Notes under the pieces: generated by a model
What the model was told of the DNA's origin: nothing
The model's input: the letters and a program-made list of their open reading frames with translations, nothing else
The model's database searches: none
NCBI GenBank assembly: GCA_035491955.1
Contig: DATJJU010000001.1
Coordinates: 393 to 64,392, forward strand
Direction of reading: 5' to 3'
Length of the DNA: 64,000 bases
DNA from: Minisyncoccota bacterium
GTDB taxonomy: Bacteria > Patescibacteriota > Minisyncoccia > Phycocordibacterales > UBA9973
Program-made: the position numbers and the translations under genes
Shown here: in pieces, positions 1 through 64,000 of the stretch
Numbering within the stretch: position 1 is the stretch's first letter
How the letters are laid out: each line of letters opens with the position of its first letter

Positions 1-1496
1 TGATTCTGACCGCCAGAAAGTTTAACGGAATCTTTGAAGATACGATCAACTTTTTGATTGATGGTCTTAGGCAATTTTTCAACATAGTCCTTAAGGCCCA
101 CTCGTTCAAGTATCTGCCACATCTGGAAGTCGCTGCATTTATATCCGGGACGTGTTGCCAATATTGCTCCTCTGATAGTAGTCTTCAAAGTAGCAAAGTC
201 TTGAAACAACGCTCCGGTAATTGCCAGCAAACTTTCACACTGTATCAACCGTAGATCAATACCGTTTACGCGAATACTTCCTTCAGTGGGATCATAGAAT
301 CGTAATAGCAATAATGCGATAGTCGTCTTCCCTTCGCCGTTTTTTGCGATCAGTCCTACCGATTCACCTGCCTCAATACTGAAGCTTACTCCTTTTAATA
401 CATACTGCTCTGATCCCGGATATTTAAAATATACGTTATCAAATTCAATACGAGGAGTTTTAGTATCATCGATCTCAATAGCATCAACTGCATTTTGAAT
501 AGCAGGTACAGTATCCAGTATAAGGAAGAAGTCATCGGCTTTTTTTGTGCCAATCTGAAGATCTATCAGCGCGGTAGTAGCCTGATCAAGCCTTTGATAC
601 ATTGCAGCAGTACAAGAAAACACTATAAACATCGATCCAATAAGCAACTGATGGTGATAGACCTGTAGCGCTATTAAGAGGAACAAGCCTCCAGATATGG
701 AATAGAACCACATGTCTCCCCAGTAGCTGATAGAAGCAAAATGTTCATCAGCGCTGTACAGGAATGAATTCAATCGCGCGCGCAAACTATCAAACAAGTC
801 GAGATAATGATCTCGTGACCCATTAAGAATGGCTTCTTTTGTTGAAACATAGTTCGACAACGTGTTTTTGTATCGATTGACTTCATTCAGTCTTTTTTGC
901 TGTTTGTAATTTCTGGTTTTCCTTTTCCAGGTGAAATACATTCTTGGAACAACTGTTGCCACTATGATGAAAAAGTACCACCATCGAATAGTTGCAAGTG
1001 TTATGCCAGAAATAATGACGGTAATGATTGCCAGAGCAAGCCTTTGCTGAATATAAAAAATATCTATTGCAGCATTTTGATTTCTACTGGCGTCATCCAA
1101 TGCATCCTGTAGCTTGTGATTTTCTCTATCCTGCAAACCAAATTTCGCATATGATTTCCAGTACAGTCTTTCAATTTCCTCGCCAGATATTCTCCGAAAA
1201 CGCAAATCAAATTTTTGTATACGATATGACAACGTTCGCGGAACAATATTTGCCGCAATATTGAACAAGACAGCAATGACGAGCGGGACAGATGCAAATA
1301 TAGTTGCTTGTCCAGCCAGCTTATTAGTAATCTGGCTAAATGACCAAGAACTTAAAAGCCATCCCTGATTTAAGAAGCACGATACAATGAAGGAAAGGAT
1401 GAAGATTCTTCTATATCTTTTATTAGCCAATAAAAGACTGTTTGCCCGTTGAATAACTCTCCAACTGGACAACGCTTTCTGTCTTAATTTTCTCAT
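1..1496 (-). CDS. ABC transporter permease/ATP-binding protein (MsbA/MdlB-type exporter); C-terminus runs off the window start
   Basis: Reverse-complement translation from ATG near 1496 gives a hydrophobic N-terminal region, then a degenerate Walker A (GEGKTT) and the LSGGQ signature next to coordinate 1. No stop codon inside the window; the ORF track missed it because it is truncated. Confidence 0.8.
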   Translation of the reverse strand, partial: MRKLRQKALSSWRVIQRANSLLLANKRYRRIFILSFIVSCFLNQGWLLSSWSFSQITNKLAGQATIFASVPLVIAVLFNIAANIVPRTLSYRIQKFDLRFRRISGEEIERLYWKSYAKFGLQDRENHKLQDALDDASRNQNAAIDIFYIQQRLALAIITVIISGITLATIRWWYFFIIVATVVPRMYFTWKRKTRNYKQQKRLNEVNRYKNTLSNYVSTKEAILNGSRDHYLDLFDSLRARLNSFLYSADEHFASISYWGDMWFYSISGGLFLLIALQVYHHQLLIGSMFIVFSCTAAMYQRLDQATTALIDLQIGTKKADDFFLILDTVPAIQNAVDAIEIDDTKTPRIEFDNVYFKYPGSEQYVLKGVSFSIEAGESVGLIAKNGEGKTTIALLLLRFYDPTEGSIRVNGIDLRLIQCESLLAITGALFQDFATLKTTIRGAILATRPGYKCSDFQMWQILERVGLKDYVEKLPKTINQKVDRIFKDSVKLSGGQN

Positions 1497-1608
1497 TTAT
1501 ATAGGATTTTTAAAGGTGAGTGATTTTCATCATTATAACATATATTTATATAAAAATCAATACCTCCTGTGCACTGCTTAGCAGCGCACAATGTAGTACA
1601 CTTACGTC

Positions 1609-1917
1609 ATGGAAATACCTGAAAATGGATTTTACTACCACTACAAACATGATGATGCGAAGGACTTCAATAACTACTCCTACGAAGTGACTGGCATAGG
1701 CCTTCACAGTGAAAATAAAGATGTATTTGTCATCTATCGCCCGCTCTATGAAATAGAAGATCTCGCGCAACCGATCTCCTTCGTCCGCCCTATCGAACTT
1801 TTTACCGACGAAGTGAAATACCACGACACGATTGTCCCCCACTTCACCAAAATCACCGATCCAGAATTGATTGCAAAATTAGAGGAAATTAAGAAAGAGA
1901 TGTATCTGCTATCTTAA
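1609..1917 (+). CDS. small DUF1653-like protein
   Basis: 102-aa ORF with a YHYKHDD...YEV...HSE...VIYRPLY...VRP pattern typical of DUF1653. Confidence 0.5.
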   Translation: MEIPENGFYYHYKHDDAKDFNNYSYEVTGIGLHSENKDVFVIYRPLYEIEDLAQPISFVRPIELFTDEVKYHDTIVPHFTKITDPELIAKLEEIKKEMYLLS

Positions 1918-2787
1918 TAACACCGTACTATAGCCATTTGCATTCTTTGTTTTAAAAGATTCATCGCGGCAAAGTTCATAGCAATACACTGGCATATATT
2001 CAATATCTTTAAATTGTTTCTTAAATAAATTAATAGCGCCCGCTATAGAGATCTTTTCGTATCCAAGCTTCTGAGCTATCTTCAATCTTTCTACAAATAC
2101 TTCTAGACCGAGCTGAGTGTAGCCCCGCAAGCACTTATTAAAGGCGCCGAGGCAAACATTGCCGTGCAGTGGCACTAATATTGTATACGCCACAAGTACC
2201 TCTCCGTCATAAAAACATTTTCCATAAAAATCCTTGTCGGTATAAAGTTCAAAAAATCGCTCGTCGTGATCCGTATGGCGGATAAATGTTTCGCTTCTTT
2301 CTGATTTTTGTGTAGACCATGTTTCCCAGAATGCCTTTAAATTTTTCTTGTCTTCTTCTGAAAAATCTTTTACTACAAGGGCAGTGTTATTTTTCAAGGC
2401 AGAATTATATTTTCTTCTAATACTGCCATCATTGAATTCCAAAGTTTTCTCAATAAATACAAACGCATCTTCTTCAATATTTTGATTTTCTTTTTCTGGG
2501 TTAATGACCAACTCGTTGTAAGCAATATAAGGCGGATTAAATTCTTTTTTCAAAAATTCAACGACTTCATCAGGAAATTCTTTAAAGAGAAATCGTAACT
2601 CTTTAGTTCCCTCTTTTTGAATGAAGATATATTTTTCACTCTTATCTTGGACCCCATAGACACAGAATCCTGGCTTATTCAGAAAGGTATTCAACATAAT
2701 AGGTGAAGCAAAAAACGTATTAGCCAAAGAAACTCCGTTTAAATAATCGGAGATTTTTTGATGATTATCCAAATGCAGGAGTTCCAT
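1909..2787 (-). CDS. hypothetical protein, possibly a GNAT-fold aminoacyl-tRNA-dependent transferase (FemAB/DUF2156-like), co-operonic with trpS
   Basis: 292-aa ORF lying 1 nt downstream of trpS on the same strand. The C-terminal half has a weak acyltransferase flavour; no firm family assignment. Confidence 0.3.
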   Translation of the reverse strand: MELLHLDNHQKISDYLNGVSLANTFFASPIMLNTFLNKPGFCVYGVQDKSEKYIFIQKEGTKELRFLFKEFPDEVVEFLKKEFNPPYIAYNELVINPEKENQNIEEDAFVFIEKTLEFNDGSIRRKYNSALKNNTALVVKDFSEEDKKNLKAFWETWSTQKSERSETFIRHTDHDERFFELYTDKDFYGKCFYDGEVLVAYTILVPLHGNVCLGAFNKCLRGYTQLGLEVFVERLKIAQKLGYEKISIAGAINLFKKQFKDIEYMPVYCYELCRDESFKTKNANGYSTVLLR

Positions 2788-2788
2788 A

Positions 2789-3775
2789 TTACTCGGTTAG
2801 CCCTAACGCCTCGTACACATCAAACATTTTTTTCATAGCAATGTCGTTGGCTTTGAGCGCACCGTTGACCAGGATTTCTTGGACAAGCTTAGGATTTTTT
2901 TCGAAGTGAGCACGGCGTTCGCGCATAGGAGTGACGAAGGTGATGATGTCGTCGATTAATTTCTTTTTTGCATCGCCGTAGCCGAGACCCTTAGCGTACT
3001 GTGCTTTTAGCTCTGGCGAAGGATTGAAGAATTTATGAATCTGATAAATGATAAGCTCGTCAGGATTCTTCTCTTCTTCTGGTCCGCGAGAGTCTGTCGT
3101 AATACTCATGACTGCTTTTTTGATTTCTTCGTCAGTAGCGAAAAGCGGGATAGTGTTGTTATAGCTCTTAGACATTTTCTGTCCGTCAGTACCAGGAATA
3201 ACTTCTACTGCTTCGAGGATCATTTCGTTTGGCATTTTAAAGTGTTCGCCATATTGATTGTTGAACTTCCCTGCTATGTCGCGTGCGTATTCGACGTGCT
3301 GCTTCTGATCTTTCCCTACCGGTACGACATCGGTATCGTAGATAAGAATATCTGCAGCCATCAATACTGGATAATCAAACGTACCGACATTTACATCGCT
3401 TTTCTTCGCCTCTGCATCCTTGAAGGCATGTGCGCGCATAAGATACGAAACTGATACAAAATTATTGAAGACCCACGCAATATTGGCATGTGCAGGCACA
3501 TCTGACTGTTTGAATAATGTTACTTTCGCTGGATCAAGTCCGGCACCCAAATAATCCAAAACCAGATTGTGTGTGTCTTCTATCATTGAATCTTTTGAAG
3601 GCAAGCCAGTCAATGCATGCAGGTTGGCCACAAAAACAAATGTATCGTGAGAGTCCTGCAAATCAACAAATTGCTTCAATGCTCCGAAATAGTTGCCAAT
3701 ATGAATTCTGCCTGTTGGCTTTATTCCAGAGAGCAGACGAGGTTTTGGGGATTTCATGTGGATATAATACAACAA
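2789..3775 (-). CDS. trpS: tryptophan--tRNA ligase
   Basis: Class I aaRS motifs are present: a HIGN-type motif (TGRIHIGNYFGA) and KMSKS. 328 aa. Confidence 0.92.
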   Translation of the reverse strand: MLYYIHMKSPKPRLLSGIKPTGRIHIGNYFGALKQFVDLQDSHDTFVFVANLHALTGLPSKDSMIEDTHNLVLDYLGAGLDPAKVTLFKQSDVPAHANIAWVFNNFVSVSYLMRAHAFKDAEAKKSDVNVGTFDYPVLMAADILIYDTDVVPVGKDQKQHVEYARDIAGKFNNQYGEHFKMPNEMILEAVEVIPGTDGQKMSKSYNNTIPLFATDEEIKKAVMSITTDSRGPEEEKNPDELIIYQIHKFFNPSPELKAQYAKGLGYGDAKKKLIDDIITFVTPMRERRAHFEKNPKLVQEILVNGALKANDIAMKKMFDVYEALGLTE

Positions 3776-3838
3776 AATAAGGCTCTGTGGAAAGGCGTCC
3801 TATTTTTTATCAAGAAAAAATTAGTATACAATAACGGT

Positions 3839-5224
3839 ATGGTAAAGCAGTCAGGACCAGGTAATAACTTGCGCATTCCTCCTCACGATTTGGAGGCTGA
3901 ACAAGCCGTCCTAGGTGCGCTGATGCTTCGTCCTTCTGCTATTCACGATATCATCGATCTTATCGTGCCTGAGATGTTCTATGCTCGCAAGCACAGCATT
4001 CTCTTCAAGACTATCTTGGAGCTTTCTAATAAAAATGAGCCGATTGATGTTCTCTCTGTCGCTTCTCGTCTCAAAGAAAAGAAACACCTCGATGAAATCG
4101 GTGGTAACGCTTACTTGAACGAATTGATGGGCAATGTCCCTTCTACTGTGAACATCCGTCACTACGCTGATATCGTATACAAGAAATATGTTTTGCGTTC
4201 TCTTATCGATGCATCAGAAAATATTTCTACCGTTGCCTATGATCAAAATGACATGGATGTAGCAGACATCATGGATACGGCAGAAAAAGCGATCTTTCGT
4301 ATTTCATCAGGCATGAATGTGAAGAATGCCTTCGTTTCTATCAAAAGCTCTTTGATGGCGACAATGGAAGAGACTATTAAGCTTCATGAGAACAAGGAAG
4401 AAATTCGCGGCGTACCGACTGGTTATGCCGATCTCGACAGTCTCACAGCAGGTTTGCAAAAGTCAGACCTTATTATTCTGGCAGCTCGTCCTAGTATGGG
4501 TAAGACAACCTTCGCTCTTGATATGGCCCGCAATGTAGCGCTCGCCGGCATTCCTGTTGGCATCTTCTCTTTGGAAATGAGCGCGCAACAGCTGGTACAG
4601 CGCATGCTCTCTGCTGAGAGTCGCGTGGATGCGTGGAGTATTCGCACAGGTCATGGCCTGACAGCGCAGCACTTCACTGCCCTTCAAGAAGCAGCCAGCC
4701 GTTTGCAAAAGGCTCCTATCTATATTGATGACCAAGCCGGCAACTCAATCGTTAAAATGCGCTCTGTAGCGCGCCGCTTGAAGAGCGAGCACGGCCTTGG
4801 ACTTATTGTAGTGGACTACTTGCAGCTTATGACTACTAGTAAAAACTATGACAGTATGGTCAATCAAGTGACTGAGATCTCTCGCTCATTGAAACAGCTC
4901 GCTCGTGAGCTTGATGTGCCAGTACTTGCATTGTCACAGCTTTCTCGTGCAGTGGAGTCACGCGGCGGACGCCCTCGCCTTTCAGACCTCCGCGACTCCG
5001 GCTCTATTGAACAAGATGCCGACATGGTCATGTTCATTCACCGTGAAGATCGCTACAAGGAGCAGCACGAAAAGGACAATATCACTGAGATATTGATTGA
5101 GAAGCACCGTAACGGTCCAGTAGGCATGGTTCAGCTTCTGTTTGACGGCAAGACTACTTCATTCTTGAACATGGACAAAGCGCACATGCCTGCCCCAAAA
5201 GCAACCTCACTAGAAGATTTCTAA
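3839..5224 (+). CDS. dnaB: replicative DNA helicase DnaB
   Basis: DnaB N-terminal domain (LPPHDLEAEQAVLGALM), a RecA-like core with Walker A (RPSMGKTTFALD), and motifs H2-H4. The start is moved to the in-frame ATG at 3839, because the track ORF start at 3617 overlaps trpS. Confidence 0.92.
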   Translation: MVKQSGPGNNLRIPPHDLEAEQAVLGALMLRPSAIHDIIDLIVPEMFYARKHSILFKTILELSNKNEPIDVLSVASRLKEKKHLDEIGGNAYLNELMGNVPSTVNIRHYADIVYKKYVLRSLIDASENISTVAYDQNDMDVADIMDTAEKAIFRISSGMNVKNAFVSIKSSLMATMEETIKLHENKEEIRGVPTGYADLDSLTAGLQKSDLIILAARPSMGKTTFALDMARNVALAGIPVGIFSLEMSAQQLVQRMLSAESRVDAWSIRTGHGLTAQHFTALQEAASRLQKAPIYIDDQAGNSIVKMRSVARRLKSEHGLGLIVVDYLQLMTTSKNYDSMVNQVTEISRSLKQLARELDVPVLALSQLSRAVESRGGRPRLSDLRDSGSIEQDADMVMFIHREDRYKEQHEKDNITEILIEKHRNGPVGMVQLLFDGKTTSFLNMDKAHMPAPKATSLEDF

Positions 5225-5225
5225 T

Positions 5226-5834
5226 ATGAATAATGACTCTGTTGATCGGCTCGCGAAGCTATTTCTAAAATTCCCCGGCATTGGCGAGCGTCAAGCTCGT
5301 CGTTTTGCATACTTTATTCTTACGCAGCAAGAAGGCTACGTTGATTCTCTTTCTCGCGCACTGGTATCGGCCCGCAAAAATGCCAACCACTGCAGCAAGT
5401 GTTTGCGTATCTTCGAAGGCAATCCGGGGCTCTGCCAAATATGCAGCGACGAGAGCCGTGATCAAAGCAGTATTATCGTTGTAGAAAAAAGCCAAGATAT
5501 TGAGAGCTTTGCTCGCACTGACTATCACGGACTTTTCTTCGTTCTTGGCGGACTTATTCCTATTGTACAAAAAGATATTATCCAAGGTACTAATGCACAG
5601 AAACTTATTGATCGCATCCAACACGACAGTGCCCAAGGCATATTAAAAGAAACCATCTTGGCATTTCCTATTACACCAAATGGTGAGCATACCGACGGTG
5701 CAGTTCGCGAACTACTCTCTCCTATTGCTGTAAATTTAAAAATCACCTCTCTTGGCCGCGGACTTTCTACCGGCGCAGAGCTGGAGTATGCAGACCCTGC
5801 TTCTTTGGAAGCCTCCCTTAAGAAGCGTGAATAG
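5226..5834 (+). CDS. recR: recombination protein RecR
   Basis: HhH motif (LPGIGERQARR), a C4 zinc finger (CSKC...CQIC) and a Toprim domain. 202 aa. Confidence 0.9.
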   Translation: MNNDSVDRLAKLFLKFPGIGERQARRFAYFILTQQEGYVDSLSRALVSARKNANHCSKCLRIFEGNPGLCQICSDESRDQSSIIVVEKSQDIESFARTDYHGLFFVLGGLIPIVQKDIIQGTNAQKLIDRIQHDSAQGILKETILAFPITPNGEHTDGAVRELLSPIAVNLKITSLGRGLSTGAELEYADPASLEASLKKRE

Positions 5835-6438
5835 TACGGTAATGCGTATCAAGAGCACGATAGAGCCGCGCGAAGAGCATCATTACTAATGGGTATGCGA
5901 CGAGCAAGCCGACAAAGAGTGCGATAAGGCCAGCAATGAGAAGCACTACTGCCATAAGCAGAGTAAGCACAACCACCCAGAAGATATTTCCTTTTACCAT
6001 GTGCCAAGAATCCTCCAATGATTTTTTTACACTTCCCTGATGATCGAGATAGCTGAAACGAGCAAGGCTGAGGCGCACTGCAAAGTACAGCCCCGGAATA
6101 ATAAGCAACACTAAACCGACAATGATGATAAGCATTGAAATAATACTAATCGCAATGATCATGAGGAATTGTCGGAAATTCGGCATGTGTATAGAAAGAG
6201 ATTTGAAGGTAAGCAGGTCTTCTTTGCCATCCGCGCTTGCTAATGCCACGCTCATCCAAACATATCCCCAGATTACTTGAGCAATGATGACAATGATAGA
6301 AAGCCAGGCACGATGATGACTATTGAAAGATCCGAGAATCATCACAACGAGTGCCATAATAGCGAAAAACCATGGGTGTTGCCAAAAATCGTGCCATGAT
6401 TCGCGCACTGCGTTCTTGATAGAAAAATGAAATTTCAT
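5818..6438 (-). CDS. hypothetical polytopic membrane protein
   Basis: 206 aa with 5-6 predicted transmembrane helices. Overlaps the recR 3' end convergently. Confidence 0.5.
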   Translation of the reverse strand: MKFHFSIKNAVRESWHDFWQHPWFFAIMALVVMILGSFNSHHRAWLSIIVIIAQVIWGYVWMSVALASADGKEDLLTFKSLSIHMPNFRQFLMIIAISIISMLIIIVGLVLLIIPGLYFAVRLSLARFSYLDHQGSVKKSLEDSWHMVKGNIFWVVVLTLLMAVVLLIAGLIALFVGLLVAYPLVMMLFARLYRALDTHYRTIHAS

Positions 6439-6448
6439 AAATAGATGA

Positions 6449-8191
6449 TTAGCGATCCGGTGGGATACTGTAATAATTCTCTAGGAATTGTATCATATTG
6501 AAGAATGGATCACCCAATGTCTGGATGGAGTAGAGGATATTTTTTGGGTAATAGTTATAGAAATAGAGCATGAAGCGCGGATTGGTTGCTGGGAAAAAGC
6601 CAATCATGGAGTGCAGATTTCGATCGTTGTAGTAGCCCGCGCCGCCCGGCATAGCAATCTGGGCAGTACCAGTCTTGGCTGCTACCGTATAGTGCGCCTG
6701 ACCTCGATGATAGCCATCGTCCACTACGTGTGTAAGCATGGTAGTCATAGTCGCAAGCGTTTGCGGGCTTAGCAGCGGCTCAGGAGATTTTGGATAGGTC
6801 AACGTCTTCACTGTACCGTCTTCCTGATCAATGGCCGTAGCAAGATGCGGCGTGACAAGATAGCCTCCGTTAGCAAGCAGTGACCAGCTGCGCACAATAC
6901 TGATCGGCGTGGTGGCAATGCCTTGACCAAAGGCAGCGGTAGCGAAGTTTACATTATTGTTCCCTTTCAAGCTGCTCATCAAGCCGCTGACTTCGCCTGG
7001 CAAATCAATACCGGTCTTTTGTCCCAATTCATATTTATCTATGTACTGTTTGAACAATGCATTGCCCATATGTTGCTCAACGTAGATCATACCCGTATTC
7101 AATGAGTCATTGAGCACTGTTTGCATCGTAGTACCAGGACCTCGTCCTACTTTATCGAAGTTTGAAATCTTAGCATTGTTCACCACTACAAACCCTTGGT
7201 CATTATATGTTGTTTGCGGAGTAACGACATGGTTTTCAATAGCTGCTCCCATGATAAGCGGCTTGATGATTGATCCCATCTCGAAATCGCTTTGAACAAG
7301 AGGGTTGGAATAAATGCCGACATCACTCTGTCCAGAGTAATTATTGAGATCGAATGACGGTACTTGCGCCATAGCAATGATCTCACCGGTATACGGATCC
7401 ATAACGATAGCTCCCACAGACTGACTGGACCATTTTTGCTGAATGCCCGCCACTGTCTGCTCCAGCTGAGCCTGGACCGTTGGCTCAATCGATGTCACGA
7501 CATCACCAGTCGACGTATTGTTTTTGAAAATTGATGATTGGATATTGGCAAAAATCTCTGCAAAGAAGTTTACATAGAACTGACTGTTGCTTCGGGACAA
7601 CACATCGTTGTAGTACTGCTCAAGGCCGTAATTGCCCACAAGATTGTTTCCTTTGAACGATACGAAGCCGATGGCTTTGGCAGCAAGCGAGCCGCCCGGA
7701 TAGTAGCGCCACTTATCGGCATAGAGTGTTAGCCCAGGAATTTTATCAGCAGACAGTGCTGCTCCTTGATCAGGGCTGAGGTGTTGTGCCACTTCTTCGT
7801 AGGGATCTTGTTTTTTAGCGACACTGGCAAGAAATGAAGCCTGGTCGACGGGAATTATTGCATTGATTTCATCAAAGGCTTTTTGAGGATCCACTACTTC
7901 GCTTGGACGGACAGCAGCCTTGAAGCCGTCCTGAACAGTAGCAGCCGCAACAGTAGTACCATCTTTGCTGGTGAAATAAATAGTGCCTCTATCAAAAATA
8001 TTAGTAGAAGGCGTAACGTATTGACGTTCTGCACGCTGACGATAGTCACCGACATGAATGATCTGTAAATAAAAAAGTCGAACAACAATCAAAGCGCCGA
8101 GAAAAGTCACGGCGGCCATGATGATCCGTATTCTCTGACGATGGATGTTACTGTCCGACATTCCAGGCAAGAGCAGGCTTTGCAGTAGCAA
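6449..8191 (-). CDS. ftsI: class B penicillin-binding protein, peptidoglycan D,D-transpeptidase (FtsI-like, dcw-cluster copy)
   Basis: N-terminal transmembrane helix and the transpeptidase motifs SIIK (SxxK), SLN (SxN) and KTGT. It sits downstream of mraZ-rsmH-ftsL. Confidence 0.85.
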   Translation of the reverse strand: MLLQSLLLPGMSDSNIHRQRIRIIMAAVTFLGALIVVRLFYLQIIHVGDYRQRAERQYVTPSTNIFDRGTIYFTSKDGTTVAAATVQDGFKAAVRPSEVVDPQKAFDEINAIIPVDQASFLASVAKKQDPYEEVAQHLSPDQGAALSADKIPGLTLYADKWRYYPGGSLAAKAIGFVSFKGNNLVGNYGLEQYYNDVLSRSNSQFYVNFFAEIFANIQSSIFKNNTSTGDVVTSIEPTVQAQLEQTVAGIQQKWSSQSVGAIVMDPYTGEIIAMAQVPSFDLNNYSGQSDVGIYSNPLVQSDFEMGSIIKPLIMGAAIENHVVTPQTTYNDQGFVVVNNAKISNFDKVGRGPGTTMQTVLNDSLNTGMIYVEQHMGNALFKQYIDKYELGQKTGIDLPGEVSGLMSSLKGNNNVNFATAAFGQGIATTPISIVRSWSLLANGGYLVTPHLATAIDQEDGTVKTLTYPKSPEPLLSPQTLATMTTMLTHVVDDGYHRGQAHYTVAAKTGTAQIAMPGGAGYYNDRNLHSMIGFFPATNPRFMLYFYNYYPKNILYSIQTLGDPFFNMIQFLENYYSIPPDR

Positions 8192-8489
8192 ATGCTACGG
8201 CAGTACCCTTTACCAGGCCAATACTATTGGCATAGTCCTGAGTAAGGTTTTGCTGGGATTGAAGATAGATGCGTTCTTGGGTACTCATAGTAGAAGCCAG
8301 TGCTCTATTCGCTCGTTCAAGTGCCTGCTGATTAATAACTGAAAATGTGATTGCTCCGACGAAATAACTATAACACAAAAAGAGTGCTCCCGTGCTGATC
8401 CACGCATAGCGAGTAACCAGACGAAGTGTCGTATTGATGTCGTTTGACATTGCTACTGATTCAAATTTATTTCGGAGGGCGGTGATCAT
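8148..8489 (-). CDS. ftsL: FtsL-like cell division protein (small bitopic membrane protein with a coiled coil)
   Basis: 113 aa, with one transmembrane helix followed by a coiled-coil segment. It lies between rsmH and ftsI, which is the canonical dcw order. Confidence 0.5.
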   Translation of the reverse strand: MITALRNKFESVAMSNDINTTLRLVTRYAWISTGALFLCYSYFVGAITFSVINQQALERANRALASTMSTQERIYLQSQQNLTQDYANSIGLVKGTAVAFATAKPALAWNVGQ

Positions 8490-8494
8490 ACTAC

Positions 8495-9376
8495 TTATAG
8501 TTTTTCGATGGTACGGAGCTTGGCGCTTCTTGATCGAGGGTTAGTTGATAATTCTTCTTGCGATGGAGGAGTTGGTTTTTTAGTGATAACGCGTCCTTGG
8601 GATTGGTTTTTCATCCATTGTTTAACGATTCTGTCTTCGAGGCTGTGAAAAGTAATGATGCTGATGCGGCCATGCGTGTTGAGAACATTCCACCAGGCGT
8701 TCAGAGATTCTTCCAAAGTACCGAGCTCATCATTGACCGCAATGCGCAAGGCTTGGAAAGTCTTCGTGGCAGGGTGAATGCGGCCTCGGCGCGGTATAGC
8801 AGTACTAATAATGTCTGCAAGCTGCGCTGAGGTAGCGATGGGACCATGTGCCCGAGCTTCGATAATAGCCTTGGCGATTTTGCGAGACTTCGGCTCTTCG
8901 CCGTATCCGTAAATAACATTGGCGATGGATTCTTCTTGCCAGCTATTGACGATGTCATAGGCATTGAAGCCAGTGTGCGAACCTTGCTCAGAGAATGTCA
9001 TTGCCAAAGGAGTATCGCTTTGGAATGAGAAGCCTCGAGTATCGTCTAAGAGTTGGAAAGTGCTCGTGCCAAGATCAAGCAATACTTTGTCTACACCGTT
9101 CACATTGGCTGCACTGATGATGGTAGTAGCGTCTTTGAAGTTGGAATGGACAAAGATTGCATGGTTCTTGCCTTTGAAGAGGTCCGCGAAGCGCTGTTGT
9201 GCTCCTTCATCCAAATCAACGCAGATAAGCGTGCCTTTTGGAATGAGATCGTACAGCACCGTGCTATGCCCTCCTCCTCCGAACGTACCGTCAACGATAA
9301 TATCGTTGGGTTGTACGGACAGAGAGTCGACAGATTCGTGTAAAAGAACGGAAATATGGCTGACTGCTGATTTCAT
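8495..9376 (-). CDS. rsmH: 16S rRNA (cytosine1402-N4)-methyltransferase RsmH/MraW
   Basis: SAM-binding motif GTFGGGGHS and the conserved C-terminal region. Second gene of the dcw cluster. Confidence 0.92.
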   Translation of the reverse strand: MKSAVSHISVLLHESVDSLSVQPNDIIVDGTFGGGGHSTVLYDLIPKGTLICVDLDEGAQQRFADLFKGKNHAIFVHSNFKDATTIISAANVNGVDKVLLDLGTSTFQLLDDTRGFSFQSDTPLAMTFSEQGSHTGFNAYDIVNSWQEESIANVIYGYGEEPKSRKIAKAIIEARAHGPIATSAQLADIISTAIPRRGRIHPATKTFQALRIAVNDELGTLEESLNAWWNVLNTHGRISIITFHSLEDRIVKQWMKNQSQGRVITKKPTPPSQEELSTNPRSRSAKLRTIEKL

Positions 9377-9377
9377 A

Positions 9378-9812
9378 TTAGAGTACGCCGATTGATCCCA
9401 AGCGTTCTGCTAATGTGTCAGCATTTGCCTCTACTTGGCGTTTGTATTTCTGCCAAGTAGGCTCGTCCCAAAGTTCAAGACGACTATACACGCCGATGAC
9501 TGCGACTTTCTCTTTAATACCTGCACGTTCCTTGAGGAAGTCAGGCAACAAGATGCGGCCATTGGCATCAACTGAGACTTCCGTTGCGCCACCCAAGAAG
9601 TATCGGCTGAAACTTCTGGTATCAGATTGAAGCATTGAACCTTCTGCAAGCTGCTCGGCTTTCTTTTTCCATTCAGCTGCAGTGAAGACAAACAATGACT
9701 TCTCTAATCCTGGCGCCACAACTACCGTCTTTCCCATTTCCTTGCGAAATTTGACTGGCAATGACAGTCGGTTTTTTTCATCTATATTGTGTGTATATTC
9801 GCCGATTAACAT
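9378..9812 (-). CDS. mraZ: transcriptional regulator MraZ
   Basis: Two MraZ repeats, each with DxxxR (DEKNRLSLP...; DANGRILLP). Start placed at the ATG whose reverse-complement sits at 9810-9812, because the track ORF uses an upstream GTG. Confidence 0.9.
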   Translation of the reverse strand: MLIGEYTHNIDEKNRLSLPVKFRKEMGKTVVVAPGLEKSLFVFTAAEWKKKAEQLAEGSMLQSDTRSFSRYFLGGATEVSVDANGRILLPDFLKERAGIKEKVAVIGVYSRLELWDEPTWQKYKRQVEANADTLAERLGSIGVL

Positions 9813-9821
9813 GTTTCTTAC

Positions 9822-9861
9822 ATTTACCACTTTCTCCCACTTAGTACCATTTTACCCCACT
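9822..9861 (-). promoter_or_regulatory. putative MraZ operator: four tandem 10-bp direct repeats (AGTGGGgtaa / AATGGTacta / AGTGGGagaa / AGTGGtaaat) overlapping the candidate -10 box and the 5'UTR of mraZ
   Basis: Seen directly in the reverse-complement of 9821-9870. The 10-bp periodicity of GTGG-type repeats matches known MraZ-box architecture. Confidence 0.6.
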
Positions 9862-9940
9862 TCATTCCCCTCCCGCAAACAAGTTGGTGTGGATAAACCG
9901 AAAAAACAGCAGTTGGAAACACTACTGAGAAAAGTCAAAA

Positions 9941-9969
9941 GGGCGCGCCACTACGTGGCGCGCCCTTTT
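9941..9969. terminator. bidirectional rho-independent terminator (GGGCGCGCCAC-tac-GTGGCGCGCCC) flanked by A and T runs, downstream of greA
   Basis: Perfect 11-bp GC-rich stem with a TTTTG tract on the plus strand and an AAAAGTCAAAA tract on the other side. Confidence 0.8.
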
Positions 9970-9979
9970 GTTATTGTTT

Positions 9980-10438
9980 TTACGAAACACTAATGACTTC
10001 GTATTCCATATCTCCCTTCGGAGTGCTGACAGTGATACTGTCCCCTTTCTTTTTACCATTAAGGGCTGCACCGATCGGCGACTTGTAAGAAATCTTGCCA
10101 GAGAGCATATCAGTTTCTTCGCTGCCGACAATAGTAAATGTGCGAGTGTTTGATTCGCCCTGCTTTTGAATCACCACAGTAGCGCCAACGCCGACAATAC
10201 CGTCAGACGATCGGTCAACAACTTCTGCATGCTTCAAAATATTTTCGATCACGGCAATGCGCTCTTCAAGCTTACCTTGTTCTTCACGAGCGATATGGTA
10301 TTCAGCGTTTTCAGAAAGATCGCCAAGTGACTTGGCATATTCGATAGCTGAAATAATTTCCTTGCGCTTCACAGTTGTTAGTTGCTTGTGCTCTGCTTCA
10401 AGTGCTTCTTTATTTTCTTTGGTCAGATATTCCTTCAT
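9980..10438 (-). CDS. greA: transcription elongation factor GreA
   Basis: GreA coiled-coil N-terminal domain and FKBP-like C-terminal domain; 152 aa. Confidence 0.92.
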   Translation of the reverse strand: MKEYLTKENKEALEAEHKQLTTVKRKEIISAIEYAKSLGDLSENAEYHIAREEQGKLEERIAVIENILKHAEVVDRSSDGIVGVGATVVIQKQGESNTRTFTIVGSEETDMLSGKISYKSPIGAALNGKKKGDSITVSTPKGDMEYEVISVS

Positions 10439-10464
10439 TAGTTCAATACTATACTACCCCTCGC

Positions 10465-12156
10465 TTATTCGGTCAAAAGACTAGGATCAGAACCATACAA
10501 ACTAATAACAGGCTGCATGGCATGGCTTGCTCCAGTAGAGATCAGAGGGCCGTCCTCCATCAAGACAATAAAAGCATATTGCGGGTGATCAAGCGGGAAG
10601 AAACCTTCTACCCATGAGTTCACGCGAGTGTTCCCTTTGATCTGGGCTGTACCAGTCTTGGCGCCCACGCCAAAGGCAGGGTTCTGCAAATTAGCAGCCG
10701 TACCACCTGTCTCTGTGTCCATATGCATACCGGTAAAGATGGCATTATATTCGCTGTCATTGAATGGCAACTGTTCTATCTTGCCGATCGGTTTGCCGTC
10801 CACGCTCTTCAAAATACTTGGCGTGACGAGCGTACCGCGAGAAGCAATACCAGAGATTGCTCTGAGCATCTGTATTGGTGTAACTTGAAATCCATACTGG
10901 CCGATAGCCGTGTGATAGGTGTCGCCGATACGCCATGTGGGATCAGCTGGGAAATTCTTTGCTTTCCATGCAATGCTTGGCACCGTACCATTAAGCTCAC
11001 CGCTAAAATTAATGCCGGTCTTTTGTCCAAGACCAAACATTTCTGCGTATTTGTCGATATTGGCAATGCCAAGACCTTGTTGGCCACCAAATCCTCCCCC
11101 GATTTCATAAAAGTAGACATCAGAAGATACAGCCAGAGCTTTATACATATCAACATCGCCGTGATTGGCGTTATCTTTGAAGATGGTGTACTGACCAGGA
11201 GCATAAGGGTTTGGCACGCGCAATACGCCATTGGTATGAAGAACGGTATCAGGAGTAATAATACCTTCCTGCAGTGCCGCAATAGCCAAGAACGGCTTCA
11301 CAATAGAGCCGGGCGTATAGAGACCATCTGTTACGCGATCCAAAAATGGACGAGCCGGGCTTTGAATATATCCGGTGATAGTAGCTTTGTCCTTGCCGGC
11401 AGAAAGAATATTTTCATCGTACTCAGGATAGCTTGTCATGGCGATAAGCTCTCCGGTTTTTATATTCATAACTGCTCCTGCGCCGCCAACATACCCTGAC
11501 TGTTGCGCTAGCGCTTGTATGCCATCGTACAAAGTCTGCTGAACTTTGCTATCGATAGATAGAGAGATATTTTTTCCTTCTACTGGATCTTCAATAGTGC
11601 TGGTGGAAATAGTGGTGCCATTCACATCAGTCTCAATAAGCTGCGTGCCATTCTGTCCTGCCAGGTCGGTATCAAACTGTTTCTCAATGCCATCCTTACC
11701 CATCGTACGCGTCTGCCAAAAATGACCCTTGCTGTCTTTTGCGGGATATGAGACATAGCCAAGCAATGTAGCAAAGCCGGGGTGAGTGATGTAGTCACGA
11801 AATGTCGGCACAACATCGTTGCCGGGAGCATTCCATGCCAATTCTACGCCGTTGCGATCATAGATCACTCCTCTATCGGCAAAGACTGCGATGTGGTCCA
11901 AACTATTCTGTTCGCTTTTCTTTTCATAAAAACCGCTTCTAGTGATTTGCAAAATTGCCAAGCGGCCAACGAAAAATAGCGCCACGACAATCATGACGCC
12001 GAAGAGCGCGTTGAAAGAACTCTTGCCTATCGGCTTTTCCATGCGGCCTTCGAACTGCTGGCGATCAAACTCCGGCAAGTTGTTTACATCGAGCAATATT
12101 TCATCTGGGTGCAATTCTGCCACCAGCCTCTTTTTTCTTTTACGCTTCCAAACCAT
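10465..12156 (-). CDS. mrdA: class B penicillin-binding protein 2 (elongation-type transpeptidase, MrdA-like)
   Basis: N-terminal transmembrane helix and the motifs SIVK (SxxK), SSD and KTGTAQ. This is a second PBP, distinct from the dcw-cluster copy. Confidence 0.8.
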   Translation of the reverse strand: MVWKRKRKKRLVAELHPDEILLDVNNLPEFDRQQFEGRMEKPIGKSSFNALFGVMIVVALFFVGRLAILQITRSGFYEKKSEQNSLDHIAVFADRGVIYDRNGVELAWNAPGNDVVPTFRDYITHPGFATLLGYVSYPAKDSKGHFWQTRTMGKDGIEKQFDTDLAGQNGTQLIETDVNGTTISTSTIEDPVEGKNISLSIDSKVQQTLYDGIQALAQQSGYVGGAGAVMNIKTGELIAMTSYPEYDENILSAGKDKATITGYIQSPARPFLDRVTDGLYTPGSIVKPFLAIAALQEGIITPDTVLHTNGVLRVPNPYAPGQYTIFKDNANHGDVDMYKALAVSSDVYFYEIGGGFGGQQGLGIANIDKYAEMFGLGQKTGINFSGELNGTVPSIAWKAKNFPADPTWRIGDTYHTAIGQYGFQVTPIQMLRAISGIASRGTLVTPSILKSVDGKPIGKIEQLPFNDSEYNAIFTGMHMDTETGGTAANLQNPAFGVGAKTGTAQIKGNTRVNSWVEGFFPLDHPQYAFIVLMEDGPLISTGASHAMQPVISLYGSDPSLLTE

Positions 12157-12418
12157 ACACGCGCTGTACTCGCATTTTTTTCATTACATACCAGTGAATA
12201 CCAAGCATTGCTAGGACGATAAGTGTCATCCAATGACTGGTCAGACTAAGCTGGGTGCTGGGTGCATAGAGCGCATCACCAATAATGGCAGGAATAAGGA
12301 TGAGAAATTTATATGGCAAAAGAATAACTGCTGCCGCGAAAAATACCACCTGAATCCATACCGGAAACCACAATACAACTCCAATCAATATAATAACCCC
12401 CGCAATAGTGCGAATCAT
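12140..12418 (-). CDS. small membrane protein, possibly MreD-like (it lies immediately upstream of PBP2)
   Basis: 92 aa with three hydrophobic helices. Assigned by position only. Confidence 0.3.
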   Translation of the reverse strand: MIRTIAGVIILIGVVLWFPVWIQVVFFAAAVILLPYKFLILIPAIIGDALYAPSTQLSLTSHWMTLIVLAMLGIHWYVMKKMRVQRVYGLEA

Positions 12419-12441
12419 GCTGGGATTTTAGCACAGTTTGG

Positions 12442-13179
12442 CTAAAAAATGAGGTTGACGATAAAACGAATCAGGAGAAGCAGGACAAGGATTATGCCAA
12501 TGTAGAAAATGATAGCGCTGCCAAAAAAAGAGGCGGCGGCAGTAGCATAAATGAGGACAATGTAGTTTAGAGGATTATCGAACTTCACCGGCGGAAGGCC
12601 GTCACCAGTATTTTGCGCAGGAGTCTTGCTTGGAGTAATACCGAGTGCCAGCTTGGTTTGATCACGAAGAGCAGCATAGGCGACTGCTTGATTTAGGCGA
12701 AATGTTTCAATTTTTGAAAGCAATGGACCGAGCCAGGCAGTGAGCGTAGAAGATCCAGGAAATGATCCGGTAGTAATAACAGGAGTAACGCCTACGCCGA
12801 CACTGACCGTACCGAGTGTACCAAGAAGGGCCGGAATGCTTTTCTTATTTTTATCTACTGCGCCAGTAACACTTGCAGTGACCACAGTAGCTTTTGCTGG
12901 CATGAGCCATTTTTGTACGAGGGTCTTGGCAGATTGCGAAGCAACAAGAGCGCTCTGAGTACCGATTACACCTGCGTCGGTTTTAAACTGAACGGTGACT
13001 GTGGCATCCTGGGTTTGATTGTTATAGACCAATGCATTAAGTGTAATAGGGGCACCCGAAGCAGCATCGCTTGGAGTAAACCAGACACTGGTATTAGGAA
13101 TAGTATCTACTGCTAGAGCATGACCGTGGAAAATAACAAACGAAAAGAGTGCGATGAAGATGAGAGAAAATTTTTTCAT
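12442..13179 (-). CDS. hypothetical secreted protein with a C-terminal membrane anchor
   Basis: Signal peptide, Thr/Ser/Val-rich domain, C-terminal transmembrane helix; 245 aa. Confidence 0.5.
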   Translation of the reverse strand: MKKFSLIFIALFSFVIFHGHALAVDTIPNTSVWFTPSDAASGAPITLNALVYNNQTQDATVTVQFKTDAGVIGTQSALVASQSAKTLVQKWLMPAKATVVTASVTGAVDKNKKSIPALLGTLGTVSVGVGVTPVITTGSFPGSSTLTAWLGPLLSKIETFRLNQAVAYAALRDQTKLALGITPSKTPAQNTGDGLPPVKFDNPLNYIVLIYATAAASFFGSAIIFYIGIILVLLLLIRFIVNLIF

Positions 13180-13180
13180 A

Positions 13181-13909
13181 TTATCGTAATGAGAATGAGG
13201 CTTTTACAGTTTCTGTAATTTGCTTTTCTACCTGAGAGGTATCATAGCTGCCATAGTCAGATACATCAGTAGAGTTCAAGGACTGAACCTGTACTACCCC
13301 ACTATTAGCACTCATCAATGTGCCCACTCTTCGTCCTGAACTCTTTGCCAGCTCCGCCACACGAGCTTTCGCATCGGCAATAGCCTGAGAAAGAAGCTTG
13401 ATGCGGGCATCAGCCAGTTTTGAATAGTAGTATTCCAGAGAGTTTGTTGAGAAGATTACGCCTTTATCAATAAGAGCAGACGCGTGATTCGCAGCGTCAG
13501 TAATCTTTTGAACATCACCGGACTGAATGGTAAATGTTTGATTGAGCGTATAAATTTTTTCTGCAGCCTGGTTTTGCTGATACTGCTCATTCATAGAAAT
13601 AGGAGAAATAGTAAGCTCGCTATCGGTAATACCTTGATCCTTCAGGAAGGATTTTGTCGCAACCAGATCAGATGCCATTTGAGCATAGCCGTTCTTAAGA
13701 CTACTTGCTGTAACAGTACGGGCGGTCTGAGCCGTCCACTTTGCCTGGTCAGAAGTTACTTCCATCTTTGCAGATCCAGTAACTGTTACAACATCGTTCT
13801 GAGCGCGAACACGAAAAACGGTGTACATGCCGATTAAAATGGCAATGATAAGACTCAGTCCCAAGATAGCGCCGAGCTTTACAAGTGGATGTTGTTTTTC
13901 CCAATACAT
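13181..13909 (-). CDS. SIMPL/DUF541-family periplasmic protein (BP26-like)
   Basis: N-terminal transmembrane helix, then a VTGSAKMEV...QTFTIQ...ADAKARVAELA pattern typical of the SIMPL domain. Confidence 0.5.
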   Translation of the reverse strand: MYWEKQHPLVKLGAILGLSLIIAILIGMYTVFRVRAQNDVVTVTGSAKMEVTSDQAKWTAQTARTVTASSLKNGYAQMASDLVATKSFLKDQGITDSELTISPISMNEQYQQNQAAEKIYTLNQTFTIQSGDVQKITDAANHASALIDKGVIFSTNSLEYYYSKLADARIKLLSQAIADAKARVAELAKSSGRRVGTLMSANSGVVQVQSLNSTDVSDYGSYDTSQVEKQITETVKASFSLR

Positions 13910-13927
13910 ATCACAAGTATATACTGT

Positions 13928-14188
13928 TTATTTTTTGATAGCACCTTCTTTTATCAACAATGCACGCTTGGCCTCAGAACCACCGCGATTGTAGTTGCCG
14001 ATGCTGCCGTCTGAACGGAGCACGCGATGACATGGCACAGTCGGATCATAGTTCTGTCGCATATAGGTACCGACAGCGCGAGCGGCCTTGGCATTCCCTG
14101 CCTTCTTTGCTACTTCGCCATAGGTCATAGTCTTGCCTTTTGGGATGTTGCGTACCACATCAAGGACTTTTTCTTTGAAGGTTTTCAT
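13928..14188 (-). CDS. MGMT-family DNA-binding domain protein (O6-alkylguanine alkyltransferase C-terminal domain only, active-site PCHRV present)
   Basis: HTH followed by PCHRVLRSDGSIGNY; there is no N-terminal MGMT domain. Start moved to MKTFKEK. Confidence 0.75.
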   Translation of the reverse strand: MKTFKEKVLDVVRNIPKGKTMTYGEVAKKAGNAKAARAVGTYMRQNYDPTVPCHRVLRSDGSIGNYNRGGSEAKRALLIKEGAIKK

Positions 14189-14264
14189 GGATATAAGTAT
14201 ACCGCACAAAGCAAAAAGCGTTTTTCCCTTTGGGAAAAACGCTTCATATATAATTTACTATTAT

Positions 14265-14786
14265 TTATTTAAGAAAAGCATACCAAACGCTGTCATGGAT
14301 AAAGAGACCCTGCATACGGACATATGACCCTCGATCACGACCCCGCCACCAGGCATAGCATGCTTCACCGCAACCATCGATCAGACAACCTGTTGTCTCA
14401 ACAACTTCTACCTTTGTTCGATCCAGCCTACGGTTAAGATCGGGGTACTGCCGACCGAGAGCAAATAATGCATGCGGTACTGTCTTGCGCAGTTTGTTTT
14501 GTAAACCCCATTCTAATGCTTTTTTGTAGCCATAACTAATATCCGACCAATTGAACAAGACGATGGTTTCTTGTACTACACTTTCTTGCGGCATAGCATA
14601 TTGATCGGCAAACATGCGGGCATTGTACGACAGCCGCATCTGATTGCTGGCATCCATAGCAGCCTCCTCAAATGGTTTGATGTAGTTCACTTCCAAGGGA
14701 AGCATGCGAACCCGGCCATCAACTTTCTTAGCATTAGCTTGTAGGTCGTTAAACCACACATAAATATCATCTTCTAAAAGTTCCAT
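14265..14786 (-). CDS. hypothetical protein
   Basis: 173-aa ORF with no recognisable motif. Confidence 0.45.
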   Translation of the reverse strand: MELLEDDIYVWFNDLQANAKKVDGRVRMLPLEVNYIKPFEEAAMDASNQMRLSYNARMFADQYAMPQESVVQETIVLFNWSDISYGYKKALEWGLQNKLRKTVPHALFALGRQYPDLNRRLDRTKVEVVETTGCLIDGCGEACYAWWRGRDRGSYVRMQGLFIHDSVWYAFLK

Positions 14787-14870
14787 AGTGATTTTTTTCG
14801 TACAATAAAAGAAAATGGGTTGTTTGTCAATAAGAAAAAGATTTGTCCATACATGGACGCTGTTAAATTG

Positions 14871-14928
14871 GGGTCCACAAGAAAAATCCCTCCATTATTT
14901 CTAACAGAGGGATTTTTCTTGTGGACCC
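14871..14928. repeat. perfect 22-bp inverted repeat (GGGTCCACAAGAAAAATCCCTC / GAGGGATTTTTCTTGTGGACCC, 14-nt loop) whose distal arm contains the last 7 nt of tRNA-Ala
   Basis: Read directly from the sequence: arms at 14871-14892 and 14907-14928. Confidence 0.85.
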
Positions 14929-14994
14929 TAGGAGATTCGAACTCCTGACCTCCTCTTTGCAAAAGAGGCGCTCTACCAACTAAGCTAAGGGCCC
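14922..14994 (-). tRNA. tRNA-Ala (anticodon UGC)
   Basis: Hand-folded cloverleaf with a G3:U70 pair, anticodon loop UUUGCAA and TPsiC loop TTCGAAT. CCA is not encoded. Confidence 0.9.
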
Positions 14995-15081
14995 AATATT
15001 CAAGTACAAGTGATTTTACTATATATCTGTTTTTTTGCAATTACCGACCATTGTTGTGTAATGGGTGGGGTCTGACCCCAT

Positions 15082-15666
15082 TTATTTAAACTCAAAAAGT
15101 TTATCGCGGAAGTCTTCGATACGACCCTTCTTATCTAGCTGTATTCCCTCCTTTTTATAGAGCGCACGACGCTTGGCTTCGTGTGTACTATCAAACCAGG
15201 CTCGGCCATCAGAGTAGACGATGCGATGAAATGGAATATTCTTCTCCCCTGCTTTGTAGGCTTTGCCGAGAATACCGGTAATACTACGAGACGCCATTGA
15301 ACCACCGCCAGCTGCTCGTGCAATCAGTCCGTACGTTGTAACTTTTCCGGCAGGCACCATGAGCGCCAATTCCACAACACGATCGCTGAATGTTTTCATC
15401 GCAGCAGTATGGTTATTTGATGTATTTTTCATAAGTATTGTTTTTTGTTCTCGCGTAAGCTTTTTTAATTCTGCCTCACGGCTAAGGGCATGTCCTCGAT
15501 CTTTGTGTACTTCATTATATTTCATAATGACCGGCCTGCGAATTTTAGTATACCGAGCACCAGACTTCAGATAGTTATGACTATGGAGGCGTTTCTCTAA
15601 GTCGTTCGTTGAGCCAATATAATACGAGCCATCAGCACATTCCAAAATATACACGTAATACTTCAT
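15082..15666 (-). CDS. fusion protein: N-terminal GIY-YIG nuclease domain (UPF0213/YhbQ-like) plus C-terminal alkyltransferase-like (ATL/MGMT DNA-binding) domain with PFHRIV in place of PCHRV
   Basis: N-terminus reads YYVYILECADGSYYIGSTNDLEKRLHSH; C-terminus reads VPAGKVTTYGLIA...NIPFHRIVYSDG. Start moved to MKYYVY. Confidence 0.75.
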   Translation of the reverse strand: MKYYVYILECADGSYYIGSTNDLEKRLHSHNYLKSGARYTKIRRPVIMKYNEVHKDRGHALSREAELKKLTREQKTILMKNTSNNHTAAMKTFSDRVVELALMVPAGKVTTYGLIARAAGGGSMASRSITGILGKAYKAGEKNIPFHRIVYSDGRAWFDSTHEAKRRALYKKEGIQLDKKGRIEDFRDKLFEFK

Positions 15667-15667
15667 A

Positions 15668-16171
15668 CTACAATACTCTGCTATCGTAGGCCCAATGTAA
15701 TAATGCCTGGCGCTGTTTTGGTCGACATGTCTCTTGCCCACGACGACAATTATTCCTAATTTGCCCTACATGACGAGTCATCATTTTCCACCGCTTAATT
15801 TGTCTTTCATCCTCTTGAGGGATGCGTCGTCCCATATAATAGCGACAATACCATTGAAACCATCCTCGCGGATCATCTTTGTATATCCAGCCGTTCTTTC
15901 GCCAGACAGAAAGCGGTTGCGAAGCATTGACCCCAAAATAGTTCAGTTCTGCATCGTGGCGTTCGTGGCAGAGCTTGGCTTTGGTAAACCAGTCTTTAGG
16001 AAATTCTTCGCGGCAATCGGTCATATACTTGCCGCCAAAAACTCCGAGTTCGAGTATTTCCTTTGGTGTCAGATCGGGCTTGAAGTCAGGGGCAAAATTT
16101 TTCCCTATGGGTTCAATACAATCATAGCTATAGTCTTGTTGCATTAGGTCATTGACTACAACTGTTTTCAT
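15668..16171 (-). CDS. hypothetical Cys/Trp-rich protein (unknown family)
   Basis: About 167 aa from MKTVVV. Conserved-looking segment NYFGVNASQPLSVWRKNGWI...DPRGWFQWYCRYYMGRR. The track ORF extends to a TTG at 16228. Confidence 0.5.
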   Translation of the reverse strand: MKTVVVNDLMQQDYSYDCIEPIGKNFAPDFKPDLTPKEILELGVFGGKYMTDCREEFPKDWFTKAKLCHERHDAELNYFGVNASQPLSVWRKNGWIYKDDPRGWFQWYCRYYMGRRIPQEDERQIKRWKMMTRHVGQIRNNCRRGQETCRPKQRQALLHWAYDSRVL

Positions 16172-16221
16172 GCAACAAGTATACCATTGTAAAATGAGCT
16201 GTTTCGGGTATAATGATGACC

Positions 16222-16347
16222 ATGGCAAAACGAAGCAAAACTATCGGTATTCATCCGAAATCAAACAAATCCCACAAGACCAAAAAGCGTCTTGAGGTCA
16301 AGCGCACAATGCTTGCAGCGAAAAAGACTAGTAAAAAGAAGAAATAA
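16222..16347 (+). CDS. leaderless small hyper-basic peptide (41 aa, MAKRSKTIGIHPKSNKSHKTKKRLEVKRTMLAAKKTSKKKK)
   Basis: TTGTAA-16-TATAAT promoter with the -10 box at about 16209-16214 and the ATG about 8 nt downstream. A strong terminator follows. Too short to appear in the ORF track. Confidence 0.35.
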   Translation: MAKRSKTIGIHPKSNKSHKTKKRLEVKRTMLAAKKTSKKKK

Positions 16348-16350
16348 TAC

Positions 16351-16384
16351 AAAAGCCCCGCCAACATGTTGGCGGGGCTTTTGT
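16351..16384. terminator. bidirectional rho-independent terminator (AAAAGCCCCGCCAACATGTTGGCGGGGCTTTT)
   Basis: Perfect 10-bp GC stem flanked by an A4 run and a T4 run. Confidence 0.8.
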
Positions 16385-16442
16385 ATTATTTCTTATTTGA
16401 CTTTTCTGTAAAAAACAGTAGTTTGAAGAAAAACACATTGAG

Positions 16443-17015
16443 ATGAAATACAAATATATAGTTATTTTTCCGATTCCCGACCCTTATCTGGAGCGGATTA
16501 TAGAGATAATGGATATCATCGCTCTCTATACCGGCATTGAGCCTCCCTACAAAAGACTGGTTCCCCATATCACCTTTCACAGACCGATAGAAAATATTGA
16601 AGAAGAGGTAATAAAAGATTTTGTAAAAAGCATGGTGCTTCAAATGCGAAGAACACGCATTACGATCAGCGATCTGTTTCCTTTTGGAAAACAATACATT
16701 GTTTTCCCGGTTCATGCTACACGAGCAGTAGCAGAATTCTGGGTGGGCATAAATTATTTATTGAGCAGGCTGAAAGAATATGTTCATGGAGAATTCGATC
16801 ATGACAATACGCTTCACATCAGCGTTGCAGAGAAAACTTCTGACGTTTTTGACGAAGTGTGGCCTACTATCAAAAAGATGGTTAGCTTTGATCCGATGAA
16901 TATTCCGGTGGGCAAGATTGCTATTTACCGCAAGCCAATCGATCCAAGTGAAAATGGTAATTGGGAACTTGTCGTGCATTATCTTATTGATTGGAGAAAA
17001 ACAAAAAGCGGCTGA
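16443..17015 (+). CDS. 2H phosphoesterase superfamily protein (LigT/2'-5' RNA ligase-like)
   Basis: Two H-x-T/S-x motifs (HITFH and HISVA) at the appropriate spacing; 190 aa. Confidence 0.65.
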   Translation: MKYKYIVIFPIPDPYLERIIEIMDIIALYTGIEPPYKRLVPHITFHRPIENIEEEVIKDFVKSMVLQMRRTRITISDLFPFGKQYIVFPVHATRAVAEFWVGINYLLSRLKEYVHGEFDHDNTLHISVAEKTSDVFDEVWPTIKKMVSFDPMNIPVGKIAIYRKPIDPSENGNWELVVHYLIDWRKTKSG

Positions 17016-17036
17016 CAAATGTCAGCCGCTTTTTTA
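17008..17036. terminator. bidirectional terminator (GCGGCTGACA-aa-TGTCAGCCGC followed by T6)
   Basis: Hairpin with flanking A and T runs, between two convergent genes. Confidence 0.8.
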
Positions 17037-17044
17037 ATTTCTTA

Positions 17045-17461
17045 CTACTTCCACGCATTCAAGATCAATGCGAAGGCAATGAAGGTGACGAGTTCATTGC
17101 CGATGCCGATCCAAAACATTTTCCATGAGAGCTTCTTCGGCTTGCCGCTCCAGAGCGCTCCGCCGCCCATAACGGTAACAGTGAAGCCAAACCATACGAA
17201 GATAGCAATCTCCACTGCGCCAGCCATGCCAGCCCAGTGCAGGATCACTTGATCCAATGCCCAGGCCTGAATCAATGCGAGAACGAACTGTACGAAGTAC
17301 ATGCCCCACATTTTCTTCTTCATTTCCTCTTTGCGTTCTGGAGTCATTTCCGGAGCGCCCATAACTTCCATCTGAGCCTTGCCAAACAATGGACCATGCC
17401 AGATAGAACCAATGATCATTGCTGCAATACCGCAGACAAGGATCGCTACATAATTAACCAT
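17045..17461 (-). CDS. DUF1761 family membrane protein
   Basis: 138 aa; begins MVNYVAILVCGIAAMIIGSIWHGPLFGKAQ and has four transmembrane helices, as in DUF1761. Confidence 0.65.
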   Translation of the reverse strand: MVNYVAILVCGIAAMIIGSIWHGPLFGKAQMEVMGAPEMTPERKEEMKKKMWGMYFVQFVLALIQAWALDQVILHWAGMAGAVEIAIFVWFGFTVTVMGGGALWSGKPKKLSWKMFWIGIGNELVTFIAFALILNAWK

Positions 17462-17509
17462 AAAAAATAAATAAATACTTATAAAAACACTAACAACTTA
17501 TAGTGTAGA

Positions 17510-18295
17510 TTATTTTGCGATAAGCTCAAAGGTATTACTGGTAGCATCGCCGATTTCGAACTGATACATGCCGGATTTCAGGTATGAAGGAAATGTATAG
17601 TTGTATGAACCGGTATTGGAAACATGATACACACGATCAACAAGGCTGACGGATACGCCGACTGATTTCAACGCATCATCGATGAGAAAAATGTCGATCG
17701 GATTCTGCCCTCCTGTCCATTTCAAAGTATATGACCGCCCTACTGTGAATTTTTCACCGCCCGCCGGTACGCTGATATGTACGCTCTGCGCGCCATCTGA
17801 CGGATCACACTCTACTCGTGGATAGAGCAAAATTTCTGACTGCTTTGCTGTATCAGGCACAAGCATGCCATTCTTCGATATAAGCGGATAACGAAGCTGC
17901 TCCAGCCCTGTCTGATTGGTCTGGAATAATTCTTCTTCTTTATTCTTTGAGCCTTCAATCGTATATGAGTACACGGCATCAATAGCATTGCCCTTCACGG
18001 TACCAACAAAAGTTCCATTGTAGCCATTGGTCATATCTGGACCTTCTTGTGTGCCAGTCTTAGTGCCCGTTACTGTATTTCCATTGATAGTGATATCAAG
18101 TTTTTCATGCGTCGTATATGGCGCATCCTTGGTTGCATCATGACTATAGGTGTAGCACTGTCTGCCGTCTTGAAGCGTCAATACTGAAGGTATAGATATA
18201 GGCACAGAATTTTTCTTAAGCAAAAGCTTTTGTGCGGCAATGCTAATGCCGATAAGAACGAGTGCTATGAGTACCAGTATTTTCCATGTCTTCAT
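17510..18295 (-). CDS. hypothetical secreted protein
   Basis: Signal/anchor helix followed by a Thr/Gly-rich beta-rich sequence; 261 aa. Confidence 0.5.
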   Translation of the reverse strand: MKTWKILVLIALVLIGISIAAQKLLLKKNSVPISIPSVLTLQDGRQCYTYSHDATKDAPYTTHEKLDITINGNTVTGTKTGTQEGPDMTNGYNGTFVGTVKGNAIDAVYSYTIEGSKNKEEELFQTNQTGLEQLRYPLISKNGMLVPDTAKQSEILLYPRVECDPSDGAQSVHISVPAGGEKFTVGRSYTLKWTGGQNPIDIFLIDDALKSVGVSVSLVDRVYHVSNTGSYNYTFPSYLKSGMYQFEIGDATSNTFELIAK

Positions 18296-18310
18296 AACTG
18301 CAGTATACGC

Positions 18311-19174
18311 TTATTGAAAAAGATTCATAAACTTCACGGGATCAATCGAAACATTATTTATTCTGACAGTAAGGTGCAGATGCGGACCAATGGCATAGCC
18401 GGTTTGGCCGCTCCAGCCAATGATCTGTCCCTGTTTTACAATCTGCCCTTGCTTCACATTAAACTTCGAAAGATGGAGATAGTATGTCATCAGTCCTTGT
18501 CCGTGATCGATCACGATAGTATTGCCGTACGTTACACTATTCTTTTTCACTACGCGTACGATGCCTCTGCCCATAGCCATGATAGGCGTACCTTCTGGTG
18601 CGCGGAAATCAGTGCCCTTATGCAAAATATCAAAACCATCAGTGTTACGAGTGTAGCCGTAGGGATCAGTAATAGCGATACTGGTTAGTGGGTATATAAA
18701 TGGCGCACTCCATAATGTTTTTTTATTCGTTTTGATATTACTGAAATATACTGCTTCTTTTTTAAGCTCGCTTACGACATTCGCTGCACTTTGCGCAGTA
18801 TCTCCGCCTAACTTATCAGGGATACCGAGTGGCTTCACATCTTGCGGGCGCTCCTGTACTACTACCGGTGTTTTGATGACATCACCGTTCGTCATTGTTG
18901 TCACCACATCGTACGTAGCTGCTTTGAGGTGGATATCGATACCGACCAATACGGTTGGTACGGACTTATACAAGAACACTCCTTCCTTCTTTCCATTAAA
19001 GGTAATGCTTTTGATACTGGATACTTTCGCTACATTCTCCACCTTTATCATAAATGGATCACCTTGTATCAGATCGGTCGGCGTAATCACTACTGTCGGT
19101 GCTACAGCAAAAACCTTCCCAGCTCCCGCAAAAACTACACACATCGCTATAAAACCGATAATGAATTTCTTCAT
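18311..19174 (-). CDS. M23 family metallopeptidase (LytM-like peptidoglycan endopeptidase)
   Basis: Signal peptide, then HKGTDF, the GYTRNTDGFD region, and an HLHL motif. Confidence 0.85.
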   Translation of the reverse strand: MKKFIIGFIAMCVVFAGAGKVFAVAPTVVITPTDLIQGDPFMIKVENVAKVSSIKSITFNGKKEGVFLYKSVPTVLVGIDIHLKAATYDVVTTMTNGDVIKTPVVVQERPQDVKPLGIPDKLGGDTAQSAANVVSELKKEAVYFSNIKTNKKTLWSAPFIYPLTSIAITDPYGYTRNTDGFDILHKGTDFRAPEGTPIMAMGRGIVRVVKKNSVTYGNTIVIDHGQGLMTYYLHLSKFNVKQGQIVKQGQIIGWSGQTGYAIGPHLHLTVRINNVSIDPVKFMNLFQ

Positions 19175-19282
19175 ACTTCCATTATACCTTTTTCCATAGG
19201 TCCAACCTATGAGTTTTGATCAGGCAATATTGTTGACAAAAAAGGGAGAAAACGTAGGATAGGAAAAACTTAATCATTCTTT

Positions 19283-19906
19283 ATGAAACCAAGACTTATT
19301 GTATTTGCTTCAGGCTCTGCCACAGGTGGCGGATCTGGCTTTGAAAAACTTTGTATTGCCGCACAAGACGGAACCCTGCAGGCAAAGATTGTTGCTGTTG
19401 TATCAAACCATCAGAATGGCGGCGTAAGAAAAATTGCCGAAAAATACAGCATACCTTTTGAGCATTTTAATGGCCCTTATATTGCATCAGAATATTGGCG
19501 GATAAACATACAATACAAAGCAGAATGGACAGCATTGTCAGGCTGGATAAAAATAGTAAAAGGATTGAATCCTCGTACTACTATTAATATTCATCCTGGA
19601 CCCCTCCCGGAATTTGGCGGCAAAGGATTCTATGGGCATCACGTACATGAAGCAGTGCTCGCTGCTTATAAACGCGGCGAAGTTACCCATTCTGCTGTAA
19701 CAATGCATTTTGTAACACCGGTATATGATGAAGGACCACATATTCTTCGTATTCCTGTTCCTATAATGCCTGATGACACTACTGACACGCTTGGCAAGCG
19801 AGTAAATGAAGTTGAACATATGTGGCAAGCAAAAATCACCAACCTGGTTGTCAATAAAAGCATTTTTCTTGATAAAGGAATCGTTGTAGGAGCAATCCTA
19901 CACTAA
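19283..19906 (+). CDS. purN: phosphoribosylglycinamide formyltransferase
   Basis: Formyl-transferase N-terminal domain (FASGSATGG...IHPGPLP...H...D). Adjacent and convergent to purL. Confidence 0.7.
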   Translation: MKPRLIVFASGSATGGGSGFEKLCIAAQDGTLQAKIVAVVSNHQNGGVRKIAEKYSIPFEHFNGPYIASEYWRINIQYKAEWTALSGWIKIVKGLNPRTTINIHPGPLPEFGGKGFYGHHVHEAVLAAYKRGEVTHSAVTMHFVTPVYDEGPHILRIPVPIMPDDTTDTLGKRVNEVEHMWQAKITNLVVNKSIFLDKGIVVGAILH

Positions 19907-19910
19907 AAAA

Positions 19911-19940
19911 TACCCTGAAGTCGATATCGACTTCAGGGTA
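19911..19940. terminator. bidirectional terminator (perfect palindrome ACCCTGAAGTCGATATCGACTTCAGGGT) between purN and purL
   Basis: 28-nt perfect palindrome flanked by an A6 run and a T-rich stretch. Confidence 0.8.
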
Positions 19941-19947
19941 TTATTAC

Positions 19948-22900
19948 TTACAAGGAACTATTTTCATCACACCATATTCGGGCATTTTGAAAAAGTTTCA
20001 ACCAAGGAGAGGCGCTGTACTGCTCCCACTCCGGCGGCAGCCATGGCAATTGCCATTTTAGGAAACAACGCTCCGGATGAGGCATCATTGCCAGATGCCG
20101 GCCGTCAGGCGAACAAAGTGCCGTAGCTCCTTCGGGTGAACCGTTAGGATTATACGGATACTGTTCTGTCGGATTTCCTGCCACATCGATGTATCTCATC
20201 GCAATCAGCTGTTTCTCAGCAACTGCCTGTTCTACATTTTTGTCAGGAAACAATAACTTCCCTTCACCATGAGCAACCCAAATTCCGAGCTTCGATCCTG
20301 CCATGCCTTTCAGCATGATTGCAGGAGTATCCTCAATTTGCACATGCACCCAGTTTGATTCAAATCTCCCCGATACATTATGAACAAATCGAGGCTGAGC
20401 TTTTTTTGAATGCTTGGTTCCAGGAATCCATCCTAACAACGCCATAAGCTGACAACCATTACACACTCCGAAAGAAAATGTATCGGGGCGTTTATAAAAC
20501 GCATCAAACATTTTTTTAACTTTTTTATTGGAACGAATAATAGCAGCCCATCCTTTGCCGCTGCCAAAGACGTCAGCATAGGAGAACCCTCCCACAAACA
20601 CGATGCCTCTAAACCTATCAAGGCTTATTGCTCCGCTTACGAGATCGGTCACAGTAACATCCCATGGTTCGAATCCTGCAGCAAAGAATGCTGAGGTCAT
20701 CTCACGGTCACCATTGCTTCCTACTTCGCGGATAATAGCGATCTTAGGCTTTGAGGTTTCAACCAAACGGGAATGGTCTGTCTCTTCGGGGACAAATGTC
20801 AGTCCGTATTGAGGCAGTGTTTGACGTGCCTGTATGGCTTCCTTTGCTTGCAAAGCGCAAAGAGGATTCATTTGTAATAATTCAAGTTCATCGCTTGTTG
20901 CTTCCCACCATTTTCTTATGGTGACAAGCTCTTCATTGAAAACTTCTTCCTTGTCACAAAATATCCTTATCGTTGGCGCTTCTGTCGTAGTACCGATTGT
21001 AGTAAGACAATCTCCTATGCCATGTTTTTGCATAATATCGATAATCTCAGCAACATCACGGTACTTATGGGTAATCACCACGCCAAGCTCCTCATTACAA
21101 AGTCTGGCTACAGGTTCGTCAGGCAGACCAATGACCATTCCTTTATTTCCGGCCATAGCCATTTCTACTATCGTGGTAATAAGTCCGCCATCACTGCGGT
21201 CATGCCCGGCTGTGATCAATCCCCGATCAATTAATTCCTGTATCGCAGCAAAGCCGTTTTTCAGAAGCTCTGGATCGTCCACATCAGGACAGTCGTTACC
21301 GAGCTGGCCTAATGATTGCGCTACCGCAGAACCGCCCAAACGTTTCTTGCCGCGCGACAAGTCGATCAGTGCGATCGATTCTCCTTTTGCTTTGAGATCC
21401 GGCGTTACTACTTTTGTAATGTCAGGCACTGAAACGTATCCTGATATCACAAGCTGAGATGGCGCTTTGACAATTTCTCCGTCAACTTTCGCTGACATTG
21501 ATAAGCTGTCTTTTCCTCCATCAATTTCAGCTCCGCCAAGAGCTGCGAGCAAATTTTTCACAGCTTCTGCAGCGTCGTATATAACAGCGCCTTCACTAGG
21601 TAATTTTGCAGGGCACATCCAATTGCCAGAAGTTTTAATTGCTGACAATCCATCGGACTTCACCCATACAATATTAGTAAGCATTTCGCCTACTGCCATT
21701 CTTGCGCCAGCCGCCGGGTTAAGCAGCATTTTAATGGGCTGCTCGCCGTTGGCTGTTGCCATGCCGGTCAGACCAAAATGGCTTTGCGCGCAGACTGCGA
21801 CATTTCCTACCGGAAGATGGAGCGGCCCGCAACATTGCTGTTGAGCAATCAATCCTGTAACACTGCGATCTACTTTCCGAACTAAAAATCCTTTTGATCC
21901 CACCGATGGAAGCTTGAGCATTTGTTCAATAATTTCCGCCAGGGGCACATCAGGTATCTGTATTTCAGTAAGTAGCTGCGGAGAGCGTTCAAATGAAAAA
22001 GTTTTCTGCGGCATATTGCCGAGAATCTTTTCCAGTTCAAGCTTCACTGGCGTTGTATCATTTGACGAATCATAAAGTGTTATCAACCCATCGCCTGTTA
22101 CTGTTCCCAGTACTTCGCATGGAACATCTTCCCGCTCGCAGATAGCCTTAAACAATTTAAGTCTGCTGTCTTTTAAAAGCAGCGCCAATCGCTCCTGATA
22201 TTCAGCGCCCCAAATTTCGAGCACTGACATACTGCTGTCTCCCACGTTAATGGCGCGAATATCTATTCGGCCTCCAACAGGGTCAACAATTTCAGTCACT
22301 ACATTGCACGGGCCACCGGCACCCTGATCATGAATGCTGACAATAGGATTGTCAGTACCAAGCTCAATGCATGCCCGGATAACACGATTAACCTTTTGGG
22401 CCATTTGCGCGTTTCCTCGCTGTACTGAGTTGAAATCCAAATCTTCAGTGTTTTGGCCCTGCGTCATGCTTGATGCAGCGCCGCCACCCAGTCCGATTCT
22501 GTAAGCCGGTCCGCCAATTTGAATAATGAGCATTCCAGCAGAAGGCTGTTCTTTGTGCGTATGGATAGCATTCATTTGGCCAATACCGCCAGTGAACATG
22601 ATTGGTTTGACCCATTCACGGCGTTCACCGCCAGGTAGGCGCAGACCAAAACTTCTTACAAAACCATTTACTACCGGCTCGCCGAATTTGTTTCCATAGT
22701 CTGATGCGCCATTTGACGCATCAATAAGGATTTCTATCGGTGAGCGATAATTTTTAGGATAAGAAAAAGCTCTGTCTTCTCCCGGAATCACATATCCGGG
22801 CAATGTCAGATTTCCCACACAATAACCAGCAGTACCGGCAATCACTAAGCCTCCCCTGCCTGTCGCCTGAACATCCCGTATGCGACCGCCAGTACCTGTC

Positions 22901-23760
22901 TCTGCTCCGCGAAAAGCTTCAATCATCGTCGGATGATTGTGAGTCTCGGCAGTAAAGATAATGTTGTACTGAGGATGAGCACTATGGAACGGCGAAGGCA
23001 AGCCAGGCCAGGTAGGAATAATCGTTTCTACCGTAAAGCCCTTGATAGCGCTGGAGTTGTCAGAAAATGCAATCACGCTGTTGTGAGCATTTCCTCGAAC
23101 TTTTAACGGATACTTTACAATATCCATCAGCGATAACGGCATTTCTTTACCATCAATAAAAATCTTTCCTTTGAAAAACCAGTGTCTGCAATGTTCGCTA
23201 TTGGCCTGGCCAAGCTGAAAGCATTCGACGTTTGTGGGATTCCTTTTGAAATCTTTTGTAAATAGATGATAGTAGAAATCAATATCCCAGGCGTCCATTC
23301 CCAGCCCCATTGAAGCGTTGATGCGCCGCAAGGCGTCCGGACCTTCTTCAAGAAGCGGGACAGTGTACACCTTCTCAGGTTCAACACTAATGGCAAATGA
23401 TTGCGGAATCTGATCGTAGACACACTCGGTCATTTTGTCATACAAATCCTGTACGACTTTTTTACCATCAGCATATCTGCGAATGATTTCAATCCGCAAT
23501 ACTTTTTCCAATCCAATAGCAGCACAAATCGCTACTGCATTACTCGACATCGCTGTCTCAACAGCAGGGCGTGGCCCTATCTGAATCAGATCGTGACCCG
23601 CAAGATGCGAATCGGCAGTAGTGAGTTCTGGCTGATATGTTTCCGAAAGAAGCCAGTATAATTTTTGCATTTCTGCGGCATTGAGTGGCTTGTTTGTTTC
23701 CACACAAAAGCATAGTTCATGGTCGCTGCCATCGTTTTGTTGATAGACTTGCGTGATCAT
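19948..23760 (-). CDS. purL: phosphoribosylformylglycinamidine synthase, single-chain large PurL (with a C-terminal glutaminase domain)
   Basis: About 1270 aa covering the N-terminal, FGAM-synthetase and triad-glutaminase (GVCNGCQ) domains. An alternative start exists at 23790. Confidence 0.93.
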   Translation of the reverse strand: MITQVYQQNDGSDHELCFCVETNKPLNAAEMQKLYWLLSETYQPELTTADSHLAGHDLIQIGPRPAVETAMSSNAVAICAAIGLEKVLRIEIIRRYADGKKVVQDLYDKMTECVYDQIPQSFAISVEPEKVYTVPLLEEGPDALRRINASMGLGMDAWDIDFYYHLFTKDFKRNPTNVECFQLGQANSEHCRHWFFKGKIFIDGKEMPLSLMDIVKYPLKVRGNAHNSVIAFSDNSSAIKGFTVETIIPTWPGLPSPFHSAHPQYNIIFTAETHNHPTMIEAFRGAETGTGGRIRDVQATGRGGLVIAGTAGYCVGNLTLPGYVIPGEDRAFSYPKNYRSPIEILIDASNGASDYGNKFGEPVVNGFVRSFGLRLPGGERREWVKPIMFTGGIGQMNAIHTHKEQPSAGMLIIQIGGPAYRIGLGGGAASSMTQGQNTEDLDFNSVQRGNAQMAQKVNRVIRACIELGTDNPIVSIHDQGAGGPCNVVTEIVDPVGGRIDIRAINVGDSSMSVLEIWGAEYQERLALLLKDSRLKLFKAICEREDVPCEVLGTVTGDGLITLYDSSNDTTPVKLELEKILGNMPQKTFSFERSPQLLTEIQIPDVPLAEIIEQMLKLPSVGSKGFLVRKVDRSVTGLIAQQQCCGPLHLPVGNVAVCAQSHFGLTGMATANGEQPIKMLLNPAAGARMAVGEMLTNIVWVKSDGLSAIKTSGNWMCPAKLPSEGAVIYDAAEAVKNLLAALGGAEIDGGKDSLSMSAKVDGEIVKAPSQLVISGYVSVPDITKVVTPDLKAKGESIALIDLSRGKKRLGGSAVAQSLGQLGNDCPDVDDPELLKNGFAAIQELIDRGLITAGHDRSDGGLITTIVEMAMAGNKGMVIGLPDEPVARLCNEELGVVITHKYRDVAEIIDIMQKHGIGDCLTTIGTTTEAPTIRIFCDKEEVFNEELVTIRKWWEATSDELELLQMNPLCALQAKEAIQARQTLPQYGLTFVPEETDHSRLVETSKPKIAIIREVGSNGDREMTSAFFAAGFEPWDVTVTDLVSGAISLDRFRGIVFVGGFSYADVFGSGKGWAAIIRSNKKVKKMFDAFYKRPDTFSFGVCNGCQLMALLGWIPGTKHSKKAQPRFVHNVSGRFESNWVHVQIEDTPAIMLKGMAGSKLGIWVAHGEGKLLFPDKNVEQAVAEKQLIAMRYIDVAGNPTEQYPYNPNGSPEGATALCSPDGRHLAMMPHPERCFLKWQLPWLPPEWEQYSASPWLKLFQNARIWCDENSSL

Positions 23761-23909
23761 TGTATACCTCCTTTTTTTGATTTTTTTCAATGAAATGTGT
23801 ATTTGGGCTCATTCTACTGAAATGGGTTCAAATAGCAATATAGTCAAATTTCTCTTATTGACATTTATATGTTTTAATGTTATTTTTTTATCGAACTAAC
23901 AATTAAATA

Positions 23910-24146
23910 ATGAAAAGAAAAAAGAACGCAGAAAAGGATTGTTATTATGCAATTGTCGGCAATCCGAAAAAAGAGCTCGCGGTGAAAGAGATCGATATGG
24001 CTCTCAAAGTAACTGCCGGTACCCCTATTACCTTCGTTAAGAAAATGATAAGAGATAGAGGACGGAAACATCTCGGCATAACTAGAGTAGAAATATCAGT
24101 TCTGGAAAAAATTGAACCAGAAGCATACGAATTTATTGCTGCATAA
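23910..24146 (+). CDS. hypothetical small protein
   Basis: 78-aa ORF sitting behind an AT-rich promoter-like region; no homology recognised. Confidence 0.3.
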   Translation: MKRKKNAEKDCYYAIVGNPKKELAVKEIDMALKVTAGTPITFVKKMIRDRGRKHLGITRVEISVLEKIEPEAYEFIAA

Positions 24147-24189
24147 CATCTTGCGCTAACGAACGCTGACTATAGAAAAATAGGCGGCG

Positions 24190-24337
24190 TTTTTATTTTT
24201 TTCTAAATACCAATCCGATGATTGTACCGACAATCACGCCGATCACGATCCATTGCAAAAGACTGTGTGTAATGGTGCCAATAACAACGCCAACAATTAC
24301 CCCAACAACGATTGCTTTTTGTACTATGTTTTTCATA
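24190..24337 (-). CDS. small hydrophobic peptide (about 48 aa, MKNIVQKAIVVGVIVGVVIGTITHSLLQWIVIGVIVGTIIGLVF), probably leaderless
   Basis: A TATAAT box lies 7 nt upstream of the ATG on the minus strand. The ORF is below the track's size cutoff. Confidence 0.3.
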
Positions 24338-24378
24338 CGATAATTATACCAAAAGTAAATGGGGTCAGACCCCGTTGA

Positions 24379-24948
24379 CTATTTTACAATTTTATAGTGT
24401 AGCGCCATTATTCCGCCTTCGATTTGTTCGGAGTGTACGAGTTCAAGATTGTATTGTTTTTCAATTTTTCTGATGAAGGTCAAACCTTGTCCTAGTACAA
24501 CTGGACTGACAGTAAACTGAAATTCGTCGATAAGGTCCATTTGCATCAAAGAGAATGCGAGCGTTGGGCTGCCGAAAATGACGAGGTCTTTCCCTTCACC
24601 TTCTTTCAGCTTTTTTACTTCCTCTTCTACACTATCACTGATCACTCGTGTATTGTTCCACTCTTCCTTATCCAACGTCGTTGAAAAAACAATTTTCTCT
24701 ATTCCCTCAATCCACTGTGCATGTTCCTTTTCATGTTCCGTTGCTGACTCAGCATTTAACAATGCTGGCCAATAGCCCTTCATCAATTCATATGTCTTGC
24801 GACCATACATTGCAATACCGACACTCTGAACAATGCCTTCTGCATACTTCTCAAGCGCTCCATTATATGGGATCCATTCCAATCCTCCTGTTGTAGTTGC
24901 ACAGTAGCCATCCAGCGACTGATGTAAAAATAATACGATTTTTCTCAT
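24379..24948 (-). CDS. dihydrofolate reductase-family protein (RibD C-terminal-domain type, YwjB/YyaP-like)
   Basis: Begins LDGYCATTTGGLEWI...GRKTYE...YWP, the typical DHFR-like reductase fold; 189 aa. Confidence 0.75.
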   Translation of the reverse strand: MRKIVLFLHQSLDGYCATTTGGLEWIPYNGALEKYAEGIVQSVGIAMYGRKTYELMKGYWPALLNAESATEHEKEHAQWIEGIEKIVFSTTLDKEEWNNTRVISDSVEEEVKKLKEGEGKDLVIFGSPTLAFSLMQMDLIDEFQFTVSPVVLGQGLTFIRKIEKQYNLELVHSEQIEGGIMALHYKIVK

Positions 24949-24964
24949 ATGTTTTATTATACCC

Positions 24965-24996
24965 TATTTGCTGGCAGTTTGGGTCGATGTTGGAAC
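24965..24996. repeat. copy 1 of a 32-bp direct repeat (TATTTGCTGGCAGTTTGGGTCGATGTTGGAAC), 7 nt upstream of a TTGACA -35 box
   Basis: Exact 32/32 match with 25485-25516. Confidence 0.9.
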
Positions 24997-25003
24997 CGTA
25001 TTG

Positions 25004-25031
25004 TTGACAGAATCGTGATAAGACGTAGTAT
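25004..25031 (+). promoter_or_regulatory. sigma70-like promoter (TTGACA-16-TAGTAT) for the 25050 gene
   Basis: Consensus -35 box, 16-nt spacer, and a near-consensus -10 box. Confidence 0.55.
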
Positions 25032-25049
25032 TCAGAAAAACTTAACGTT

Positions 25050-25439
25050 ATGCAGACAACCTGGCTAGGAGACTTTTTTGAAAGGATCAAATACCCCGTC
25101 GCAATTTGCAATGGAGGACACATGGAGCAATTTGAGCTTGCAATGGAATTTATCTTTGAATCAGACGGGGTACCGTTCACCCATGAGGATAATCTTTATC
25201 ATCGAGATGATTATGACTTATCAAAATACAAAACAATTGTGTTTGATACTAAGACTTCTATAAATTCTCAAACTCAAAAGATTTTTTCTTTTGACAAGAG
25301 TAATCTCGAGCTGGTCATAGTAGGCGAGCCTGCGTTTTTCAAAATTAAAGACATGATTAAGGAATTAAAGATTGATTGCTTAGTATTCCGTTACCCAGAA
25401 CATGAATTCATTGATCCATTTGTAAGACCTTCAGATTAA
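25050..25439 (+). CDS. hypothetical protein
   Basis: 129-aa ORF. Confidence 0.5.
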   Translation: MQTTWLGDFFERIKYPVAICNGGHMEQFELAMEFIFESDGVPFTHEDNLYHRDDYDLSKYKTIVFDTKTSINSQTQKIFSFDKSNLELVIVGEPAFFKIKDMIKELKIDCLVFRYPEHEFIDPFVRPSD

Positions 25440-25484
25440 TAATTTTTTAAAGTTACTAAAGACTGCTTAATATGTGGTCTTTTT

Positions 25485-25516
25485 TATTTGCTGGCAGTTT
25501 GGGTCGATGTTGGAAC
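25485..25516. repeat. copy 2 of the 32-bp direct repeat, 10 nt upstream of a TTGACA -35 box
   Basis: Exact match to 24965-24996. Confidence 0.9.
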
Positions 25517-25526
25517 TTTGATATCA

Positions 25527-25554
25527 TTGACAAATTCATATTTATATGTAATAT
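25527..25554 (+). promoter_or_regulatory. sigma70-like promoter (TTGACA-16-TAATAT) for the 25578 gene
   Basis: Consensus -35 box and a good -10 box. Confidence 0.6.
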
Positions 25555-25577
25555 AAAATAAAACTTAAAAGTACAAT

Positions 25578-26009
25578 ATGGAAACACTAACTGACCGTGA
25601 CGTTGAATTTGCAATAGAAATGTTCAACCTTACAGCAGGCGGAGTAATATTCGACTGCACCTATCGCTCCAAAGTTGTTGCGAGCAAAATTTTTGATGGA
25701 AACATAGTGCTGCTGACACGGATGACGATGAAAGGAAAGAGCGGCGAAAAAGAAGAGGCATCGCAAATTCATGTAACGAATCGTTCAATGTCACTTGTCT
25801 ACACAAAGCCATCGAGAACCTTTACCTACTTCAACACCATCGAAAAGAACCCATGCGGCGCAAAACCGATGTATCATGACCCTTCGGCCGAATTCAAGGA
25901 AATACTCTCTTTGGAAGAAAAAGGCGGCGCCTATTTAATTAAGGTGCTGACAAACGGCAACGTGGAAAAAGGAATCATGGTTGGCGAGCCCAAAATGGAA
26001 ACCGCTTAA
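25578..26009 (+). CDS. hypothetical protein
   Basis: 143-aa ORF followed by a terminator. Confidence 0.5.
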   Translation: METLTDRDVEFAIEMFNLTAGGVIFDCTYRSKVVASKIFDGNIVLLTRMTMKGKSGEKEEASQIHVTNRSMSLVYTKPSRTFTYFNTIEKNPCGAKPMYHDPSAEFKEILSLEEKGGAYLIKVLTNGNVEKGIMVGEPKMETA

Positions 26010-26027
26010 GCTTAAAAAGAAACTTTG

Positions 26028-26059
26028 GAACCCGAGATAATATCAAGGGTTCTTTTTTT
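26028..26059 (+). terminator. rho-independent terminator (GAACCC-13-nt loop-GGGTTC followed by T7)
   Basis: Hairpin followed by a T tract. Confidence 0.7.
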
Positions 26060-26066
26060 ATTTATG

Positions 26067-26137
26067 CTGTCGGACTAGGACTCGAACCTAGATACACAGG
26101 ACCAAAACCTGTAGTCCTACCATTAGACGATCCGACA
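26067..26137 (-). tRNA. tRNA-Gln (anticodon UUG)
   Basis: Hand-folded cloverleaf with a U1:A72 pair, a GUCU/GGAC D-stem, anticodon loop UUUUGGU and T-loop TTCGAGT. Confidence 0.8.
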
Positions 26138-26175
26138 AGGTAGGCAATAAAATTGCTCTGTTTTTATAACACAAA

Positions 26176-27228
26176 TTATGCTTCTTTGGAAGCTGATTCC
26201 ATTCCTGTCATTTCAATGAAAGCCAGCTCGAGTGGGAGGGTTGGGATAGAGGCATAGGCGATGCGTTCGATGGCGGTGATGAGGGCGACGATGCCGCGAG
26301 AGGAAATAGCGTCAGGATTTTCTACTGCCCCGCGTTTGATGACCTCAGTGTATTGTTCAGAGTGGTCAGCTTCGATCTGTTCACGAGCGCTTGGCGAGTA
26401 GCGATACATCAGTGAGAGACGCATGGTATCGAGGAGGAGCTGAGCGAGCAGCATCATGTCCGTGTGATGCTGTTCTGCGCGTGCGAGGGTCTTGTATAGT
26501 GCATCCATATCCTTTTCAATCAGCGCGCTGTACAGCTCATGAATGACAGTCAGCGATGGCGCGCCTGTCACAGACTCCGTCAGTTCTCGAGTGACGGTTC
26601 TGCCCTTCGCAGAAGAAAATACTTTTTGCAAAATGCTAAGCGTATCGCGGAATGAGCCATCGCCAAGGAATGCTACCAGCGATGCACTGTCGCCATCGAT
26701 CACTATTTTTTCTTCCTTAGCGATACGCTCCACCTCTTTTACAAGCGTGCGCTCTGTTGGTTTGCGGAATGAAAATACCTGGCAGCGAGAAAGAATGGTT
26801 TCAGGAACTTTATCGAGCTCTGTCGTCGCAAGAATAAAAATACAGTGCGCTGGCGGTTCTTCCAATGTCTTCAGAAGCGCATTAAAAGCATCGCGAGAAA
26901 GCATGTGCACTTCATCGATAATATAGACCTTGAAGCGTGATGAGAATGGCAATACGCGCACTGCTTCGCGCAGCGCACGGATGTCATCGATACCTCTATT
27001 AGAGGCTGCATCAATTTCTAGAATGTCTTCTGGGTTAGTGCCCAAAGCTTTAGCAAAAATACGAGCTACAGAGGTCTTACCGGTACCGCGACTGCCGGTG
27101 AAAAGATATGCGTGAGAGAAATTGCCATTATCAATAGATTGAGAGAGGACAGAGACAATATGCTCCTGCCCTACTACTTCCTCCCAATTGCTCGGACGAT
27201 ATTTACGATACAGTACTTGGTCGTGCAT
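26176..27228 (-). CDS. dnaX: DNA polymerase III gamma/tau subunit (short form)
   Basis: YRKYRP...VVGQ, Walker A GSRGTGKTS, the DEVHML Walker B, and SRCQ; only 350 aa. Confidence 0.85.
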   Translation of the reverse strand: MHDQVLYRKYRPSNWEEVVGQEHIVSVLSQSIDNGNFSHAYLFTGSRGTGKTSVARIFAKALGTNPEDILEIDAASNRGIDDIRALREAVRVLPFSSRFKVYIIDEVHMLSRDAFNALLKTLEEPPAHCIFILATTELDKVPETILSRCQVFSFRKPTERTLVKEVERIAKEEKIVIDGDSASLVAFLGDGSFRDTLSILQKVFSSAKGRTVTRELTESVTGAPSLTVIHELYSALIEKDMDALYKTLARAEQHHTDMMLLAQLLLDTMRLSLMYRYSPSAREQIEADHSEQYTEVIKRGAVENPDAISSRGIVALITAIERIAYASIPTLPLELAFIEMTGMESASKEA

Positions 27229-27237
27229 GTGGCCTTA

Positions 27238-28296
27238 TTATAACAGAAAATCGCCAATAATCTTTTCCACGTCTGCAACGTTATGAGCCTCATCCATAAG
27301 CTTCATGCGGAGCTCTTTGGCCCCAGGAAAGCCTGTGCAGTAGGCCTTGTAGTGCTTCTTCATAATAGAGAAGCTCTTGATATCTCCGAGGAGCTCTTCG
27401 AAGAGTTTGGTGTGCTCCACGAGGACATGCAGACGCTCGGTGATAGTGATAGGGCGCACGGCGGACTGCGCAGCAGTCCGCCGTGTTTCAAAGAGCTTTC
27501 CTATCAAAGGCAGCTTTTGCAACAATGGTTTCTTAGGAATACTGGCAATCATTTCCCTGCTTTCATCAAAAAACCATGGGTTGCCGAACAGTGCACGCCC
27601 TACCATGATGCCATCCGCTCCGCTTGCAGCAGCTTTTATTTTGCCATCAGCCAAGCTCGTCACATCGCCATTACCAATGATTACCGTATTCGGCGCCAGC
27701 ACATCACGAAGCTTCACTACTTCTTTTATATAGTCCCAGTGCGCAGGCACTTTTGACAGTTCTTTTCTTGTACGAGCATGGACAGTCAGTGCTGCAATAT
27801 TCTGCTTCAAGAGCAGCGGTATCCATTCTTCTATTTGCACGCTGTTGTACCCCACACGAGTCTTCACTGACACTGGCAGATCACCTGCTCCCCGCTTGGC
27901 TGCTGCAATGACCTGTACTGCGATCTCCGGCGTCTTTATCATAGCCGCACCTGCACCCTGCTTTTCAATAGTCTTATCCGGACAGCCCATATTAATATCG
28001 ATGCCATCAAAGCCAAGCTCTTTGCACAATCGTGCCGCTCCTTCGATCTTTTCAGGATTTGATGAAAAGATCTGCGCCACAATCGGACGTTCTATTTCTG
28101 AAAATTCCAAATCACGCTGCAACATTTCGCGTCCTGCACTCATCAAGCCATTAGCAGAAACGAACTCTGTCCACATGACATCGGGCTTGCCATATTTTGC
28201 AATCAAACGGCGAAAAGCCGGATCTGTTACATCCGCCATTGGCGCCACCGCAAAGAAGGGCCTCTTTTTATTTTTTAACTGCTGCCAGAAATTCAT
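27238..28296 (-). CDS. dus: tRNA-dihydrouridine synthase
   Basis: TIM-barrel Dus signature (APMADVTDPAFR...) with a conserved Cys and a C-terminal helical domain. Confidence 0.88.
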   Translation of the reverse strand: MNFWQQLKNKKRPFFAVAPMADVTDPAFRRLIAKYGKPDVMWTEFVSANGLMSAGREMLQRDLEFSEIERPIVAQIFSSNPEKIEGAARLCKELGFDGIDINMGCPDKTIEKQGAGAAMIKTPEIAVQVIAAAKRGAGDLPVSVKTRVGYNSVQIEEWIPLLLKQNIAALTVHARTRKELSKVPAHWDYIKEVVKLRDVLAPNTVIIGNGDVTSLADGKIKAAASGADGIMVGRALFGNPWFFDESREMIASIPKKPLLQKLPLIGKLFETRRTAAQSAVRPITITERLHVLVEHTKLFEELLGDIKSFSIMKKHYKAYCTGFPGAKELRMKLMDEAHNVADVEKIIGDFLL

Positions 28297-29129
28297 TATT
28301 GAAACTTATAGACTACTCTGTTCGAAAAGCGAAGATCAATATACTGCAAAACTTTGCTTGTGTCTCTATACTTCGTAGCCAGCGGGTTTGTACGCAAGCC
28401 GGTATACAAATCAGTCAACGCATCACTAATGCTGGTAGTTGGATCAAACATCAATACTGCCGGACGGCCTTCATGAGTGAAGTCTACATCAAGCTCATGA
28501 ATACTATTAAAATGAAATTCATTTGCCGTAATGCCAATAGTAGCCAAACGATCCAGAAGAAGCGAGATATCTGCCAGCTGAGCACTGGTCACTGCTTGGA
28601 AGGGAATGTTTTGCATACTACCTGAAAATATTTTTGGGTAGGCATCTCCTGAGAAGTACGGAGCAGACGTAAATGCTACGCCGTTTTGATCCATGAAATA
28701 ACAAGTGCTCTCATCGATGCACCACAGATACACTCCTTGGTACTCTGTGATAGAAACACTGAGCGTATTGAAATTCACGCGATTAATACTAACCGTTTGT
28801 ACACGAGAAAACTGCTGTTTGATCCTCTTTTCTAACTTATGAATCGGCACCAAGAAAATACTGCTCTTCGGCAAGACAAATAATTCCTTGCCTTGTAAAT
28901 TTTGCTGAATGAATTCAGTAATATCTCCCGGATCTACCACCTTTGCGCCTTCAACAGTAATATGCGTGACTTGCGCGCGAGGAATACGAATGACAAAAAT
29001 AATTGCGGCTATGATAACGATAGCAACGGTAATACGGAGTAATAATTTCCAATTGACGCGAGCCTCTTTTTTCTTTGACTCTTTTTCGTCATCCTTTAAA
29101 ACCGTCTTGTGATAGGTTCGCTCATACAT
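28296..29129 (-). CDS. ftsQ: cell division protein FtsQ/DivIB-like (POTRA domain)
   Basis: Basic N-terminus, single transmembrane helix, then a POTRA-like ITVEGAKVVDPGDITEFI segment; 277 aa. Confidence 0.55.
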   Translation of the reverse strand: MYERTYHKTVLKDDEKESKKKEARVNWKLLLRITVAIVIIAAIIFVIRIPRAQVTHITVEGAKVVDPGDITEFIQQNLQGKELFVLPKSSIFLVPIHKLEKRIKQQFSRVQTVSINRVNFNTLSVSITEYQGVYLWCIDESTCYFMDQNGVAFTSAPYFSGDAYPKIFSGSMQNIPFQAVTSAQLADISLLLDRLATIGITANEFHFNSIHELDVDFTHEGRPAVLMFDPTTSISDALTDLYTGLRTNPLATKYRDTSKVLQYIDLRFSNRVVYKFQ

Positions 29130-29130
29130 G

Positions 29131-30399
29131 TTACTTGCCGATGTATTCTTTATTGTTCATATAGGGACGAAGGGCTTGCGGAATAAGAATAGTGCCATCC
29201 GCTTGCTGGAAGTTTTCAATAAGAGAAACGAGGATGCGCGGCGTAGGAATAGCGGTACAGTTCAAAGAATGTGCATAGCGAAGCTTGCCGTCAGCATCTT
29301 TGTAGCGAATACCAAGACGTCGTGTTTGGAAATCGTGGAAATATGAAGCAGAAGAAATTTCTCGATATGTTTCTTCTTTTGGCACCCACAAATTGATGTC
29401 GTACATCTTCACTTTAGAAAGACCCATATCGCCCGTAGCATTGACCATAGTCTCATATGGAATACCTAATGATTCAATAAATTGCTCAGTGTTAGTATTA
29501 ATTTCTTCATGAAGGCGAACGCTTTCTTCATGCGACGCTTCGCACAACACTACCTGCTCCATCTTATAAAATTCATGAACGCGAATCAGTCCTTTGATGT
29601 CCTTGTTGTGAGAGCCGGCTTCCAAGCGATAGCATGGTGAGAAGCCGAGCATCTTCACAGGCAACTGTTCTTTTGGTAATACCTCATCCATGTACATACC
29701 CATGAGCGGCACTTCTGATGTCCCAACAAAATACGAATCATCTTGAGCCTTATAAATATCCGCCTCACCTTGTGGAATAAATCCGCAGCCCATCAATGGC
29801 TCGCGCTTGGTGTTGATAGGAGGCATGATCGGATTGAATCCTCGCTGAGTCCAAAAATCCAATGCATAGTTCCAAATAGCAAAACAGAGTTTTACGCCTT
29901 CACCTTTCAAAAAGTATCCGCGAAAGCCGTGAACCTTCACGCCTCGCTCAAAGTCCGCCATATCAAGAGCAGTCATGATATCGATGTGATCCTTTGGAGT
30001 GAAATCAAAGACCGGTTTGTCGCCCCACGTTTTTTGTACCACGTTTGCTGATTCATCAGGACCAACTGGCGCAGACATGTCTGGAATATTTGGCACCTGC
30101 AACATCAATGTCTGCCATTCTTTCATAATGACGCGGATGGCTTCTTCAGCCCGCTGTACTTTTTCTTTCAATGGCTTTAGATCTTCGATAAGCTTTGCTC
30201 GCTCATCGGCATCAGCGGTCTGAGGGATCTTATCTGACAAAACATTTTGTTCGGTACGAAGAGATTCAAAATGCGCCTGAGCTTCTCGTCGCTTTTCTTC
30301 CACTACCAAAAGCTCATCGAGATTAAATGAGATATTTTTCTTCTGCGCAGCCTCTTTGATAATATCCGGGTTTTCCTTGATAAACTTGATATCCAGCAT
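29131..30399 (-). CDS. serS: serine--tRNA ligase
   Basis: N-terminal coiled coil plus class II motifs 1-3. Start moved to MLDIKFI, which corresponds to cat at 30397-30399 on the plus strand. Confidence 0.93.
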   Translation of the reverse strand: MLDIKFIKENPDIIKEAAQKKNISFNLDELLVVEEKRREAQAHFESLRTEQNVLSDKIPQTADADERAKLIEDLKPLKEKVQRAEEAIRVIMKEWQTLMLQVPNIPDMSAPVGPDESANVVQKTWGDKPVFDFTPKDHIDIMTALDMADFERGVKVHGFRGYFLKGEGVKLCFAIWNYALDFWTQRGFNPIMPPINTKREPLMGCGFIPQGEADIYKAQDDSYFVGTSEVPLMGMYMDEVLPKEQLPVKMLGFSPCYRLEAGSHNKDIKGLIRVHEFYKMEQVVLCEASHEESVRLHEEINTNTEQFIESLGIPYETMVNATGDMGLSKVKMYDINLWVPKEETYREISSASYFHDFQTRRLGIRYKDADGKLRYAHSLNCTAIPTPRILVSLIENFQQADGTILIPQALRPYMNNKEYIGK

Positions 30400-30441
30400 A
30401 GTAGCCTTACTATACCACATTTTTATGGTTTTTAAATTTTC

Positions 30442-31347
30442 TTGATCTCCGTACTGTACACTCTGCAGATGGAAGAATTCCCCATTCAAACGATCTCCAT
30501 TGATGAGTATTTTCCGCAATTAAAAGAAATTCCCCAGCCTCCCAAGAAGCTCTACATGAGAGGCAGCCTTGAAAGTTCCGAAGGTCGGACCTTCGTAACA
30601 GTCGTAGGATCGCGCAGCTATACGCCCTATGGCAAGTTTGTCTGTGAGAAATTAATTAGCGGTCTTCGTGGTTATCCTGTCACGATAGTATCTGGTCTCG
30701 CTATTGGTATCGACAGCATTGCCCATCAAGCTGCCCTGGATGTCGGATTGCCCACTGTGGCATTTCCCGGTTCAGGATTAGATTGGAATGTGCTCTATCC
30801 TGCTAACAATAAAAAATTAGCAAAAAGAATTTTACAGAACGGCGGAGCACTGTTAAGCGAGTTTGAACATCGCGTTATCGGTGCACCATGGACATTTCCG
30901 CAACGCAATCGCTTAGAGGCCGGCATTGCCAGCATTACTATTATTATTGAAGCCAGAGAAAAATCAGGCACGCTGATCACTGCCCGCCTGGCCACTGAAT
31001 ACAACAAAATAGTCGGGGCTGTACCAGGGCCGATAAATGCTGAATCATCGGTGGGGGCAAATTGGCTTTTGAAGCTTGGCGCTATTCCTATTACCGAAAG
31101 TGCGGATATATTAAAAGAGCTTGGTTTTGCATTGCCGGGAGAGCTGCCATTTTATGCCAATAAGGGCCCTACTATTATATTGAATGAGACAGAAGAACTG
31201 ATCATGAGCGCGCTCAACGCTCCGCTTTCACGAGATACTATTATAGAGAAATTGCGGCTTGATCCTGTCACTGCAGCCATCGCTTTTTCTACTCTGGAGA
31301 TCAAAGGAATCATAAAAGAAGAATACGGCTTGATTGCCAAAAAATAA
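30442..31347 (+). CDS. dprA: DNA-processing protein DprA (Smf)
   Basis: Rossmann-like DprA core (VVGSRSYTPYG...GLAIGIDSIAHQAAL...) and a C-terminal winged helix. Confidence 0.88.
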   Translation: MISVLYTLQMEEFPIQTISIDEYFPQLKEIPQPPKKLYMRGSLESSEGRTFVTVVGSRSYTPYGKFVCEKLISGLRGYPVTIVSGLAIGIDSIAHQAALDVGLPTVAFPGSGLDWNVLYPANNKKLAKRILQNGGALLSEFEHRVIGAPWTFPQRNRLEAGIASITIIIEAREKSGTLITARLATEYNKIVGAVPGPINAESSVGANWLLKLGAIPITESADILKELGFALPGELPFYANKGPTIILNETEELIMSALNAPLSRDTIIEKLRLDPVTAAIAFSTLEIKGIIKEEYGLIAKK

Positions 31348-31374
31348 TATACATGGTACTACTGCAATCATTAT

Positions 31375-33579
31375 ATGAAATTATTAATCGTTGAATCGCC
31401 TTCAAAAGCGAAGACAATTGAAAAGTATCTCGAAGGCGAATACACCGTGCGCGCTTCTGTTGGACATGTGCGCGATTTGCCGAAATCAAATAAGAAAGCC
31501 ATCGATATTCCCGCTGGCTTTATTCCTCATTACGAAATCAGCAAAGGCAAAGAGAAAGTTGTTGATGAATTGCAATCATTAGCGGAAAAAGCGAAAGAGA
31601 TTTTTTTGGCTCCCGACCCGGACCGTGAAGGAGAAGCTATTGCCTGGCATATTGAAAGTCTTTTGAAAGAAGACAAGAAAGTCAAAGCACCGATCAAGCG
31701 CGTAACATTCAATGAGATCACCAAGGAGGCCGTGACTGAAGCGTTGCAACATCCGCGCGATATCGATACTGATCTTCGCCAAGCACAGGAAGCGCGTCGC
31801 GTACTTGATCGCCTCGTTGGGTATGATCTCTCCGGCATTATTTGGCAAAAGGTTCGCTACGGCCTTTCTGCGGGACGCGTGCAGTCCCCTGCATTGCGCA
31901 TATTAGTAGAGCGCGAACGCGAAATCCGCGCATTCATTCCTGAAGACTATTGGGTATTGCAAGCAAAAGTAAAAACACAAAAGGGCGCAGAGCTCACTCT
32001 GACATGTACGGAAGAGCCACGTGATCGCAAAGAAGTGGACCGTATTTTGGATGTGGCACAAAAAGAAGAGTGGATTGTGAAGGATGTAAAGGAGAGTGAG
32101 CAGAAGCGTTCACCAAAAGCACCGTTTACCACTTCTACTCTTCAGCAGGCAGCCAGTTCTCGCCTCGGCTTTTCTCCTGCGCGCACTATGCAGGTAGCAC
32201 AGAAGCTCTATGAAGCTGGTCATATTACCTACATGCGTACTGACTCTACCACTCTTTCAGAGCAAGCTATTCCAGGCATTATAAAGATTATTGAAAAAGA
32301 GCACGGCAAGAATTACGCAGAAGTACGAACATACAAGACCAAAGCCAAGAATGCACAGGAAGCCCATGAAGCCGTTCGTCCTACTCACCCAGAAAAAGGT
32401 TCTGCCGGAAATACTGAAGAGCAGAAGAAGCTCTATCGTTTGATTTGGGAGCGCACTATTTCTTCACAAATGGCTGATGCTAAAGTATTGAAGACTCGTG
32501 TGGTAGGCAATGTCAAAAGCGACAGCATCCCGGACTTCACTGTTACAGGAAGTCAGGTACTGTTCCCTGGATGGTTGGCAGTAGACACAGACGCGCGCGG
32601 TGAAGATGTTGAGCTCCCTGCTATTGCGCAAGGAGAAGCATTGAAACTCATTTCTATTGAAGATATTGCAAAACAAACTGAGCCACCAAATCGTTACTCA
32701 GAGGCAGGATTGGTGAAAGAGCTTGAAGCGCGCGGCATTGGCCGTCCTTCTACCTACGCTTCTATCATGAAGACATTGGAAGATCGCGGCTATGTAGAAA
32801 AAGTAGGACGATCATTGAAACCAACTGATACTGGTGAAGTAGTGTCATCATTCTTGGAGCAGAATTTTATGAACTACATCAGCGATACATTCACCGCTGA
32901 GATGGAAAATGAGCTCGACGATATTGCTAATGGCGATCGTCAGTACAAAAAAGTCTTGTCTGATTTCTATACTCCATTCCTTAAAGAGGTAAAAGAGAAA
33001 CAAAAGCTTGATAAGGCAACCACTCTCGAAAAGGCTGATCCGAAATATAAATGTCCAAAATGCGGCAGTCCAATGGTAGTGAAGCTGGGGCGTGGCGGTA
33101 AATTCCTGTCATGCGAACGCTACCCTGATTGTGATGGTGCACTGACTATCGATGGTTTGGAAATTAAAAAAGACGAACCTATTGGCATTGACCCAGAAAC
33201 TAATTTGCCAATCTTCACTATGATCGGACGCTTTGGTCCGTATGTTCAGCTCGGTGAAATGCCTCCAAAAGTAAAAGGCAAGAAACAGCAGAAGCCACGG
33301 ATGGCAAGTATTCCAAAAGAAGTGGATCCTACTACTGTCACCGTAGAGATGGCATTGAAGTATTTGTCGTTGCCTCGCACCCTTGGCAAACACCCGACTA
33401 CTGACTTAGATGTCACCGCTAACAATGGCCGCTTCGGCCCCTATGTCGCTCACGATGGAAATTTCCGTTCAATCAAGCCACCGCTTGATGTGTACACTAT
33501 CACTCTTGAGCAAGCATTAGAACTCCTCGCACAAGAAAAGAGACCAAGAGGTTTCCAGCGAAAGAAAAAGGAAGAATAA
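31375..33579 (+). CDS. topA: DNA topoisomerase I
   Basis: Toprim N-terminus (LLIVESPSKAKTI), catalytic domains, and C-terminal C4 zinc ribbons (CPKCGSP...C..C). Confidence 0.95.
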   Translation: MKLLIVESPSKAKTIEKYLEGEYTVRASVGHVRDLPKSNKKAIDIPAGFIPHYEISKGKEKVVDELQSLAEKAKEIFLAPDPDREGEAIAWHIESLLKEDKKVKAPIKRVTFNEITKEAVTEALQHPRDIDTDLRQAQEARRVLDRLVGYDLSGIIWQKVRYGLSAGRVQSPALRILVEREREIRAFIPEDYWVLQAKVKTQKGAELTLTCTEEPRDRKEVDRILDVAQKEEWIVKDVKESEQKRSPKAPFTTSTLQQAASSRLGFSPARTMQVAQKLYEAGHITYMRTDSTTLSEQAIPGIIKIIEKEHGKNYAEVRTYKTKAKNAQEAHEAVRPTHPEKGSAGNTEEQKKLYRLIWERTISSQMADAKVLKTRVVGNVKSDSIPDFTVTGSQVLFPGWLAVDTDARGEDVELPAIAQGEALKLISIEDIAKQTEPPNRYSEAGLVKELEARGIGRPSTYASIMKTLEDRGYVEKVGRSLKPTDTGEVVSSFLEQNFMNYISDTFTAEMENELDDIANGDRQYKKVLSDFYTPFLKEVKEKQKLDKATTLEKADPKYKCPKCGSPMVVKLGRGGKFLSCERYPDCDGALTIDGLEIKKDEPIGIDPETNLPIFTMIGRFGPYVQLGEMPPKVKGKKQQKPRMASIPKEVDPTTVTVEMALKYLSLPRTLGKHPTTDLDVTANNGRFGPYVAHDGNFRSIKPPLDVYTITLEQALELLAQEKRPRGFQRKKKEE

Positions 33580-33584
33580 AAAAA

Positions 33585-33610
33585 ATCCAGACTCATAAGT
33601 CTGGATTTGC
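33585..33610 (+). terminator. rho-independent terminator (ATCCAGACT-cataa-AGTCTGGAT followed by TT) after topA
   Basis: 9-bp stem immediately after the stop codon. Confidence 0.65.
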
Positions 33611-33732
33611 CAAAGGTGCTCACCCTGTCCGCACCTTCGAAAAGGGTACACGGTGAGTGGCATACGAATCGTAATCCATCAATAAAATGATGTCAACTTT
33701 TTACTCAAAAATGTTTGACATAACTGATATAT

Positions 33733-33761
33733 TGACATTATAGGAAAAAATGGTTATAAAT
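33733..33761 (+). promoter_or_regulatory. sigma70-like promoter (TTGACA-17-TATAAAT) preceded by a second TTGACA at 33715
   Basis: Consensus hexamers upstream of the 33797 gene. Confidence 0.55.
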
Positions 33762-33796
33762 TTGAAAAATTAGCTGCTTATCAAACCCATATCAAA

Positions 33797-34129
33797 ATGC
33801 ACAACTTTCAAATTAACCCTGAAGCCTGTTGGCTATCTGTCGGCATGATTGCCTATTCAATCATCATTATCCTTATTGGACTTTACAGAGGGTATACGGA
33901 GAGTCCTGTTTCTCCTTATATTTACATTGTCGTAATTACGGCCTGTATTATATTCTGTCCAGCCCGACCGATATCTGATGAAGGAGGAAGCCTTATGCTG
34001 CTCGCTTATATCGTAGGTATTATAATGATGTGGGCATATCACTTAAATCACATTAAGGTCTACTCTACCTTCGATGAGGAACTTCTCAAAAAGAATGGCT
34101 ATTGGTATCATCGACATCAAGTTGATTAA
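33797..34129 (+). CDS. hypothetical membrane protein
   Basis: 110 aa with 3 transmembrane helices. Confidence 0.5.
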   Translation: MHNFQINPEACWLSVGMIAYSIIIILIGLYRGYTESPVSPYIYIVVITACIIFCPARPISDEGGSLMLLAYIVGIIMMWAYHLNHIKVYSTFDEELLKKNGYWYHRHQVD

Positions 34130-34143
34130 TAAAAAATTTTTAT

Positions 34144-34177
34144 GCCGCCACTATCACTACAGTGGCGGATTTTTTAT
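34144..34177 (+). terminator. rho-independent terminator (GCCGCCACT...AGTGGCGG followed by T6)
   Basis: Hairpin followed by a T tract. Confidence 0.75.
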
Positions 34178-34201
34178 TGTGCGTTATAGTAGTTAATACC
34201 T

Positions 34202-35665
34202 ATGGATATCCAGGAATTATTTTCATTGATTGAATACCCGCTGAGTCAGGATGAAAAATCTCTTATTCAGCGCGCGTATGATTTCGCGAAATCAAAGCAT
34301 GAGACACAGAAGCGCAATAGCGGCGAGCCGTACTTTGTGCACGTCTTTGCTGTAGCTAAGAATTGCGCCATGCTGGGCATGGATGTGGAAACGATTATTG
34401 GAGGATTGCTACACGATACACTTGAAGACACCGATGCGACAGAGGAAGAAATTCTCGAACAGTTCGGTGAGAACATTCTATTCTTGGTCAAAGGCGTTAC
34501 CAAGCTTGGTAAGTTGAAATACCGAGGACGAGAGCGCCATGTGGAAAGTATGCGAAAGTTTTTCGTGGCTATGTCAGAAGACTTGCGCGTGCTTATCATC
34601 AAGCTGGCAGACCGTCTTCACAACGTGCAGACACTGGAACATGTTCGCCCGGATAAGCAGGTACGTATTGCCGTAGAGACTATTGCTGTTCACGCCGCTC
34701 TGGCTGGCCGTCTCGGCATGGGTAAATTGAAAGGCATGCTTGAAGACTATGCATTCCCCTACGCCTACCCAAAAGAGTACGCTCAGACCAAAGCATTGTT
34801 TGACGCACGAATGCCCGAAGCGCAAAAAACTATTAAGGAAGTCCACACCACTATTGAAAAAACATTGAAGGAATTCAATATTCATAATCCGACCGTAGAC
34901 TCGCGCGTGAAGCATCTCTACAGCCTCTATCGCAAACTGACAAAATATCAAATGGATATTGATCGCATTTATGACATTGTGGCATTGCGCGTGCAGCTGA
35001 ATACTGTGGCAGACTGCTATCAGGTCCTTGGTCTCGTGCATATGCTGTGGAAGCCTATCCCTGGCCGCATTAAGGACTATATTGCCTTACCGAAACCAAA
35101 CGGCTATCAGTCTCTTCACACCACTGTTGTCACAGAGCATGGCATTATAGAAATACAAATCCGTACCTATGCCATGAACCAAGAAGCTGATATGGGTGTC
35201 GCATCTCATTTTCTCTACAAAGAAAAAGTGTTTGATAAGAATAGCGTACCGAGCAATAAGCAGCTCGGCTGGCTTGATGAATTGCGCGAACTGCAAGGAG
35301 TAGTAGCAAAGCCAAGCCGCTTCCTTGAGCAACTCAATCATGACCTCTTTAAAAATCGCATCTTCGTTTTCACGCCTAAAGGTGATGTCATCGACCTTCC
35401 TGAAGATGCCAGCCCTGTCGACTTTGCATATGCTATCCATTCCGCTATCGGCGAAACAACAGCCTCTGCCCGCATCAATAGCAAGATGGCACCCCTTGGA
35501 GCAAAATTAAAAAATGGCGACATCGTAGAAATCGTCACCAGCAAGAATGCCAAGCCTTCCAATAAATGGCTAGACTACGCCAAGACTACTCTCGCCCGCC
35601 GCAAAATCCGCGCCTACATTGCCGAACACGGCGGCCTCCTGCAGAAGTTTTTAGCGAAAGAATAA
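34202..35665 (+). CDS. relA: RelA/SpoT-family (p)ppGpp synthetase/hydrolase (HD + synthetase + TGS; no ACT domain)
   Basis: HD motif HDTLEDT, the synthetase domain, and a C-terminal TGS domain; 487 aa. Confidence 0.9.
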   Translation: MDIQELFSLIEYPLSQDEKSLIQRAYDFAKSKHETQKRNSGEPYFVHVFAVAKNCAMLGMDVETIIGGLLHDTLEDTDATEEEILEQFGENILFLVKGVTKLGKLKYRGRERHVESMRKFFVAMSEDLRVLIIKLADRLHNVQTLEHVRPDKQVRIAVETIAVHAALAGRLGMGKLKGMLEDYAFPYAYPKEYAQTKALFDARMPEAQKTIKEVHTTIEKTLKEFNIHNPTVDSRVKHLYSLYRKLTKYQMDIDRIYDIVALRVQLNTVADCYQVLGLVHMLWKPIPGRIKDYIALPKPNGYQSLHTTVVTEHGIIEIQIRTYAMNQEADMGVASHFLYKEKVFDKNSVPSNKQLGWLDELRELQGVVAKPSRFLEQLNHDLFKNRIFVFTPKGDVIDLPEDASPVDFAYAIHSAIGETTASARINSKMAPLGAKLKNGDIVEIVTSKNAKPSNKWLDYAKTTLARRKIRAYIAEHGGLLQKFLAKE

Positions 35666-35711
35666 AAAATACCAGTATTAAAAATACTGGTATTTTTGGT
35701 CAAAAAATTAA

Positions 35712-36335
35712 TTAACCAAATAGTGTTATAAGGCTTGCAAAAACAAAAAATACTAAAAGAATAATTTTAAAGACAGCACTCGCCCCCAAATCAGCGTCAA
35801 TATCATTATTGTTATCCTTGTTTTCTTCCAACAGATCATTAGTATCTTCAAAAACATACGTCTCTAAAACAGTATTTTTCTGAAAGATTTTGGGATTAAT
35901 TTTTGCTTGCTTAACAAAAGTTCTCTTTTCTATACATCGTCTCCAGGTAACACAGAAGATTATCAAAGAAATGACAAAGAATATTATCTTATTGATAAGC
36001 ACCCGAACGCCATGACCGAATATCCTCCACAAAATAACAGTAATAGTGAATTTCCCTACTCTACTGTCAGCAAATTTATTCGATTGCCTGGAGAGGATAT
36101 TTGAAACAGTATCGATGGCTAATCCAATTTCTCTTGGATCAACCTTATCCTTGAACTGTTCAACGCTCTGCATAATATCATCAACGCTTTTAACATTTGG
36201 TGTTGATTGTTCAAATCTTTTTGCAATATCTGGAGGTAAAGCACCTCTTCTAACATAGACAATAGAATCGGTTCCGGCTGATGCCTGTGTTGCCAAACCT
36301 AGTAGCATACACACTGCGATAACAATGCTTTTCAT
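35712..36335 (-). CDS. hypothetical secreted/membrane protein
   Basis: Signal peptide and a C-terminal transmembrane helix; 207 aa. Confidence 0.45.
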   Translation of the reverse strand: MKSIVIAVCMLLGLATQASAGTDSIVYVRRGALPPDIAKRFEQSTPNVKSVDDIMQSVEQFKDKVDPREIGLAIDTVSNILSRQSNKFADSRVGKFTITVILWRIFGHGVRVLINKIIFFVISLIIFCVTWRRCIEKRTFVKQAKINPKIFQKNTVLETYVFEDTNDLLEENKDNNNDIDADLGASAVFKIILLVFFVFASLITLFG

Positions 36336-36338
36336 TTC

Positions 36339-36908
36339 TTAGATAATTATCCATGAGAGAATTAAATAGACAATAAACCATACTAGTAGGTGCCACCAGG
36401 TGGGGACATACACTTTATAAGTTGCATTTAAGTCGTTATCTATATGTAACTGCTCGCTTCGCGCCACTAATCTTTTCCTCCAATGTCCTACAAATAAAAC
36501 CATGAAGATAATCATCGTTAAAATATGAAGGACGAAAGATAAGATATCCGATCCAATGGTTTTATAGGCAATCAAAAAAAGTGAAAGATTGCCGAGCTTC
36601 GTTTCTGAAAACTTTTCGGCATTATCTGTAATTTTTGAAAGAGTAATATCGGTTACCTTTCCAAAGTACACCACGTTCTTCATAAAGTTGCTCACTTTCT
36701 GAGGCTGGAAGTACGGATTTTCATAACGAATGTAACCACCTTTTTGAAGGTATGTGTAAAGGTCAGCAGGAATATCACTCTTGTGAACCTGGACCCATTC
36801 GCTTTTCTGAGTCGTTGTGTCGACATCATCGGCGGCCGCTGCCATACACGGCAGGATCAGTAACCATACTCCAAGTATCGTTACAAGGTATAGATTTTTT
36901 GTTTTCAT
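36339..36908 (-). CDS. hypothetical secreted/membrane protein
   Basis: Signal peptide and C-terminal transmembrane helices; 189 aa. Confidence 0.45.
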   Translation of the reverse strand: MKTKNLYLVTILGVWLLILPCMAAAADDVDTTTQKSEWVQVHKSDIPADLYTYLQKGGYIRYENPYFQPQKVSNFMKNVVYFGKVTDITLSKITDNAEKFSETKLGNLSLFLIAYKTIGSDILSFVLHILTMIIFMVLFVGHWRKRLVARSEQLHIDNDLNATYKVYVPTWWHLLVWFIVYLILSWIII

Positions 36909-36967
36909 TTTTAATTTACATTTGTGAAAACATTAGCACTAAATATTGAATTGTCAATGTTTACTAC

Positions 36968-37942
36968 CTAAAGTGAAAAGTTCTTGAGATTATAAAGATC
37001 TTCCAGTTCTTCTTCAGATTCCTGTTTTTCCTGAGTATCGCGATCGTCGAGGAACTCCATTTCTTCTTTTTGAACTTCGGCTGATTCAATAGGTGGAAGG
37101 GTCGGCATGGCGGCTACTTCCCTTTTATTGAGAACATCTAAAATAAGATCAAGATCATCATTTGAGAAATAGTCGATAGTGATTTTTCCTCCTGCTTCTT
37201 TTGGTTCGATATGCACGCGCGTGCCAAGGGTCTCTTGAAGCTTCTGTTCGATCTGCATGAGCTCAGCATTTGGGATCAATTCCTTCTTTCGAACCTTGTC
37301 TACAGCAATACGGCGAGCAATGCGCTCTGCTTCGCGGACAGTAATCTTGCGAAATTGAATTTCCTTAAAGAGTGTCGCCTGCTCTTCTGGACGACTGGAT
37401 AGCATCATCAGCGGACGAGTATGCCCTTCATTGATTTTGCCAGTTGAAAGGGCATCAAGAATATCTTGTGGCAAACTAAGCAGGCGAACAGTGTTGGAAA
37501 CATACTCGCGGCTCTTGCCTACTTTCTGCCCGATCTGCGTGTGAGTGAATTTAAATTCATCTACCAAACGAGCAAAGGCACGAGCGCGTTCAACAGCGTT
37601 GAGATCTTCACGCTGCAGGTTTTCGATAATAGCAAGCTCGAGCTTCATCATTGAGTCGTCACCAACGCGAATAATGGCCGGCACTTCGCGCAACCCAGCC
37701 AGCTTTGAGGCGCGCAAACGGCGCTCTCCGGCAATAAGTTCGTACTCTGTAACAAGGCCACCATCTGCTGTCTCACGCTCCACGCGAGACACTACTAACG
37801 GCTGCAAGATACCATACTGCCGAATAGAGTCAGAGAGGTCCTTCAATGGTCCTGGCTCGAACTCTCGGCGAGGCTGATACGGATTGGGAACGATCTTGTC
37901 GACTTCGATAAAGAAAATTGAATTCGTATAGAGATTGGACAT
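36968..37942 (-). CDS. parB: chromosome partitioning protein ParB (Spo0J)
   Basis: ParB N-terminal motifs (VPNPYQPRR, GERR) and an HTH. Start moved to MSNLYT. Confidence 0.9.
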   Translation of the reverse strand: MSNLYTNSIFFIEVDKIVPNPYQPRREFEPGPLKDLSDSIRQYGILQPLVVSRVERETADGGLVTEYELIAGERRLRASKLAGLREVPAIIRVGDDSMMKLELAIIENLQREDLNAVERARAFARLVDEFKFTHTQIGQKVGKSREYVSNTVRLLSLPQDILDALSTGKINEGHTRPLMMLSSRPEEQATLFKEIQFRKITVREAERIARRIAVDKVRKKELIPNAELMQIEQKLQETLGTRVHIEPKEAGGKITIDYFSNDDLDLILDVLNKREVAAMPTLPPIESAEVQKEEMEFLDDRDTQEKQESEEELEDLYNLKNFSL

Positions 37943-38006
37943 GGCAATAGTGTAACATATCCAAGATTTGAAAAAATTGTGAAAAAATGGCATGATGGAG
38001 GCCAAT

Positions 38007-38089
38007 GCCGGAGTGGCGGAATGGTAGACGCGATCGACTCAAAATCGATTACTCGCAAGGGTGTGGAGGTTCGAGTCCTCTTTCCGGCA
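38007..38089 (+). tRNA. tRNA-Leu (anticodon CAA), long variable arm
   Basis: Hand-folded class II tRNA with anticodon loop CUCAAAA (A36-A37). It ends 3 nt before the miaA start. Confidence 0.85.
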
Positions 38090-38092
38090 CAA

Positions 38093-38914
38093 ATGAATAA
38101 GATTATCGTGGTCTGCGGTCCGACCGCTACTGGTAAATCCGACTATGCTGTTGAGCTCGCCAAAAAAGTAGGCGGGGAAATTATTTCTGCCGATTCACGC
38201 CAGGTATACAAAGGTCTTGATATTGGCAGCGGCAAGATCACAAAAAAAGAAATGCGGGGTATACCTCATTACCTGCTTGATGTCGCAAATCCTCGTCGCG
38301 CTTTTTCTGTCGCTCAGTACAAAAAGTTGGCTGACAAAGCCATCAAAGTTATTTTGAAAAAAGGCAAAACGCCGATCATTGTTGGTGGGACAGGTTTTTA
38401 TATTGATGCAGTAATCTATGACCAATCATTGCCGGAAGTTCCGCCCAATACAACGTTGCGAAAAAAGTTAGAGAAGAGATCGCTGGAAGAATTACAAACA
38501 GTACTACAAGACCTTGATCCAGAACGATACGAAACTATTGATACAAAAAATCCTGTGCGATTGATACGAGCCATCGAAATTGCTGAAGCTTTGGGTAAAG
38601 TTCCTAAAACAGAAAGAAAAGCTAAGTACGACATGGAGTGGGTCTATTTAGATTTCCCTGATGAGGAATTAAAACAACGCATTCACACTCGCCTTCTGAA
38701 ACGCATGAAGCAAGGCATGGTAAAAGAAGTACAAACACTTCATGATGAAGGACTCTCTTGGAAGCGCCTTGAGGCACTTGGTTTAGAGTATCGATTTGTT
38801 GCACTGTATTTGCAAAATAAAATGAACAAACAAGATATGACCCAACAATTAGAGTCTGCGATCTGGCACTACGCTAAACGCCAACGCACCTGGTTCAAGA
38901 AATATGCCAAGTAA
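38093..38914 (+). CDS. miaA: tRNA dimethylallyltransferase
   Basis: P-loop GPTATGKS and the DSRQVY motif. Start moved to MNKIIVV, because the track ORF reads through the tRNA. Confidence 0.9.
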   Translation: MNKIIVVCGPTATGKSDYAVELAKKVGGEIISADSRQVYKGLDIGSGKITKKEMRGIPHYLLDVANPRRAFSVAQYKKLADKAIKVILKKGKTPIIVGGTGFYIDAVIYDQSLPEVPPNTTLRKKLEKRSLEELQTVLQDLDPERYETIDTKNPVRLIRAIEIAEALGKVPKTERKAKYDMEWVYLDFPDEELKQRIHTRLLKRMKQGMVKEVQTLHDEGLSWKRLEALGLEYRFVALYLQNKMNKQDMTQQLESAIWHYAKRQRTWFKKYAK

Positions 38915-38928
38915 CGTATACTTTCACT

Positions 38929-39093
38929 ATGAACACTAAGCAGACCATCATTCTTCTTACTATCATTGGCGGAACTATCGGTAGCTTTATTCCCCTCTTA
39001 TGGGGCGATAATCTGCTCTCTTTTTCTTCCGTTATCTTCACTGCCATAGGAGGATTCTTAGGCATTTATATTGGATACAAATTGAGGATATAA
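38929..39093 (+). CDS. small membrane peptide (about 54 aa)
   Basis: ATG-initiated ORF (MNTKQTIILLTIIGGTIGSFIPLLWG...) with two hydrophobic helices. Confidence 0.3.
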   Translation: MNTKQTIILLTIIGGTIGSFIPLLWGDNLLSFSSVIFTAIGGFLGIYIGYKLRI

Positions 39094-39096
39094 AAC

Positions 39097-39170
39097 TGGC
39101 GGGCGATGAGGGAATCGGACCCCCACCAAAGGTTTTGGAGACCTTCGTTCTACCACTAAACTAATCGCCC
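39097..39170 (-). tRNA. tRNA-Trp (anticodon CCA), 3' CCA encoded
   Basis: Hand-folded cloverleaf with anticodon loop CUCCAAA; the genomic sequence ends in GCCA. Confidence 0.88.
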
Positions 39171-39189
39171 GTGCGAGAAAACTATAACA

Positions 39190-39217
39190 AAAAAAGTGGC
39201 ATTGAGCCACTTTTTTT
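39190..39217. terminator. bidirectional terminator (A7-GTGGC-attga-GCCAC-T7) between rpmG and tRNA-Trp
   Basis: Short GC stem with symmetric A and T runs. Confidence 0.6.
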
Positions 39218-39219
39218 GC

Positions 39220-39378
39220 TTATTTCTTTGATTCCTTGAAGATCACAACCTTGCGAAGCTTCTTGCTGTATTTCTTCATTTCGAATTTCTTATCAGCAAG
39301 CTTCTTCTTGTTCTTAGGAGTCACATAGCTTTCGCCTGTTTCCTTATTGACCATTCGGGCTAGTTTTTCGTATGCCAT
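39220..39378 (-). CDS. rpmG: 50S ribosomal protein L33 (zinc-less type)
   Basis: 52-aa product (MAYEKLARMVNKETGESYVTPKNKKKLADKKFEMKKYSKKLRKVVIFKESKK) matching the L33 pattern. Classic rpmG-tRNA-Trp linkage. Confidence 0.8.
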   Translation of the reverse strand: MAYEKLARMVNKETGESYVTPKNKKKLADKKFEMKKYSKKLRKVVIFKESKK

Positions 39379-39490
39379 AGTGGCAAAACTATAGCACACG
39401 AGCTATTTTTGGGCAATATAGCTCACGGGTTTGACTTTTTTACCTTATATAGTTGTGTTTTTTGATCAATGTGTGATATACAGAAGGTCT

Positions 39491-40012
39491 ATGACTGCCG
39501 TGAAGAAAAAGAAACAACCTACATGGCTTGAAGCAAATGCTGAACGCGCAACGCGTTGGCTTGGCTCTACCTCATCACTTATTTTTCATACCTGCCTCTT
39601 TGTTCTAGCAGGTATTCTTCCCTTTCTCGGTATTGATTTCAGTCTCATACTTCTTGTTTTAACTACGGCGGTATCGCTGGAGGCAATTTACATGAACATC
39701 TTCATTCAGATGGCAGTAAATAAGAACACTGCTGACATTGAGGAGATTCAAGGTGATGTCGACGAGATTCAGGAGGATATTGAAGAGATCGGCGAAGATG
39801 TTGATGAAATTCAAAAAGATGTTGATGAAATCCAGGAAGACGTGGACGAAATTCAAAAGGATGTCGACGAGATTCAGGAGGATATTGAAGAAGACCAGCA
39901 AGAAGAAAAAAAAGAAGAAATGCAACAACAAAAAGAAATGGAGGCTCTCAGCTCTATCCAAACCATACTGACAAATCTTCATAAGGAAATCGAACAACTT
40001 AAGAAGAAATAA
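39491..40012 (+). CDS. DUF1003-like membrane protein with a C-terminal acidic heptad-repeat coiled coil
   Basis: Two transmembrane helices with a DUF1003-like pattern, then a 7x DVDEIQE repeat. Confidence 0.55.
   Translation: MTAVKKKKQPTWLEANAERATRWLGSTSSLIFHTCLFVLAGILPFLGIDFSLILLVLTTAVSLEAIYMNIFIQMAVNKNTADIEEIQGDVDEIQEDIEEIGEDVDEIQKDVDEIQEDVDEIQKDVDEIQEDIEEDQQEEKKEEMQQQKEMEALSSIQTILTNLHKEIEQLKKK
39734..39895 (+). repeat. in-frame 21-bp tandem repeat (about 7.7 units) encoding D-[VI]-[DE]-E-I-[QG]-[EKG] heptads
   Basis: Seen directly in the sequence (gat gtc gac gag att cag gag ...). Confidence 0.85.
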
Positions 40013-40076
40013 AAAAATCTCCACAATTGTAATTGTGGAGATTTATGATTTGTAGCAAGTGATTATAAATCGTAAT

Positions 40077-40379
40077 TTATAACAAGCCAATAAAGAACGG
40101 TACCCAGACAATGAAACCTAAGGCAAAAGATGCTATCTGGAAATTTTCAATCTTTTTTCTTTGTATAACCGATACCAATAGAGGCAATGTCATGGCTACA
40201 AAGCCGGCATATATTGTAAAAATCATTACTGTCGGTGTTCCAATGTTTACTGTGAAAAAGAAAGATATCATCAACAATATATTAGTTGCTGAGATCCAAT
40301 CAATTACAGTAAAGTTTTGCAACATTGAGAAAAAGAATTTTACATTTCCTTGGTCGGTCACTAAGTTAGTTGTTTTCAT
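40077..40379 (-). CDS. hypothetical membrane protein
   Basis: 100 aa with 3 transmembrane helices. Confidence 0.45.
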   Translation of the reverse strand: MKTTNLVTDQGNVKFFFSMLQNFTVIDWISATNILLMISFFFTVNIGTPTVMIFTIYAGFVAMTLPLLVSVIQRKKIENFQIASFALGFIVWVPFFIGLL

Positions 40380-40477
40380 TTAACGGAGTTTTATTTAGTT
40401 TTCAATTCATTGTTTTCCGATACTATTATAGCAGATTTATTGTTAAAAGTCAAGCTCCATAGGTCCGACCTATGGAG

Positions 40478-41041
40478 TTAAGCAATAGATATAGAGCCTT
40501 GTCTAATAACGGTAATTTCACCATTAGATATACGAACAATGGTTGAAGGGAGGCCCTCTACCCTGCCTTCATCTTGATAGTAATCTATACCGTCACCGAA
40601 ATAGTTTTTTGCTTCTTCTACAGTAAAGGCTGGTGATAAGCCTTGCGGGTTGGCGCTTGGTGCTACAAGCGGGCCGGTTTGCCGAAGCAGTTCTTGCAAA
40701 GATTGTTTTGCAGGTAAACGAAATGCCAACTCATTTGTTCCACGATGGAGATATGAAAATTGTTCCTGGTATTCTGGAGAGATAGGCAATATAACTGTCA
40801 GTGGTCCTGGCCAGTACTTTTCTAAAAATGCTTTATTGTCATCGGTAAGCGTGGCACCAAATTGTGATACTGTTTCAATAGCTGGGATAAGAACGATAAA
40901 AGGTTTGTTTTCATCACGGCCTTTCACATCATAGATACGCTCTACAGTTTCCTTATTGAATGCATTACCGAGAATGCCGTAGAGAGTGTCGGTAGCGACA
41001 ATAGCAATATTGTTATTCTTTAAAACAGAAATAAGATCCAT
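40478..41041 (-). CDS. tsaC: L-threonylcarbamoyladenylate synthase (YrdC/TsaC family)
   Basis: YrdC fold motifs (ATDTLYGILGNAF..., KGRDENKPF); 187 aa. Confidence 0.8.
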   Translation of the reverse strand: MDLISVLKNNNIAIVATDTLYGILGNAFNKETVERIYDVKGRDENKPFIVLIPAIETVSQFGATLTDDNKAFLEKYWPGPLTVILPISPEYQEQFSYLHRGTNELAFRLPAKQSLQELLRQTGPLVAPSANPQGLSPAFTVEEAKNYFGDGIDYYQDEGRVEGLPSTIVRISNGEITVIRQGSISIA

Positions 41042-42153
41042 TAGATTTTAAATTCAATCACGTCACCATCTTTGACGATATATTCTTTGCCTTCAGTGCG
41101 GACTTGGCCTTTAGCGCGAGCTTCACCGTATGAACCGGCATCGAGGAGGTCTTTCCAAAAGACTACTTCAGCACGAATGAATTTATCCTTGAAGTCGGTA
41201 TGAATAGCAGTACCGGCGATAGGAGCAGTGCTTCCCTTTTTGATAGTCCAGGCACGAGTTTCATCCGCACCGGTTGTGAAGAATGTTTCAAGACCAAGCA
41301 ATTCATATGCTTTAGTTATGAGGTTTGTAATGCCGTCATCATCGCCTGCCAGCTCGCTGCGCATCATTTCTTTTTCTTCACCCTCGAAATCCTTCAGATC
41401 GTCTTCAATCTTGGCATCAAGCACCACATACTGGGCACCAGACGCAATAATAGTATCGGTGAGCTCTTTAAATTTTTCTGCATCAGTTTCATCGAGGTTG
41501 GCTGTGCCACTGCGCTTATTAAGACCATAGAGGAATTTCTTTGTTGTAAGCAAATTGAGCTGCTTTACCATTTTACTTTCTTCTTCAGTTAGATCATCAA
41601 CAGTATTGGCAAGTTTGCCTGCTTCAAGCGCTGCTTCTAGGCGACCGAGCGCTGCATCTTCTGCTACAGCAAGCTTGTCCCCACGCTTCACATCACGGGC
41701 TAGATTACTGCGACGTTTTGTGACAGTTTCAAAATCAGCCAAGATTAGCTCAAGATTGATAACAGAGATATCGCGAAGCGGATCAACGGTACCATATACG
41801 TGCGCGATTTCCGTTCCCCCTCCTACAATAGGAAAGAGTCGCACCATTTCCAAAATAGCATCGGTTTCCCGAATGTTAGCTAAGAATTTATTGCCCAAGC
41901 CTTCGCCTTTTGACGCGCCTTCTACCAAGCCGGCAATATCAACGAACTCTATCGCTCCCGGAATAGTTTTTGCGGACTGCGAAAAAGCGCTGAGCTTGCC
42001 CAAGCGTTCATCGGGCACGGCCACGATACCGACTGACGGATCAATAGTACAAAACGGATAGTTCTCCGCCGGCACCCCCTTCTTCGTCAATGCATTAAAT
42101 AGTGTAGATTTACCGACATTCGGCAATCCTACGATTCCTATACTTAGTCCCAT
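41041..42153 (-). CDS. ychF: ribosome-binding ATPase YchF
   Basis: GIVGLPNVGKSTLFNALT, NYPFCTIDP, and a C-terminal TGS domain; 370 aa. Confidence 0.93.
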   Translation of the reverse strand: MGLSIGIVGLPNVGKSTLFNALTKKGVPAENYPFCTIDPSVGIVAVPDERLGKLSAFSQSAKTIPGAIEFVDIAGLVEGASKGEGLGNKFLANIRETDAILEMVRLFPIVGGGTEIAHVYGTVDPLRDISVINLELILADFETVTKRRSNLARDVKRGDKLAVAEDAALGRLEAALEAGKLANTVDDLTEEESKMVKQLNLLTTKKFLYGLNKRSGTANLDETDAEKFKELTDTIIASGAQYVVLDAKIEDDLKDFEGEEKEMMRSELAGDDDGITNLITKAYELLGLETFFTTGADETRAWTIKKGSTAPIAGTAIHTDFKDKFIRAEVVFWKDLLDAGSYGEARAKGQVRTEGKEYIVKDGDVIEFKI

Positions 42154-42186
42154 AGGCCTCTATACTAGCAGAAATAAATAAAATCT

Positions 42187-42211
42187 AAAACAGCGACCAG
42201 GTCGCTGTTTT
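42187..42211. promoter_or_regulatory. 25-nt perfect palindrome AAAACAGCGACC-A-GGTCGCTGTTTT, immediately upstream of a TTGACA box, in the ychF/42259 divergent region
   Basis: Read directly. It shares its 13-nt core GCGACCAGGTCGC with the site at 42935-42953. Confidence 0.5.
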
Positions 42212-42258
42212 ATTGACATAAAAAAATATAATGGTAATGTAATCTAAAACTTACAACC

Positions 42259-42522
42259 ATGGCAATAAAAGGAAACATTAATGATCCAATTTGGGTAAAA
42301 CTCACTGAGGACGGCAAAAGAATTCATAACGAGCACTATGCCAATATTTTGAAAAACAGTAAGGTTCAAATAGATTTAAAAAATTACGAACCAAAAATAG
42401 ACAGAAAAGGCCTTACTCGATACACATTATGGGAATGGGCTAGTATTTTTGGTCCGTCCCTGCACCACGGAATGATGGTTCAGCCATTCACAGACAACAT
42501 TGTTTATTATGATGAACCTTAG
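42259..42522 (+). CDS. hypothetical protein
   Basis: 87-aa ORF. Confidence 0.4.
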   Translation: MAIKGNINDPIWVKLTEDGKRIHNEHYANILKNSKVQIDLKNYEPKIDRKGLTRYTLWEWASIFGPSLHHGMMVQPFTDNIVYYDEP

Positions 42523-42545
42523 AGAATTTAAATAAACTCAACAAA

Positions 42546-42585
42546 AAGCGCACCATCTGATTTCAGACGGCGCTTTTTCTTTTTG
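42546..42585. terminator. bidirectional terminator (GCGC..TCTGA-tt-TCAGA..GCGC followed by T5)
   Basis: Hairpin with an A5 run upstream and a T5 run downstream, between convergent genes. Confidence 0.65.
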
Positions 42586-42587
42586 TA

Positions 42588-42896
42588 TTACTTCCCGGAC
42601 ATCATGAGCTGCATGAGTGGTGCGAGTTCGTTGCGGTATTTAGCGATTTCGGACTTGTACTTGCCCATGACTTGGACAGCGGCGTATTGCTCAGGCATGC
42701 CGGCCTTTTTCTTTTCTTCAATCTCGCTCTGAATTTTCTCAAGCAATGCTTTGAGCTCCTTATTGTCTTCCATAGACTTCAAGGTCTTTGCCATTTCTGG
42801 ATTTTCTTCAAGCGTCTTGGCGATCTTCTCAGCCTGGTCCTTGTCTACCCCCTTCATTTGAAGGGTCTTTTTCATTAAAAATGATTTAAATCCCAT
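42588..42896 (-). CDS. hypothetical Lys/Glu-rich small protein
   Basis: ORF taken from MGFKSFLMKK...; the track version at 43052 has an implausible N-terminal extension that would run through the ung promoter region. Confidence 0.4.
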   Translation of the reverse strand: MGFKSFLMKKTLQMKGVDKDQAEKIAKTLEENPEMAKTLKSMEDNKELKALLEKIQSEIEEKKKAGMPEQYAAVQVMGKYKSEIAKYRNELAPLMQLMMSGK

Positions 42897-42934
42897 ATCC
42901 CTGCATGCTATCATATTTACAGCGTGACCACCAC

Positions 42935-42953
42935 TTGGCGACCAGGTCGCCAA
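42935..42953. promoter_or_regulatory. 19-nt perfect palindrome TTGGCGACC-A-GGTCGCCAA, 5 nt upstream of the ung-family gene start
   Basis: Read directly; second copy of the GCGACCAGGTCGC core. Confidence 0.5.
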
Positions 42954-42957
42954 ATTT

Positions 42958-43533
42958 ATGAAAACTTTAGAAGAAATAAATACACATTGGAAAGAACACT
43001 GCACCTGCGACCTGAAAGCTACAGCGACACAGGCGGTGCCAGGCGACGGCAATCCTCACGCAGAAGTAGTATTCATCGGCGAAGCGCCGGGCAAGAACGA
43101 GGATATTGAAGGCCGTCCGTTCATAGGTGCTGCTGGCAAGTTCTTAGCGGAAATGCTTGAGAGTATTAAAATGAAGCGCGAAGATATCTATATCACCAAC
43201 GTGGTGAAATATCGCCCGCCCAACAATCGCGACCCCTTGCCTGAAGAAAAAGAAGCCTGCAAGTCCTGGCTTGATGAAGAGCTTCATGCTATTAAGCCAA
43301 AGCTCATTGTGTTCTTGGGACGGCATGCCATGGGCAACTTTTTTCCTACCGAAAAAATCTCTGCCGTTCACGGCAAACTACTGAAAAAGAAAATACCAGG
43401 CTTTCCTACCGAGTATTTTCTTCCACTCTATCACCCTGCTGCCGCTCTCTATAACGGCGGATTGCGTGAAGAGCTGATGTCTGATTTTCAAAAAATCCCT
43501 CTGGCTCTGACTAAGATTTCTTCGGCTTCTTAA
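42958..43533 (+). CDS. uracil-DNA glycosylase superfamily protein (family 4/5-like)
   Basis: GEAPG...ED..G.PF.G.AG motif, HPAA motif, and N-terminal Cys residues; 191 aa. Confidence 0.8.
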   Translation: MKTLEEINTHWKEHCTCDLKATATQAVPGDGNPHAEVVFIGEAPGKNEDIEGRPFIGAAGKFLAEMLESIKMKREDIYITNVVKYRPPNNRDPLPEEKEACKSWLDEELHAIKPKLIVFLGRHAMGNFFPTEKISAVHGKLLKKKIPGFPTEYFLPLYHPAAALYNGGLREELMSDFQKIPLALTKISSAS

Positions 43534-44728
43534 GCATTGAGAAAAGATATCGAAGCGTGGTGATACTGAGGAAATAGTCAGCATCTACAGCAATACGCAT
43601 GAGCCACACTGCAAGACCTGTGAAGAAGAAGTTTTTATAATTAAGCACTGCCCAGCCCTTGCCGACAGGAATGACAAACACTCCCGGTTTTGGCTCGTAT
43701 GGCTCTACTGGCTGCTCATTGATACGCTTAGCGATAGCGCTGGCCACATATTTCCCTTGATCAATAGCGGTTTGTGCCAGACCACTATATGGCGTACCGG
43801 ATCCATCTCCTGCAATATAAATAGTGTCATCGTTTGGCAATGTCAGCGTTGGAGAAACCTCGACGCGCTTGCGGTCGGTCATGACAACATTAGGAATGGT
43901 GCTGAAGCCTGCATTTATTTTTGTACCAGCGGTCCAGACAATAGTACCCGCAGAAAATTCTTTTATTTCTTCTTTGTCACCCTTTTTCTCTACTGCGGTA
44001 ATACCGCTATCAGTGCATGCCTTCACACCATGATTAGGATAAAACTTCACGCCTTTTTTCTTCAAATGTTTCTCTACTCGAGCAGACGCTTTTGCAGGAA
44101 TAGCAGGAAGAACGCGAGGAGATGAATCCAGCACGTCTATCGTGACATGCGCTGGATTCACTCCTTCTTTCTTTGCCATAGATTTCAAAAAGTCCGGCAA
44201 TGCGCCAGCAAGCTCGATACCGGAAGGGCCAGCACCAACAACAATAGTGTGCAAAAGCTTCTTTGATTCCTCAGCAGAAAGCGTCTTAGCCTTTTTAATG
44301 CTTTCCATGAAGTGTTCTTTCAAAGACAATGCTTTTTCGATAGAAAGGAAATCTCGAGCCTTCTCCTGTATGCCTTCAATGCCGAAATAGTTTGGCTCAC
44401 TGCCAAGTGCGAGGACGAGGTAGTCGTATTTCACAGTCTTCCCGCTTTTCAAAGTAATAGTATGGGTGCCTTCACCAAGACCTGTATAGGTGTCCTCTAT
44501 CAATCGTACGCCATGTGGTACAGCATGAACCAAAGGAATAGAAACCTGATTGATATTTGCTCCGACTACCAAACGGTAAAGGCTTGGGTAGTATTGAAAG
44601 CGAGCATTGCTGGTGACTACCGTAACCACAACCGGTGCGTCTTTTTTTAAGAGATCATGAGCCACTTGCAGCCCTGCAAATCCGCCCCCTACTATCACCA
44701 CCTCGTACTGCTTTACTTCCTCATTCAT
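43511..44728 (-). CDS. ndh: type II NADH:quinone oxidoreductase (NDH-2)
   Basis: Two GxGxxG dinucleotide-binding motifs (VVIVGGGFAG; VVGAGPSGIE); 405 aa. Confidence 0.85.
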   Translation of the reverse strand: MNEEVKQYEVVIVGGGFAGLQVAHDLLKKDAPVVVTVVTSNARFQYYPSLYRLVVGANINQVSIPLVHAVPHGVRLIEDTYTGLGEGTHTITLKSGKTVKYDYLVLALGSEPNYFGIEGIQEKARDFLSIEKALSLKEHFMESIKKAKTLSAEESKKLLHTIVVGAGPSGIELAGALPDFLKSMAKKEGVNPAHVTIDVLDSSPRVLPAIPAKASARVEKHLKKKGVKFYPNHGVKACTDSGITAVEKKGDKEEIKEFSAGTIVWTAGTKINAGFSTIPNVVMTDRKRVEVSPTLTLPNDDTIYIAGDGSGTPYSGLAQTAIDQGKYVASAIAKRINEQPVEPYEPKPGVFVIPVGKGWAVLNYKNFFFTGLAVWLMRIAVDADYFLSITTLRYLFSMLKKPKKS

Positions 44729-44769
44729 GGCAAAAGTATAACAAAAAATGCCTCAAAACCATACATTTG

Positions 44770-45321
44770 ATGTATACTTGTAAGATGCACGGTAATGAGT
44801 CGTCTAAGGACAAGGAACAGCACTTTTTTGACATGGTGGAAGCATATCAGGACGCTATTTTCCGTTTCATTTACTTCCGAGTAAACAACCGTGCGGTAGC
44901 CCTGGATATTACCCAAGATACCTTCACCAAGACCTGGCTGTACCTGGCCGGAGGCAAGACGATTGACTACCCCGAAGCCTTTCTTTACCGAACGGCTCGC
45001 AACGCAGTCATCGACTACTTCAAAAAATCAAAGTCAGCTTCTCTTGATACATTGATGGAAGCAGGGTTTGATCCCGGCTCAACGAAAACTGTCGACGATG
45101 TCTTTCGTGATGATGATATTGAAACGGTCCGAGCGCTTGTGGAGACCCTTGATGAAGAAAGTCAGCAAATTATCTTCATGCGCTACACGGAAGAAAAGCC
45201 TATCGAGCAAATCGCCGATATTTTTGGTACTACCATAAACGCTATGACTGTTCGCATTCATCGCATTGTCAAAAAATTGCGCAGCCGCTTTGACGAAAAA
45301 GAAAACAACAATGGACAATAA
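44770..45321 (+). CDS. ECF-type RNA polymerase sigma factor (sigma-70 regions 2 and 4)
   Basis: Region 2 motif (...DITQDTFTKTW...) and a region 4 HTH. The start is ambiguous (44770 or 44785). Confidence 0.85.
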   Translation: MYTCKMHGNESSKDKEQHFFDMVEAYQDAIFRFIYFRVNNRAVALDITQDTFTKTWLYLAGGKTIDYPEAFLYRTARNAVIDYFKKSKSASLDTLMEAGFDPGSTKTVDDVFRDDDIETVRALVETLDEESQQIIFMRYTEEKPIEQIADIFGTTINAMTVRIHRIVKKLRSRFDEKENNNGQ

Positions 45322-46126
45322 TTTATCAAAACTTAAAGCGTATAAAAAGATCTCTCTCACCGAAGAAGAGCGCGGTTTGATGCGCGCGCATGCAGCCCGC
45401 ATTATCATGTCCACTCCAGTATTGGTGACACAGTCATTCTTCAAGCGCGGCGTACAGCACGGCCTTCGTATTGCACTCTCAAGCATGCTTTTCGTTGTTT
45501 TCATTTTTGGCTTTGTTGCTACAGCTGCAAATAACACATTACCGGGCGATCCATTATATGGATTCAAGCGCAATATAAATGAAAGAGTGGCAGCCGCTAT
45601 TGTTGGCACCAGCCCTGCAGCGCAGACTCCGTATTTAGCAAATCGCTTCATTGCTCGTTTCAATGAAGTCAAAACATTGGCTGACTCAAACTCACTCACT
45701 CCAGCAAATCAGGAAATTGCAGCAAAGGCTATTACCAGCCAGGCAGCAGATCTTTCTGCAAACCTTACTACACTGAGCGATCAGTCTCCTTCTAGCGCAT
45801 TAGCCGTCACTGCTACACTTGAACAAGCCTTGAAAGCAAATAAGATCGCATTAGAGAATGCTCCTGCTGCTACTCCTGCACAGGCAGACGGTAAAGCCGC
45901 TGCACTTAATACTGTGAATAGCGCCTTGCAAACAGTCTCAAACCAGCAAGTACAAATTCTTTCAAAAGAAATTGACGATATTAGCACTGCTGTATCAAAT
46001 GTCCCTACTACTGCCTCTGCAGATACAACTGTTTCAACAAGCGATAGTACGAGTCAAACTCCTGATAGCGGTGCTACCCAAACACCAAATGTCACTCCTG
46101 CAAAAGTTACTCCTCTCGCGCCTTAA
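45311..46126 (+). CDS. putative anti-sigma factor / membrane protein (DUF5667-like)
   Basis: Its start overlaps the sigma-factor stop (ATGGACAATAA). Single transmembrane helix, then a DPLYGFKR motif, then a Thr/Ser/Ala-rich tail. Confidence 0.5.
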   Translation: MDNNLSKLKAYKKISLTEEERGLMRAHAARIIMSTPVLVTQSFFKRGVQHGLRIALSSMLFVVFIFGFVATAANNTLPGDPLYGFKRNINERVAAAIVGTSPAAQTPYLANRFIARFNEVKTLADSNSLTPANQEIAAKAITSQAADLSANLTTLSDQSPSSALAVTATLEQALKANKIALENAPAATPAQADGKAAALNTVNSALQTVSNQQVQILSKEIDDISTAVSNVPTTASADTTVSTSDSTSQTPDSGATQTPNVTPAKVTPLAP

Positions 46127-47093
46127 AGCGTTGAAGGAGTAAGAACAAGGCCATACCGATGAGAATAACCGCTCCAAAGATGAAAATCTTGGCGTGGTTA
46201 TTTTCTTTTTGCCCCGGATCTATTTCAGATGTCTGTTCAGCAGGATCTTCAAGCAGAGCGGCTTCGTTATCATTTTGAGCAGAAGAAATAACAGGAGCAG
46301 ATTTTTTAACAGAAGTCTTTTTCGAAGGCTTTGGCTGATTAACAATTGCTGTAGGAACAGTGGAAATGATAAGAGAAGTGTTCGGAGCAGATTCCGCTTG
46401 CGGAATCTGCTCCGGCTTTTTATCTACCACAGGTCCAGCCTCGGGTTGGACCTGTGGAGTTTCAATAGTACTAGCCGTAGTAGGAACACTTTCCGAAGTT
46501 TGTATTACTGGAGTCTGAACAGCAGGAGTTTCAGTAACAGATACAGGTGTTTGCTCTGCAGTCCCGGTATCATCTGTTGTAGTGTTTTCAACAGGAGTCG
46601 GTGATGCATTCTGCGCATCAGGGGTACCAGGTGCAGTAATCCAGCTTGAGCCATTTAGCTGCATAGTATCTTTTGTTTTCGCGTCGCCCGCTGGCCATCC
46701 GCCCGCAAATGGCAAATTATCAATAATCTTTCCTGTTTTATCGACAAGGGTGAGATCTTCGCCAGTGTTGCGCAATCCTCCGCCACCAAATGTCCCTGAT
46801 TCACCAGCAACGCCAGGCACTGCGTCGGGAGCGCTGGCAGTAGTTCGCTCAACAAGCACATATCCTCCAGCAGAAATAGTCTTACTGAGAGTAAAAAGCA
46901 CAGTATTGCCTGTCTTGTACAACTTCCAGCCATCAAGCGATACGCTGTCAGTACCATCATTATGCAGTTCTATCCACTCGCTATATTGGCTTGAAGCAGT
47001 ACCCATCCAGGCTACTTCATTTATCTTTACATTCGCCAAAGCATACGCGGGCAAAAGGAGTACGCAGAGAAAAAGCGCAATAAAATATTTCAT
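46107..47093 (-). CDS. lamin tail domain (LTD) secreted protein with a C-terminal membrane anchor
   Basis: Signal peptide, LTD signature (INEVAW...SEWIELHNDG...L.GWKL), Thr/Pro-rich linker, and a C-terminal transmembrane helix. Confidence 0.7.
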   Translation of the reverse strand: MKYFIALFLCVLLLPAYALANVKINEVAWMGTASSQYSEWIELHNDGTDSVSLDGWKLYKTGNTVLFTLSKTISAGGYVLVERTTASAPDAVPGVAGESGTFGGGGLRNTGEDLTLVDKTGKIIDNLPFAGGWPAGDAKTKDTMQLNGSSWITAPGTPDAQNASPTPVENTTTDDTGTAEQTPVSVTETPAVQTPVIQTSESVPTTASTIETPQVQPEAGPVVDKKPEQIPQAESAPNTSLIISTVPTAIVNQPKPSKKTSVKKSAPVISSAQNDNEAALLEDPAEQTSEIDPGQKENNHAKIFIFGAVILIGMALFLLLQRFKAREE

Positions 47094-47109
47094 ATTGTGT
47101 AGTAATTAT

Positions 47110-49005
47110 TTATTCCAAGACTTTACGTAATGTGTTGTAAGGGATTTCTGCAGACTGTGCTTCAATAGCAGTAGTAGGAGCTGGCGTGGGAGCGGGCTTT
47201 GCTTCTTGAGCTTTAATAGGTTCAGCTGGCTGAGACTGCACAGGAGCTTGCTCTGTCTTTGGGGCTACAGAACCAAGCGCGCCTTGTAGAGCCGCCTTAA
47301 GAAGATCGCGGTTTTTTTCTGTCGGGCCTCGCTCTGCTATTCTCACTGGAGGAATGGCCTCACGCAATGGCTTTTCTCCGCTAAACGGAGTATTTTCTTT
47401 TTGTTTTACTGCTGGTGCAGGGGCTGGCTTTTTTGAAGCATCAATTGATGAAAGGAGGTCATTGAGAGCAGGACTAATTGGTGTTTTTTGTTGTGCGGGA
47501 CGAGAAAGTTTTGATTTGCCGGCAGCAAGCTCTGGGGCTTGTACTTCAGGAAGTCCTGAAGAAAATGCCTTCTTGAAAGGATTATGGGTAGGACTTTTGA
47601 TCGGACGAGGCTGATCAGATGCCGGTCGCGGCGCAGGACGAAATCCCGGCTTTTGAGGGATACTGTTACCAGGCTGATATGATGTTCCAGAAGGCGCTTG
47701 CGCAGGGCCTTTGCCGTACCAATCAAAGATAGCTTTTTCCACCTGGTCTTTTTGGTGCGTAAATAAAGTACGAGAAGATTCAATAACATCATCTCTATAG
47801 CTTATTGATGGACGAGGCGTTGGCGGCAAGGTACGCGCCGAAAACGGCGAAGAGCCCATATCATTGATCAGAAGCGATAAATAAATTTGCGCCATGCCGA
47901 GATTGATAAGATCGTTTCCGCTAAATTGCGGCGCGAATACTTTTTCCAAAAGCTCTGCATCAAGCGGGCCGACACGGAAGCTAATACTAGTACCGACGTT
48001 GCCAAAGACGGCATCGCGAACAGATTCCTCCATTTGTGCTACATATTGATGAGCGATAACCAAAGCCAATTTATATTTTCGAGCTTCGGACAAAATATTG
48101 GCGAATGATTCATTGGCGAACGATTGGAATTCGTCGACGTAGAAATAGAAGTTTGGGAGCTCTGCCAAGCGTGCCGGTGTGGCATCAGCACGGCTCATAG
48201 CAGCCAAGTAGATCTTGGTAATAATCATACTTCCCATAAGCGCAGTGTTTTGTTCGCCAATGCGCCCCTTTGAAAGGTTCACGATCAAGATTTTCTGATT
48301 GTCCATCGCTTCGCGAATATCGAAGCTGGACTTTGGCTGACCAATGATATTTCGAACAAGCGGGTTAGCAGTCAATTGACCGATTTTATTTTGAATAGCG
48401 GCGCCAGCTTCTTGCATGTAGCGGTCACCGTATTTTGCAAACTCTTCCACCCAGAATGCCTTTACGCCAGGATCGGTAGTATTCGCCACAACCTTGTTGC
48501 GGAAATCCTTATCAGAAAGCATGCGGTTCACACCTAGAAGCGTGGCATCAGGATATTCCAAAAGAGCCAGAAGAATATTATTGAGAATATACTCCATACG
48601 AGCACTCCAGGCATCTACCCAGATCTTCTTGAAGGTGCTCATGAGGCCTGAGGCAACGAAGTGACGCTTGTCGGCACCAACGTCCTCTAAGACATTGAAA
48701 GAGATAGGGTTATCAATATCGAATGGCGCGAAGTAAATCACGTCTTTAATACGTTCCTGCGGCACATAGTCCAACATCTTTTCAGCAAAGCTGCCGTGAG
48801 GGTCTAGCACTGCAATGCCTTCACCGCGGACAATATCCTGAATAGCCATATTTTCAAGCAATGTAGATTTACCGACACCTGATTTACCGATGACATACAT
48901 ATGTCGAGTACGGTCGCGACTCTTAATGCCAAAGCGTGCGCGTTGGTTGCGATAGTCAGTCTCGGCGAAATACGTAATGTGTTCCGGATCGTACGGTACA
49001 GTCAT
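47110..49005 (-). CDS. cytoplasmic P-loop ATPase of the TraD/VirD4 (type IV coupling protein)-like FtsK-HerA superfamily, with a Pro/Ala-rich disordered C-terminus
   Basis: Walker A VIGKSGVGKST, a DPHG motif, Walker B YFYVDEFQ, and a T4CP-like AHQ...Q motif. No N-terminal transmembrane helices. Confidence 0.65.
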   Translation of the reverse strand: MTVPYDPEHITYFAETDYRNQRARFGIKSRDRTRHMYVIGKSGVGKSTLLENMAIQDIVRGEGIAVLDPHGSFAEKMLDYVPQERIKDVIYFAPFDIDNPISFNVLEDVGADKRHFVASGLMSTFKKIWVDAWSARMEYILNNILLALLEYPDATLLGVNRMLSDKDFRNKVVANTTDPGVKAFWVEEFAKYGDRYMQEAGAAIQNKIGQLTANPLVRNIIGQPKSSFDIREAMDNQKILIVNLSKGRIGEQNTALMGSMIITKIYLAAMSRADATPARLAELPNFYFYVDEFQSFANESFANILSEARKYKLALVIAHQYVAQMEESVRDAVFGNVGTSISFRVGPLDAELLEKVFAPQFSGNDLINLGMAQIYLSLLINDMGSSPFSARTLPPTPRPSISYRDDVIESSRTLFTHQKDQVEKAIFDWYGKGPAQAPSGTSYQPGNSIPQKPGFRPAPRPASDQPRPIKSPTHNPFKKAFSSGLPEVQAPELAAGKSKLSRPAQQKTPISPALNDLLSSIDASKKPAPAPAVKQKENTPFSGEKPLREAIPPVRIAERGPTEKNRDLLKAALQGALGSVAPKTEQAPVQSQPAEPIKAQEAKPAPTPAPTTAIEAQSAEIPYNTLRKVLE

Positions 49006-49074
49006 ACCCTAAGTATAGCAGACGGCGCTCTGGCCGTCATAGCATCATAACGTTTCCCTGCTCAATAAAACGGC

Positions 49075-49110
49075 AAGAAAAAATAAAAAGCTCTGCACAA
49101 TAGTGCAGAG
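49075..49110 (-). terminator. rho-independent terminator for the 49117-49767 gene (GCTCTGCAC-aata-GTGCAGAGC followed by TTTTTATTTTTT on the minus strand)
   Basis: Perfect 9-bp stem followed by a U-rich tract. Confidence 0.8.
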
Positions 49111-49116
49111 CCCGCT

Positions 49117-49767
49117 TTAGGAAGTTTTTTTCTTCCATCCTTTTCTAATTTTTCTTGCAGTACCAAATACTGGTTTATTATCAAGCTTTCTTTTCTCGTT
49201 GTACTTTCTTCTTCGTTTTCTTTTAAGTTCAACAATCTTGAGACTGCGAGGAGATAAGCCGATATCCCATGGAGCAGTCGGTGGTTTAGGGTGATCATGT
49301 CCTCCCTCTTCACATCCCCAGTAATATCGAACAGATTTTGTCCTGTAATGTATTTTGCGAATAATAGACATGAATGCCTTGCCGCTCGGACATACCGGAC
49401 GCGCTTGTATATGTTCCTTGCAGATAATCGCCCAATCTAACATTCTCTTAAAAAAGTTTTTTGTTCGGTACATCTGCGGAGCAAAATATTTTGCCACTCC
49501 ATGTTCTCTAATAACAACCCAGCCAGAATCAGGTATTCGAATACCGCCCTCTTTTATTATGAACGATGTCCAAACTCTTACTTCCAAACCCATTGTGCAA
49601 AAAACAAATCCTTCTTCGCGACCTATTCGAGGGGTGGGAGGCTCTACGTTAGCTACTCTTAATTCAGCAGAAAACTCATACGGTTCAATACGACGAAACC
49701 CTTGAGCAATAACCTTGGCTGCAAATGCGAAAAAATGCTTTTCTGTAAACTGATATGCGCGTGGCAC
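49117..49767 (-). CDS. hypothetical protein with a possible zinc-ribbon (C..C..H.H) and a highly basic C-terminal tail
   Basis: 216 aa. The N-terminal region may be nuclease-like (E...E.K-type residues), but this is unverified. Tail reads KRKRRRKYNEKRK. Confidence 0.45.
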   Translation of the reverse strand: MPRAYQFTEKHFFAFAAKVIAQGFRRIEPYEFSAELRVANVEPPTPRIGREEGFVFCTMGLEVRVWTSFIIKEGGIRIPDSGWVVIREHGVAKYFAPQMYRTKNFFKRMLDWAIICKEHIQARPVCPSGKAFMSIIRKIHYRTKSVRYYWGCEEGGHDHPKPPTAPWDIGLSPRSLKIVELKRKRRRKYNEKRKLDNKPVFGTARKIRKGWKKKTS

Positions 49768-49825
49768 TATATTCCTTTCTTTTAAATGTTCAACTTGTTT
49801 TCACCATACCATTTATCACGAGAAA

Positions 49826-49862
49826 GTCAAAAGAGCGAAACGCTACACGTTTCGCTCTTTTT
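49826..49862 (-). terminator. rho-independent terminator after the EVE gene (13-bp stem AAAGAGCGAAACG / CGTTTCGCTCTTT)
   Basis: Long perfect stem with a short U tract on the minus strand. Confidence 0.7.
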
Positions 49863-49869
49863 CTATTCC

Positions 49870-50328
49870 CTACTTCGTCATTTCTTTTACGATGTAGTGG
49901 TAGTGCTTTTCGGAAACAGGCTGGACGGAAAGGCGTGAGCCGGTGGCGCGGACCATCATGCCGTCGAGGTGAGGGTCGTGCTTTATTTCTTCAAGCGAGA
50001 CAGGTTCTTTGAACTTTTTTACAAATGCGACATCTACACAAACCCATTGCGGGTTTTCTTTTTTGCTTTTCGGATCATAGTGATCATCTTTCTTATCGAA
50101 CTGCGTAGGGTCAGCGTGAGCGAGTGCTGTTACTTTTGCAATGCCATAGACACCGTTGGGTTTGCTGCTGGAATGATAAAAGAGGGCCAAATCCCCCTTT
50201 TTCATATCATCACGCATGAAGTTGCGTGCTTGATAGTTGCGTATGCCAGTCCAAGCAGTCTGCTTGTCTTTTTGTAAGTCATCAATAGAGTAACAATCTC
50301 CTTCGCTTTTCAGGAGCCAGTAGCGCAT
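49870..50328 (-). CDS. EVE (PUA-like) domain protein
   Basis: RYWLLKSE...WTGIRNYQARN...GDLALFYHS...SRLSVQPVS pattern; 152 aa. Confidence 0.8.
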   Translation of the reverse strand: MRYWLLKSEGDCYSIDDLQKDKQTAWTGIRNYQARNFMRDDMKKGDLALFYHSSSKPNGVYGIAKVTALAHADPTQFDKKDDHYDPKSKKENPQWVCVDVAFVKKFKEPVSLEEIKHDPHLDGMMVRATGSRLSVQPVSEKHYHYIVKEMTK

Positions 50329-50329
50329 G

Positions 50330-50695
50330 TTAGATGAAGAGTGCCAAGATCAAGAGTAATGAGCCGATGATAGCGATGTTCTTTGTGAACATGATCTTCT
50401 CAGTTGCGCGATGTGCTGGATCAGAAATATTCCAGAAGTCATGCATCATAGTAGTGATTGGGATCAAAGTAAGAATAGCGAGACCCAAACCGATGATCGG
50501 AGCAATCCAGCCTGTCAAAGAGATGCCTGCCAAAGCAAAAGTGATACCACTAATGATTACTCCTGCTTTTGCAGCAGGTACGCCTTTTGATTTCGCATAT
50601 CCTGCCAAGTAGTCCACATGGAACAAATGGTTAAGACCGCTATTCAAGAAGTAGATACCGATAGTAAGATGAGCAATGATAAATAAAATAATCAT
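50330..50695 (-). CDS. DoxX family membrane protein
   Basis: About 121 aa from MIILFIIAHL, with four transmembrane helices in a DoxX-like arrangement. The track start at 50794 would overlap the upstream gene. Confidence 0.65.
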   Translation of the reverse strand: MIILFIIAHLTIGIYFLNSGLNHLFHVDYLAGYAKSKGVPAAKAGVIISGITFALAGISLTGWIAPIIGLGLAILTLIPITTMMHDFWNISDPAHRATEKIMFTKNIAIIGSLLLILALFI

Positions 50696-50726
50696 AAAAA
50701 TGCTTGTTTTGGCTAATACTTCCCTA

Positions 50727-51212
50727 TTATACCAGGCCTGGGTACTGGGAACAATCAACGTGAGGCACAGACAAGGAAGAGCTGCCGTAGTCAATTTCTG
50801 CCGCAGTAGGATTCAATACGATACGCTGCGCAGTAGCGCTATGCATACCTTCGCTGTTAGTCGTGTAGGTTCCATTAAAAATGAATTGCCCAGCGCTTGT
50901 GCCCGCAGTCAGACTGCCTGACAATGTACCAACTTCTGTATCTTTTCCAGCTATTTGAGTGCCCATGGTACCTGTAACAGCATTACCATCTCCTACTGTT
51001 AGTTTTACATATGCTAAATCATTTCCTAGCTCAGGAGCGCCAACTGATGGCTTGTTAAGATAATAACAAATGCTTTGAGAGGCTGGAGTGTTTGCCACAG
51101 GTGCAGTAGTAGCGGGTGCAGACATATGGTGTTTCGCTTGCATCAACAGAAACACTAATGCAGCAACAGCAACAACAGTAATAATAATTGATATAGGTTT
51201 AATCTTTTTCAT
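50727..51212 (-). CDS. hypothetical secreted protein
   Basis: N-terminal transmembrane helix / signal sequence, then a Gly/Thr-rich domain; 161 aa. Confidence 0.5.
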   Translation of the reverse strand: MKKIKPISIIITVVAVAALVFLLMQAKHHMSAPATTAPVANTPASQSICYYLNKPSVGAPELGNDLAYVKLTVGDGNAVTGTMGTQIAGKDTEVGTLSGSLTAGTSAGQFIFNGTYTTNSEGMHSATAQRIVLNPTAAEIDYGSSSLSVPHVDCSQYPGLV

Positions 51213-51235
51213 ATATCTCAGTATACACTAGAAAT

Positions 51236-51286
51236 ATAAAAAGGTCTGTCTTTGCAGCAGTACCTACAAAGAGTAGACCTTTTTAT
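51236..51286. terminator. bidirectional terminator-like hairpin (AAAAAGGTCTGTCTTTG...CAAAGAGTAGACCTTTTT)
   Basis: Imperfect 13-bp stem with flanking A5 and T5 runs. Confidence 0.6.
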
Positions 51287-51306
51287 ATGTACTACTATTA
51301 TAGCAA

Positions 51307-52494
51307 CTATTTCAAAACTGAGGATGTGTATAAGTTGCGAGGGTCCCACATCAGCCATGACTGGATGCCGACATCGTTGGTAGCAGTGATTTGCGCTTGA
51401 ACCATATCAGGAGTATAGATTGCTCCTAGATTGAAATCTTGCAGCCATGGACGAAGCTTGGTCTCAGGAATAGTAATAGCCTTCAATTTCGCAATGCCAG
51501 CTGTAAGCGATGTGTGGATGATATCGTATGGATGCTCTGCCGGATTTTTATACCCATAGCTTCCATTGGCAAAATGCGATGGATAGATCATCGGGCACAC
51601 ATAGTCGACATGAGGAGCGATCAGCTCAAGCTTTTGGCCAATACCCATGTCATCGTTTGCACTCAGTGTCAGACCGAAGATATCTGCAGAAAGCGGAATA
51701 TGATCTTGTCCTCGCAAATGCGCATCTACGTCTGCAAAAAAATCTTCAATAGTATGCTCCTTGTCTTTAGTAAAAGTACTTTCATCAATATCAGACAAGT
51801 TGCCGTCGGAAGGAAAGCGCACATAGTCCAAATTAATTTCATCAAAGCCTTGAGCATAGGCGTCTTCAGCAATACGCTCAGTATAGTGCCAAACATCGGG
51901 ACTATCAGCACGGAGATATAAGTTACCCTTAGGATCTTTCCAGGGACTACCGGTTTTAATGCTCTGCAATGCATCTTCAGGATGAATAGTCGGATAGTAT
52001 GGATCCTGAAATACTTCAATACGACCAATAACATAGACGCCTTTTGCATGAAGTTCGGAAATGAGAGCCGGAAGATTGGCAATACGCTTTGTGCCTACAC
52101 CGCTTGCAAGCAACGTTGGATCAAGCGGTTCGTATGACAAACGACCAGTAGCGTCTTTGATATCGATCACCACAGCATTGAGCTTATTGCCGGAGAGTAA
52201 ATCAAAAATATGACCCATGCCGCTTTTTGTACCTGCAATCCAGCCGGAAGCATAGACAGCAGTAACAGGGTCAGGGGTAGTAATATGAGTAACAGGAGGA
52301 GGAACTACTTCAGGAGTTTGAACTTGTGGACTTTGCGAAAGAGGAGAACTCTCGGTAGGTTCTGATACGGTTGCTAAGGCATTATGGTGATTGAAATTTG
52401 TAGCGTGACCATACAGACCAAAACCACCAACAACAAGAACCATCACTACCAATATTACGATGCCGAGTTTATGTGACGGTTTCTCCTGTTCCAT
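51307..52494 (-). CDS. putative glycoside hydrolase (DUF4015/GHL10-like TIM barrel), membrane-anchored
   Basis: N-terminal transmembrane helix, then a YASGWIAG...NAVVIDIKD pattern typical of the GHL10 family; 395 aa. Confidence 0.5.
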   Translation of the reverse strand: MEQEKPSHKLGIVILVVMVLVVGGFGLYGHATNFNHHNALATVSEPTESSPLSQSPQVQTPEVVPPPVTHITTPDPVTAVYASGWIAGTKSGMGHIFDLLSGNKLNAVVIDIKDATGRLSYEPLDPTLLASGVGTKRIANLPALISELHAKGVYVIGRIEVFQDPYYPTIHPEDALQSIKTGSPWKDPKGNLYLRADSPDVWHYTERIAEDAYAQGFDEINLDYVRFPSDGNLSDIDESTFTKDKEHTIEDFFADVDAHLRGQDHIPLSADIFGLTLSANDDMGIGQKLELIAPHVDYVCPMIYPSHFANGSYGYKNPAEHPYDIIHTSLTAGIAKLKAITIPETKLRPWLQDFNLGAIYTPDMVQAQITATNDVGIQSWLMWDPRNLYTSSVLK

Positions 52495-52525
52495 GAATTA
52501 GAGAAAGTATACAACTACTGTTCTG

Positions 52526-52930
52526 CTATTCCAAAGTTTCTTCCTCCTCAGGTTGCGTCATGAGGATTAGTTTTTCCAAATTATCAGCGGGTTCACTGTA
52601 GTCTTCACCATCGGGAATGTATTCCATAGACTCCATAAACTTCTGCTTAGCATTATCGAGCTCGCCCATTTCCATGAAGAGAAGTCCCATTTCATTGAGA
52701 ATAGTGCTCGCAGTACTATCACGCTTCAAATAGTCTTTTGAATGCTTAAACAATACTTCTGCTTTAGCGCGGAGTACCTGAATATCTTTTTCAGCCTCCT
52801 GTTCACAGGCATATTTCCCTGCCATATCAATAAGCAGATTGAAGGCATCATTATATCCTTCAAGAGCAGCCTGCGGATCGATTTCTTTGAACTTATGCGC
52901 CGCATTCATTAATTTCCAGACCTCATCCAT
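52526..52930 (-). CDS. hypothetical acidic protein
   Basis: 134-aa ORF. Confidence 0.45.
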   Translation of the reverse strand: MDEVWKLMNAAHKFKEIDPQAALEGYNDAFNLLIDMAGKYACEQEAEKDIQVLRAKAEVLFKHSKDYLKRDSTASTILNEMGLLFMEMGELDNAKQKFMESMEYIPDGEDYSEPADNLEKLILMTQPEEEETLE

Positions 52931-52935
52931 GGCTC

Positions 52936-53514
52936 CTATTTTAAACTGCTTTGGATTTCCTGCAAGACTTCACTAATACCGATTTTATCTTCTGCTGAAA
53001 AAGGAATAACAAGCTGTCCGTGAAGCGTGACACGTATATCATCAATGGTTTTTTTCTGGTGAGACTTCTTCACTTTGTCTATTTTGTTAGCAAGGATAAC
53101 GACTCGCTTACGATGTTCAAGAAGTGCATCAAGCATTTCTAAATCTGATTCGGTAGGACCGACGAAAGCATCAATGATGAGTACCACCATTGCTTGGCTG
53201 AGAGTAGCATCAAAGAGATAGCTGTTAATGACTTCTTCGATTTCTGCACGATCAGCTTTTGAAACCTGCGCATAGCCATAGCCCGGCAGATCGATCAAGT
53301 AAAAAATATTATCGATCAGGAAGACATTGATCTGGCGAGTTCGTCCAGGAAAAGAACTGGTCTTTGCCAAACCCTTCACTTTGGTCAGAGCATTAATAGT
53401 GCTCGACTTCCCTACATTGGATCGGCCAATAAATGCCACCTGCGGCAATGCCAAATCCGCCAAAGCAGCGCCCCTGGTTTCTCCTTTTATAAATTTGGCT
53501 GAACGAATATTCAT
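52936..53514 (-). CDS. engB: ribosome biogenesis GTPase EngB/YsxC/YihA
   Basis: G1 (GRSNVGKSS) through G4 motifs in the EngB arrangement; 192 aa. Confidence 0.9.
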   Translation of the reverse strand: MNIRSAKFIKGETRGAALADLALPQVAFIGRSNVGKSSTINALTKVKGLAKTSSFPGRTRQINVFLIDNIFYLIDLPGYGYAQVSKADRAEIEEVINSYLFDATLSQAMVVLIIDAFVGPTESDLEMLDALLEHRKRVVILANKIDKVKKSHQKKTIDDIRVTLHGQLVIPFSAEDKIGISEVLQEIQSSLK

Positions 53515-53526
53515 GACTGCATACTA

Positions 53527-53898
53527 TCACATCGCCTTTCTCCAAGCATCCAGGAGAAGCTTTAGATTATTTTTTCGCTTTAGTACGACATGGAGCTTCT
53601 TATAATCAGGAATCTGCTCAGAAACAAGATCCCAGAATGCTTTGGAGTGATTGAACTGTTTAAGGTGACAGAGCTCATGAACGATAAGATAGTCTTGGAG
53701 GGCCGGATCAAGAAAAAGGATTTTGTATGAGAAATTCAAATTGCCTGCACTAGAACAACTTCCCCAGCGAGTCTTGGGGTTTTTAATGAATACTTTTTTG
53801 TATGGAAGATTGTAGTACTGGTTGAAATGTTCAAGGCGCGCGTGCACCAACACGCGCGCCTCTTCCTTATATTTCTTGTATAGCGCAGTTCCTATCAT
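53527..53898 (-). CDS. YgjP-like/WLM-DUF45 zinc metallohydrolase
   Basis: HEXXH motif (HELCHL) in a YgjP-like context; 123 aa. Confidence 0.7.
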   Translation of the reverse strand: MIGTALYKKYKEEARVLVHARLEHFNQYYNLPYKKVFIKNPKTRWGSCSSAGNLNFSYKILFLDPALQDYLIVHELCHLKQFNHSKAFWDLVSEQIPDYKKLHVVLKRKNNLKLLLDAWRKAM

Positions 53899-53990
53899 TG
53901 CGCTCTATGATCTCATACTTTAAAGATTTTCTAAAGGAGGTGGCAATCTTTTTTGATTGACAGAAATTTCTCTTAGAATATACTAAGGGT

Positions 53991-54046
53991 ATTATGGCTT
54001 CGGCCTCCGAGAATCCTCCCCAGAAATGTGGAGGATTCGTTTTATA
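53991..54046 (+). ncRNA. candidate small RNA (promoter TTGACA-16-TATACT at 53957-53984; transcript carries a GGC-UUCG-GCC tetraloop hairpin and a 9-bp terminator hairpin GAATCCTCC/GGAGGATTC followed by U4)
   Basis: Promoter, hairpins and T tract are all seen directly. The 3' end abuts or overlaps the stop codon of the convergent MazF-like gene. Confidence 0.3.
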
Positions 54047-54440
54047 ATAACTCTTTTATTTTACTAATAAGGACGGTGAATGTTTCTTGGTCAAGAGTTC
54101 GAATTTTCCTATACAGTCGTTTTGTACTAATTGTTCTTAGCTGTGTCAATTTTATCCATGTAGTTATGTTTTTGAAATGTATTTCAAAATGAAAGGGGTC
54201 ATTGTTTTCTTTTGATGTAATAGGTAGTACTAAAAGAGATTCCTTATTATAAACCTTTATAATCAATACCGGTCTTTCAAAGTAATCATTCTTACCGTCT
54301 GTTTCTACTCCAATATTAATACCTAGAGAGCACCACCATATTTCTCTAGAATGAGCATAAGGTTTTCTATTTCGTTGATCAATTTTCTTTTTTAATCCAT
54401 TCCACCTATCGAAATCTTTCATTGCCCAAGTGTAGAGCAA
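54042..54440 (-). CDS. MazF/PemK-family endoribonuclease toxin-like protein (no adjacent antitoxin gene)
   Basis: The core pattern GEIWW..LG.N.G.E..G...RPVLII...LLVLPITSK...FH..I aligns with the EndoA/MazF/PemK fold motifs. There is an N-terminal extension of about 30 aa. Confidence 0.55.
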   Translation of the reverse strand: MLYTWAMKDFDRWNGLKKKIDQRNRKPYAHSREIWWCSLGINIGVETDGKNDYFERPVLIIKVYNKESLLVLPITSKENNDPFHFEIHFKNITTWIKLTQLRTISTKRLYRKIRTLDQETFTVLISKIKELL

Positions 54441-54462
54441 GAAGATTCAAGAAAGCTGAAAG

Positions 54463-56145
54463 TTATTTTAAACTCTTCGCAGAAATAATGGCGCGAGCGA
54501 GACGAAGAGTGTCGAAGGTATATTTGCCGTCAAGGTGATTGTAGACCGGAGAAAGAAGCGTGGTATCGCATGAAGCAAAAGCATCTACGATGACAGGTAA
54601 TGCTTTCTCAAGCTTGTCATCAATAAGATGCTCAATATCGTCATATTGTATGCGCTTTAAAAGAATAAGCTTTTCAATATGGTCAAGGATAGTAGTCATA
54701 ACAAGCTTTCGCTCTTTTATAATATCCTTTAACGATTTTTTCTCTAGAAGCAATTCTTTTGTCAGATCAAGCGTATCTTTCTTTTCTATCTTCCCATTTT
54801 TGACTTTCTTTGGATCAAACGTGCCTCCATTAGTAAGAATAAAATTCTTCTGAATTTCTGCCAACTGATCTACTGGCAATTTGGCAAAGACATCTTCAGC
54901 TGATTCAGACTGCTCTCGGAAAGTAACATCTTCCTGCAATATGCGCGGATGCACTTGGAATGTTTGTTCATTCCACCCAGTAAGATAGAGACCGCTCAAT
55001 GTACGCACACGAGAAAGTGCCACATAGCCCTGGCCGTATTCAAAAACTTGCCGCAAATCCATGAGTGCTGTATCCAATGAAAGACCCTGGCTTTTGTGAA
55101 TAGTGATAGCCCAAGCCAAACGAAGCGGTATTTGTGTGATAGACGCACGAATCTTGCCGTCTTCTTCAATACTCCAATCCATCGGTTCAATAGTAATCTC
55201 TTCATCATCCTTAGTGCGAATGATCGGATATTTTGTTCCTGTTTCAAAGCGAACAACGGTGCCTGTCGTACCATTCACAAATCCTTTTTGGGTATTGTTC
55301 TTAGTGCACATAACTACTGCTCCAGTTTTCAGCTCTAGTCGCTCCGGAGAAAGACAGCCTTTTTTCAAACTTTCCACCATACTCTCTCGACCTTTTGTGC
55401 TCATAGTGTATACGAAGGTTGGACCTTCGATAGACTGCAACGCCATTTGATTGATAGCATCAACATCAGCATTGTGAGCAAAGAGCCGTGTCATCTCAGT
55501 ATTTTCGAAGACATCACTTTCATCAATCATACGGTTCTTCAAATGAATAAGGTGATCATCTATTACCGTATTGCGGCGAATAGCTGAGAGGAGCGCCAGA
55601 AAGTTTTCATCACTCTGACGATGTTGTTCTGTGATATAGCACACCAGTGGCCTCATTGTTTGCCAGACTTGTGACTGAAATGCAAACGGTACATTTTCTT
55701 CTTTTCGAGAAATCGGTGGGAGTTGGAAAAAATCACCGACAAGAATAACCTGCAGTCCTCCGAACGGTTCTTCTTTTTGTTTGATGGTGCGACAGACACT
55801 ATCAACGAGATCGAGCGTATAGCCATCGATCATAGAGATCTCATCGATGATTAATATTTTTGTTTTTTGAATGCGGCGCACTAAATATTCTGTGCTGGCA
55901 ATTTTATCCAAATCATACGGTGACAAACTTTTGCGAATGCCGATACCGCTCCATGAGTGAATGGTCTGCCCATGAATATGAGTGGCGGCAATACCAGTGG
56001 ATGCAGTAATAGCAGGCTCTATGCCATGAGCGCGCAGGTATGCCACATACTCATTAATAGTATGCGTCTTCCCTGCCCCCGGCTCCCCTGTCAAAAAGAC
56101 ATTGGCCCCCGTCTTCAATATCGTCAATGCCTTTTCCTGAGTCAT
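54463..56145 (-). CDS. SF1B ATP-dependent DNA helicase, PIF1/RecD-like, with a C-terminal helical extension
   Basis: Walker A GEPGAGKTHT, Walker B ILIIDEISM, and the motifs QLPPI and TIHKSQGLSLD; 560 aa. Confidence 0.85.
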   Translation of the reverse strand: MTQEKALTILKTGANVFLTGEPGAGKTHTINEYVAYLRAHGIEPAITASTGIAATHIHGQTIHSWSGIGIRKSLSPYDLDKIASTEYLVRRIQKTKILIIDEISMIDGYTLDLVDSVCRTIKQKEEPFGGLQVILVGDFFQLPPISRKEENVPFAFQSQVWQTMRPLVCYITEQHRQSDENFLALLSAIRRNTVIDDHLIHLKNRMIDESDVFENTEMTRLFAHNADVDAINQMALQSIEGPTFVYTMSTKGRESMVESLKKGCLSPERLELKTGAVVMCTKNNTQKGFVNGTTGTVVRFETGTKYPIIRTKDDEEITIEPMDWSIEEDGKIRASITQIPLRLAWAITIHKSQGLSLDTALMDLRQVFEYGQGYVALSRVRTLSGLYLTGWNEQTFQVHPRILQEDVTFREQSESAEDVFAKLPVDQLAEIQKNFILTNGGTFDPKKVKNGKIEKKDTLDLTKELLLEKKSLKDIIKERKLVMTTILDHIEKLILLKRIQYDDIEHLIDDKLEKALPVIVDAFASCDTTLLSPVYNHLDGKYTFDTLRLARAIISAKSLK

Positions 56146-56363
56146 TACGGTAGATTGTACACTATTGATAATGTTTTGATCATTTATTGATTTATTCTTT
56201 AAATTTTCTTTAGAAAATCTTTATAAATAAGTAAGATATATTACGTTTGTAACATATAGCTATTATAGAGGCATAATCTCTATGATAGATTATCGCAGTT
56301 TGTTGCAAAAATAAGGTGGATAAAGTAGTATACCGCCCATAGCGCCGGTGCTATAATTTAAAT

Positions 56364-56442
56364 ACAAAACACCCCTTTCGGGATGTCTTGTGTGGTTTAA
56401 GCTTGAGTCTCTTCAGTTTCCTGAGGAGACTTTTGCTTTTTT
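56364..56442 (+). ncRNA. candidate small transcript: extended -10 box (TGcTATAAT at 56349-56357), then about 80 nt later a strong terminator (12-bp stem GAGTCTCTTCAG/CTGAGGAGACTT followed by TTGCTTTTTT)
   Basis: Seen directly. A 52-aa ORF on the opposite strand (56402..56557) overlaps this region, so the coding status here is ambiguous. Confidence 0.25.
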
Positions 56443-56923
56443 GGTCGCACTTCGTCTACTTCAAAACAGAACGCTTGCAAACCAACAGAGCTGGCGAGCA
56501 AAACTTTTCCATTACGAAGAGTAATGAAAGGGCGACAGATTGTTGTTTTTGCCATACGGCTACAACTCGGTTTCTTCTTTGCCGCTTTTCGTTAGCTGAG
56601 AATATTTAAAACCAAACAAAAAAGAACCATTTAACTTTGAACAGCACTCAGCTCAGAATTAGATTTTCATCAAATCCAAACCTCAGAGTCGAAACTAAGA
56701 CTTGGATTTCAATCTTTCGATTGTCATCCTGGTCTAAGTACTAGTCAAAATAATGGTTCTTTTTACAGTACAATTAACGTCTAGTAATTAGTGCGGAATG
56801 CTGTTCTTTATCCTTATAGGATAGGACTCAAGTGTTTCGCCACAAGAGAACATTATTATTTTCGCAAATATTAAAATAAGAGTCAAGGAACTATCCCCAG
56901 AAAATTTAAAAAGTAATCAATTT

Positions 56924-57832
56924 TTAAAAATGAATGATGTAAAGAGTGCCGGGGATGGGAAAAGGAGTGCCGAAAGGAATGATGATGCGGCCGGTGCGGT
57001 GAAGTTGGAATGGAGGGATAGTAGAAAATGGAATGGTAATAGTAGTTGGCGTAGCGACCTGAGTTTGAGAGACGGTCGCGCTGGTGCGATAAACGGTAAA
57101 GTCAGTACCGTTGGAAGCGATTGGTGAAGGGACAGAGAGTGCGGTGTTGGTAGGATTATCCATAAGGTTAACTTGCTGAGCATTGGTTTGTGCAAGCGTG
57201 ACACGAGTGCCATTTTGTATGGCGGTAGCGTTGGTGAATTTCACCGGCGTGTATCCTGACAAGTTTGCAAATGTGCCATCTACAAGCGGACGTTCTTGGA
57301 TCCACTCCGCCGAAGAATATGATGATTGATAGCTTACTGTTTTTTGAAACTGCTTCCCTGTCGTATTGTTTGTAATGACAATATTCCATGTATTGGTAGA
57401 CGTTTCAGTAATAGAAATGCTGATAGAGTCATCAGGGTGAACTGCCAAGTCAATCGGCGTAGAGTCTGCTGGTAACAATTCGTACCACGCCTGATATGTT
57501 GCTCCGTCGCTATTGGCAATTTCATATACTCCCGCCTGGATAAGATCGTTAGTCCCCGGTTTACCGCCAATACCTACCCATGTCGCATTTGATGCCAATG
57601 TAGAAGAATAGGTTAATTCGGGCATGACAAAGGTGCCACTGACGCCTGTGTAAGTGCCATTTTGAGCCATATACCCAGACCAGTTGGCAGAGGTAGCTGA
57701 GACACTATCTGCCGCAAAAGCTGTGCCTGAAAAAAGGCCTACGGCCAGCATGATGAAAAATATCGCTATGAAGTTACGTAGAAAATAACGCTTCATACCT
57801 ATATATACGAAAAAGGATCGGAAAAGTTGCAT
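56924..57832 (-). CDS. peptidase G1 (eqolisin/scytalidoglutamic peptidase-like) family secreted protein
   Basis: Signal peptide, then SANWSGY...TGVSGTFVMPE...ATWVGIGG...YQAWYELLP, which is characteristic of the G1 beta-sandwich peptidases. Confidence 0.65.
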   Translation of the reverse strand: MQLFRSFFVYIGMKRYFLRNFIAIFFIMLAVGLFSGTAFAADSVSATSANWSGYMAQNGTYTGVSGTFVMPELTYSSTLASNATWVGIGGKPGTNDLIQAGVYEIANSDGATYQAWYELLPADSTPIDLAVHPDDSISISITETSTNTWNIVITNNTTGKQFQKTVSYQSSYSSAEWIQERPLVDGTFANLSGYTPVKFTNATAIQNGTRVTLAQTNAQQVNLMDNPTNTALSVPSPIASNGTDFTVYRTSATVSQTQVATPTTITIPFSTIPPFQLHRTGRIIIPFGTPFPIPGTLYIIHF

Positions 57833-59181
57833 TATTTCAAAACGTTTTGAATGCGTTCTATAGTTTTTTCCTTGCCGAGAATGCTTGCGAGCTCAAATGG
57901 ATCAGGAGATTTTTCTTTGCCGGAGAGGGCGACACGGAGCGGCCAGAGAACATTTCCCTTCCCTTCCTTCTCTGCGTATTCCATAAGGCTTGCCTTGAGC
58001 CCATCGATACTCCACTCCGAAGCTTGCTCAATGAGCATAAGCGCCTGGCGAAGATAGTCCTTGGTCTTTTGCAATCCTTCAGGATCTTCCTTCAATGCTT
58101 TCCAAATAAGCATATGCTCATCGACTGAAGGTTCTTTGAAGAAATAATCAAACTCCCCCTCATCAAACAATGTCTTGATATCTGAGAATCTGTCGATGCG
58201 GTCACGGAGAATATGCTCAATCTTTTTCAGCATTTCATGAGTAGGTTCAGTATCTCCGATCCAGTCCGGTAGGTAGACATGCGCATGATCCCAAAATTCT
58301 TTCATTGAGAGTTTCTTAATATATTCTCTATTGAACCAATTCAGTTTTTCAATATTAAACACTGCTCCGCCTTTTTGCATGCGAGCAAAATCAAAACGTG
58401 CGATCAATTCTTCTCGTGAAAAAATTTCCTGATCAGAACCTGGATCAGCAGGATTCCAGCCGATCATAGCAATGCAATTAAATACAGCGTCGGGGAGATA
58501 TCCCTCTTTAGCATATTCCGTCATTGGCAATGCACCCTTTCGTTTCGAAAGCTTCTGCTTGTCAGGACCAAGCACCAGTGGCAAGTGGGCATACTGCGGT
58601 ATATCAAAACCAAGCGCTTCGTGAATAAGAATTTGTCGCGGAGTATTTGCAATATGCTCTTCTGCACGAATGACATGCGTAATGCCTTCATCATGGTCAT
58701 CAACAACTACGACAAAGTGAAATACTGGCTCGTCGATAGTGCGAGCAATGACGAAGTCGCCGAGATCGGTCGTATCTGTATTGATAGTGCCGCGAATTTC
58801 ATCAGTGAACTGCACTACTTTGTTAGGATTGCGAAAACGAATAACATCTTTCATTGCACCTGAGCCGTCTTTTGATTCTTCACGAGAAACGTAGGCTTTG
58901 TCTTCATCAATCAGTTTGTTGATGAGTTCCTTATGGCGAGCAAGATGTTCTGACTGTATGTATTGCTCGTCATTATTGATACCAAGCCATTCCAATGCCT
59001 CAAAAATATCCTGCTTTGCTTCTTCGCTATTGCGAGCAGCATCAGTGTCTTCAATGCGCAAGACAAATTTGCCTCCGTGCTTGCGGGCATAGAGCCAAGA
59101 ATACATAGCGGTACGATAGCTTCCAGCATGAGCCTTGCCAGTCGGGCTCGGTGCGAAGCGAGTAACAATAGGTTTATCCAT
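57832..59181 (-). CDS. gltX: glutamate--tRNA ligase
   Basis: HIGH-class motif (RFAPSPTGKAHAG), KLSKRKG (KMSKS), and an anticodon-binding domain; 449 aa. Confidence 0.92.
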   Translation of the reverse strand: MDKPIVTRFAPSPTGKAHAGSYRTAMYSWLYARKHGGKFVLRIEDTDAARNSEEAKQDIFEALEWLGINNDEQYIQSEHLARHKELINKLIDEDKAYVSREESKDGSGAMKDVIRFRNPNKVVQFTDEIRGTINTDTTDLGDFVIARTIDEPVFHFVVVVDDHDEGITHVIRAEEHIANTPRQILIHEALGFDIPQYAHLPLVLGPDKQKLSKRKGALPMTEYAKEGYLPDAVFNCIAMIGWNPADPGSDQEIFSREELIARFDFARMQKGGAVFNIEKLNWFNREYIKKLSMKEFWDHAHVYLPDWIGDTEPTHEMLKKIEHILRDRIDRFSDIKTLFDEGEFDYFFKEPSVDEHMLIWKALKEDPEGLQKTKDYLRQALMLIEQASEWSIDGLKASLMEYAEKEGKGNVLWPLRVALSGKEKSPDPFELASILGKEKTIERIQNVLK

Positions 59182-59266
59182 TCCCTCATACTAGCAAAAT
59201 AAGGCTTTATTGACAAAAGGTGTGGTAGTTCTACAATAAAGAAAAACCCTAAAAAAATTAAACACC

Positions 59267-59686
59267 ATGGAAGTAATTATTTCATCGGGAATACTATTCC
59301 TGATTGGTTATGTAGTAGTTGCAATTGTATCAGTGTATTATTTTTTTGAATGCTGGCGAGTAAGAGATCCTTATGGCGTATATCTCCATATTGAAGAAGA
59401 TGATGATCAAGGAGTGGAGCTGACAATATTTGGTACGCTATGGTTTTTATTCGCAGGTATTTTCTTTGTAGCAGGAATGAATTGCGTTCACGCATGCAAC
59501 TCCGTGCAAGAGGCTGTACAACTGTATTTAGTTATTAGTATTTTCATTTATATTCTTACGTATCTTCGCGCCGGTAGTCACCGTTACCGACTTAATAGCT
59601 TTAAAGAAGCTGGAGAATCCAATATTCTTAGAATAATCTCAAGAGCGATAAAAGATATCGTGGTAAAAAATGAAGTTACTGCGTAA
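59267..59686 (+). CDS. hypothetical membrane protein
   Basis: 139 aa with 4 transmembrane helices. Confidence 0.5.
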   Translation: MEVIISSGILFLIGYVVVAIVSVYYFFECWRVRDPYGVYLHIEEDDDQGVELTIFGTLWFLFAGIFFVAGMNCVHACNSVQEAVQLYLVISIFIYILTYLRAGSHRYRLNSFKEAGESNILRIISRAIKDIVVKNEVTA

Positions 59687-59695
59687 TTAAAAAAG

Positions 59696-59721
59696 TGCCG
59701 TTTTACGGCATTTTTTATTTT
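59696..59721. terminator. bidirectional terminator (TGCCG-tttta-CGGCA followed by T6ATTTT)
   Basis: Hairpin with an A-run on the 5' side and a T-run on the 3' side, between convergent genes. Confidence 0.7.
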
Positions 59722-59726
59722 GCTTC

Positions 59727-60482
59727 TTATTTCTTTCGACTCCACTCATACAACACCACTGATGCAGCCACTGATGCATTCAATGATTCGCAATTGGGAT
59801 CCATAGGGATAGTGAGACCGACATCGCAGAGCTCCATAGTCTTCTCTCGAATACCAACAGACTCATTACCAACGATAAAAAGAGTTGGTGTATCAAAGAC
59901 GGCGTCTTTCAATTTCGTATCGCCATTCATAACAAGACCATAGCTCCACATATGTTTTTCTTTCAACATCCGCAGAGTCTGATTAACATTGCCAATCTTC
60001 ACAATAGGAATACGAAAGACCATGCCGGCAGAAGTCTTGATAACAGTACCAGTGATCGGTGACTGATTATGTTCCGGCATCAAGATGGCACTTGCACCGA
60101 ATGCTACTGCGCTACGAATGATTGCGCCGACATTGTGAGGGTCATGCAATTCATCAAGAAGAACAAAGCATGTTTCTGCGCCTTTATCTAATAAAGGCAA
60201 TACACTTTCGAGTGACGTATACAATTTATCAGTATTGATCACAGCAATAACACCTTGATGTACGGCATCTTCTTCGACTACTTTAGTCTTTTCTTGCTTC
60301 ATAGTAGTGAAGCCAATCTTATGGGTCGCAAGCAAATGTGTAAGCTCTTTATCCCCTTCTGCATTTGCATCCAAATAGACTTTCTGGACACATTCCGGCT
60401 TGGCCAAAAGAGCCTCGCGCAGTGCGTGCTTGCCGTAGAGATAGACTTTGCTCAGGTCTTTTTTCATGTCTGCATAGTACAA
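59727..60482 (-). CDS. TrmH/SpoU-family RNA 2'-O-methyltransferase (RlmB-like)
   Basis: SpoU substrate-binding N-terminal domain plus SPOUT methylase motifs; 251 aa. Confidence 0.8.
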   Translation of the reverse strand: MYYADMKKDLSKVYLYGKHALREALLAKPECVQKVYLDANAEGDKELTHLLATHKIGFTTMKQEKTKVVEEDAVHQGVIAVINTDKLYTSLESVLPLLDKGAETCFVLLDELHDPHNVGAIIRSAVAFGASAILMPEHNQSPITGTVIKTSAGMVFRIPIVKIGNVNQTLRMLKEKHMWSYGLVMNGDTKLKDAVFDTPTLFIVGNESVGIREKTMELCDVGLTIPMDPNCESLNASVAASVVLYEWSRKK

Positions 60483-60506
60483 GAGAAATAGGTTTTCGTA
60501 AATAAA

Positions 60507-61055
60507 CTATTTCTTATACTTAAAGCAAGTCGGAGGATGGTCATTGATCATGCCCACAGCCTGCATAAAGGCGAAGCAGATTGTAGCACCGACAAAACGA
60601 AAGCCGTCTTTCTTTAATTGTTTGCTCATAATCTCGCTGATTTTGATCGCTTCTTTTTGCTGTGCATGCTTCATTGGCTTGTTGCCGACAAAATGCCAGA
60701 TATATTTGTCGAAGCTTCCCCACTGCTTTTGAACAACCATGTATGCCTTAGCGTTTTCAATGACAGCATTAATCTTCAGACGATTACGGATAATGCCTTC
60801 GTTTTTCATAAGCTGTTCTTTTTTAGCGTCGCTATATTTTACGATCTTCTTTGCGTCAAAATGATCAAAGGCTTTGCGATAGTTATCTCGCTTTTTCAAC
60901 ACGGTAATCCAGCTTAATCCTGCCTGTGCACCTTCAAGATTCAGCATTTCAAAAAGTCTTTGATCGTCATGTAGTGGTACTCCCCATTCCTTGTCGTGAT
61001 ATTCGGTATAGATCTCAGGGCTATTGCCCCAGGAGCAGCGAGGTTTAATTTTCAT
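60507..61055 (-). CDS. tag: DNA-3-methyladenine glycosylase I
   Basis: RCSWGNS...YHDKEWGVPLHDDQRLFEMLNLEGAQAGLSW with zinc ligands; 182 aa. Confidence 0.92.
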   Translation of the reverse strand: MKIKPRCSWGNSPEIYTEYHDKEWGVPLHDDQRLFEMLNLEGAQAGLSWITVLKKRDNYRKAFDHFDAKKIVKYSDAKKEQLMKNEGIIRNRLKINAVIENAKAYMVVQKQWGSFDKYIWHFVGNKPMKHAQQKEAIKISEIMSKQLKKDGFRFVGATICFAFMQAVGMINDHPPTCFKYKK

Positions 61056-61170
61056 GCATACATTCTATCATCTCTCGAAGGTCCAACCTTCGTCTTGTCG
61101 TGACGCCTTGCTTCACGACACGCTTATTGACAGAATATAATGCAATGTTATTGTTATAAAAAATTCGAGA

Positions 61171-61506
61171 ATGAAAAAGGTAAAAGAAATCACCCTGTTT
61201 TTCTTATGGCTTTGCTATATCGCTATAAGCTTTGTACTAATGGGCGCTGCCCTCGTATTGAGTACCGACCATCTTTGGCTGACATTCGTCATCAATTTCC
61301 TGCTCCTTCACTGCATCTTAATTGCAATGTATTTCAAAAGGTACACTTTTCTTCTGCCGTTCCTGGCCATGACTCTTGGCAGCTTTATGGCAAATACAGG
61401 TCTGAGCATTATTGCATTCTTTATTCTGATCGTATTAATGATCATATTTGAATGGCATAAGCTTACCGGCAGAATACTAATCAGATATTTCCCTTTTAAG
61501 ATATAA
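61171..61506 (+). CDS. hypothetical membrane protein
   Basis: 111 aa with 3-4 transmembrane helices. Confidence 0.5.
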   Translation: MKKVKEITLFFLWLCYIAISFVLMGAALVLSTDHLWLTFVINFLLLHCILIAMYFKRYTFLLPFLAMTLGSFMANTGLSIIAFFILIVLMIIFEWHKLTGRILIRYFPFKI

Positions 61507-61524
61507 AAGTGTAGCGCAAGAAAA

Positions 61525-61566
61525 AAGCGGTAAACATTTCATGTTTACCGCTTTTATATTTCTTTT
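61525..61566. terminator. bidirectional terminator (13-bp stem AAGCGGTAAACAT / ATGTTTACCGCTT)
   Basis: Perfect stem with flanking A and T runs. Confidence 0.8.
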
Positions 61567-61573
61567 TAGCCGG

Positions 61574-61960
61574 CTACGAAGCTAGTCTTCCATTCATTCT
61601 TTGATTGTTACGAATGAGATATTCTTCGCGCATGCAAATTTTAATTTTGAGACCATCGGCACTACAACTGAAATTCCTTTGAAATTTTTCCTTAAGTTTT
61701 GCATCTAAAGGGATAATATAGTCCCTGACTTTTCTAACACCAGTACTTTTAGAAAATGTGGCAACAAATGTTGCGCTTTTCTCACCCGGCTGAGAAAGTG
61801 TCGGCATAGGCAATCCTTTTATTACACCGTAACTGTTTATTAAAACAGAATGTACGTCAGACCAGATCTCATTCAAGATACCTAGATCAAATGTTGTAGT
61901 ACTTTTCATATTGTGTCGGTTTGTTTTTGATAACTTTATAGGAATAAAGGAGAAAGTCAA
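61574..61960 (-). CDS. hypothetical protein
   Basis: 128-aa ORF; the real start may be the internal MKSTTTF. Confidence 0.4.
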   Translation of the reverse strand: MTFSFIPIKLSKTNRHNMKSTTTFDLGILNEIWSDVHSVLINSYGVIKGLPMPTLSQPGEKSATFVATFSKSTGVRKVRDYIIPLDAKLKEKFQRNFSCSADGLKIKICMREEYLIRNNQRMNGRLAS

Positions 61961-62028
61961 ACAAATAATCTAAGGATTAATTGACAAATCTGAATAATAA
62001 TGTATACTGAAGTAAAATTGAAAAGAAG

Positions 62029-62670
62029 ATGAAGTTATTATTACCTAAACGGGTGTATGGTGAAGTGCTAGGCATAAACATTACCCCAAAGCAGGGCGAG
62101 AGAATTTATTTTCTTGCTGGCCCTATACGAGGCGCGGATGACTGGCAAAAAGAAGCAGTTAAACTCCTCGCAGAAAAAGACCCTCACTGCTATGTCGCCT
62201 GTCCACGTCGTTACGATGAATCCCATGAGTTATACCATTTAAGCGAAAGCGTCCAGGGTTCGATATTGCATTTTAGCAGGCAAACCCTGTGGGAAAGATA
62301 TTATTTGGACCGTGCGGCACGATCCGGTTGTATTATTTTCTGGCTTCCTTGTGAAAGTGCGACCAATCCTCGTAAAAAAGAGGATGGTCCATACGCCAGG
62401 GATACGTATGGAGAACTTGCGCGCTGGAGCATGTGCAAAGCCTGTACTGTTACACCAGACCATTACAAATTTTTCGATAAGGAAAGACCTGAGCATGTGA
62501 ACATCGCAATTGGAGCAGAAGGAAATTTCCCCGGCCTGGATGTGATTTATGAAAATTTCACTAAGGATAATTGTGGCTTCCAGTTTTGCGGATCACTAGA
62601 CGCCGCTGTTAATGAAGGTGTGCGCTTAGGAAAAGAGGTAAACCGACAGCCGTTTTCGTTTAATGACTAA
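62029..62670 (+). CDS. nucleoside 2-deoxyribosyltransferase-like / DNPH1(Rcl)-like protein
   Basis: N-terminal RIYFLAGPIRGADDWQ resembles the NDT/Rcl YxAGP(I/L)F motif; 213 aa. Weak call. Confidence 0.35.
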   Translation: MKLLLPKRVYGEVLGINITPKQGERIYFLAGPIRGADDWQKEAVKLLAEKDPHCYVACPRRYDESHELYHLSESVQGSILHFSRQTLWERYYLDRAARSGCIIFWLPCESATNPRKKEDGPYARDTYGELARWSMCKACTVTPDHYKFFDKERPEHVNIAIGAEGNFPGLDVIYENFTKDNCGFQFCGSLDAAVNEGVRLGKEVNRQPFSFND

Positions 62671-62693
62671 TAAAATCTTTTAACTGATCTGAG

Positions 62694-62723
62694 AGCCCGA
62701 GATAGTATCGAGGGCTTTTTTTA
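62694..62723 (+). terminator. rho-independent terminator (AGCCCGAGATA...TATCGAGGGCT followed by T7)
   Basis: Hairpin followed by a T7 tract. Confidence 0.7.
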
Positions 62724-63233
62724 TTTCATATTTTCCAAAAAGACGATACTTCTTTCAAGAATATATTTGTCGTACAGCTCAATGTGATCTTTCAAATCTT
62801 TAAGACTTTGCTGTATGAGACGGAATGATTCTTCTTTTGAAAACCAAACCGGTTCTACGCCAAGGGCTTTTTCTTTTTCGGTAAGTTCCGGTAATCCTTT
62901 TTCTCCTACCACCTTTACAACAAAGCAATACGATTCATTGATTCGTTCTAATTTCTTTCTATATTCACGAGTCATGCCAAGCTCTCTTACAATTTCAACA
63001 ACACAGCCTATTTCTTCCTTACACTCCCGGATACATGCCTGCTCTAGACTCTCGCCTTCCTCTACTCCCCCACCTGGTAATTCATAATACTGACGATCAG
63101 AATTGGTGATGTGAATAAGACCAAGATTATCTTCCTGGTCGATGACAATAGCTCGTACAGCCTTTCTGACTTTGTACGTACTCGCTTCCTGTTCAGAAAC
63201 ATTTTCTTCGTTGAAGGTGTGGAAGAGTTCCAT
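62721..63233 (-). CDS. NUDIX hydrolase
   Basis: Nudix box GGGVEEGESLEQACIRECKEEIG; 170 aa. Confidence 0.85.
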   Translation of the reverse strand: MELFHTFNEENVSEQEASTYKVRKAVRAIVIDQEDNLGLIHITNSDRQYYELPGGGVEEGESLEQACIRECKEEIGCVVEIVRELGMTREYRKKLERINESYCFVVKVVGEKGLPELTEKEKALGVEPVWFSKEESFRLIQQSLKDLKDHIELYDKYILERSIVFLENMK

Positions 63234-63234
63234 A

Positions 63235-64000
63235 TTATATGGTTTCCAAATGATAAATAAGATTATCGATGAATCGGTCCATGCATTTAAAATCTTCCCC
63301 TGGGAATGCTGTGTGAGAGTTTAGTTCAATGAGCTTTGGGCCGTCCTTCCCTACTCCAATATCCATACTGTACAGAGGTTTTGGAAACTGTTTCGTTATT
63401 TCAGTATGCACTTGTTTGTAAAAGTTAAGAATATCTTCTGGAATTGCATCTATATCAATCTCTGTAATTGAAGCGCCTTTGTGTGAATTACTGACCATAC
63501 TTCCTTCGGGGGCCTGACGAACATGACAGAGTGAGATTCTATCTCCATGCGTAATAATGCGAAGGTCATGATATGACTTTGCAACACCAGGTATACCTCC
63601 ACTGGTATCGATAAACTCCTGAACAAGAAATCCTCTTTCTTTTAGTTTATCTTCTGGAATAACCGAAAGATCAACTTCATCTTTATTAAAAATAAAAACA
63701 TCATCACCGTTCTGCCCATTGTTTGGTTTCAGGACGACCTTACTAGTGGTGATTTTTTCTATCGCTTCCTTTAGTTCCCCTTCACTAAATGTAAGATAGG
63801 ACTTCATGAAAAATTGTGGCATGTAGTTATAGGTATTTATTTTTGGACTGCAAAGGTTTCTGAACTCCGGAGTATTGGTAATAACAGCTGATCCTGGATC
63901 AAACCCTATATTCACCATTTTGTTGTATTGGTAAATGACATCGGCATTAAAAGATTCTTCAGTTTTTGTTATCTCACCGTTTTCATATCGAGCAACATTT
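63235..64000 (-). CDS. ATP-grasp domain protein (RimK/GshB-like fold); N-terminus runs off the window end
   Basis: ATP-grasp C-terminal motifs (VVLKPNNGQNGDDVFIF; FLVQEFID; ELNSHTAFPGE). The reading frame stays open upstream of the track start (63918) all the way to the window edge. Confidence 0.7.
   Translation of the reverse strand, partial: NVARYENGEITKTEESFNADVIYQYNKMVNIGFDPGSAVITNTPEFRNLCSPKINTYNYMPQFFMKSYLTFSEGELKEAIEKITTSKVVLKPNNGQNGDDVFIFNKDEVDLSVIPEDKLKERGFLVQEFIDTSGGIPGVAKSYHDLRIITHGDRISLCHVRQAPEGSMVSNSHKGASITEIDIDAIPEDILNFYKQVHTEITKQFPKPLYSMDIGVGKDGPKLIELNSHTAFPGEDFKCMDRFIDNLIYHLETI

Follow-up and report, generated by a model that had tools for sequence, protein, structure and literature searches.

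Cryo-EM of M. genitalium MraZ bound to its operator (AAAGTGT-N3-AAAGTGT-N3-AAAGTGT-N3-AAAGTGG; 9qlr, 9qlg and others) revealed that an opened octamer uses four of its subunits to engage four boxes, and that the residues K13, R15 and R86, positioned by D11 and D82, contact TG(T/G); the transcription start is located within a box (PMC12957436). The MraZ-box consensus has accordingly been given as GTG(G/T) boxes with a 6-nt separation (PMC12957436), and that of the Mollicutes as (AAAGTGK-N3)n, with the specific form (AAAGTGK-N3)3 (PMC5282649). Repression in B. subtilis needs three GTGG[A/T]G repeats as well as R15 and R86 of the protein (bioRxiv 2022.02.09.479790), and in B. cenocepacia four repeats of 7 nt, spaced by 3 nt, overlap the transcription start (PMC7761207). 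MraZ is reported to repress its own operon in E. coli and B. cenocepacia (Eraso et al. 2014, cited in PMC7761207 and PMC8475190). We describe here an array of the same kind at the head of the dcw operon in a 64-kb window (the whole stretch of DNA that was analysed) from a Candidatus Nomurabacteria-type patescibacterium, a lineage for which no description of a MraZ operator was found in the literature searched.

The mraZ gene of the window is followed by rsmH, a small FtsL-like ORF, a 580-aa ORF and a gene for a membrane protein, after which convergent genes begin (Table 1). The FtsL-like ORF had no match in Pfam, and the reading of the 580-aa ORF as an FtsI/PBP-type transpeptidase, made by eye, finds support in synteny, given that in three relatives (L041-L043) rsmH is likewise followed by a small ORF and then by a gene with precomputed PBP_dimer/Transpeptidase hits. 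Both ORFs are presumably transcribed from the mraZ promoter. The 580-aa ORF, with its listed TTG start at 8191, overlaps the end of the FtsL-like ORF (8148) by 44 nt; this may reflect an over-called start or translational coupling of the two genes. On its upstream side, mraZ is separated from greA by a perfect, GC-rich palindromic hairpin with T-runs on both strands, which ends greA and insulates the mraZ promoter; in relatives, hairpins of unrelated sequence occupy the same place. Bounded by this terminator, the mraZ regulatory region extends from about 9935 to 9813.

Table 1. Positions of the promoter elements, MraZ boxes, genes and neighbouring features in the window, ordered along the mraZ strand
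Feature	Position	Strand	Remarks
greA	9980..10438	-	Pfam match; upstream neighbour of mraZ
Terminator hairpin, palindromic	9936..9970	.	16-bp stem; ends greA
DnaA-box sequence TTATCCACA	9888..9896	-	9/9 match to the consensus TTATNCACA; 9 nt upstream of the -35
Predicted -35 hexamer TTGCGG	9873..9878	-	18 nt 5' of the -10; TTG in 17-18 of 18 genomes
Possible fifth unit, degenerate (unit 0), GGGG	9867..9870	-	exactly 10 bp 5' of box 1, in the -35/-10 spacer
MraZ-box array, four units, 10-bp phased	9822..9861	-	reads AGTGGGGTAA AATGGTACTA AGTGGGAGAA AGTGGTAAAT
Box 1, GTGG	9857..9860	-	context GAAGTGGGG; within the -35/-10 spacer; invariant in 18/18 genomes
Predicted -10 hexamer TAAAAT	9849..9854	-	TAWAAT in relatives; hexamer positions 1, 2, 4, 5, 6 (T, A, A, A, T) invariant in 18/18
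Box 2, ATGG	9847..9850	-	context AAAATGGT; AT is the end of the -10; invariant in 18/18 genomes
Box 3, GTGG	9837..9840	-	context TAAGTGGGA; directly 3' of the predicted transcription start; invariant in 18/18
Box 4, GTGG	9827..9830	-	context AAAGTGGTA; exact Mollicutes unit AAAGTGK (PMC5282649); invariant in 18/18
mraZ, 144 aa	9378..9812	-	opens MLIGEYTHNIDEKNR... / MLIGEYTHNIDEKNRLSLP...; Pfam PF02381, E = 2.8e-33
rsmH (mraW)	8495..9376	-	second operon gene; Pfam PF01795, E = 2.1e-91
Small FtsL-like ORF, 113 aa	8148..8489	-	from the ORF list
580-aa ORF, FtsI/PBP-type transpeptidase by eye	6449..8191	-	own sequence and synteny
206-aa membrane protein	5818..6438	-	last in the operon

Examination of the array showed that its four boxes start at 9860, 9850, 9840 and 9830 and are separated by spacers of 6 nt, giving an exact 10-bp period. 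Thus, the original prediction of four 10-bp repeats upstream of mraZ is confirmed, both in the sequence that it gave and in the succession GTGG, ATGG, GTGG, GTGG at exact phasing, as is the placement of the array 9 nt before the start codon (ATG at 9812). A correction is needed for unit 2, which reads ATGG rather than GTGG in the window and in all relatives. The array is also singular in its surroundings: the pattern GTGG-N6-RTGG-N6-GTGG-N6-GTGG (allowing at most 1 mismatch) has a single match in the 64-kb window and none in 100 dinucleotide-preserving shuffles, and even the simpler two-box pattern GTGG-N6-GTGG occurs in the window only within the array. Tandem Repeats Finder reports it as 1.9 copies of a period of 20 with 83% matches. 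The GGGG lying one period further upstream may be a degenerate fifth MraZ unit: the majority base at each of its positions is G (in 14, 14, 17 and 15 of the 18 genomes compared, respectively), and GTGG stands there in L038 and L040, which is why it might be counted as a box; however, the T that MraZ contacts is absent from GGGG, and its status is accordingly uncertain.

The boxes are interlocked with a predicted promoter. TTGCGG and TAAAAT, with their 18-nt spacer GAGGGGAATGAAGTGGGG, form the only conserved -35/-10 pair, and transcription is predicted to start near 9842, about 7 nt after the -10. The overlap of the array with a candidate TAAAAT that had been pointed out earlier is borne out, the hexamer at 9854-9849 sharing bases with unit 2. 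A generic sigma-70 scan made no call of the mraZ promoter, since TTGCGG scores only 3/6 against TTGACA. Relative to the predicted start, boxes 3 and 4 lie at approximately +3 and +13, and boxes 1-4 together span roughly -19 to +16, with the GG of box 2 occupying the discriminator position next to the -10. Given that the first two bases of unit 2 are also the last two of the -10 hexamer, this unit reads ATGG in every relative. A second promoter, TGGTAAAT at box 4, which would yield a leaderless mRNA, was judged by eye and set aside: its hexamer TAAATG has no final T, and L039, L041 and L043 do not retain the sequence.

Comparison of these units with the published MraZ-box consensus sequences, one of the checks proposed with the original prediction, shows that they match GTG(G/T) with 6-nt spacers (PMC12957436, PMC5282649); measured against the Mollicutes unit AAAGTGK, box 4 is exact (AAAGTGG) and each of the other three units agrees at 6/7 positions. 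The ATGG of box 2 retains the contacts, given that the specific contacts are to TG(T/G), and this supports counting four functional units. The encoded protein is equally well matched: the window MraZ aligns without gaps to M. genitalium MraZ (9qlr) over residues 1-102 and possesses D11, K13, R15, D82 and R86, with both DXXXR motifs. Hence the two systems share identical contact residues (K13, R15 and R86, held by D11 and D82), four direct boxes with a 10-bp period and an A-rich 5' flank, and an array positioned directly upstream of mraZ and overlapping the transcription start region, which in the window is a predicted one (PMC12957436). They differ in that the window boxes are GTGG rather than GTGT, with box 2 being an ATGG fused to the -10; in that the -10 of the window lies inside the array, whereas that of M. 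genitalium lies beside it; and in the possible fifth GGGG unit and the DnaA-box-like 9-mer further upstream in the window. The host is also different, being a patescibacterium with a cell-wall dcw operon that includes the FtsL-like ORF and the gene read as ftsI.

Likenesses extend to further dcw promoters. Those of E. coli (Pmra) and B. cenocepacia (PmraBc) are described as carrying phased repeats built on a GTG/TGG core, as in the window (PMC7761207, PMC8475190), with the difference that in proteobacteria the whole array lies 3' of the -10, while in the Nomurabacteria type the -10 has one box on its 5' side, a second fused to it and two on its 3' side. B. subtilis shares the GTGG core and the 10-bp period, and its array is the only one near Pmra, but it is composed of three units with 4-nt spacers as against four, possibly five, in the window (bioRxiv 10.1101/2022.02.09.479790). 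The original prediction regarded four contiguous units as unusually regular; this was an overstatement, in that strict 10-bp phasing is the norm of the family and earlier work on both M. genitalium (PMC12957436) and B. cenocepacia (PMC7761207) has described four-box arrays. A four-box array is also seen at a Chloroflexota locus (L022).

Relatives of the mraZ gene were gathered by a scan with one genome per species, a metagenome scan and a protein search, and ten homologue contigs were fetched. The closest mraZ genes from the one-genome-per-species scan (88-96% protein identity) come from Candidatus Nomurabacteria/Paceibacterota MAGs, with more distant ones in other Patescibacteria; the metagenome scan added two useful relatives, including L023 at 99%, and the protein search returned many MraZ homologues at 65-76% identity. 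From the -35 to box 4, 19 sequences could be aligned with zero gaps, and the conservation counts refer to the 18 of these that have a full-length mraZ. Across these 18 genomes, whose MraZ proteins are 66-99% identical, all 16 of the 16 box bases are invariant and their spacing is constant, the consensus unit being (A)AGTGG(G/T)A. By contrast, identity to the window is only 35-62% at the third codon positions of mraZ, and at silent positions of conserved four-fold-type codons only 21-58%, indicating that neutral sites are close to saturated while the boxes are unchanged. The alignment of upstream regions from related genomes, likewise proposed at the outset as a check, thus comes out in favour of the operator. 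The bases between the boxes vary; at one spacer position, for instance, 9 genomes have A, 4 have G, 3 have C and 2 have T. Furthermore, boxes 3 and 4 are conserved although they lie 3' of the -10, where promoter function alone demands no sequence conservation.

Gene neighborhoods of the relatives further indicate to which gene the element belongs. L035-L040 keep the order PBP2-greA-mraZ-rsmH, but the same promoter architecture recurs behind other upstream neighbors, namely a divergent VTT-domain gene in L041 and L043 and an unannotated 179-aa ORF in L042; in L044, where mraZ lies behind an aminoacyl-tRNA synthetase, the upstream 9-mer is kept together with a box array that is related but rearranged. 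It is therefore mraZ, not greA, that the element accompanies. Among more distant loci (L013, L009, L010, L044, L016-L021 and L022) the same logic is seen in rearranged form. Zambryskibacteria L013 has two boxes, a TAGAAT -10 and two further boxes (about 2440-2490); in L009 all boxes are 3' of a TATAAT; in Taylorbacteria L044 a TACAAT is surrounded by boxes at 0, 10, 31 and 41; gammaproteobacteria (L016-L021) show TATAGTGT-N6-GTGG-N6-GTGG, sometimes continued by N6-ATGG; and in Chloroflexota L022 a TATACT is followed by four perfect GTGG boxes, spaced by N6 (about 2345-2385). Four- or five-unit arrays are thus widespread, and where the -10 falls among the boxes depends on the lineage.

These patterns also bear on whether a repeat-binding protein is needed to explain the conservation at all. 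It could in principle reflect nothing but promoter and 5'-UTR function, that is, the -10, the discriminator, the initially transcribed sequence and a translation-initiation or standby region rich in purines. Box 2 does overlap the -10, and its two invariant G's could be accounted for by a GGGA-type discriminator; moreover, no Shine-Dalgarno-like sequence is present within 15 nt 5' of the mraZ ATG (TAAATGTAAGAAACATG; 9813-9826), such that other leader features could matter for translation. Nevertheless, such an account leaves unexplained the exact 10-bp recurrence of four bases amid variable spacers, as well as the GTGG periodicity that recurs upstream of mraZ in phyla that are unrelated and position their promoters differently. 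The GGAG of box 3 is not conserved, relatives having GTGGGAC or GTGGTAA, and the leader shows no significant RNA structure, folding no better than shuffled sequences (z = -1.1), nor does any Rfam family cover it, the sub-threshold hits falling exclusively on the greA terminator hairpin. On the last two grounds an RNA element in the mraZ leader was rejected, and conservation through promoter and leader function alone appears improbable to us. Close relatives conserve the A-rich leader GTGGTAAATGTAA well, and translation initiation of mraZ may be independent of a Shine-Dalgarno sequence.

A different question is whether part of the array is coding. The ORF finder places the mraZ start at the GTG of 9830, within box 4, and several database gene calls of 150-160 aa imply the same; this GTG is in frame with the ATG at 9812 in the window, and database homologues have been called at 150-177 aa (P0001-P0005). 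However, the same GTG lies 17 and 20 nt from the ATG in L004 and L005, which puts it out of frame, and in L004 the reading runs into a stop; the distance from box 1 to the ATG varies from 46 to 92 nt among relatives; and all PDB MraZ entries align from residue 1, the M of MLIG. The window MraZ itself aligns from residue 1 with the PDB entries 1n0e and 9qlr. A coding role for box 4 is thus hardly credible, and comparison of the reading frame among relatives shows that the true mraZ start is the ATG at 9812, giving a protein of 144 aa. Both the mechanical ORF call and the database calls of 150-177 aa (P0001-P0005, P0008 and others) begin in box 4 or further upstream, which looks like a systematic over-extension of annotated mraZ starts.

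Taken together, the locus presents four direct repeats with a 10-bp period, where at least three bearing GTG(G/T), or at the minimum TG(G/T), define a MraZ operator (PMC12957436); an array directly 5' of mraZ at the dcw head and interlocked with the predicted promoter; a cognate MraZ with both DXXXR motifs as well as K13, R15 and R86; and boxes that are conserved while their spacers drift. In light of this, we consider it highly probable, with binding and repression both taken over by homology from the described systems, that the array is an autorepressing MraZ operator within the dcw operon promoter. The original prediction of a likely autoregulatory MraZ operator is in this way supported by the consensus match, the conservation, the promoter overlap and the DNA-contact residues of the encoded MraZ. 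Under the proposed mechanism, a MraZ oligomer would place one subunit on each TGG-containing box, the boxes lying on successive helical turns and on the same face of the DNA, and would bind cooperatively. With box 1 in the spacer, box 2 on the -10 and boxes 3-4 in the initially transcribed region, occupancy of the spacer, the -10 and the start region would either exclude RNA polymerase or block formation of the open complex, and the resulting negative autoregulation would set the levels of mraZ, rsmH, the FtsL-like ORF and the ftsI-type gene.

MraZ overexpression in M. gallisepticum raised FtsZ levels (PMC8475190), and in some mycoplasmas MraZ is reported to increase dcw expression, so that the sign of its effect is not guaranteed; the weak -35 TTGCGG and the long 18-nt spacer are, moreover, of the sort found in promoters that can need help. 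MraZ could hence act at the same operator as an activator of the dcw promoter, or fine-tune it both ways. Set against this is the arrangement of the boxes over the spacer, the -10 and the start region, a classic occlusion geometry, and the fact that arrays overlapping the promoter or start are repressive in B. subtilis, in M. genitalium reporter assays and, as reported, in E. coli. We regard activation or two-way tuning as unlikely, and autorepression as the reading that best accords with the geometry.

Further upstream, the promoter is flanked by a 9-mer that is identical to the DnaA-box consensus TTWTNCACA (as used in PMC7561715). The exact sequence TTATCCACA occurs once in the 64-kb window. 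On the mraZ strand the 9-mer is found in all 23 patescibacterial loci (L001-L010, L013, L023, L035-L044 and the window), being exact in 18 and TTATCCCCA in the other 5. Box 1 could be located in 21 of these 23 sequences (the window and 22 fetched loci), and 19 of the 21 have a 9-mer that ends 25-28 nt before it and lies 7-10 nt upstream of the -35; among all 23, three or four have it farther away. Only three other copies were seen in roughly 100 kb of fetched DNA, the flanks of the 9-mer are not conserved, and it is absent from the fetched non-patescibacterial loci (proteobacterial, Bacteroidota and Chloroflexota). An interpretation of TTATCCACA as an inverted, phased MraZ box is unlikely, as its distance to box 1 varies (25-28, 36 and 47 nt), which inter-box distances never do, and the TTATCCCCA variants destroy its GTGG.

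The proximity of this 9-mer leads one to ask if the repeats themselves might be bound by another protein, either DnaA, in that GTGG forms the core of the DnaA-box complement TGTGGATAA, or a different AbrB-type regulator. A perfect DnaA-box sequence is indeed conserved 27 nt upstream of box 1 of the window, and in one relative, L010, two downstream GTGG boxes are extended to the full TGTGGATAA. However, the four units have only (A)AGTGG in common and not the 9-mer, 10-bp-phased direct repeats beside mraZ are the published signature of MraZ, and a cognate MraZ with intact contact residues is encoded directly 3' of the array; we accordingly deem recognition of the array by a protein other than MraZ very improbable.

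With MraZ retained as the probable ligand of the array, TTATCCACA may be considered on its own, and we put forward the hypothesis that it might serve as a single DnaA site near -50. It matches the DnaA box of DnaA-regulated promoters (TTATNCACA), but as a single box with no cluster, and the TTATCCCCA of five relatives breaks a position of the DnaA-box consensus. No DnaA-box cluster, the sign of an origin, was found in the 64-kb window; a 395-aa ORF contains the two nearby hits with one mismatch at 51.3-51.5 kb. The literature searched yielded no published link of DnaA to mraZ. We thus regard as possible, though on balance doubtful, a dcw promoter with two inputs, in which MraZ autorepression would be combined with DnaA acting at the single TTATCCACA box, whose centre is near -50. 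Since GTGG is part of the DnaA-box complement TGTGGATAA, competition between MraZ and DnaA at hybrid boxes is possible, and the layout of L010 suggests that it might occur. In that genome the two downstream GTGG boxes (2457-2477) are copies of TGTGGATAA placed 12 bp apart and accompanied by an upstream TTATCCACA, so that three DnaA-box-like 9-mers surround one mraZ promoter.

The array is thus in all probability a clean but ordinary case of a known switch, and the understanding of MraZ regulation is unchanged by it. Its implications are instead for the lineage. The conservation provides a well-defined promoter model, namely TTGCNN, an 18-nt spacer and TAWAAT. In practical terms, the operator footprint fixes the mraZ start codon, where several automated calls extend into the operator. 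The 9-mer beside the -35 offers a lead as to how division might be linked to replication in these bacteria; if the two-input promoter were real, the state of replication initiation would be coupled to division-gene transcription in Nomurabacteria-type Patescibacteria. The members of the Candidate Phyla Radiation are uncultured and have reduced genomes, and to our knowledge almost nothing is experimentally known of their transcriptional control; it is to this group that the present locus extends the MraZ-box paradigm.

Follow-up and report, generated by a model that had tools for sequence, protein, structure and literature searches.

Incision in ATL-directed nucleotide excision repair is carried out by the N-terminal GIY-YIG domain of UvrC, and to our knowledge alkyltransferase-like (ATL) proteins are thought to act only by recruiting the large UvrABC machinery. 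The described ATLs, namely Atl1 of S. pombe (3GVA), the Vibrio parahaemolyticus ATL (2KIF) and E. coli YbaZ, have in common a single PF01035 domain with a helix-turn-helix, an aligned Arg and a replaced acceptor cysteine. Base damage bound by ATLs is passed on to excision repair (PMC3950489). Another relevant group is formed by the small GIY-YIG nucleases. Slx1, to whose family YhbQ belongs, has a zinc finger, depends on Slx4, and has weak nuclease activity unless stimulated by a DNA-binding partner (PMC7017083).

The locus considered here lies in the window, that is, the whole stretch of 64,000 nucleotides that was analysed, and its features are collected in Table 1. The original prediction had listed a C-terminal-domain-only MGMT protein (MGMT-C below), a tRNA-Ala gene, a GIY-YIG/ATL fusion and a Cys/Trp-rich protein (CW below), accompanied by unusual palindromes, with a tag gene and a family-4-like UDG gene further along the window. 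Every one of these genes exists. The tRNA is called by both ARAGORN and RF00005, the fusion carries its two Pfam domains in one continuous ORF, CW contains the quoted motifs, the palindromes are real, the tag gene matches its Pfam family, and the UDG gene is confirmed as a member of the UDG superfamily. The two alkylguanine-recognition genes around tRNA-Ala likewise form a real cluster, and the same pairing recurs in relatives. A 173-aa ORF between the tRNA and MGMT-C had been passed over.

Table 1. Features of the locus and of the two more distant repair genes, in window coordinates
Feature	Position	Strand	Basis or remark
MGMT-C, tRNA-Ala(UGC), GIY-YIG/ATL fusion, CW and 173-aa ORF, together	13.9-16.2 kb	-	all on the minus strand
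MGMT C-terminal-domain-only alkyltransferase, 86 aa, PCHRV	13928..14188	-	PF01035, TIGR00589
Intrinsic terminator after the 173-aa ORF	14215..14245	-	14-bp stem and T-run; -19.5 kcal/mol, z=-5.6
173-aa ORFan, variable slot 3' of tRNA-Ala	14265..14786	-	ORF list
Hairpin with 27-bp stem, 5' arm formed by the tRNA-Ala 3' end	14871..14928	-	-46.5 kcal/mol, z=-10
tRNA-Ala(UGC)	14921..14994	-	ARAGORN; Rfam RF00005, 71.5 bits
Promoter-like site of tRNA-Ala, TTGCAA-16-TAAAAT	15013..15040	-	motif scan
Fusion of GIY-YIG (UPF0213-type, ~aa 1-80) and ATL (~aa 90-194, PFHRIV)	15082..15666	-	PF01541 and PF01035
CW, Cys/Trp-rich protein, 167 aa	15668..16171	-	large uncharacterised family
64-nt palindrome, bidirectional intrinsic terminator upstream of the block	16335..16398		-43.5 kcal/mol, z=-11
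UDG-superfamily gene	42958-43533	+	PF03167, 1e-35
tag	60507-61055	-	PF03352, 1e-74

The MGMT-C ORF spans 13928-14209, and its likely true start is the ATG at 14188; homologues in two relatives (L001 and the P0289 contig) begin with the same MKTF. The protein matches PF01035 (E=7e-30) and TIGR00589 (1e-23). With human AGT/MGMT, E. coli Ogt and Ada-C it shares the PCHRV acceptor motif and the catalytic network, retaining equivalents of human AGT Tyr114, Arg128, Asn137, Cys145-His146, Tyr158 and Glu172 (among them the Arg finger, the Asn hinge and the Tyr114/Tyr158 and Glu172 network), and it keeps every catalytic residue of the O6-alkylguanine alkyltransferases. Unlike these enzymes, it lacks the whole N-terminal domain, as had been predicted, since human AGT residues 96-173 are the sole part to which it aligns (1YFH, 1QNT); in each of its PDB alignments the match starts near residue 70-108 of the complete enzyme. 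The C-terminal domain of human AGT is inactive in isolation, and activity of the 86-aa protein is therefore not assured.

The fusion ORF spans 15082-15741, with a likely true start at the ATG at 15666 that gives a protein of 194 aa. Its N-terminal part matches PF01541 (3e-16; 60 bits against a cut-off of 22.6) and its C-terminal part PF01035 (4.5e-12), the two being joined in frame at about 15400-15430; NCBI annotates at this locus only a 116-aa MGMT-family protein (P0271). The Pfam match of the GIY-YIG domain and its similarity to two solved UPF0213 proteins (1YWL, 1e-15; 1ZG2, 5e-12) place it in the UPF0213 (YhbQ/Slx1-like) branch. Like the UPF0213/YhbQ/YazA/Slx1 proteins, it is a catalytic domain of ~80 aa and nothing more, and it has the same invariant residues: Y6, Y16, G18, R26, H30 and E64 (Tyr, Tyr-x-Gly, Arg, His, Glu) are identical in the window protein and in four further fusions, two adjacent forms and the two solved proteins. 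It differs from them in being covalently tied to a damage-recognition domain. The ATL half finds its best PDB sequence matches in Atl1 and the Vibrio ATL, shares the single PF01035 domain, the helix-turn-helix and the aligned Arg of the described ATLs, and has PFHRIV where the alkyltransferases have PCHRV, with the Phe aligned to the Trp of Atl1 PWHR. A Phe in place of the acceptor cysteine marks this second paralogue as a predicted alkyltransferase-like damage sensor, joined to a GIY-YIG domain whose catalytic set is intact. Phe at the Trp/Cys position sets the protein apart from Atl1, the Vibrio ATL and YbaZ, as does the N-terminal GIY-YIG domain; most relatives are stand-alone ATLs of 107-122 aa.

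Fused proteins are rare among the ATL relatives (about 5 of 725, the others being P0272-P0275), and in most relatives ATL stands without a GIY-YIG gene beside it. In a neighbor-joining tree of ATL domains, which uses ~105 residues and is weakly resolved, the fusions nevertheless fall at at least four separate places. Two of them (in L178 and L179) adjoin neither a tRNA nor a CW gene. In three relatives GIY-YIG and ATL are separate genes that overlap, by 14 nt in L001, 23 nt in L004 and 4 nt in the P0289 contig. The presence of fusions at four or more places in the tree, together with overlap in three relatives, suggests that the pair may serve as a lesion-directed nickase. A similarity in the linker (HTAAMKTFSDRVVE) between the window protein and P0273/P0274 was considered as a sign of one shared ancient fusion and rejected, because stand-alone 119-aa ATLs carry the same N-terminal extension. 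The literature searched contained neither a description of a GIY-YIG and ATL fusion nor a function for UPF0213.

Comparison with relatives shows what is constant around these genes. One of them is L001, whose PBP2 is 84% identical to that of the window and whose order is CW – ICMT – GIY – ATL – tRNA-Ala – sigma70 – MGMT-C – 245-aa homologue – 93 aa – PBP2 – GreA – MraZ. The P0289 contig reads DUF1761 – GIY – ATL – gap – 162 aa – MGMT-C – 254 aa – 93 aa – PBP2 – GreA – MraZ, and L095 has ATL – tRNA-Ala – MGMT-C. The window's own series, in which ATL, tRNA-Ala and MGMT-C are followed by 245-aa and 92-aa ORFs, PBP2, GreA and MraZ, is common to relatives. ATL is kept near tRNA-Ala in L175, L176 and L177 as well, and the tRNA lies near ATL also in L001, L004, L006, L091 and L095. 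Paired PF01035 genes stand around the tRNA in L001, L095 and the P0289 contig and in tandem in L098, and such recurrence argues that the pairing is more than chance. The genes that vary are those of slots: the ORFan, sigma-70, a recombinase, small ORFs, ICMT and SIMPL. The cluster belongs to the old, shared portion of the Paceibacteria chromosome upstream of PBP2/GreA/MraZ, and was not imported at the tRNA.

CW belongs to one of the more striking unannotated families, having a very confident AlphaFold model (pLDDT 95.9) with no fold neighbour in a Foldseek search of the PDB, and no Pfam entry. The protein matched nothing in Pfam, NCBIfam, PHROG or the PDB sequences, its family profile matched no PDB sequence, and a Pfam scan of 35 diverse members gave no match at E<=1, Pyr_excise included. 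Nor did the ORF match an unrelated metabolic family; it is simply uncharacterised. The family counts more than 8000 close sequence clusters in a protein search and is ~70% identical across phyla, which suggests horizontal transfer of the gene over long timescales. Homologues occur in cultured Rhizobium, Sinorhizobium and Geomonas, a liverwort, a green alga, large phages and a Woesearchaeota (archaeal) assembly; a BFVD search returned one homologue, which has no name. Those of plants and algae have Lys/Arg-rich N-terminal extensions. In an Omnitrophota genome CW adjoins UvdE, in phage YerA41 it lies between ribonucleotide reductase and dUTPase, and in phage pVa-21 it is beside thymidylate synthase. 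A possible Cys4 metal cluster was dropped because divergent members do not retain the cysteines. A connection with hypermodified-thymidine phages (YerA41, Carin-5) concerned one phage lineage and left the bacterial distribution unexplained. Literature searches for CW homologue accession numbers, and for a link between TspO and DUF378, found nothing.

We favor, at slightly better than even confidence, the explanation that this is a long-standing Candidatus Paceibacterota neighbourhood rather than an island, in which a short MGMT is combined with lesion-directed repair by the GIY-YIG/ATL protein. The short MGMT would remove small O6-alkyl groups by suicide transfer. Those O6-alkylguanines that it could not reverse would be flipped out by the ATL domain, which would recruit to the lesion a GIY-YIG domain that otherwise has no targeting; a nick in the damaged strand at that site could then begin excision and resynthesis. 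One polypeptide would thereby replace the pairing of ATL and UvrC used by other bacteria. The proposed logic is the same as that of the UvrC route, with ATL marking O6-alkylguanine (PMC3950489) and a GIY-YIG domain cutting nearby, and the difference is that the fusion would work as one polypeptide without UvrA/UvrB. A natural and recurrent fusion of an ATL with a minimal nuclease would reveal a short route by which sensing of damage leads to a cut. It would also suggest that the enigmatic YhbQ/UPF0213 nucleases depend on partners for their role.

How do the alternatives fare? The original prediction, in which the 2.3-kb block came in by horizontal transfer at tRNA-Ala as an accessory repair island, now seems highly improbable. 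The variable slot 3' of the tRNA, the 515-aa serine recombinase that abuts tRNA-Ala in L004 and L006, the ORFan nature of the 173-aa ORF and the high identity of CW across phyla all fit such a history, but the repair genes flanking the tRNA belong to a backbone that relatives share, and this synteny largely refutes it. It is the slot genes alone, and not the whole block, that differ between relatives. Composition is also ordinary. GC is flat across the region (0.40-0.47), block genes deviate by no more than 1.6 sd from the 69 genes of the window in GC, GC3 and codon usage, and the codon-usage distance of each is ~1.4 sd or less from the mean of genes of similar length. Of the ORFs from the block and its surroundings (12442-18295) that were compared with Pfam, none matched an integrase or recombinase family, and the tRNA 3' end recurs as an inverted repeat, not as the direct repeat that would mark a far boundary. 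A greater likelihood, though still a rather low one, attaches to the possibility that the GIY-YIG gene is a selfish, homing-endonuclease-like minigene that settles by tRNAs and became fused to ATL through loss of its stop codon after landing upstream of ATL near tRNA-Ala, with no dedicated role in repair. Homologous minigenes are indeed found near tRNAs: 17 of 58 (non-redundant) lie within 100 nt of a tRNA gene, compared with 17 of 613 control ORFs, and all 17 share the strand of their tRNA, with 11 tRNA types represented. Tandem or multiple copies occur in L004, L126, L127, L151 and L169. Beside ATL the gene is patchy, being present in the window, L001, L004 and the P0289 contig and absent from L090-L098 and L175-L177, the presence/absence polymorphism at a conserved site that is typical of homing endonucleases. 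SegB of phage T4, a GIY-YIG homing endonuclease in a tRNA cluster, offers a precedent, with the same proximity to a tRNA, shared strand and patchiness among relatives (PMC2330249). Since small GIY-YIG genes of this type behave like mobile companions of tRNAs, gained and lost over time, juxtaposition with ATL could be opportunistic. On the other hand, two of the recurrent ATL fusions are not near any tRNA, and three lineages retain the GIY-ATL overlap despite changing surroundings. Moreover, the stand-alone relatives are catalytic domains of ~70-85 aa and lack the DNA-binding domain that characterised homing enzymes possess; the window's domain, a UPF0213 family member, likewise differs from SegB in lacking a homing-type DNA-binding domain.

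CW raises a related question, namely whether it acts alongside ATL and MGMT as an enzyme of DNA repair or nucleotide sanitising, perhaps as a new glycosylase or a damaged-nucleotide hydrolase. Its stop codon is 1 nt before the ATG of the fusion gene, a spacing from which co-transcription is probable, and CW heads the same operon (with GIY and ATL) in L001 and L004. The UvdE, ribonucleotide reductase/dUTPase and thymidylate synthase neighbours mentioned above, and the basic extensions of the plant and algal homologues, would also be in keeping with such an enzyme. Against this, MsrA (5) and TspO (4), but no repair family, recur in the set of 77 neighbours tightly linked to CW in 79 genomes, and similarity to a glycosylase or any other Pfam family is lacking, as is a PDB fold match. 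The suggestion that CW is a repair enzyme was not supported, and we regard it as improbable. Its pairing with the fusion gene appears to be specific to this lineage, and the genes that accompany the family as a whole (TspO, MsrA/B, thiol-redox and membrane methyltransferase-like genes) speak for a general role in stress damage. A bolder combination, in which the GIY-YIG–ATL protein would be a self-contained, lesion-specific O6-alkylguanine incision enzyme of small-genome bacteria, providing an alternative excision pathway in one polypeptide, and CW would found a new-fold enzyme family acting on universal stress damage, is doubtful; if CW did act on such damage, its ~70% identity across phyla would be explained. 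Rhizobia provide genetically tractable hosts for CW; in R. etli a TspO–CW operon (RHE_RS25990) lies on p42e.

The remaining features concern the tRNA and its flanks. The slot 3' of tRNA-Ala holds other genes in relatives, and the 173-aa ORFan is probably a lineage-specific filler: it belongs to no family in Pfam, NCBIfam, PHROGs or PADLOC and matches itself only among 5.8 billion clusters. It has a promoter-like site of its own (TTGACA-17-TATTGT, 14830-14802). A defence-system reading of the region was dropped because PADLOC returned nothing. An Rfam scan of the region gave the tRNA alone above threshold, and sub-threshold leader and miRNA matches proved to be terminator hairpins only. The 27-bp hairpin at the tRNA is absent from L001 and L095, which have ordinary terminators 3' of the tRNA. 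The promoter-like motif of tRNA-Ala, by comparison, is found at the equal position in L001, L004 and L095.

The block at 13928-16228, for which the original prediction proposed an accessory repair locus possibly acquired at tRNA-Ala, is a conserved alkylation-damage neighbourhood with a rare, recurrent fusion of an alkyltransferase-like (ATL) domain to a nuclease. The minus strand is coding throughout. The genes first listed for the block are all confirmed, and the tag and UDG genes reported elsewhere in the window are both real; the list had missed one gene, a 173-aa ORFan with no relative among 5.8 billion clusters. An assembly of Candidatus Paceibacterota matches the window (locus tags VL576_00090 and VL576_00110). 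The Cys/Trp-rich gene (CW) and the fusion ORF that follows it are separated by one nucleotide. Divergent from CW is a very basic ORF of 41-44 aa (MAKRSKTIGIHPKS...KKKK; 16213-16347, plus strand), with counterparts at the same position in two relatives (L004 5818-5940, L006 582-800) and no match in Pfam.

Features of the block, in order of transcription
Feature	Position	Strand	Remarks
CW, 167 aa, Cys/Trp-rich	16171-15668	minus	first in transcription order
Fusion ORF, 194 aa	15666-15082	minus	PF01541 GIY-YIG (3e-16) then PF01035 (4.5e-12), active-site motif PFHRIV
Promoter-like site TTGCAA-16-TAAAAT	between fusion ORF and tRNA-Ala	minus	sequence scan
tRNA-Ala(UGC)	14994-14921	minus	
27-bp hairpin	14871-14928	minus	includes tRNA 3' end
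ORFan, 173 aa	14786-14265	minus	own promoter-like site and terminator
MGMT-C (alkyltransferase, C-terminal domain only), 86 aa	14188-13928	minus	PF01035, 7e-30; PCHRV

Acquisition of an island at the tRNA gene is not supported. GC content is flat (0.40-0.47 over 8-22 kb of the window), and in GC, GC3 and relative codon usage the block genes (MGMT-C, the ORFan, the fusion and CW) and the SIMPL gene next to them are ordinary, within 1.6 sd of the 69 window genes. No direct repeat of the tRNA-Ala end was found, and the ORFs scanned around the block include no recombinase. The decisive evidence is synteny in relatives. In L001, a close relative as judged by a PBP2 84% identical to that of the window, the order is CW - ICMT-like - GIY-YIG - ATL - tRNA-Ala - sigma-70 - MGMT-C - counterpart of the window's 245-aa protein - 93 aa - PBP2 - GreA - MraZ. 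The contig encoding the protein P0289 reads DUF1761 - GIY-YIG - ATL - gap - 162-aa unknown - 86-aa MGMT-C - 254 aa - 93 aa - PBP2 - GreA - MraZ - RsmH, and L095 has ATL - tRNA-Ala - MGMT-C with small ORFs alone in between. In L175, L176 and L177, too, ATL and tRNA-Ala(UGC) lie no more than a few kb apart, and L177 runs on into SIMPL - 253 aa - 92 aa - PBP2. A LigT/2H-phosphoesterase-like gene, so assigned by a weak PF13563 match (window 16443-17015, plus strand), also recurs beside or near ATL in several relatives (for example L176 3174-3722 and L177 4508-4966).

Since the order of ATL, tRNA-Ala and MGMT-C recurs in relatives, the backbone consists of these repair genes and the tRNA, and variation is confined to the contents of the gaps. 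The gaps hold the ORFan in the window, sigma-70 in L001 and L175 and, in L004 and L006, a serine recombinase of 515 aa right beside the tRNA; an ICMT or zinc-finger gene lies between CW and GIY-YIG in relatives, and SIMPL is present in some and absent from others. In three relatives tRNA-Ala or tRNA-Gln directly adjoins the gene of a large serine recombinase of 515-552 aa (L004 8037-9595, L006 2801-4359, L176 124-1793), which suggests that these tRNA genes serve as integration sites in the lineage. In L001 (4345-5304), the closest relative, no stop separates the MGMT-C frame from the homologue of the 245-aa exported protein, so that the two read as 319 aa in total, and SIMPL, which lies between the two genes in the window, is missing; it may be a genuine fusion, or else reflect a deletion or an assembly artefact.

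The palindromes, described at first as unusual, are so in one case only. The perfect-like 27-bp stem (-46.5 kcal/mol) is unusual because its pairing takes in the end of tRNA-Ala, one arm consisting in part of the last ~8 nt of the gene; in the primary transcript its folding would be in competition with that of the acceptor stem. The 27-bp stem is specific to the window; L001 and L095 have ordinary terminators instead. The other two palindromes (16335-16398 and 14215-14245) are intrinsic terminators of an ordinary kind, though long.

The reading frame of the fusion is open across both domains, and the NCBI annotation covers only a 116-aa MGMT-family protein (P0271). Hundreds of stand-alone ATLs from Patescibacteria, 107-122 aa long, match the ATL half at 62-76% identity. 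Among solved structures it is closest to S. pombe Atl1 and the Vibrio ATL, with its Phe aligned to the Trp that stands in for the acceptor Cys and an Arg to an Arg-containing stretch of Atl1. The nuclease half belongs to UPF0213 (EF2693 at 1e-15, BH0048 at 5e-12), the YhbQ/YazA/Slx1 family (PMC7017083), and Tyr6, Tyr16, Gly18, Arg26, His30 and Glu64 are invariant in every GIY-YIG form compared. Both domains also occur together in four other clusters (P0272-P0275, 189-202 aa), and a neighbour-joining tree of ATL domains places fusions at four or more separate positions. Elsewhere GIY-YIG and ATL are encoded by two overlapping genes, which share 14 nt in L001, 23 nt in L004 and 4 nt in the P0289 contig. 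Repeated fusion together with overlapping gene pairs is a classic signature of functional coupling, here a minority state, since most ATL loci lack the nuclease (L090-L098 and L175-L177 among them). In other Patescibacteria ATLs the fusion partner is a TfoX C-terminal-type domain (PF04993; P0279, P0306, P0310, P0318), and in L098 (1337-1918) ATL stands in tandem with a Cys-containing MGMT-C.

Having bound and flipped O6-alkylguanine, ATLs are unable to take off its alkyl group and pass the lesion to excision repair (PMC3950489). Nucleases of the Slx1 family are weak alone and depend on a partner that binds DNA (PMC7017083). In the simplest reading of the fusion the ATL domain would target the GIY-YIG domain to the lesion, where it would nick the damaged strand, with repair synthesis to follow. 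Could the nuclease gene instead be an opportunistic settler upstream of ATL and tRNA-Ala? In a sample drawn from L099-L169, a tRNA gene is found no more than 100 nt from 17 of the 58 non-redundant homologous GIY-YIG minigenes, against 17 of 613 control ORFs; these 17 minigenes are all on the strand of the tRNA, the neighbours span 11 tRNA types, and the pattern recalls that of freestanding homing endonucleases, T4 SegB for example (PMC2330249). The minigenes look tRNA-linked and possibly mobile. Fusions also occur away from tRNAs, however, those of L178 and L179 having no tRNA and no CW gene alongside, and we therefore consider a settler unlikely and favour lesion targeting by ATL. The UPF0213-type minigenes are ~70-85 aa long and sometimes in tandem (for example L126 5926-6701, L133 5920-6204, L166 280-587 and L154-L157).

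MGMT-C has retained residues equivalent to Tyr114, Arg128, Asn137, Cys145-His146, Tyr158 and Glu172, and is therefore predicted to act, probably, by direct reversal of small adducts. Cys-containing forms without the N-terminal domain also occur in L016, L052, L095, L098 and the P0289 contig.

CW belongs to a remarkable, uncharacterised family whose tie to repair is weak. It has no match in Pfam, NCBIfam, PHROG or PADLOC, nor among PDB sequences, profile search included, and the suggestion of a glycosylase thus found no backing in the Pfam and PDB-profile searches. An AlphaFold model from a 60-sequence alignment is confident (pLDDT 95.9, pTM 0.91, all five models agreeing) and has no Foldseek neighbour in the PDB (best hit E=9.9). 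P36, P58, N77, D100, W107, R115, D121, Q124, R127, Q155 and W160 are invariant; the cysteines vary in divergent members. A word-indexed search gave at least 8000 significant matches, the best 120 of which (72-87% identity) are unnamed or called hypothetical, and a full scan against representatives clustered at 50% identity found 2669. At 66-77% identity, species genomes with CW include Patescibacteria, Planctomycetota, Geomonas and other Desulfuromonadales, Bdellovibrionales, Gammaproteobacteria, Acidobacteriota, Omnitrophota, Xanthobacteraceae, Nitrospira and a Woesearchaeota assembly. Fifty rhizobial plasmid or chromid records match in all (64-68% among those listed), and one liverwort and one green alga carry CW with long charged N-terminal extensions. 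The domain also lies inside a 1696-aa STAND NTPase protein (P0206) and is fused to DUF5872 in P0174 and P0239; in P0245 (395 aa) the N-terminal region resembles a methyltransferase motif, with no Pfam hit.

Fifteen large phage genomes encode CW homologues. That of YerA41 (L171 3989-4522), labelled a structural protein in GenBank, is flanked by ribonucleotide reductase on one side and by a RimK-like ATP-grasp gene and dUTPase on the other. Homologues are also found in Carin-5 (L172 3992-4525) and, beside thymidylate synthase, in pVa-21 (L173 4001-4417); two of these three phages have hypermodified thymidine.

In 79 genomes CW has 77 tightly linked neighbours on its own strand, and no repair family recurs among them; the families that do are MsrA (5), TspO (4) and, twice each, thioredoxin/DsbA, glyoxalase, PAP2 and PEMT/DUF1295. 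With such non-repair neighbours across the family, the operon link with GIY-YIG and ATL looks specific to the Paceibacteria clade of the window, L001 and L004. That CW is a direct repair or nucleotide-sanitising protein seems to us quite improbable, and our best guess is a general function in stress damage. In the R. etli p42e operon fasciclin - DUF378 - TspO - CW, CW overlaps the TspO stop codon, the two genes sharing 4 nt (L170 3713-5504), and a Saccharibacteria genome has DUF378 - cupin - CW - TspO (L008 4282-5930); CW, TspO and DUF378 form a recurring module.

Follow-up and report, generated by a model that had tools for sequence, protein, structure and literature searches.

A gene from an uncultured small-genome bacterium that joins a GIY-YIG nuclease domain to an alkylated-guanine recognition domain

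The window, by which we mean the whole 64-kb stretch of DNA analysed here, comes from an uncultured small-genome bacterium (Paceibacteria) and contains a single gene that encodes both a GIY-YIG nuclease domain and a domain for the recognition of alkylated guanine, the latter of the alkyltransferase-like (ATL) type. The features of the gene and its surroundings are as follows.

15082..15666, minus strand: GIY-YIG-ATL fusion ORF, 194 aa, with its ATG at 15664-15666 and its TAA stop at 15082-15084
15433..15666, minus strand: minimal Slx1/UPF0213-type GIY-YIG nuclease domain, aa 1-78, with Y6, Y16, R26, H30 and E64
15391..15432, minus strand: junction, formed by the native N-terminal tail of the ATL, aa 79-92, MKNTSNNHTAAMKT
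15085..15390, minus strand: ATL domain, aa 93-194, with Y112, R127, P145-F146-H147-R148 and E173
15217..15234, minus strand: PFHRIV motif, with Phe146 at the alkyl-acceptor Cys position
15668..16171, minus strand: X167, 167 aa, no family assigned, upstream of the fusion
16343..16390, no single strand: strong bidirectional terminator-like hairpin, the upstream boundary of the X167-fusion transcription unit
14921..14994, minus strand: tRNA-Ala(TGC), 87 nt downstream of the fusion
13928..14188, minus strand: 86-aa C-terminal-domain-only alkyltransferase that keeps PCHRV, in the same neighbourhood

The mechanically called reading frame extends to a GTG at 15741. Because this extension overlaps the upstream gene and the homologues begin M-x-Y-x-V-Y-I-L, the coordinates given in the first-pass annotation, which start at the ATG, are correct. 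The NCBI annotation contains only the C-terminal part, a product of 116 aa whose start is the M79 codon (15430-15432), and this codon is also the ancestral ATL start codon. The stop codon of X167 lies 1 nt before the fusion ATG, so the two genes probably form one operon, and there is no terminator-like site between the fusion and tRNA-Ala(TGC). The 86-aa alkyltransferase nearby is probably catalytic, judging by its intact motif. The locus is a syntenic housekeeping region that adjoins the dcw cluster; no uvrABC genes were found within the 64 kb of the window, a statement that applies to the window and not to the whole genome.

The first-pass annotation had proposed a GIY-YIG nuclease followed by an MGMT-fold domain of the ATL type that lacks the active-site Cys, and this two-domain observation is confirmed by Pfam and Foldseek, both halves scoring far above chance. 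Taken separately, each half exceeds its Pfam cut-off: PF01541 (GIY-YIG) covers residues 2-74 with an E value of 1.1e-16 and 61.3 bits against a cut-off of 22.6, and PF01035 (DNA_binding_1) covers residues 93-175 with an E value of 3.5e-12 and 46.4 bits against a cut-off of 27. The AF2 model of the fusion is confident (pLDDT 92.9, pTM 0.67).

The best PDB sequence matches of the nuclease half are 1ywl (7e-15) and 1zg2 (1e-11), and a family profile search gives UPF0213 at 1e-24, followed by Slx1 (2e-3 to 9e-3), EndoII (0.05) and I-TevI (0.5). The top Foldseek match is again 1zg2, with Slx1 entries matched too. The expected catalytic Tyr, Tyr, Arg, His and Glu are all present: Y6, Y16, R26 and E64, together with H30, are invariant in the five fusion clusters that we found and show at least 99% conservation across 261 homologues. 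Like the UPF0213/YhbQ/YazA proteins, this half has about 80 aa, the conserved Y, Y, R, H and E and no auxiliary domain; unlike our fused copy, those proteins normally stand alone. The literature we searched contains no demonstrated activity for any UPF0213 protein and no fusion of UPF0213 to ATL or to MGMT.

The nuclease had been described at first as "UvrC/YhbQ-type". The second half of that label stands, the lineage being Slx1/UPF0213 (YhbQ), but a UvrC type was rejected: the best matches are UPF0213 and Slx1, no UvrC match appeared in the PDB sequence or profile searches with this half, and the protein ends after the ATL domain. The N-terminal GIY-YIG domain of UvrC, responsible for the 3' incision in nucleotide excision repair (NER), belongs to the same superfamily and shares the same catalytic logic, but the fusion protein is of a different lineage, has no conserved Asn after the catalytic Glu and lacks the UvrBC-interaction, RNase H-like and HhH domains. 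The conserved positions past E64 are K68, R72 and K75. An Asn had been listed among the catalytic residues to be expected; since the Slx1/UPF0213 (YhbQ) lineage lacks the conserved Asn C-terminal to the catalytic Glu (PMC1564403), that expectation does not apply to this protein.

Residues 144-150 of the C-terminal half read I-P-F-H-R-I-V, so that PFHRIV stands where catalytic enzymes have PCHRV. Its PDB sequence matches are to Atl1 (3gva, 3e-5) and vpAtl (2kif, 5e-5), whereas true MGMTs match at 0.036 or worse, and the best of these AGT matches is the C119F mutant of SsOGT. In Foldseek the predicted structure of this half reaches TM scores of 0.71-0.75 to 2kif, 3gva and 3gx4, with the fold of the AGT C-terminal domain and no AGT N-terminal domain. 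A catalytic MGMT was rejected, there being no active-site Cys and the TIGR00589 score of 22 bits falling below the cut-off of 46.4. By sequence and predicted fold, this half is thus closer to Atl1 and vpAtl than to the catalytic alkyltransferases.

The MGMT-family features that would serve lesion binding are in place, namely the helix-turn-helix (HTH) Tyr, the Arg finger and the His, Arg and Glu of the ATL pocket; Y112 and R127 align with Atl1 Y25 and R39 (the equivalents of hAGT Y114 and R128). In these respects the domain resembles the known ATLs (S. pombe Atl1, E. coli eATL/YbaZ and V. parahaemolyticus vpAtl; COG3695), which likewise consist of the AGT C-terminal fold only, carry an aromatic residue at the acceptor Cys and keep the HTH Tyr, Arg finger, His-Arg and Glu. 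It differs in being covalently joined to a nuclease and in having Phe where classical ATLs have Trp. Phe had been called a hallmark of ATLs; the replacement of the Cys is borne out, but the classical residue is Trp, and Phe is the norm in the Patescibacteria subfamily (F in 215, W in 8 and Y in 3 of 230). The Arg finger of ATLs is Arg in the fusion protein too, but the subfamily has Gln at this position in 60% of cases (Q 139, R 90). These genomes carry ATL as a core gene family that is nearly single-copy.

In the closest relatives the GIY and ATL halves are separate genes that overlap by 14-23 nt, and in the three split lineages the ATG of the ATL gene falls on a Tyr codon in the GIY tail. 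The conserved Glu codon and the ATL ATG are 18 nt apart in the fusion gene and 19, 22 and 22 nt apart in the split loci; ahead of the ancestral ATL start codon the fusion gene is shorter by 1 nt, and the halves thereby share one frame. For each half, the fusion gene groups with L169, L001/2 and L003-5 in one clade, in which ours is the sole fused member, its fused state being a single-base frame difference. Within this clade the pair is adjacent although the flanking genes differ between loci, and synonymous sites are saturated (pS 0.78-1.08, pN 0.14-0.22). No remnants of a GIY gene were found upstream of ATL in loci that lack the GIY gene. The join is real but rare, and it derives from a one-base frame change in an overlapping gene pair.

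At least three further independent GIY-to-ATL fusions exist (P0003/P0004, P0002 and P0005), and the nearest relatives of each of their halves are stand-alone genes. A single origin for all fusions was rejected, since the nearest-neighbour analysis places the clade of our gene, P0003/4, P0002 and P0005 apart for both halves. All five fusions keep the catalytic and binding residues, which are also conserved across 230-261 homologues. P0003 and P0004 are both fused and share 71% identity, with pN values of 0.24 in the GIY half and 0.11 in the ATL half against pS values of 0.63-0.77. Such independent and long-lived fusions elsewhere show that the fused state can be functional. We also found MGMT-GIY fusions (P0250 and P0276), an ATL-to-GIY gene pair (L054) and an MGMT-to-GIY gene pair (L011), and the partners fused to mini GIY domains further include YgjP, SprT, RNase H, DUF1905, M23 and CYTH. 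The library searched holds 1.84 billion representatives, in which fusions are hidden under single-domain representatives, and the query profile favours two-domain matches; for these reasons the partner frequencies are not used as statistics.

The analysis shows the identity of the domains, the conservation of key residues, purifying selection on each half, a gene pair that has been maintained and fusions that recurred. On this basis we tentatively propose lesion-directed nicking, the best-supported mechanism for the fusion and one that is quite possibly correct. One polypeptide would combine a Cys-less ATL sensor of DNA damage with a minimal Slx1/UPF0213-type GIY-YIG domain that has no DNA-binding module of its own. 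The ATL half would bind duplex DNA through its helix-turn-helix, insert Arg127 and flip a lesion of the O6-alkylguanine type into a pocket that Phe146 closes; as the acceptor Cys is absent, alkyl transfer would be impossible. The tethered nuclease (Y6, Y16, R26, H30 and E64) would then nick a strand close by, and the nick could serve as an entry point for helicase, polymerase and ligase in excision repair. In related genomes the two proteins come from the translationally coupled, overlapping gene pair and would act as a complex; in the lineage of our bacterium a net loss of 1 nt just before the ATL start codon joined them. The lesion specificity, the nuclease activity and the coupling of recognition to cutting are what we infer. 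Known contacts of ATLs with UvrA and UvrC and the archaeal EndoV fusions (PMC10779285) speak for this mechanism. Against it speak the rarity of the link, the unrelated contexts and fusion partners of the mini GIY genes, the tRNA-Gln neighbourhood common to both families, the single-base difference behind the fused state, the Gln at the Arg-finger position in 60% of the subfamily, the lack of a demonstrated UPF0213 activity in the literature searched and the RNA role hinted at by methyltransferase fusions (PMC1564403). The arrangement is reminiscent of eukaryotic Slx1-Slx4, where a DNA-binding partner both activates a minimal GIY-YIG nuclease and directs it to its target, Slx1 being weak until that partner binds it (PMC7017083), and the nuclease half is related to Slx1 by profile and fold. 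In our protein, unlike Slx1-Slx4, the partner would be a lesion sensor and not a scaffold, the RING/PHD finger is absent, and the proposed target is a lesion, whereas Slx1 cuts branched DNA.

The main rival to lesion-directed nicking is that independent, unrelated neighbours were joined by a 1-nt deletion in a neutral or near-neutral accident, with each domain working alone and nothing gained; the ATL would pass lesions to UvrABC and the mini GIY-YIG would act as it does elsewhere. We consider this explanation unlikely, though it deserves serious weight. A single-base frame change was sufficient because the genes already overlapped, and elsewhere the ATL and GIY genes are mostly unlinked. Fused clusters number 5 among 726 ATL-family matches; in 80 GTDB species loci of ATL, a GIY gene lies directly upstream in none and downstream in one, while ATL lies within 2 kb in 2 of 80 GIY-centred metagenome loci. 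A widespread conserved GIY-ATL operon was thus rejected (0/80, 2/80), the adjacency holding only in the clade of our gene. GIY genes and ATL genes both tend to lie downstream of tRNA-Gln, and this shared neighbourhood raises the chance of accidental juxtaposition. The GIY domain has been joined to many unrelated partners, and read-through from the neighbouring MGMT gene of L169 into a membrane protein (319 aa) shows that implausible fusions of this sort do occur in these lineages or assemblies. In addition, the AGT-EndoV protein of Ferroplasma has been described with both alkyltransferase and endonuclease V activity (PMC10779285). An accident does not readily account for an overlapping pair that has stayed strictly adjacent past synonymous saturation while the genes on both sides changed, for a GIY-ATL order that at least four independent lineages acquired or retained, or for the purifying selection on both halves of P0003/P0004.

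It is also conceivable, though improbable, that the GIY half is not a DNA-repair nuclease but an RNA- or tRNA-directed enzyme, or a semi-selfish mini-gene that often relocates, and that its adjacency to ATL is incidental. Among its 80 closest stand-alone relatives, 28 have tRNA-Gln upstream (within 200 nt in 17), and the surroundings of the mini GIY genes are otherwise unrelated, 143 neighbours falling into 130 clusters. Bacterial Slx1-like GIY-YIG domains have been described in fusions to COG4123 and TrmH methyltransferases, as well as to HsdR, and from the methyltransferase fusions the authors proposed a role in RNA (PMC1564403). GIY genes are listed among the horizontal transfers out of Patescibacteria (PMC12455944), and mini GIY genes occur in phages too; an origin of the fusion from phages was rejected, phage records giving GIY-only matches and none with the fusion. 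An 80-aa domain of this kind has, however, no recognition module able to support homing, the locus is a housekeeping region by the dcw cluster, the MGMT, ATL and SprT/YgjP partners are DNA-related, and fold and profile link the domain to the DNA nuclease Slx1.

We regard an assembly or sequencing artefact, in which the real genome would have two overlapping genes like its relatives and one base would be missing from the assembly, as very improbable. The first-pass annotation had itself raised the possibility of a fusion artefact, and here the evidence is mixed. The closest relatives do have two overlapping genes, a net 1 nt within an A/T-rich stretch separates the fused state from the split one, and NCBI annotates only the ATL from its ancestral start codon. 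Nevertheless, a JGI contig of 26.4 kb that was assembled separately encodes the identical 194-aa product within the same order of genes, other samples supplied the four remaining fusion clusters, and the inferred site has no long homopolymer. Equally remote is a modification-dependent (type IV-like) restriction activity, in which the ATL pocket would read modified guanine in foreign DNA for the nuclease to cut: type IV enzymes do use fusions of a base-reader domain to a GIY-YIG nuclease (PMC11037411) and the GIY half weakly matches the defence models MADS5 (0.0038) and PDC-S14 (0.0034), but PADLOC gave no significant match (best PDC-S14, E 0.0034, 14.5 bits), the context is housekeeping and syntenic and not a defence island, the GIY-ATL pair is vertically inherited, and ATL belongs to the core of these genomes.

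The idea that recognition and incision are coupled is not new. Known ATLs have no nuclease activity and depend on UvrA/UvrC or on eukaryotic NER; they deliver lesions to the NER machinery and interact with both UvrA and UvrC, and UvrC is the nuclease at which ATL-bound lesions are thought to arrive by way of UvrA (PMC10779285). In archaea, fusions of EndoV to an AGT (Ferroplasma acidarmanus) or to an ATL have been described, and the published idea is that they mimic the hand-off from ATL to NER (PMC10779285). Our protein resembles them in logic and not in membership. In both, an AGT-fold domain that recognises alkylguanine is fused to an endonuclease, but here the partner is a GIY-YIG of the Slx1 lineage and not EndoV, the order of domains is possibly different, the host is a bacterium (Patescibacteria), and the fusion arose from an overlapping two-gene operon. 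It is a new bacterial version of the sensor-nuclease fusions already noted in archaea.

The hand-off of ATL-bound O6-alkylguanine to an endonuclease is still argued from UvrA/UvrC interactions and the archaeal ATL-EndoV fusions. With the sensor and the GIY-YIG domain in one chain of 194 aa, and with natural split versions available, the coupling of recognition to incision would become testable with a small recombinant protein and a few point mutants. If the fusion is neutral, it is a clear example of how an overlapping gene pair becomes a fusion protein by a single-base change, and of an annotation that misses a fusion. The protein would also offer the first functional handle on the widespread and uncharacterised UPF0213/YhbQ mini-nucleases. 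A broader joint reading, which we hold to be rather doubtful, is that the protein is a self-contained lesion-sensor-nickase in which O6-alkylguanine licenses incision without UvrABC, and that the 80-aa Slx1-like GIY-YIG is a plug-in nicking module for different DNA-damage sensors. Were this true, the ATL, catalytic MGMT and SprT/YgjP-type protease partners would reflect a theme of alkylation and DNA-protein-crosslink repair, the small-genome bacteria would have a new short route of alkylation excision, and the orphan UPF0213/YhbQ family would have its first function.

The open reading frame of interest encodes a two-domain protein and lies as follows:

15082-15666, minus strand (ATG 15664-15666, TAA 15082-15084): GIY-YIG-ATL fusion ORF of 194 aa (ORF call)

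The Pfam search placed both domains above cut-off, PF01541 (GIY-YIG) at residues 2-74 (E 1.1e-16; 61.3 bits vs 22.6) and PF01035 (MGMT DNA-binding domain) at residues 93-175 (E 3.5e-12; 46.4 bits vs 27). With the motif I-P-F-H-R-I-V at residues 144-150, they bear out the GIY-YIG plus MGMT-fold protein described in the first-pass annotation. Its coordinates were also right: a mechanical ORF reaches a GTG at 15741, the added stretch runs into the upstream gene's 3' end, and the homologues all start M-x-Y-x-V-Y-I-L. The NCBI annotation is a 116-aa "MGMT family protein" from M79 (HTH92874.1; 15082-15432) that leaves out an intact, in-frame GIY-YIG domain; in the JGI annotation all 194 aa are one "putative endonuclease". 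The AlphaFold2 model, based on an 87-sequence alignment, was confident (pLDDT 92.9, pTM 0.67). Foldseek matched its first domain to 1zg2 and 1ywl in the PDB and its second to 2kif, 3gva and 3gx4 (TM 0.71-0.75), ahead of human, archaeal and mycobacterial AGTs; this search found no solved chain spanning both domains.

The N-terminal half had been described as a UvrC/YhbQ-type nuclease, and only the YhbQ part of that description holds. Among all PDB sequences it matched EF2693/1ywl (7e-15) and BH0048/1zg2 (1e-11), the two solved UPF0213 proteins, and a profile of 40 homologues gave ~1e-24 for 1ywl/1zg2, 2e-3 to 9e-3 for Slx1, 0.05 for T4 EndoII and 0.5 for I-TevI, with UvrC absent among its PDB matches. 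A UvrC-like assignment was rejected on these matches, and the half is YhbQ/Slx1-like. Dunin-Horkawicz et al. (PMC1564403) placed 1ywl and 1zg2 among the bacterial members of the Slx1 lineage, a minimal GIY-YIG form without the C-terminal Asn that characterises the UvrC lineage. In the proposed Tyr/Arg/Glu/Asn catalytic set the Asn is thus missing, as expected for this lineage, whereas Tyr, Arg and Glu are present: Y6, Y16, R26, H30 and E64 are invariant in five fusions and conserved to 99% or more across 261 homologues.

The C-terminal half scored 3e-5 against S. pombe Atl1 (3gva) and 5e-5 against Vibrio vpAtl (2kif); among alkyltransferases the best score, 0.036, was that of the Sulfolobus enzyme's C119F mutant. 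It is clearly closer to Atl1/vpAtl than to any catalytic alkyltransferase and, with Phe at the Cys position, was correctly assigned to the ATL type. Y112 and R127 align with Y25 and R39 of Atl1 (the HTH tyrosine and arginine finger), and H147, R148 and E173 are conserved. Its family is a large Patescibacteria group of stand-alone proteins of 105-120 aa, often labelled "alkylated DNA nucleotide flippase Atl1" by JGI; the GTDB species collection has relatives in 285 stretches. Among 230 distinct sequences, a set skewed to F by the IPFHRIVY pattern used in the genome scan, the Cys position holds F in 215, W in 8, Y in 3 and C in 4, the last being catalytic MGMT-type sequences caught by the ATL profile (e.g. 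the MGMT halves of fusion cluster P0250 and locus L011). Since F holds the position in 215/230, Phe is the subfamily norm and stands, as another aromatic residue, in place of the Trp of classical ATLs; loss of the Cys does mark an ATL, but Phe is not the hallmark it was taken for. The HTH arginine finger is considered a universal feature of AGTs and ATLs. At its position (R127 in the window) the same 230 sequences have Q in 139 and R in 90, a variability unexpected for such a residue that sets the subfamily apart from textbook ATLs. The subfamily is also fused behind the TfoX N-terminal domain PF04993 in at least six clusters (P0009, P0036, P0040, P0048, P0243, P0259), outnumbering the GIY-ATL fusions.

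The nearest relatives of the fusion are two separate genes per locus, in three lineages:

L169: split genes; ATL ~72% and X167 neighbour (a 167-aa protein of unknown family) 87% identical to the window's
L001/L002: split genes; GIY 78% and ATL 76% identical to the window's halves
L003-L005: split genes; GIY 64% and ATL 75% identical to the window's halves

Here the GIY-YIG gene has 81-85 aa (77 aa as called in L001) and overlaps by 14-23 nt the ATL gene behind it, which has 110-114 aa. In every one of the three lineages the ATL starts in the +1 frame, its ATG falling on a Tyr codon in the tail of the GIY gene (..TATG..). This ATG is 19, 22 and 22 nt from the conserved Glu codon (R-E-K/Q-K) in the split loci; in the window the distance is 18 nt, so that the window's GIY frame enters the ATL at its ancestral Met, M79, which is why NCBI calls a protein from there. 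The old GIY tail is readable in another frame of the window (Y-E-K-Y-I-K-stop). The apparent linker is the ATL's own native N-terminal tail, and the fusion in this genome derives from a single-base change.

Several patterns argue that the pairing is meaningful. The window, L169, L001 and L003 are close to one another in both halves by nearest-neighbour analysis, and both halves are under selection (pS 0.78-1.08, saturated, and pN 0.14-0.22 among pairs of this clade). The genes on either side of the pair vary by locus and the GIY-to-ATL overlap is kept throughout; upstream is X167 directly (window), X167 and an ICMT-like gene (L169) or X167 and a zinc-finger gene (L003), and downstream are tRNA-Ala, two genes and SIMPL, or sigma-70, or a resolvase, or SIMPL directly. 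Four further fusion clusters (P0002-P0005) have 48-57% identity. P0003/P0004, P0002 and P0005 group with different stand-alone GIY and ATL genes in the nearest-neighbour analysis and therefore represent separate fusion events; one shared origin of all fusions was rejected, as the nearest neighbours of both halves differ. P0003 and P0004 have the fusion in common at 71% identity (pS 0.63-0.77), and their lower pN (0.24 GIY, 0.11 ATL, 0.42 linker) means that the fused state can persist under selection. MGMT(PCHRV)-GIY fusions occur in the reverse order (P0250, P0276), Ogt, ATL and GIY are consecutive genes in L054, and in L011 an MGMT gene overlaps the GIY gene that follows it.

Against these patterns stand counts that favour a neutral joining of neighbouring genes with independent functions, an explanation we consider rather unlikely. 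The gene pairing is not widespread: a GIY gene lies directly upstream of the ATL in 0 of the 80 GTDB species loci of the nearest ATL genes and directly downstream in 1, and an ATL lies within 2 kb in 2 of the 80 metagenome loci of the nearest stand-alone GIY genes and is adjacent in none. By rough estimate, the 8 GIY genes in ~440 kb of ATL flanks predict ~2 chance adjacencies per 80 loci (1 observed). L008, L015 and L079, with an ATL 72-75% identical to the window's, have neither a GIY gene directly upstream nor a remnant. GIY neighbours are nearly all different (143 in 130 clusters), and other proteins carry the domain joined to YgjP-like and SprT-like peptidases, RNase H, DUF1905, peptidase M23, CYTH and a type I S subunit (P0268, P0272, P0273, P0282, P0285, P0295, P0317, P0332, P0338); two GIY copies are inserted in one type I restriction S subunit. 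The recurring SprT/YgjP and MGMT/ATL partners could reflect a DNA-damage theme.

In 28/80 loci the mini GIY has a tRNA-Gln gene (CTG or TTG) upstream (L089-L168; 17 within 200 nt, mostly on the same strand), and in 18/80 (L008-L087) such a gene lies 52-2332 nt upstream of the ATL. The only other tRNA species in these ~700 kb were tRNA-Ala, located 3' of the ATL, and a lone tRNA-Met. This points to a tRNA-Gln-linked neighbourhood or hotspot in Paceibacteria, and a neighbourhood favoured by both genes raises the odds of accidental juxtaposition. That the GIY half really serves RNA/tRNA or self-propagation is improbable. The fusion occurred in none of the phage records searched. Some loci have a small SWIB/MDM2-like gene directly upstream of the ATL (L012, 2501-2758), and L090 has the order GIY, SWIB, ATL.

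An artefact is very improbable. The frame does differ from that of the split relatives, which would fit an artificial fusion of two genes, but other fusions exist and the 194-aa product is also found on a separately assembled 26.4-kb JGI contig with identical gene order, which makes an assembly error unlikely. In L169, the orthologue of the window's 86-aa alkyltransferase (4345-5304) reads through into the homologue of its 245-aa membrane/secreted protein (319 aa), an implausible fusion; read-through joins do occur in these lineages or assemblies.

The fusion has an unremarkable chromosomal setting that shares synteny with L001 and L169, with Pfam neighbours SIMPL, PBP transpeptidase, GreA, MraW, PurL and M23 peptidase, and DnaB and TopA farther away. 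Its ATG is 1 nt after the X167 stop, and no terminator-like site separates it from tRNA-Ala, 87 nt downstream. Other features of the window are:

13928-14188, minus strand: C-terminal-domain-only alkyltransferase, 86 aa, keeps PCHRV
16343-16390: strong bidirectional terminator-like hairpin, 5' of X167
16443-17015, plus strand: 190-aa ORF with weak 2H-phosphoesterase / 2'-5' RNA ligase-like matches (Pfam 0.0016, below cut-off)
47110-49005, minus strand: TrwB/T4SS coupling-protein-like ORF
54463-56145, minus strand: PIF1-family helicase with HTH_40 tail

The 190-aa ORF is kept beside the ATL in L015, without X167 or GIY between. The TrwB-like ORF and the helicase, ~5.5 kb apart, may belong to a mobile or DNA-transfer module with no relation to the fusion. 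Around the fusion there is no sign of a defence island or mobile element and PADLOC gave no significant match; a type IV-like restriction function is highly doubtful.

ATLs bind and flip O6-alkylguanine without repairing it and hand it off to NER via UvrA/UvrC or eukaryotic machinery (PMC10779285); a search confined to the 64-kb window found no uvrABC there. Alone, Slx1 is a weak nuclease; binding of its partner Slx4 activates and targets it (PMC7017083). In the fusion, the ATL half would lend DNA and lesion binding to a mini-nuclease without a DNA-binding module of its own, and lesion recognition would position the nick made by the GIY half. Such lesion-directed nicking is, tentatively, the most economical reading. 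The analysis shows what the two domains are, that their residues are conserved, that both are under selection, that the overlapping pair is kept and that fusions recur; specificity for the lesion, cutting by the GIY half and the coupling of the two are inferred. The Ferroplasma AGT-EndoV and archaeal ATL-EndoV proteins, read as direct sensor-nuclease fusions (PMC10779285), likewise join an ATL or AGT to a nuclease but use EndoV, not GIY-YIG. The ATL-nuclease concept is already published for archaea with a different nuclease, and the GIY-YIG version here is rare. A 2006 census of GIY-YIG fusions lists only methyltransferase and HsdR partners (PMC1564403), and our full-text literature search found no description of a GIY-YIG-ATL architecture. 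With this fusion, both the coupling of sensor to incision and the role of the orphan UPF0213 family become open to direct test.
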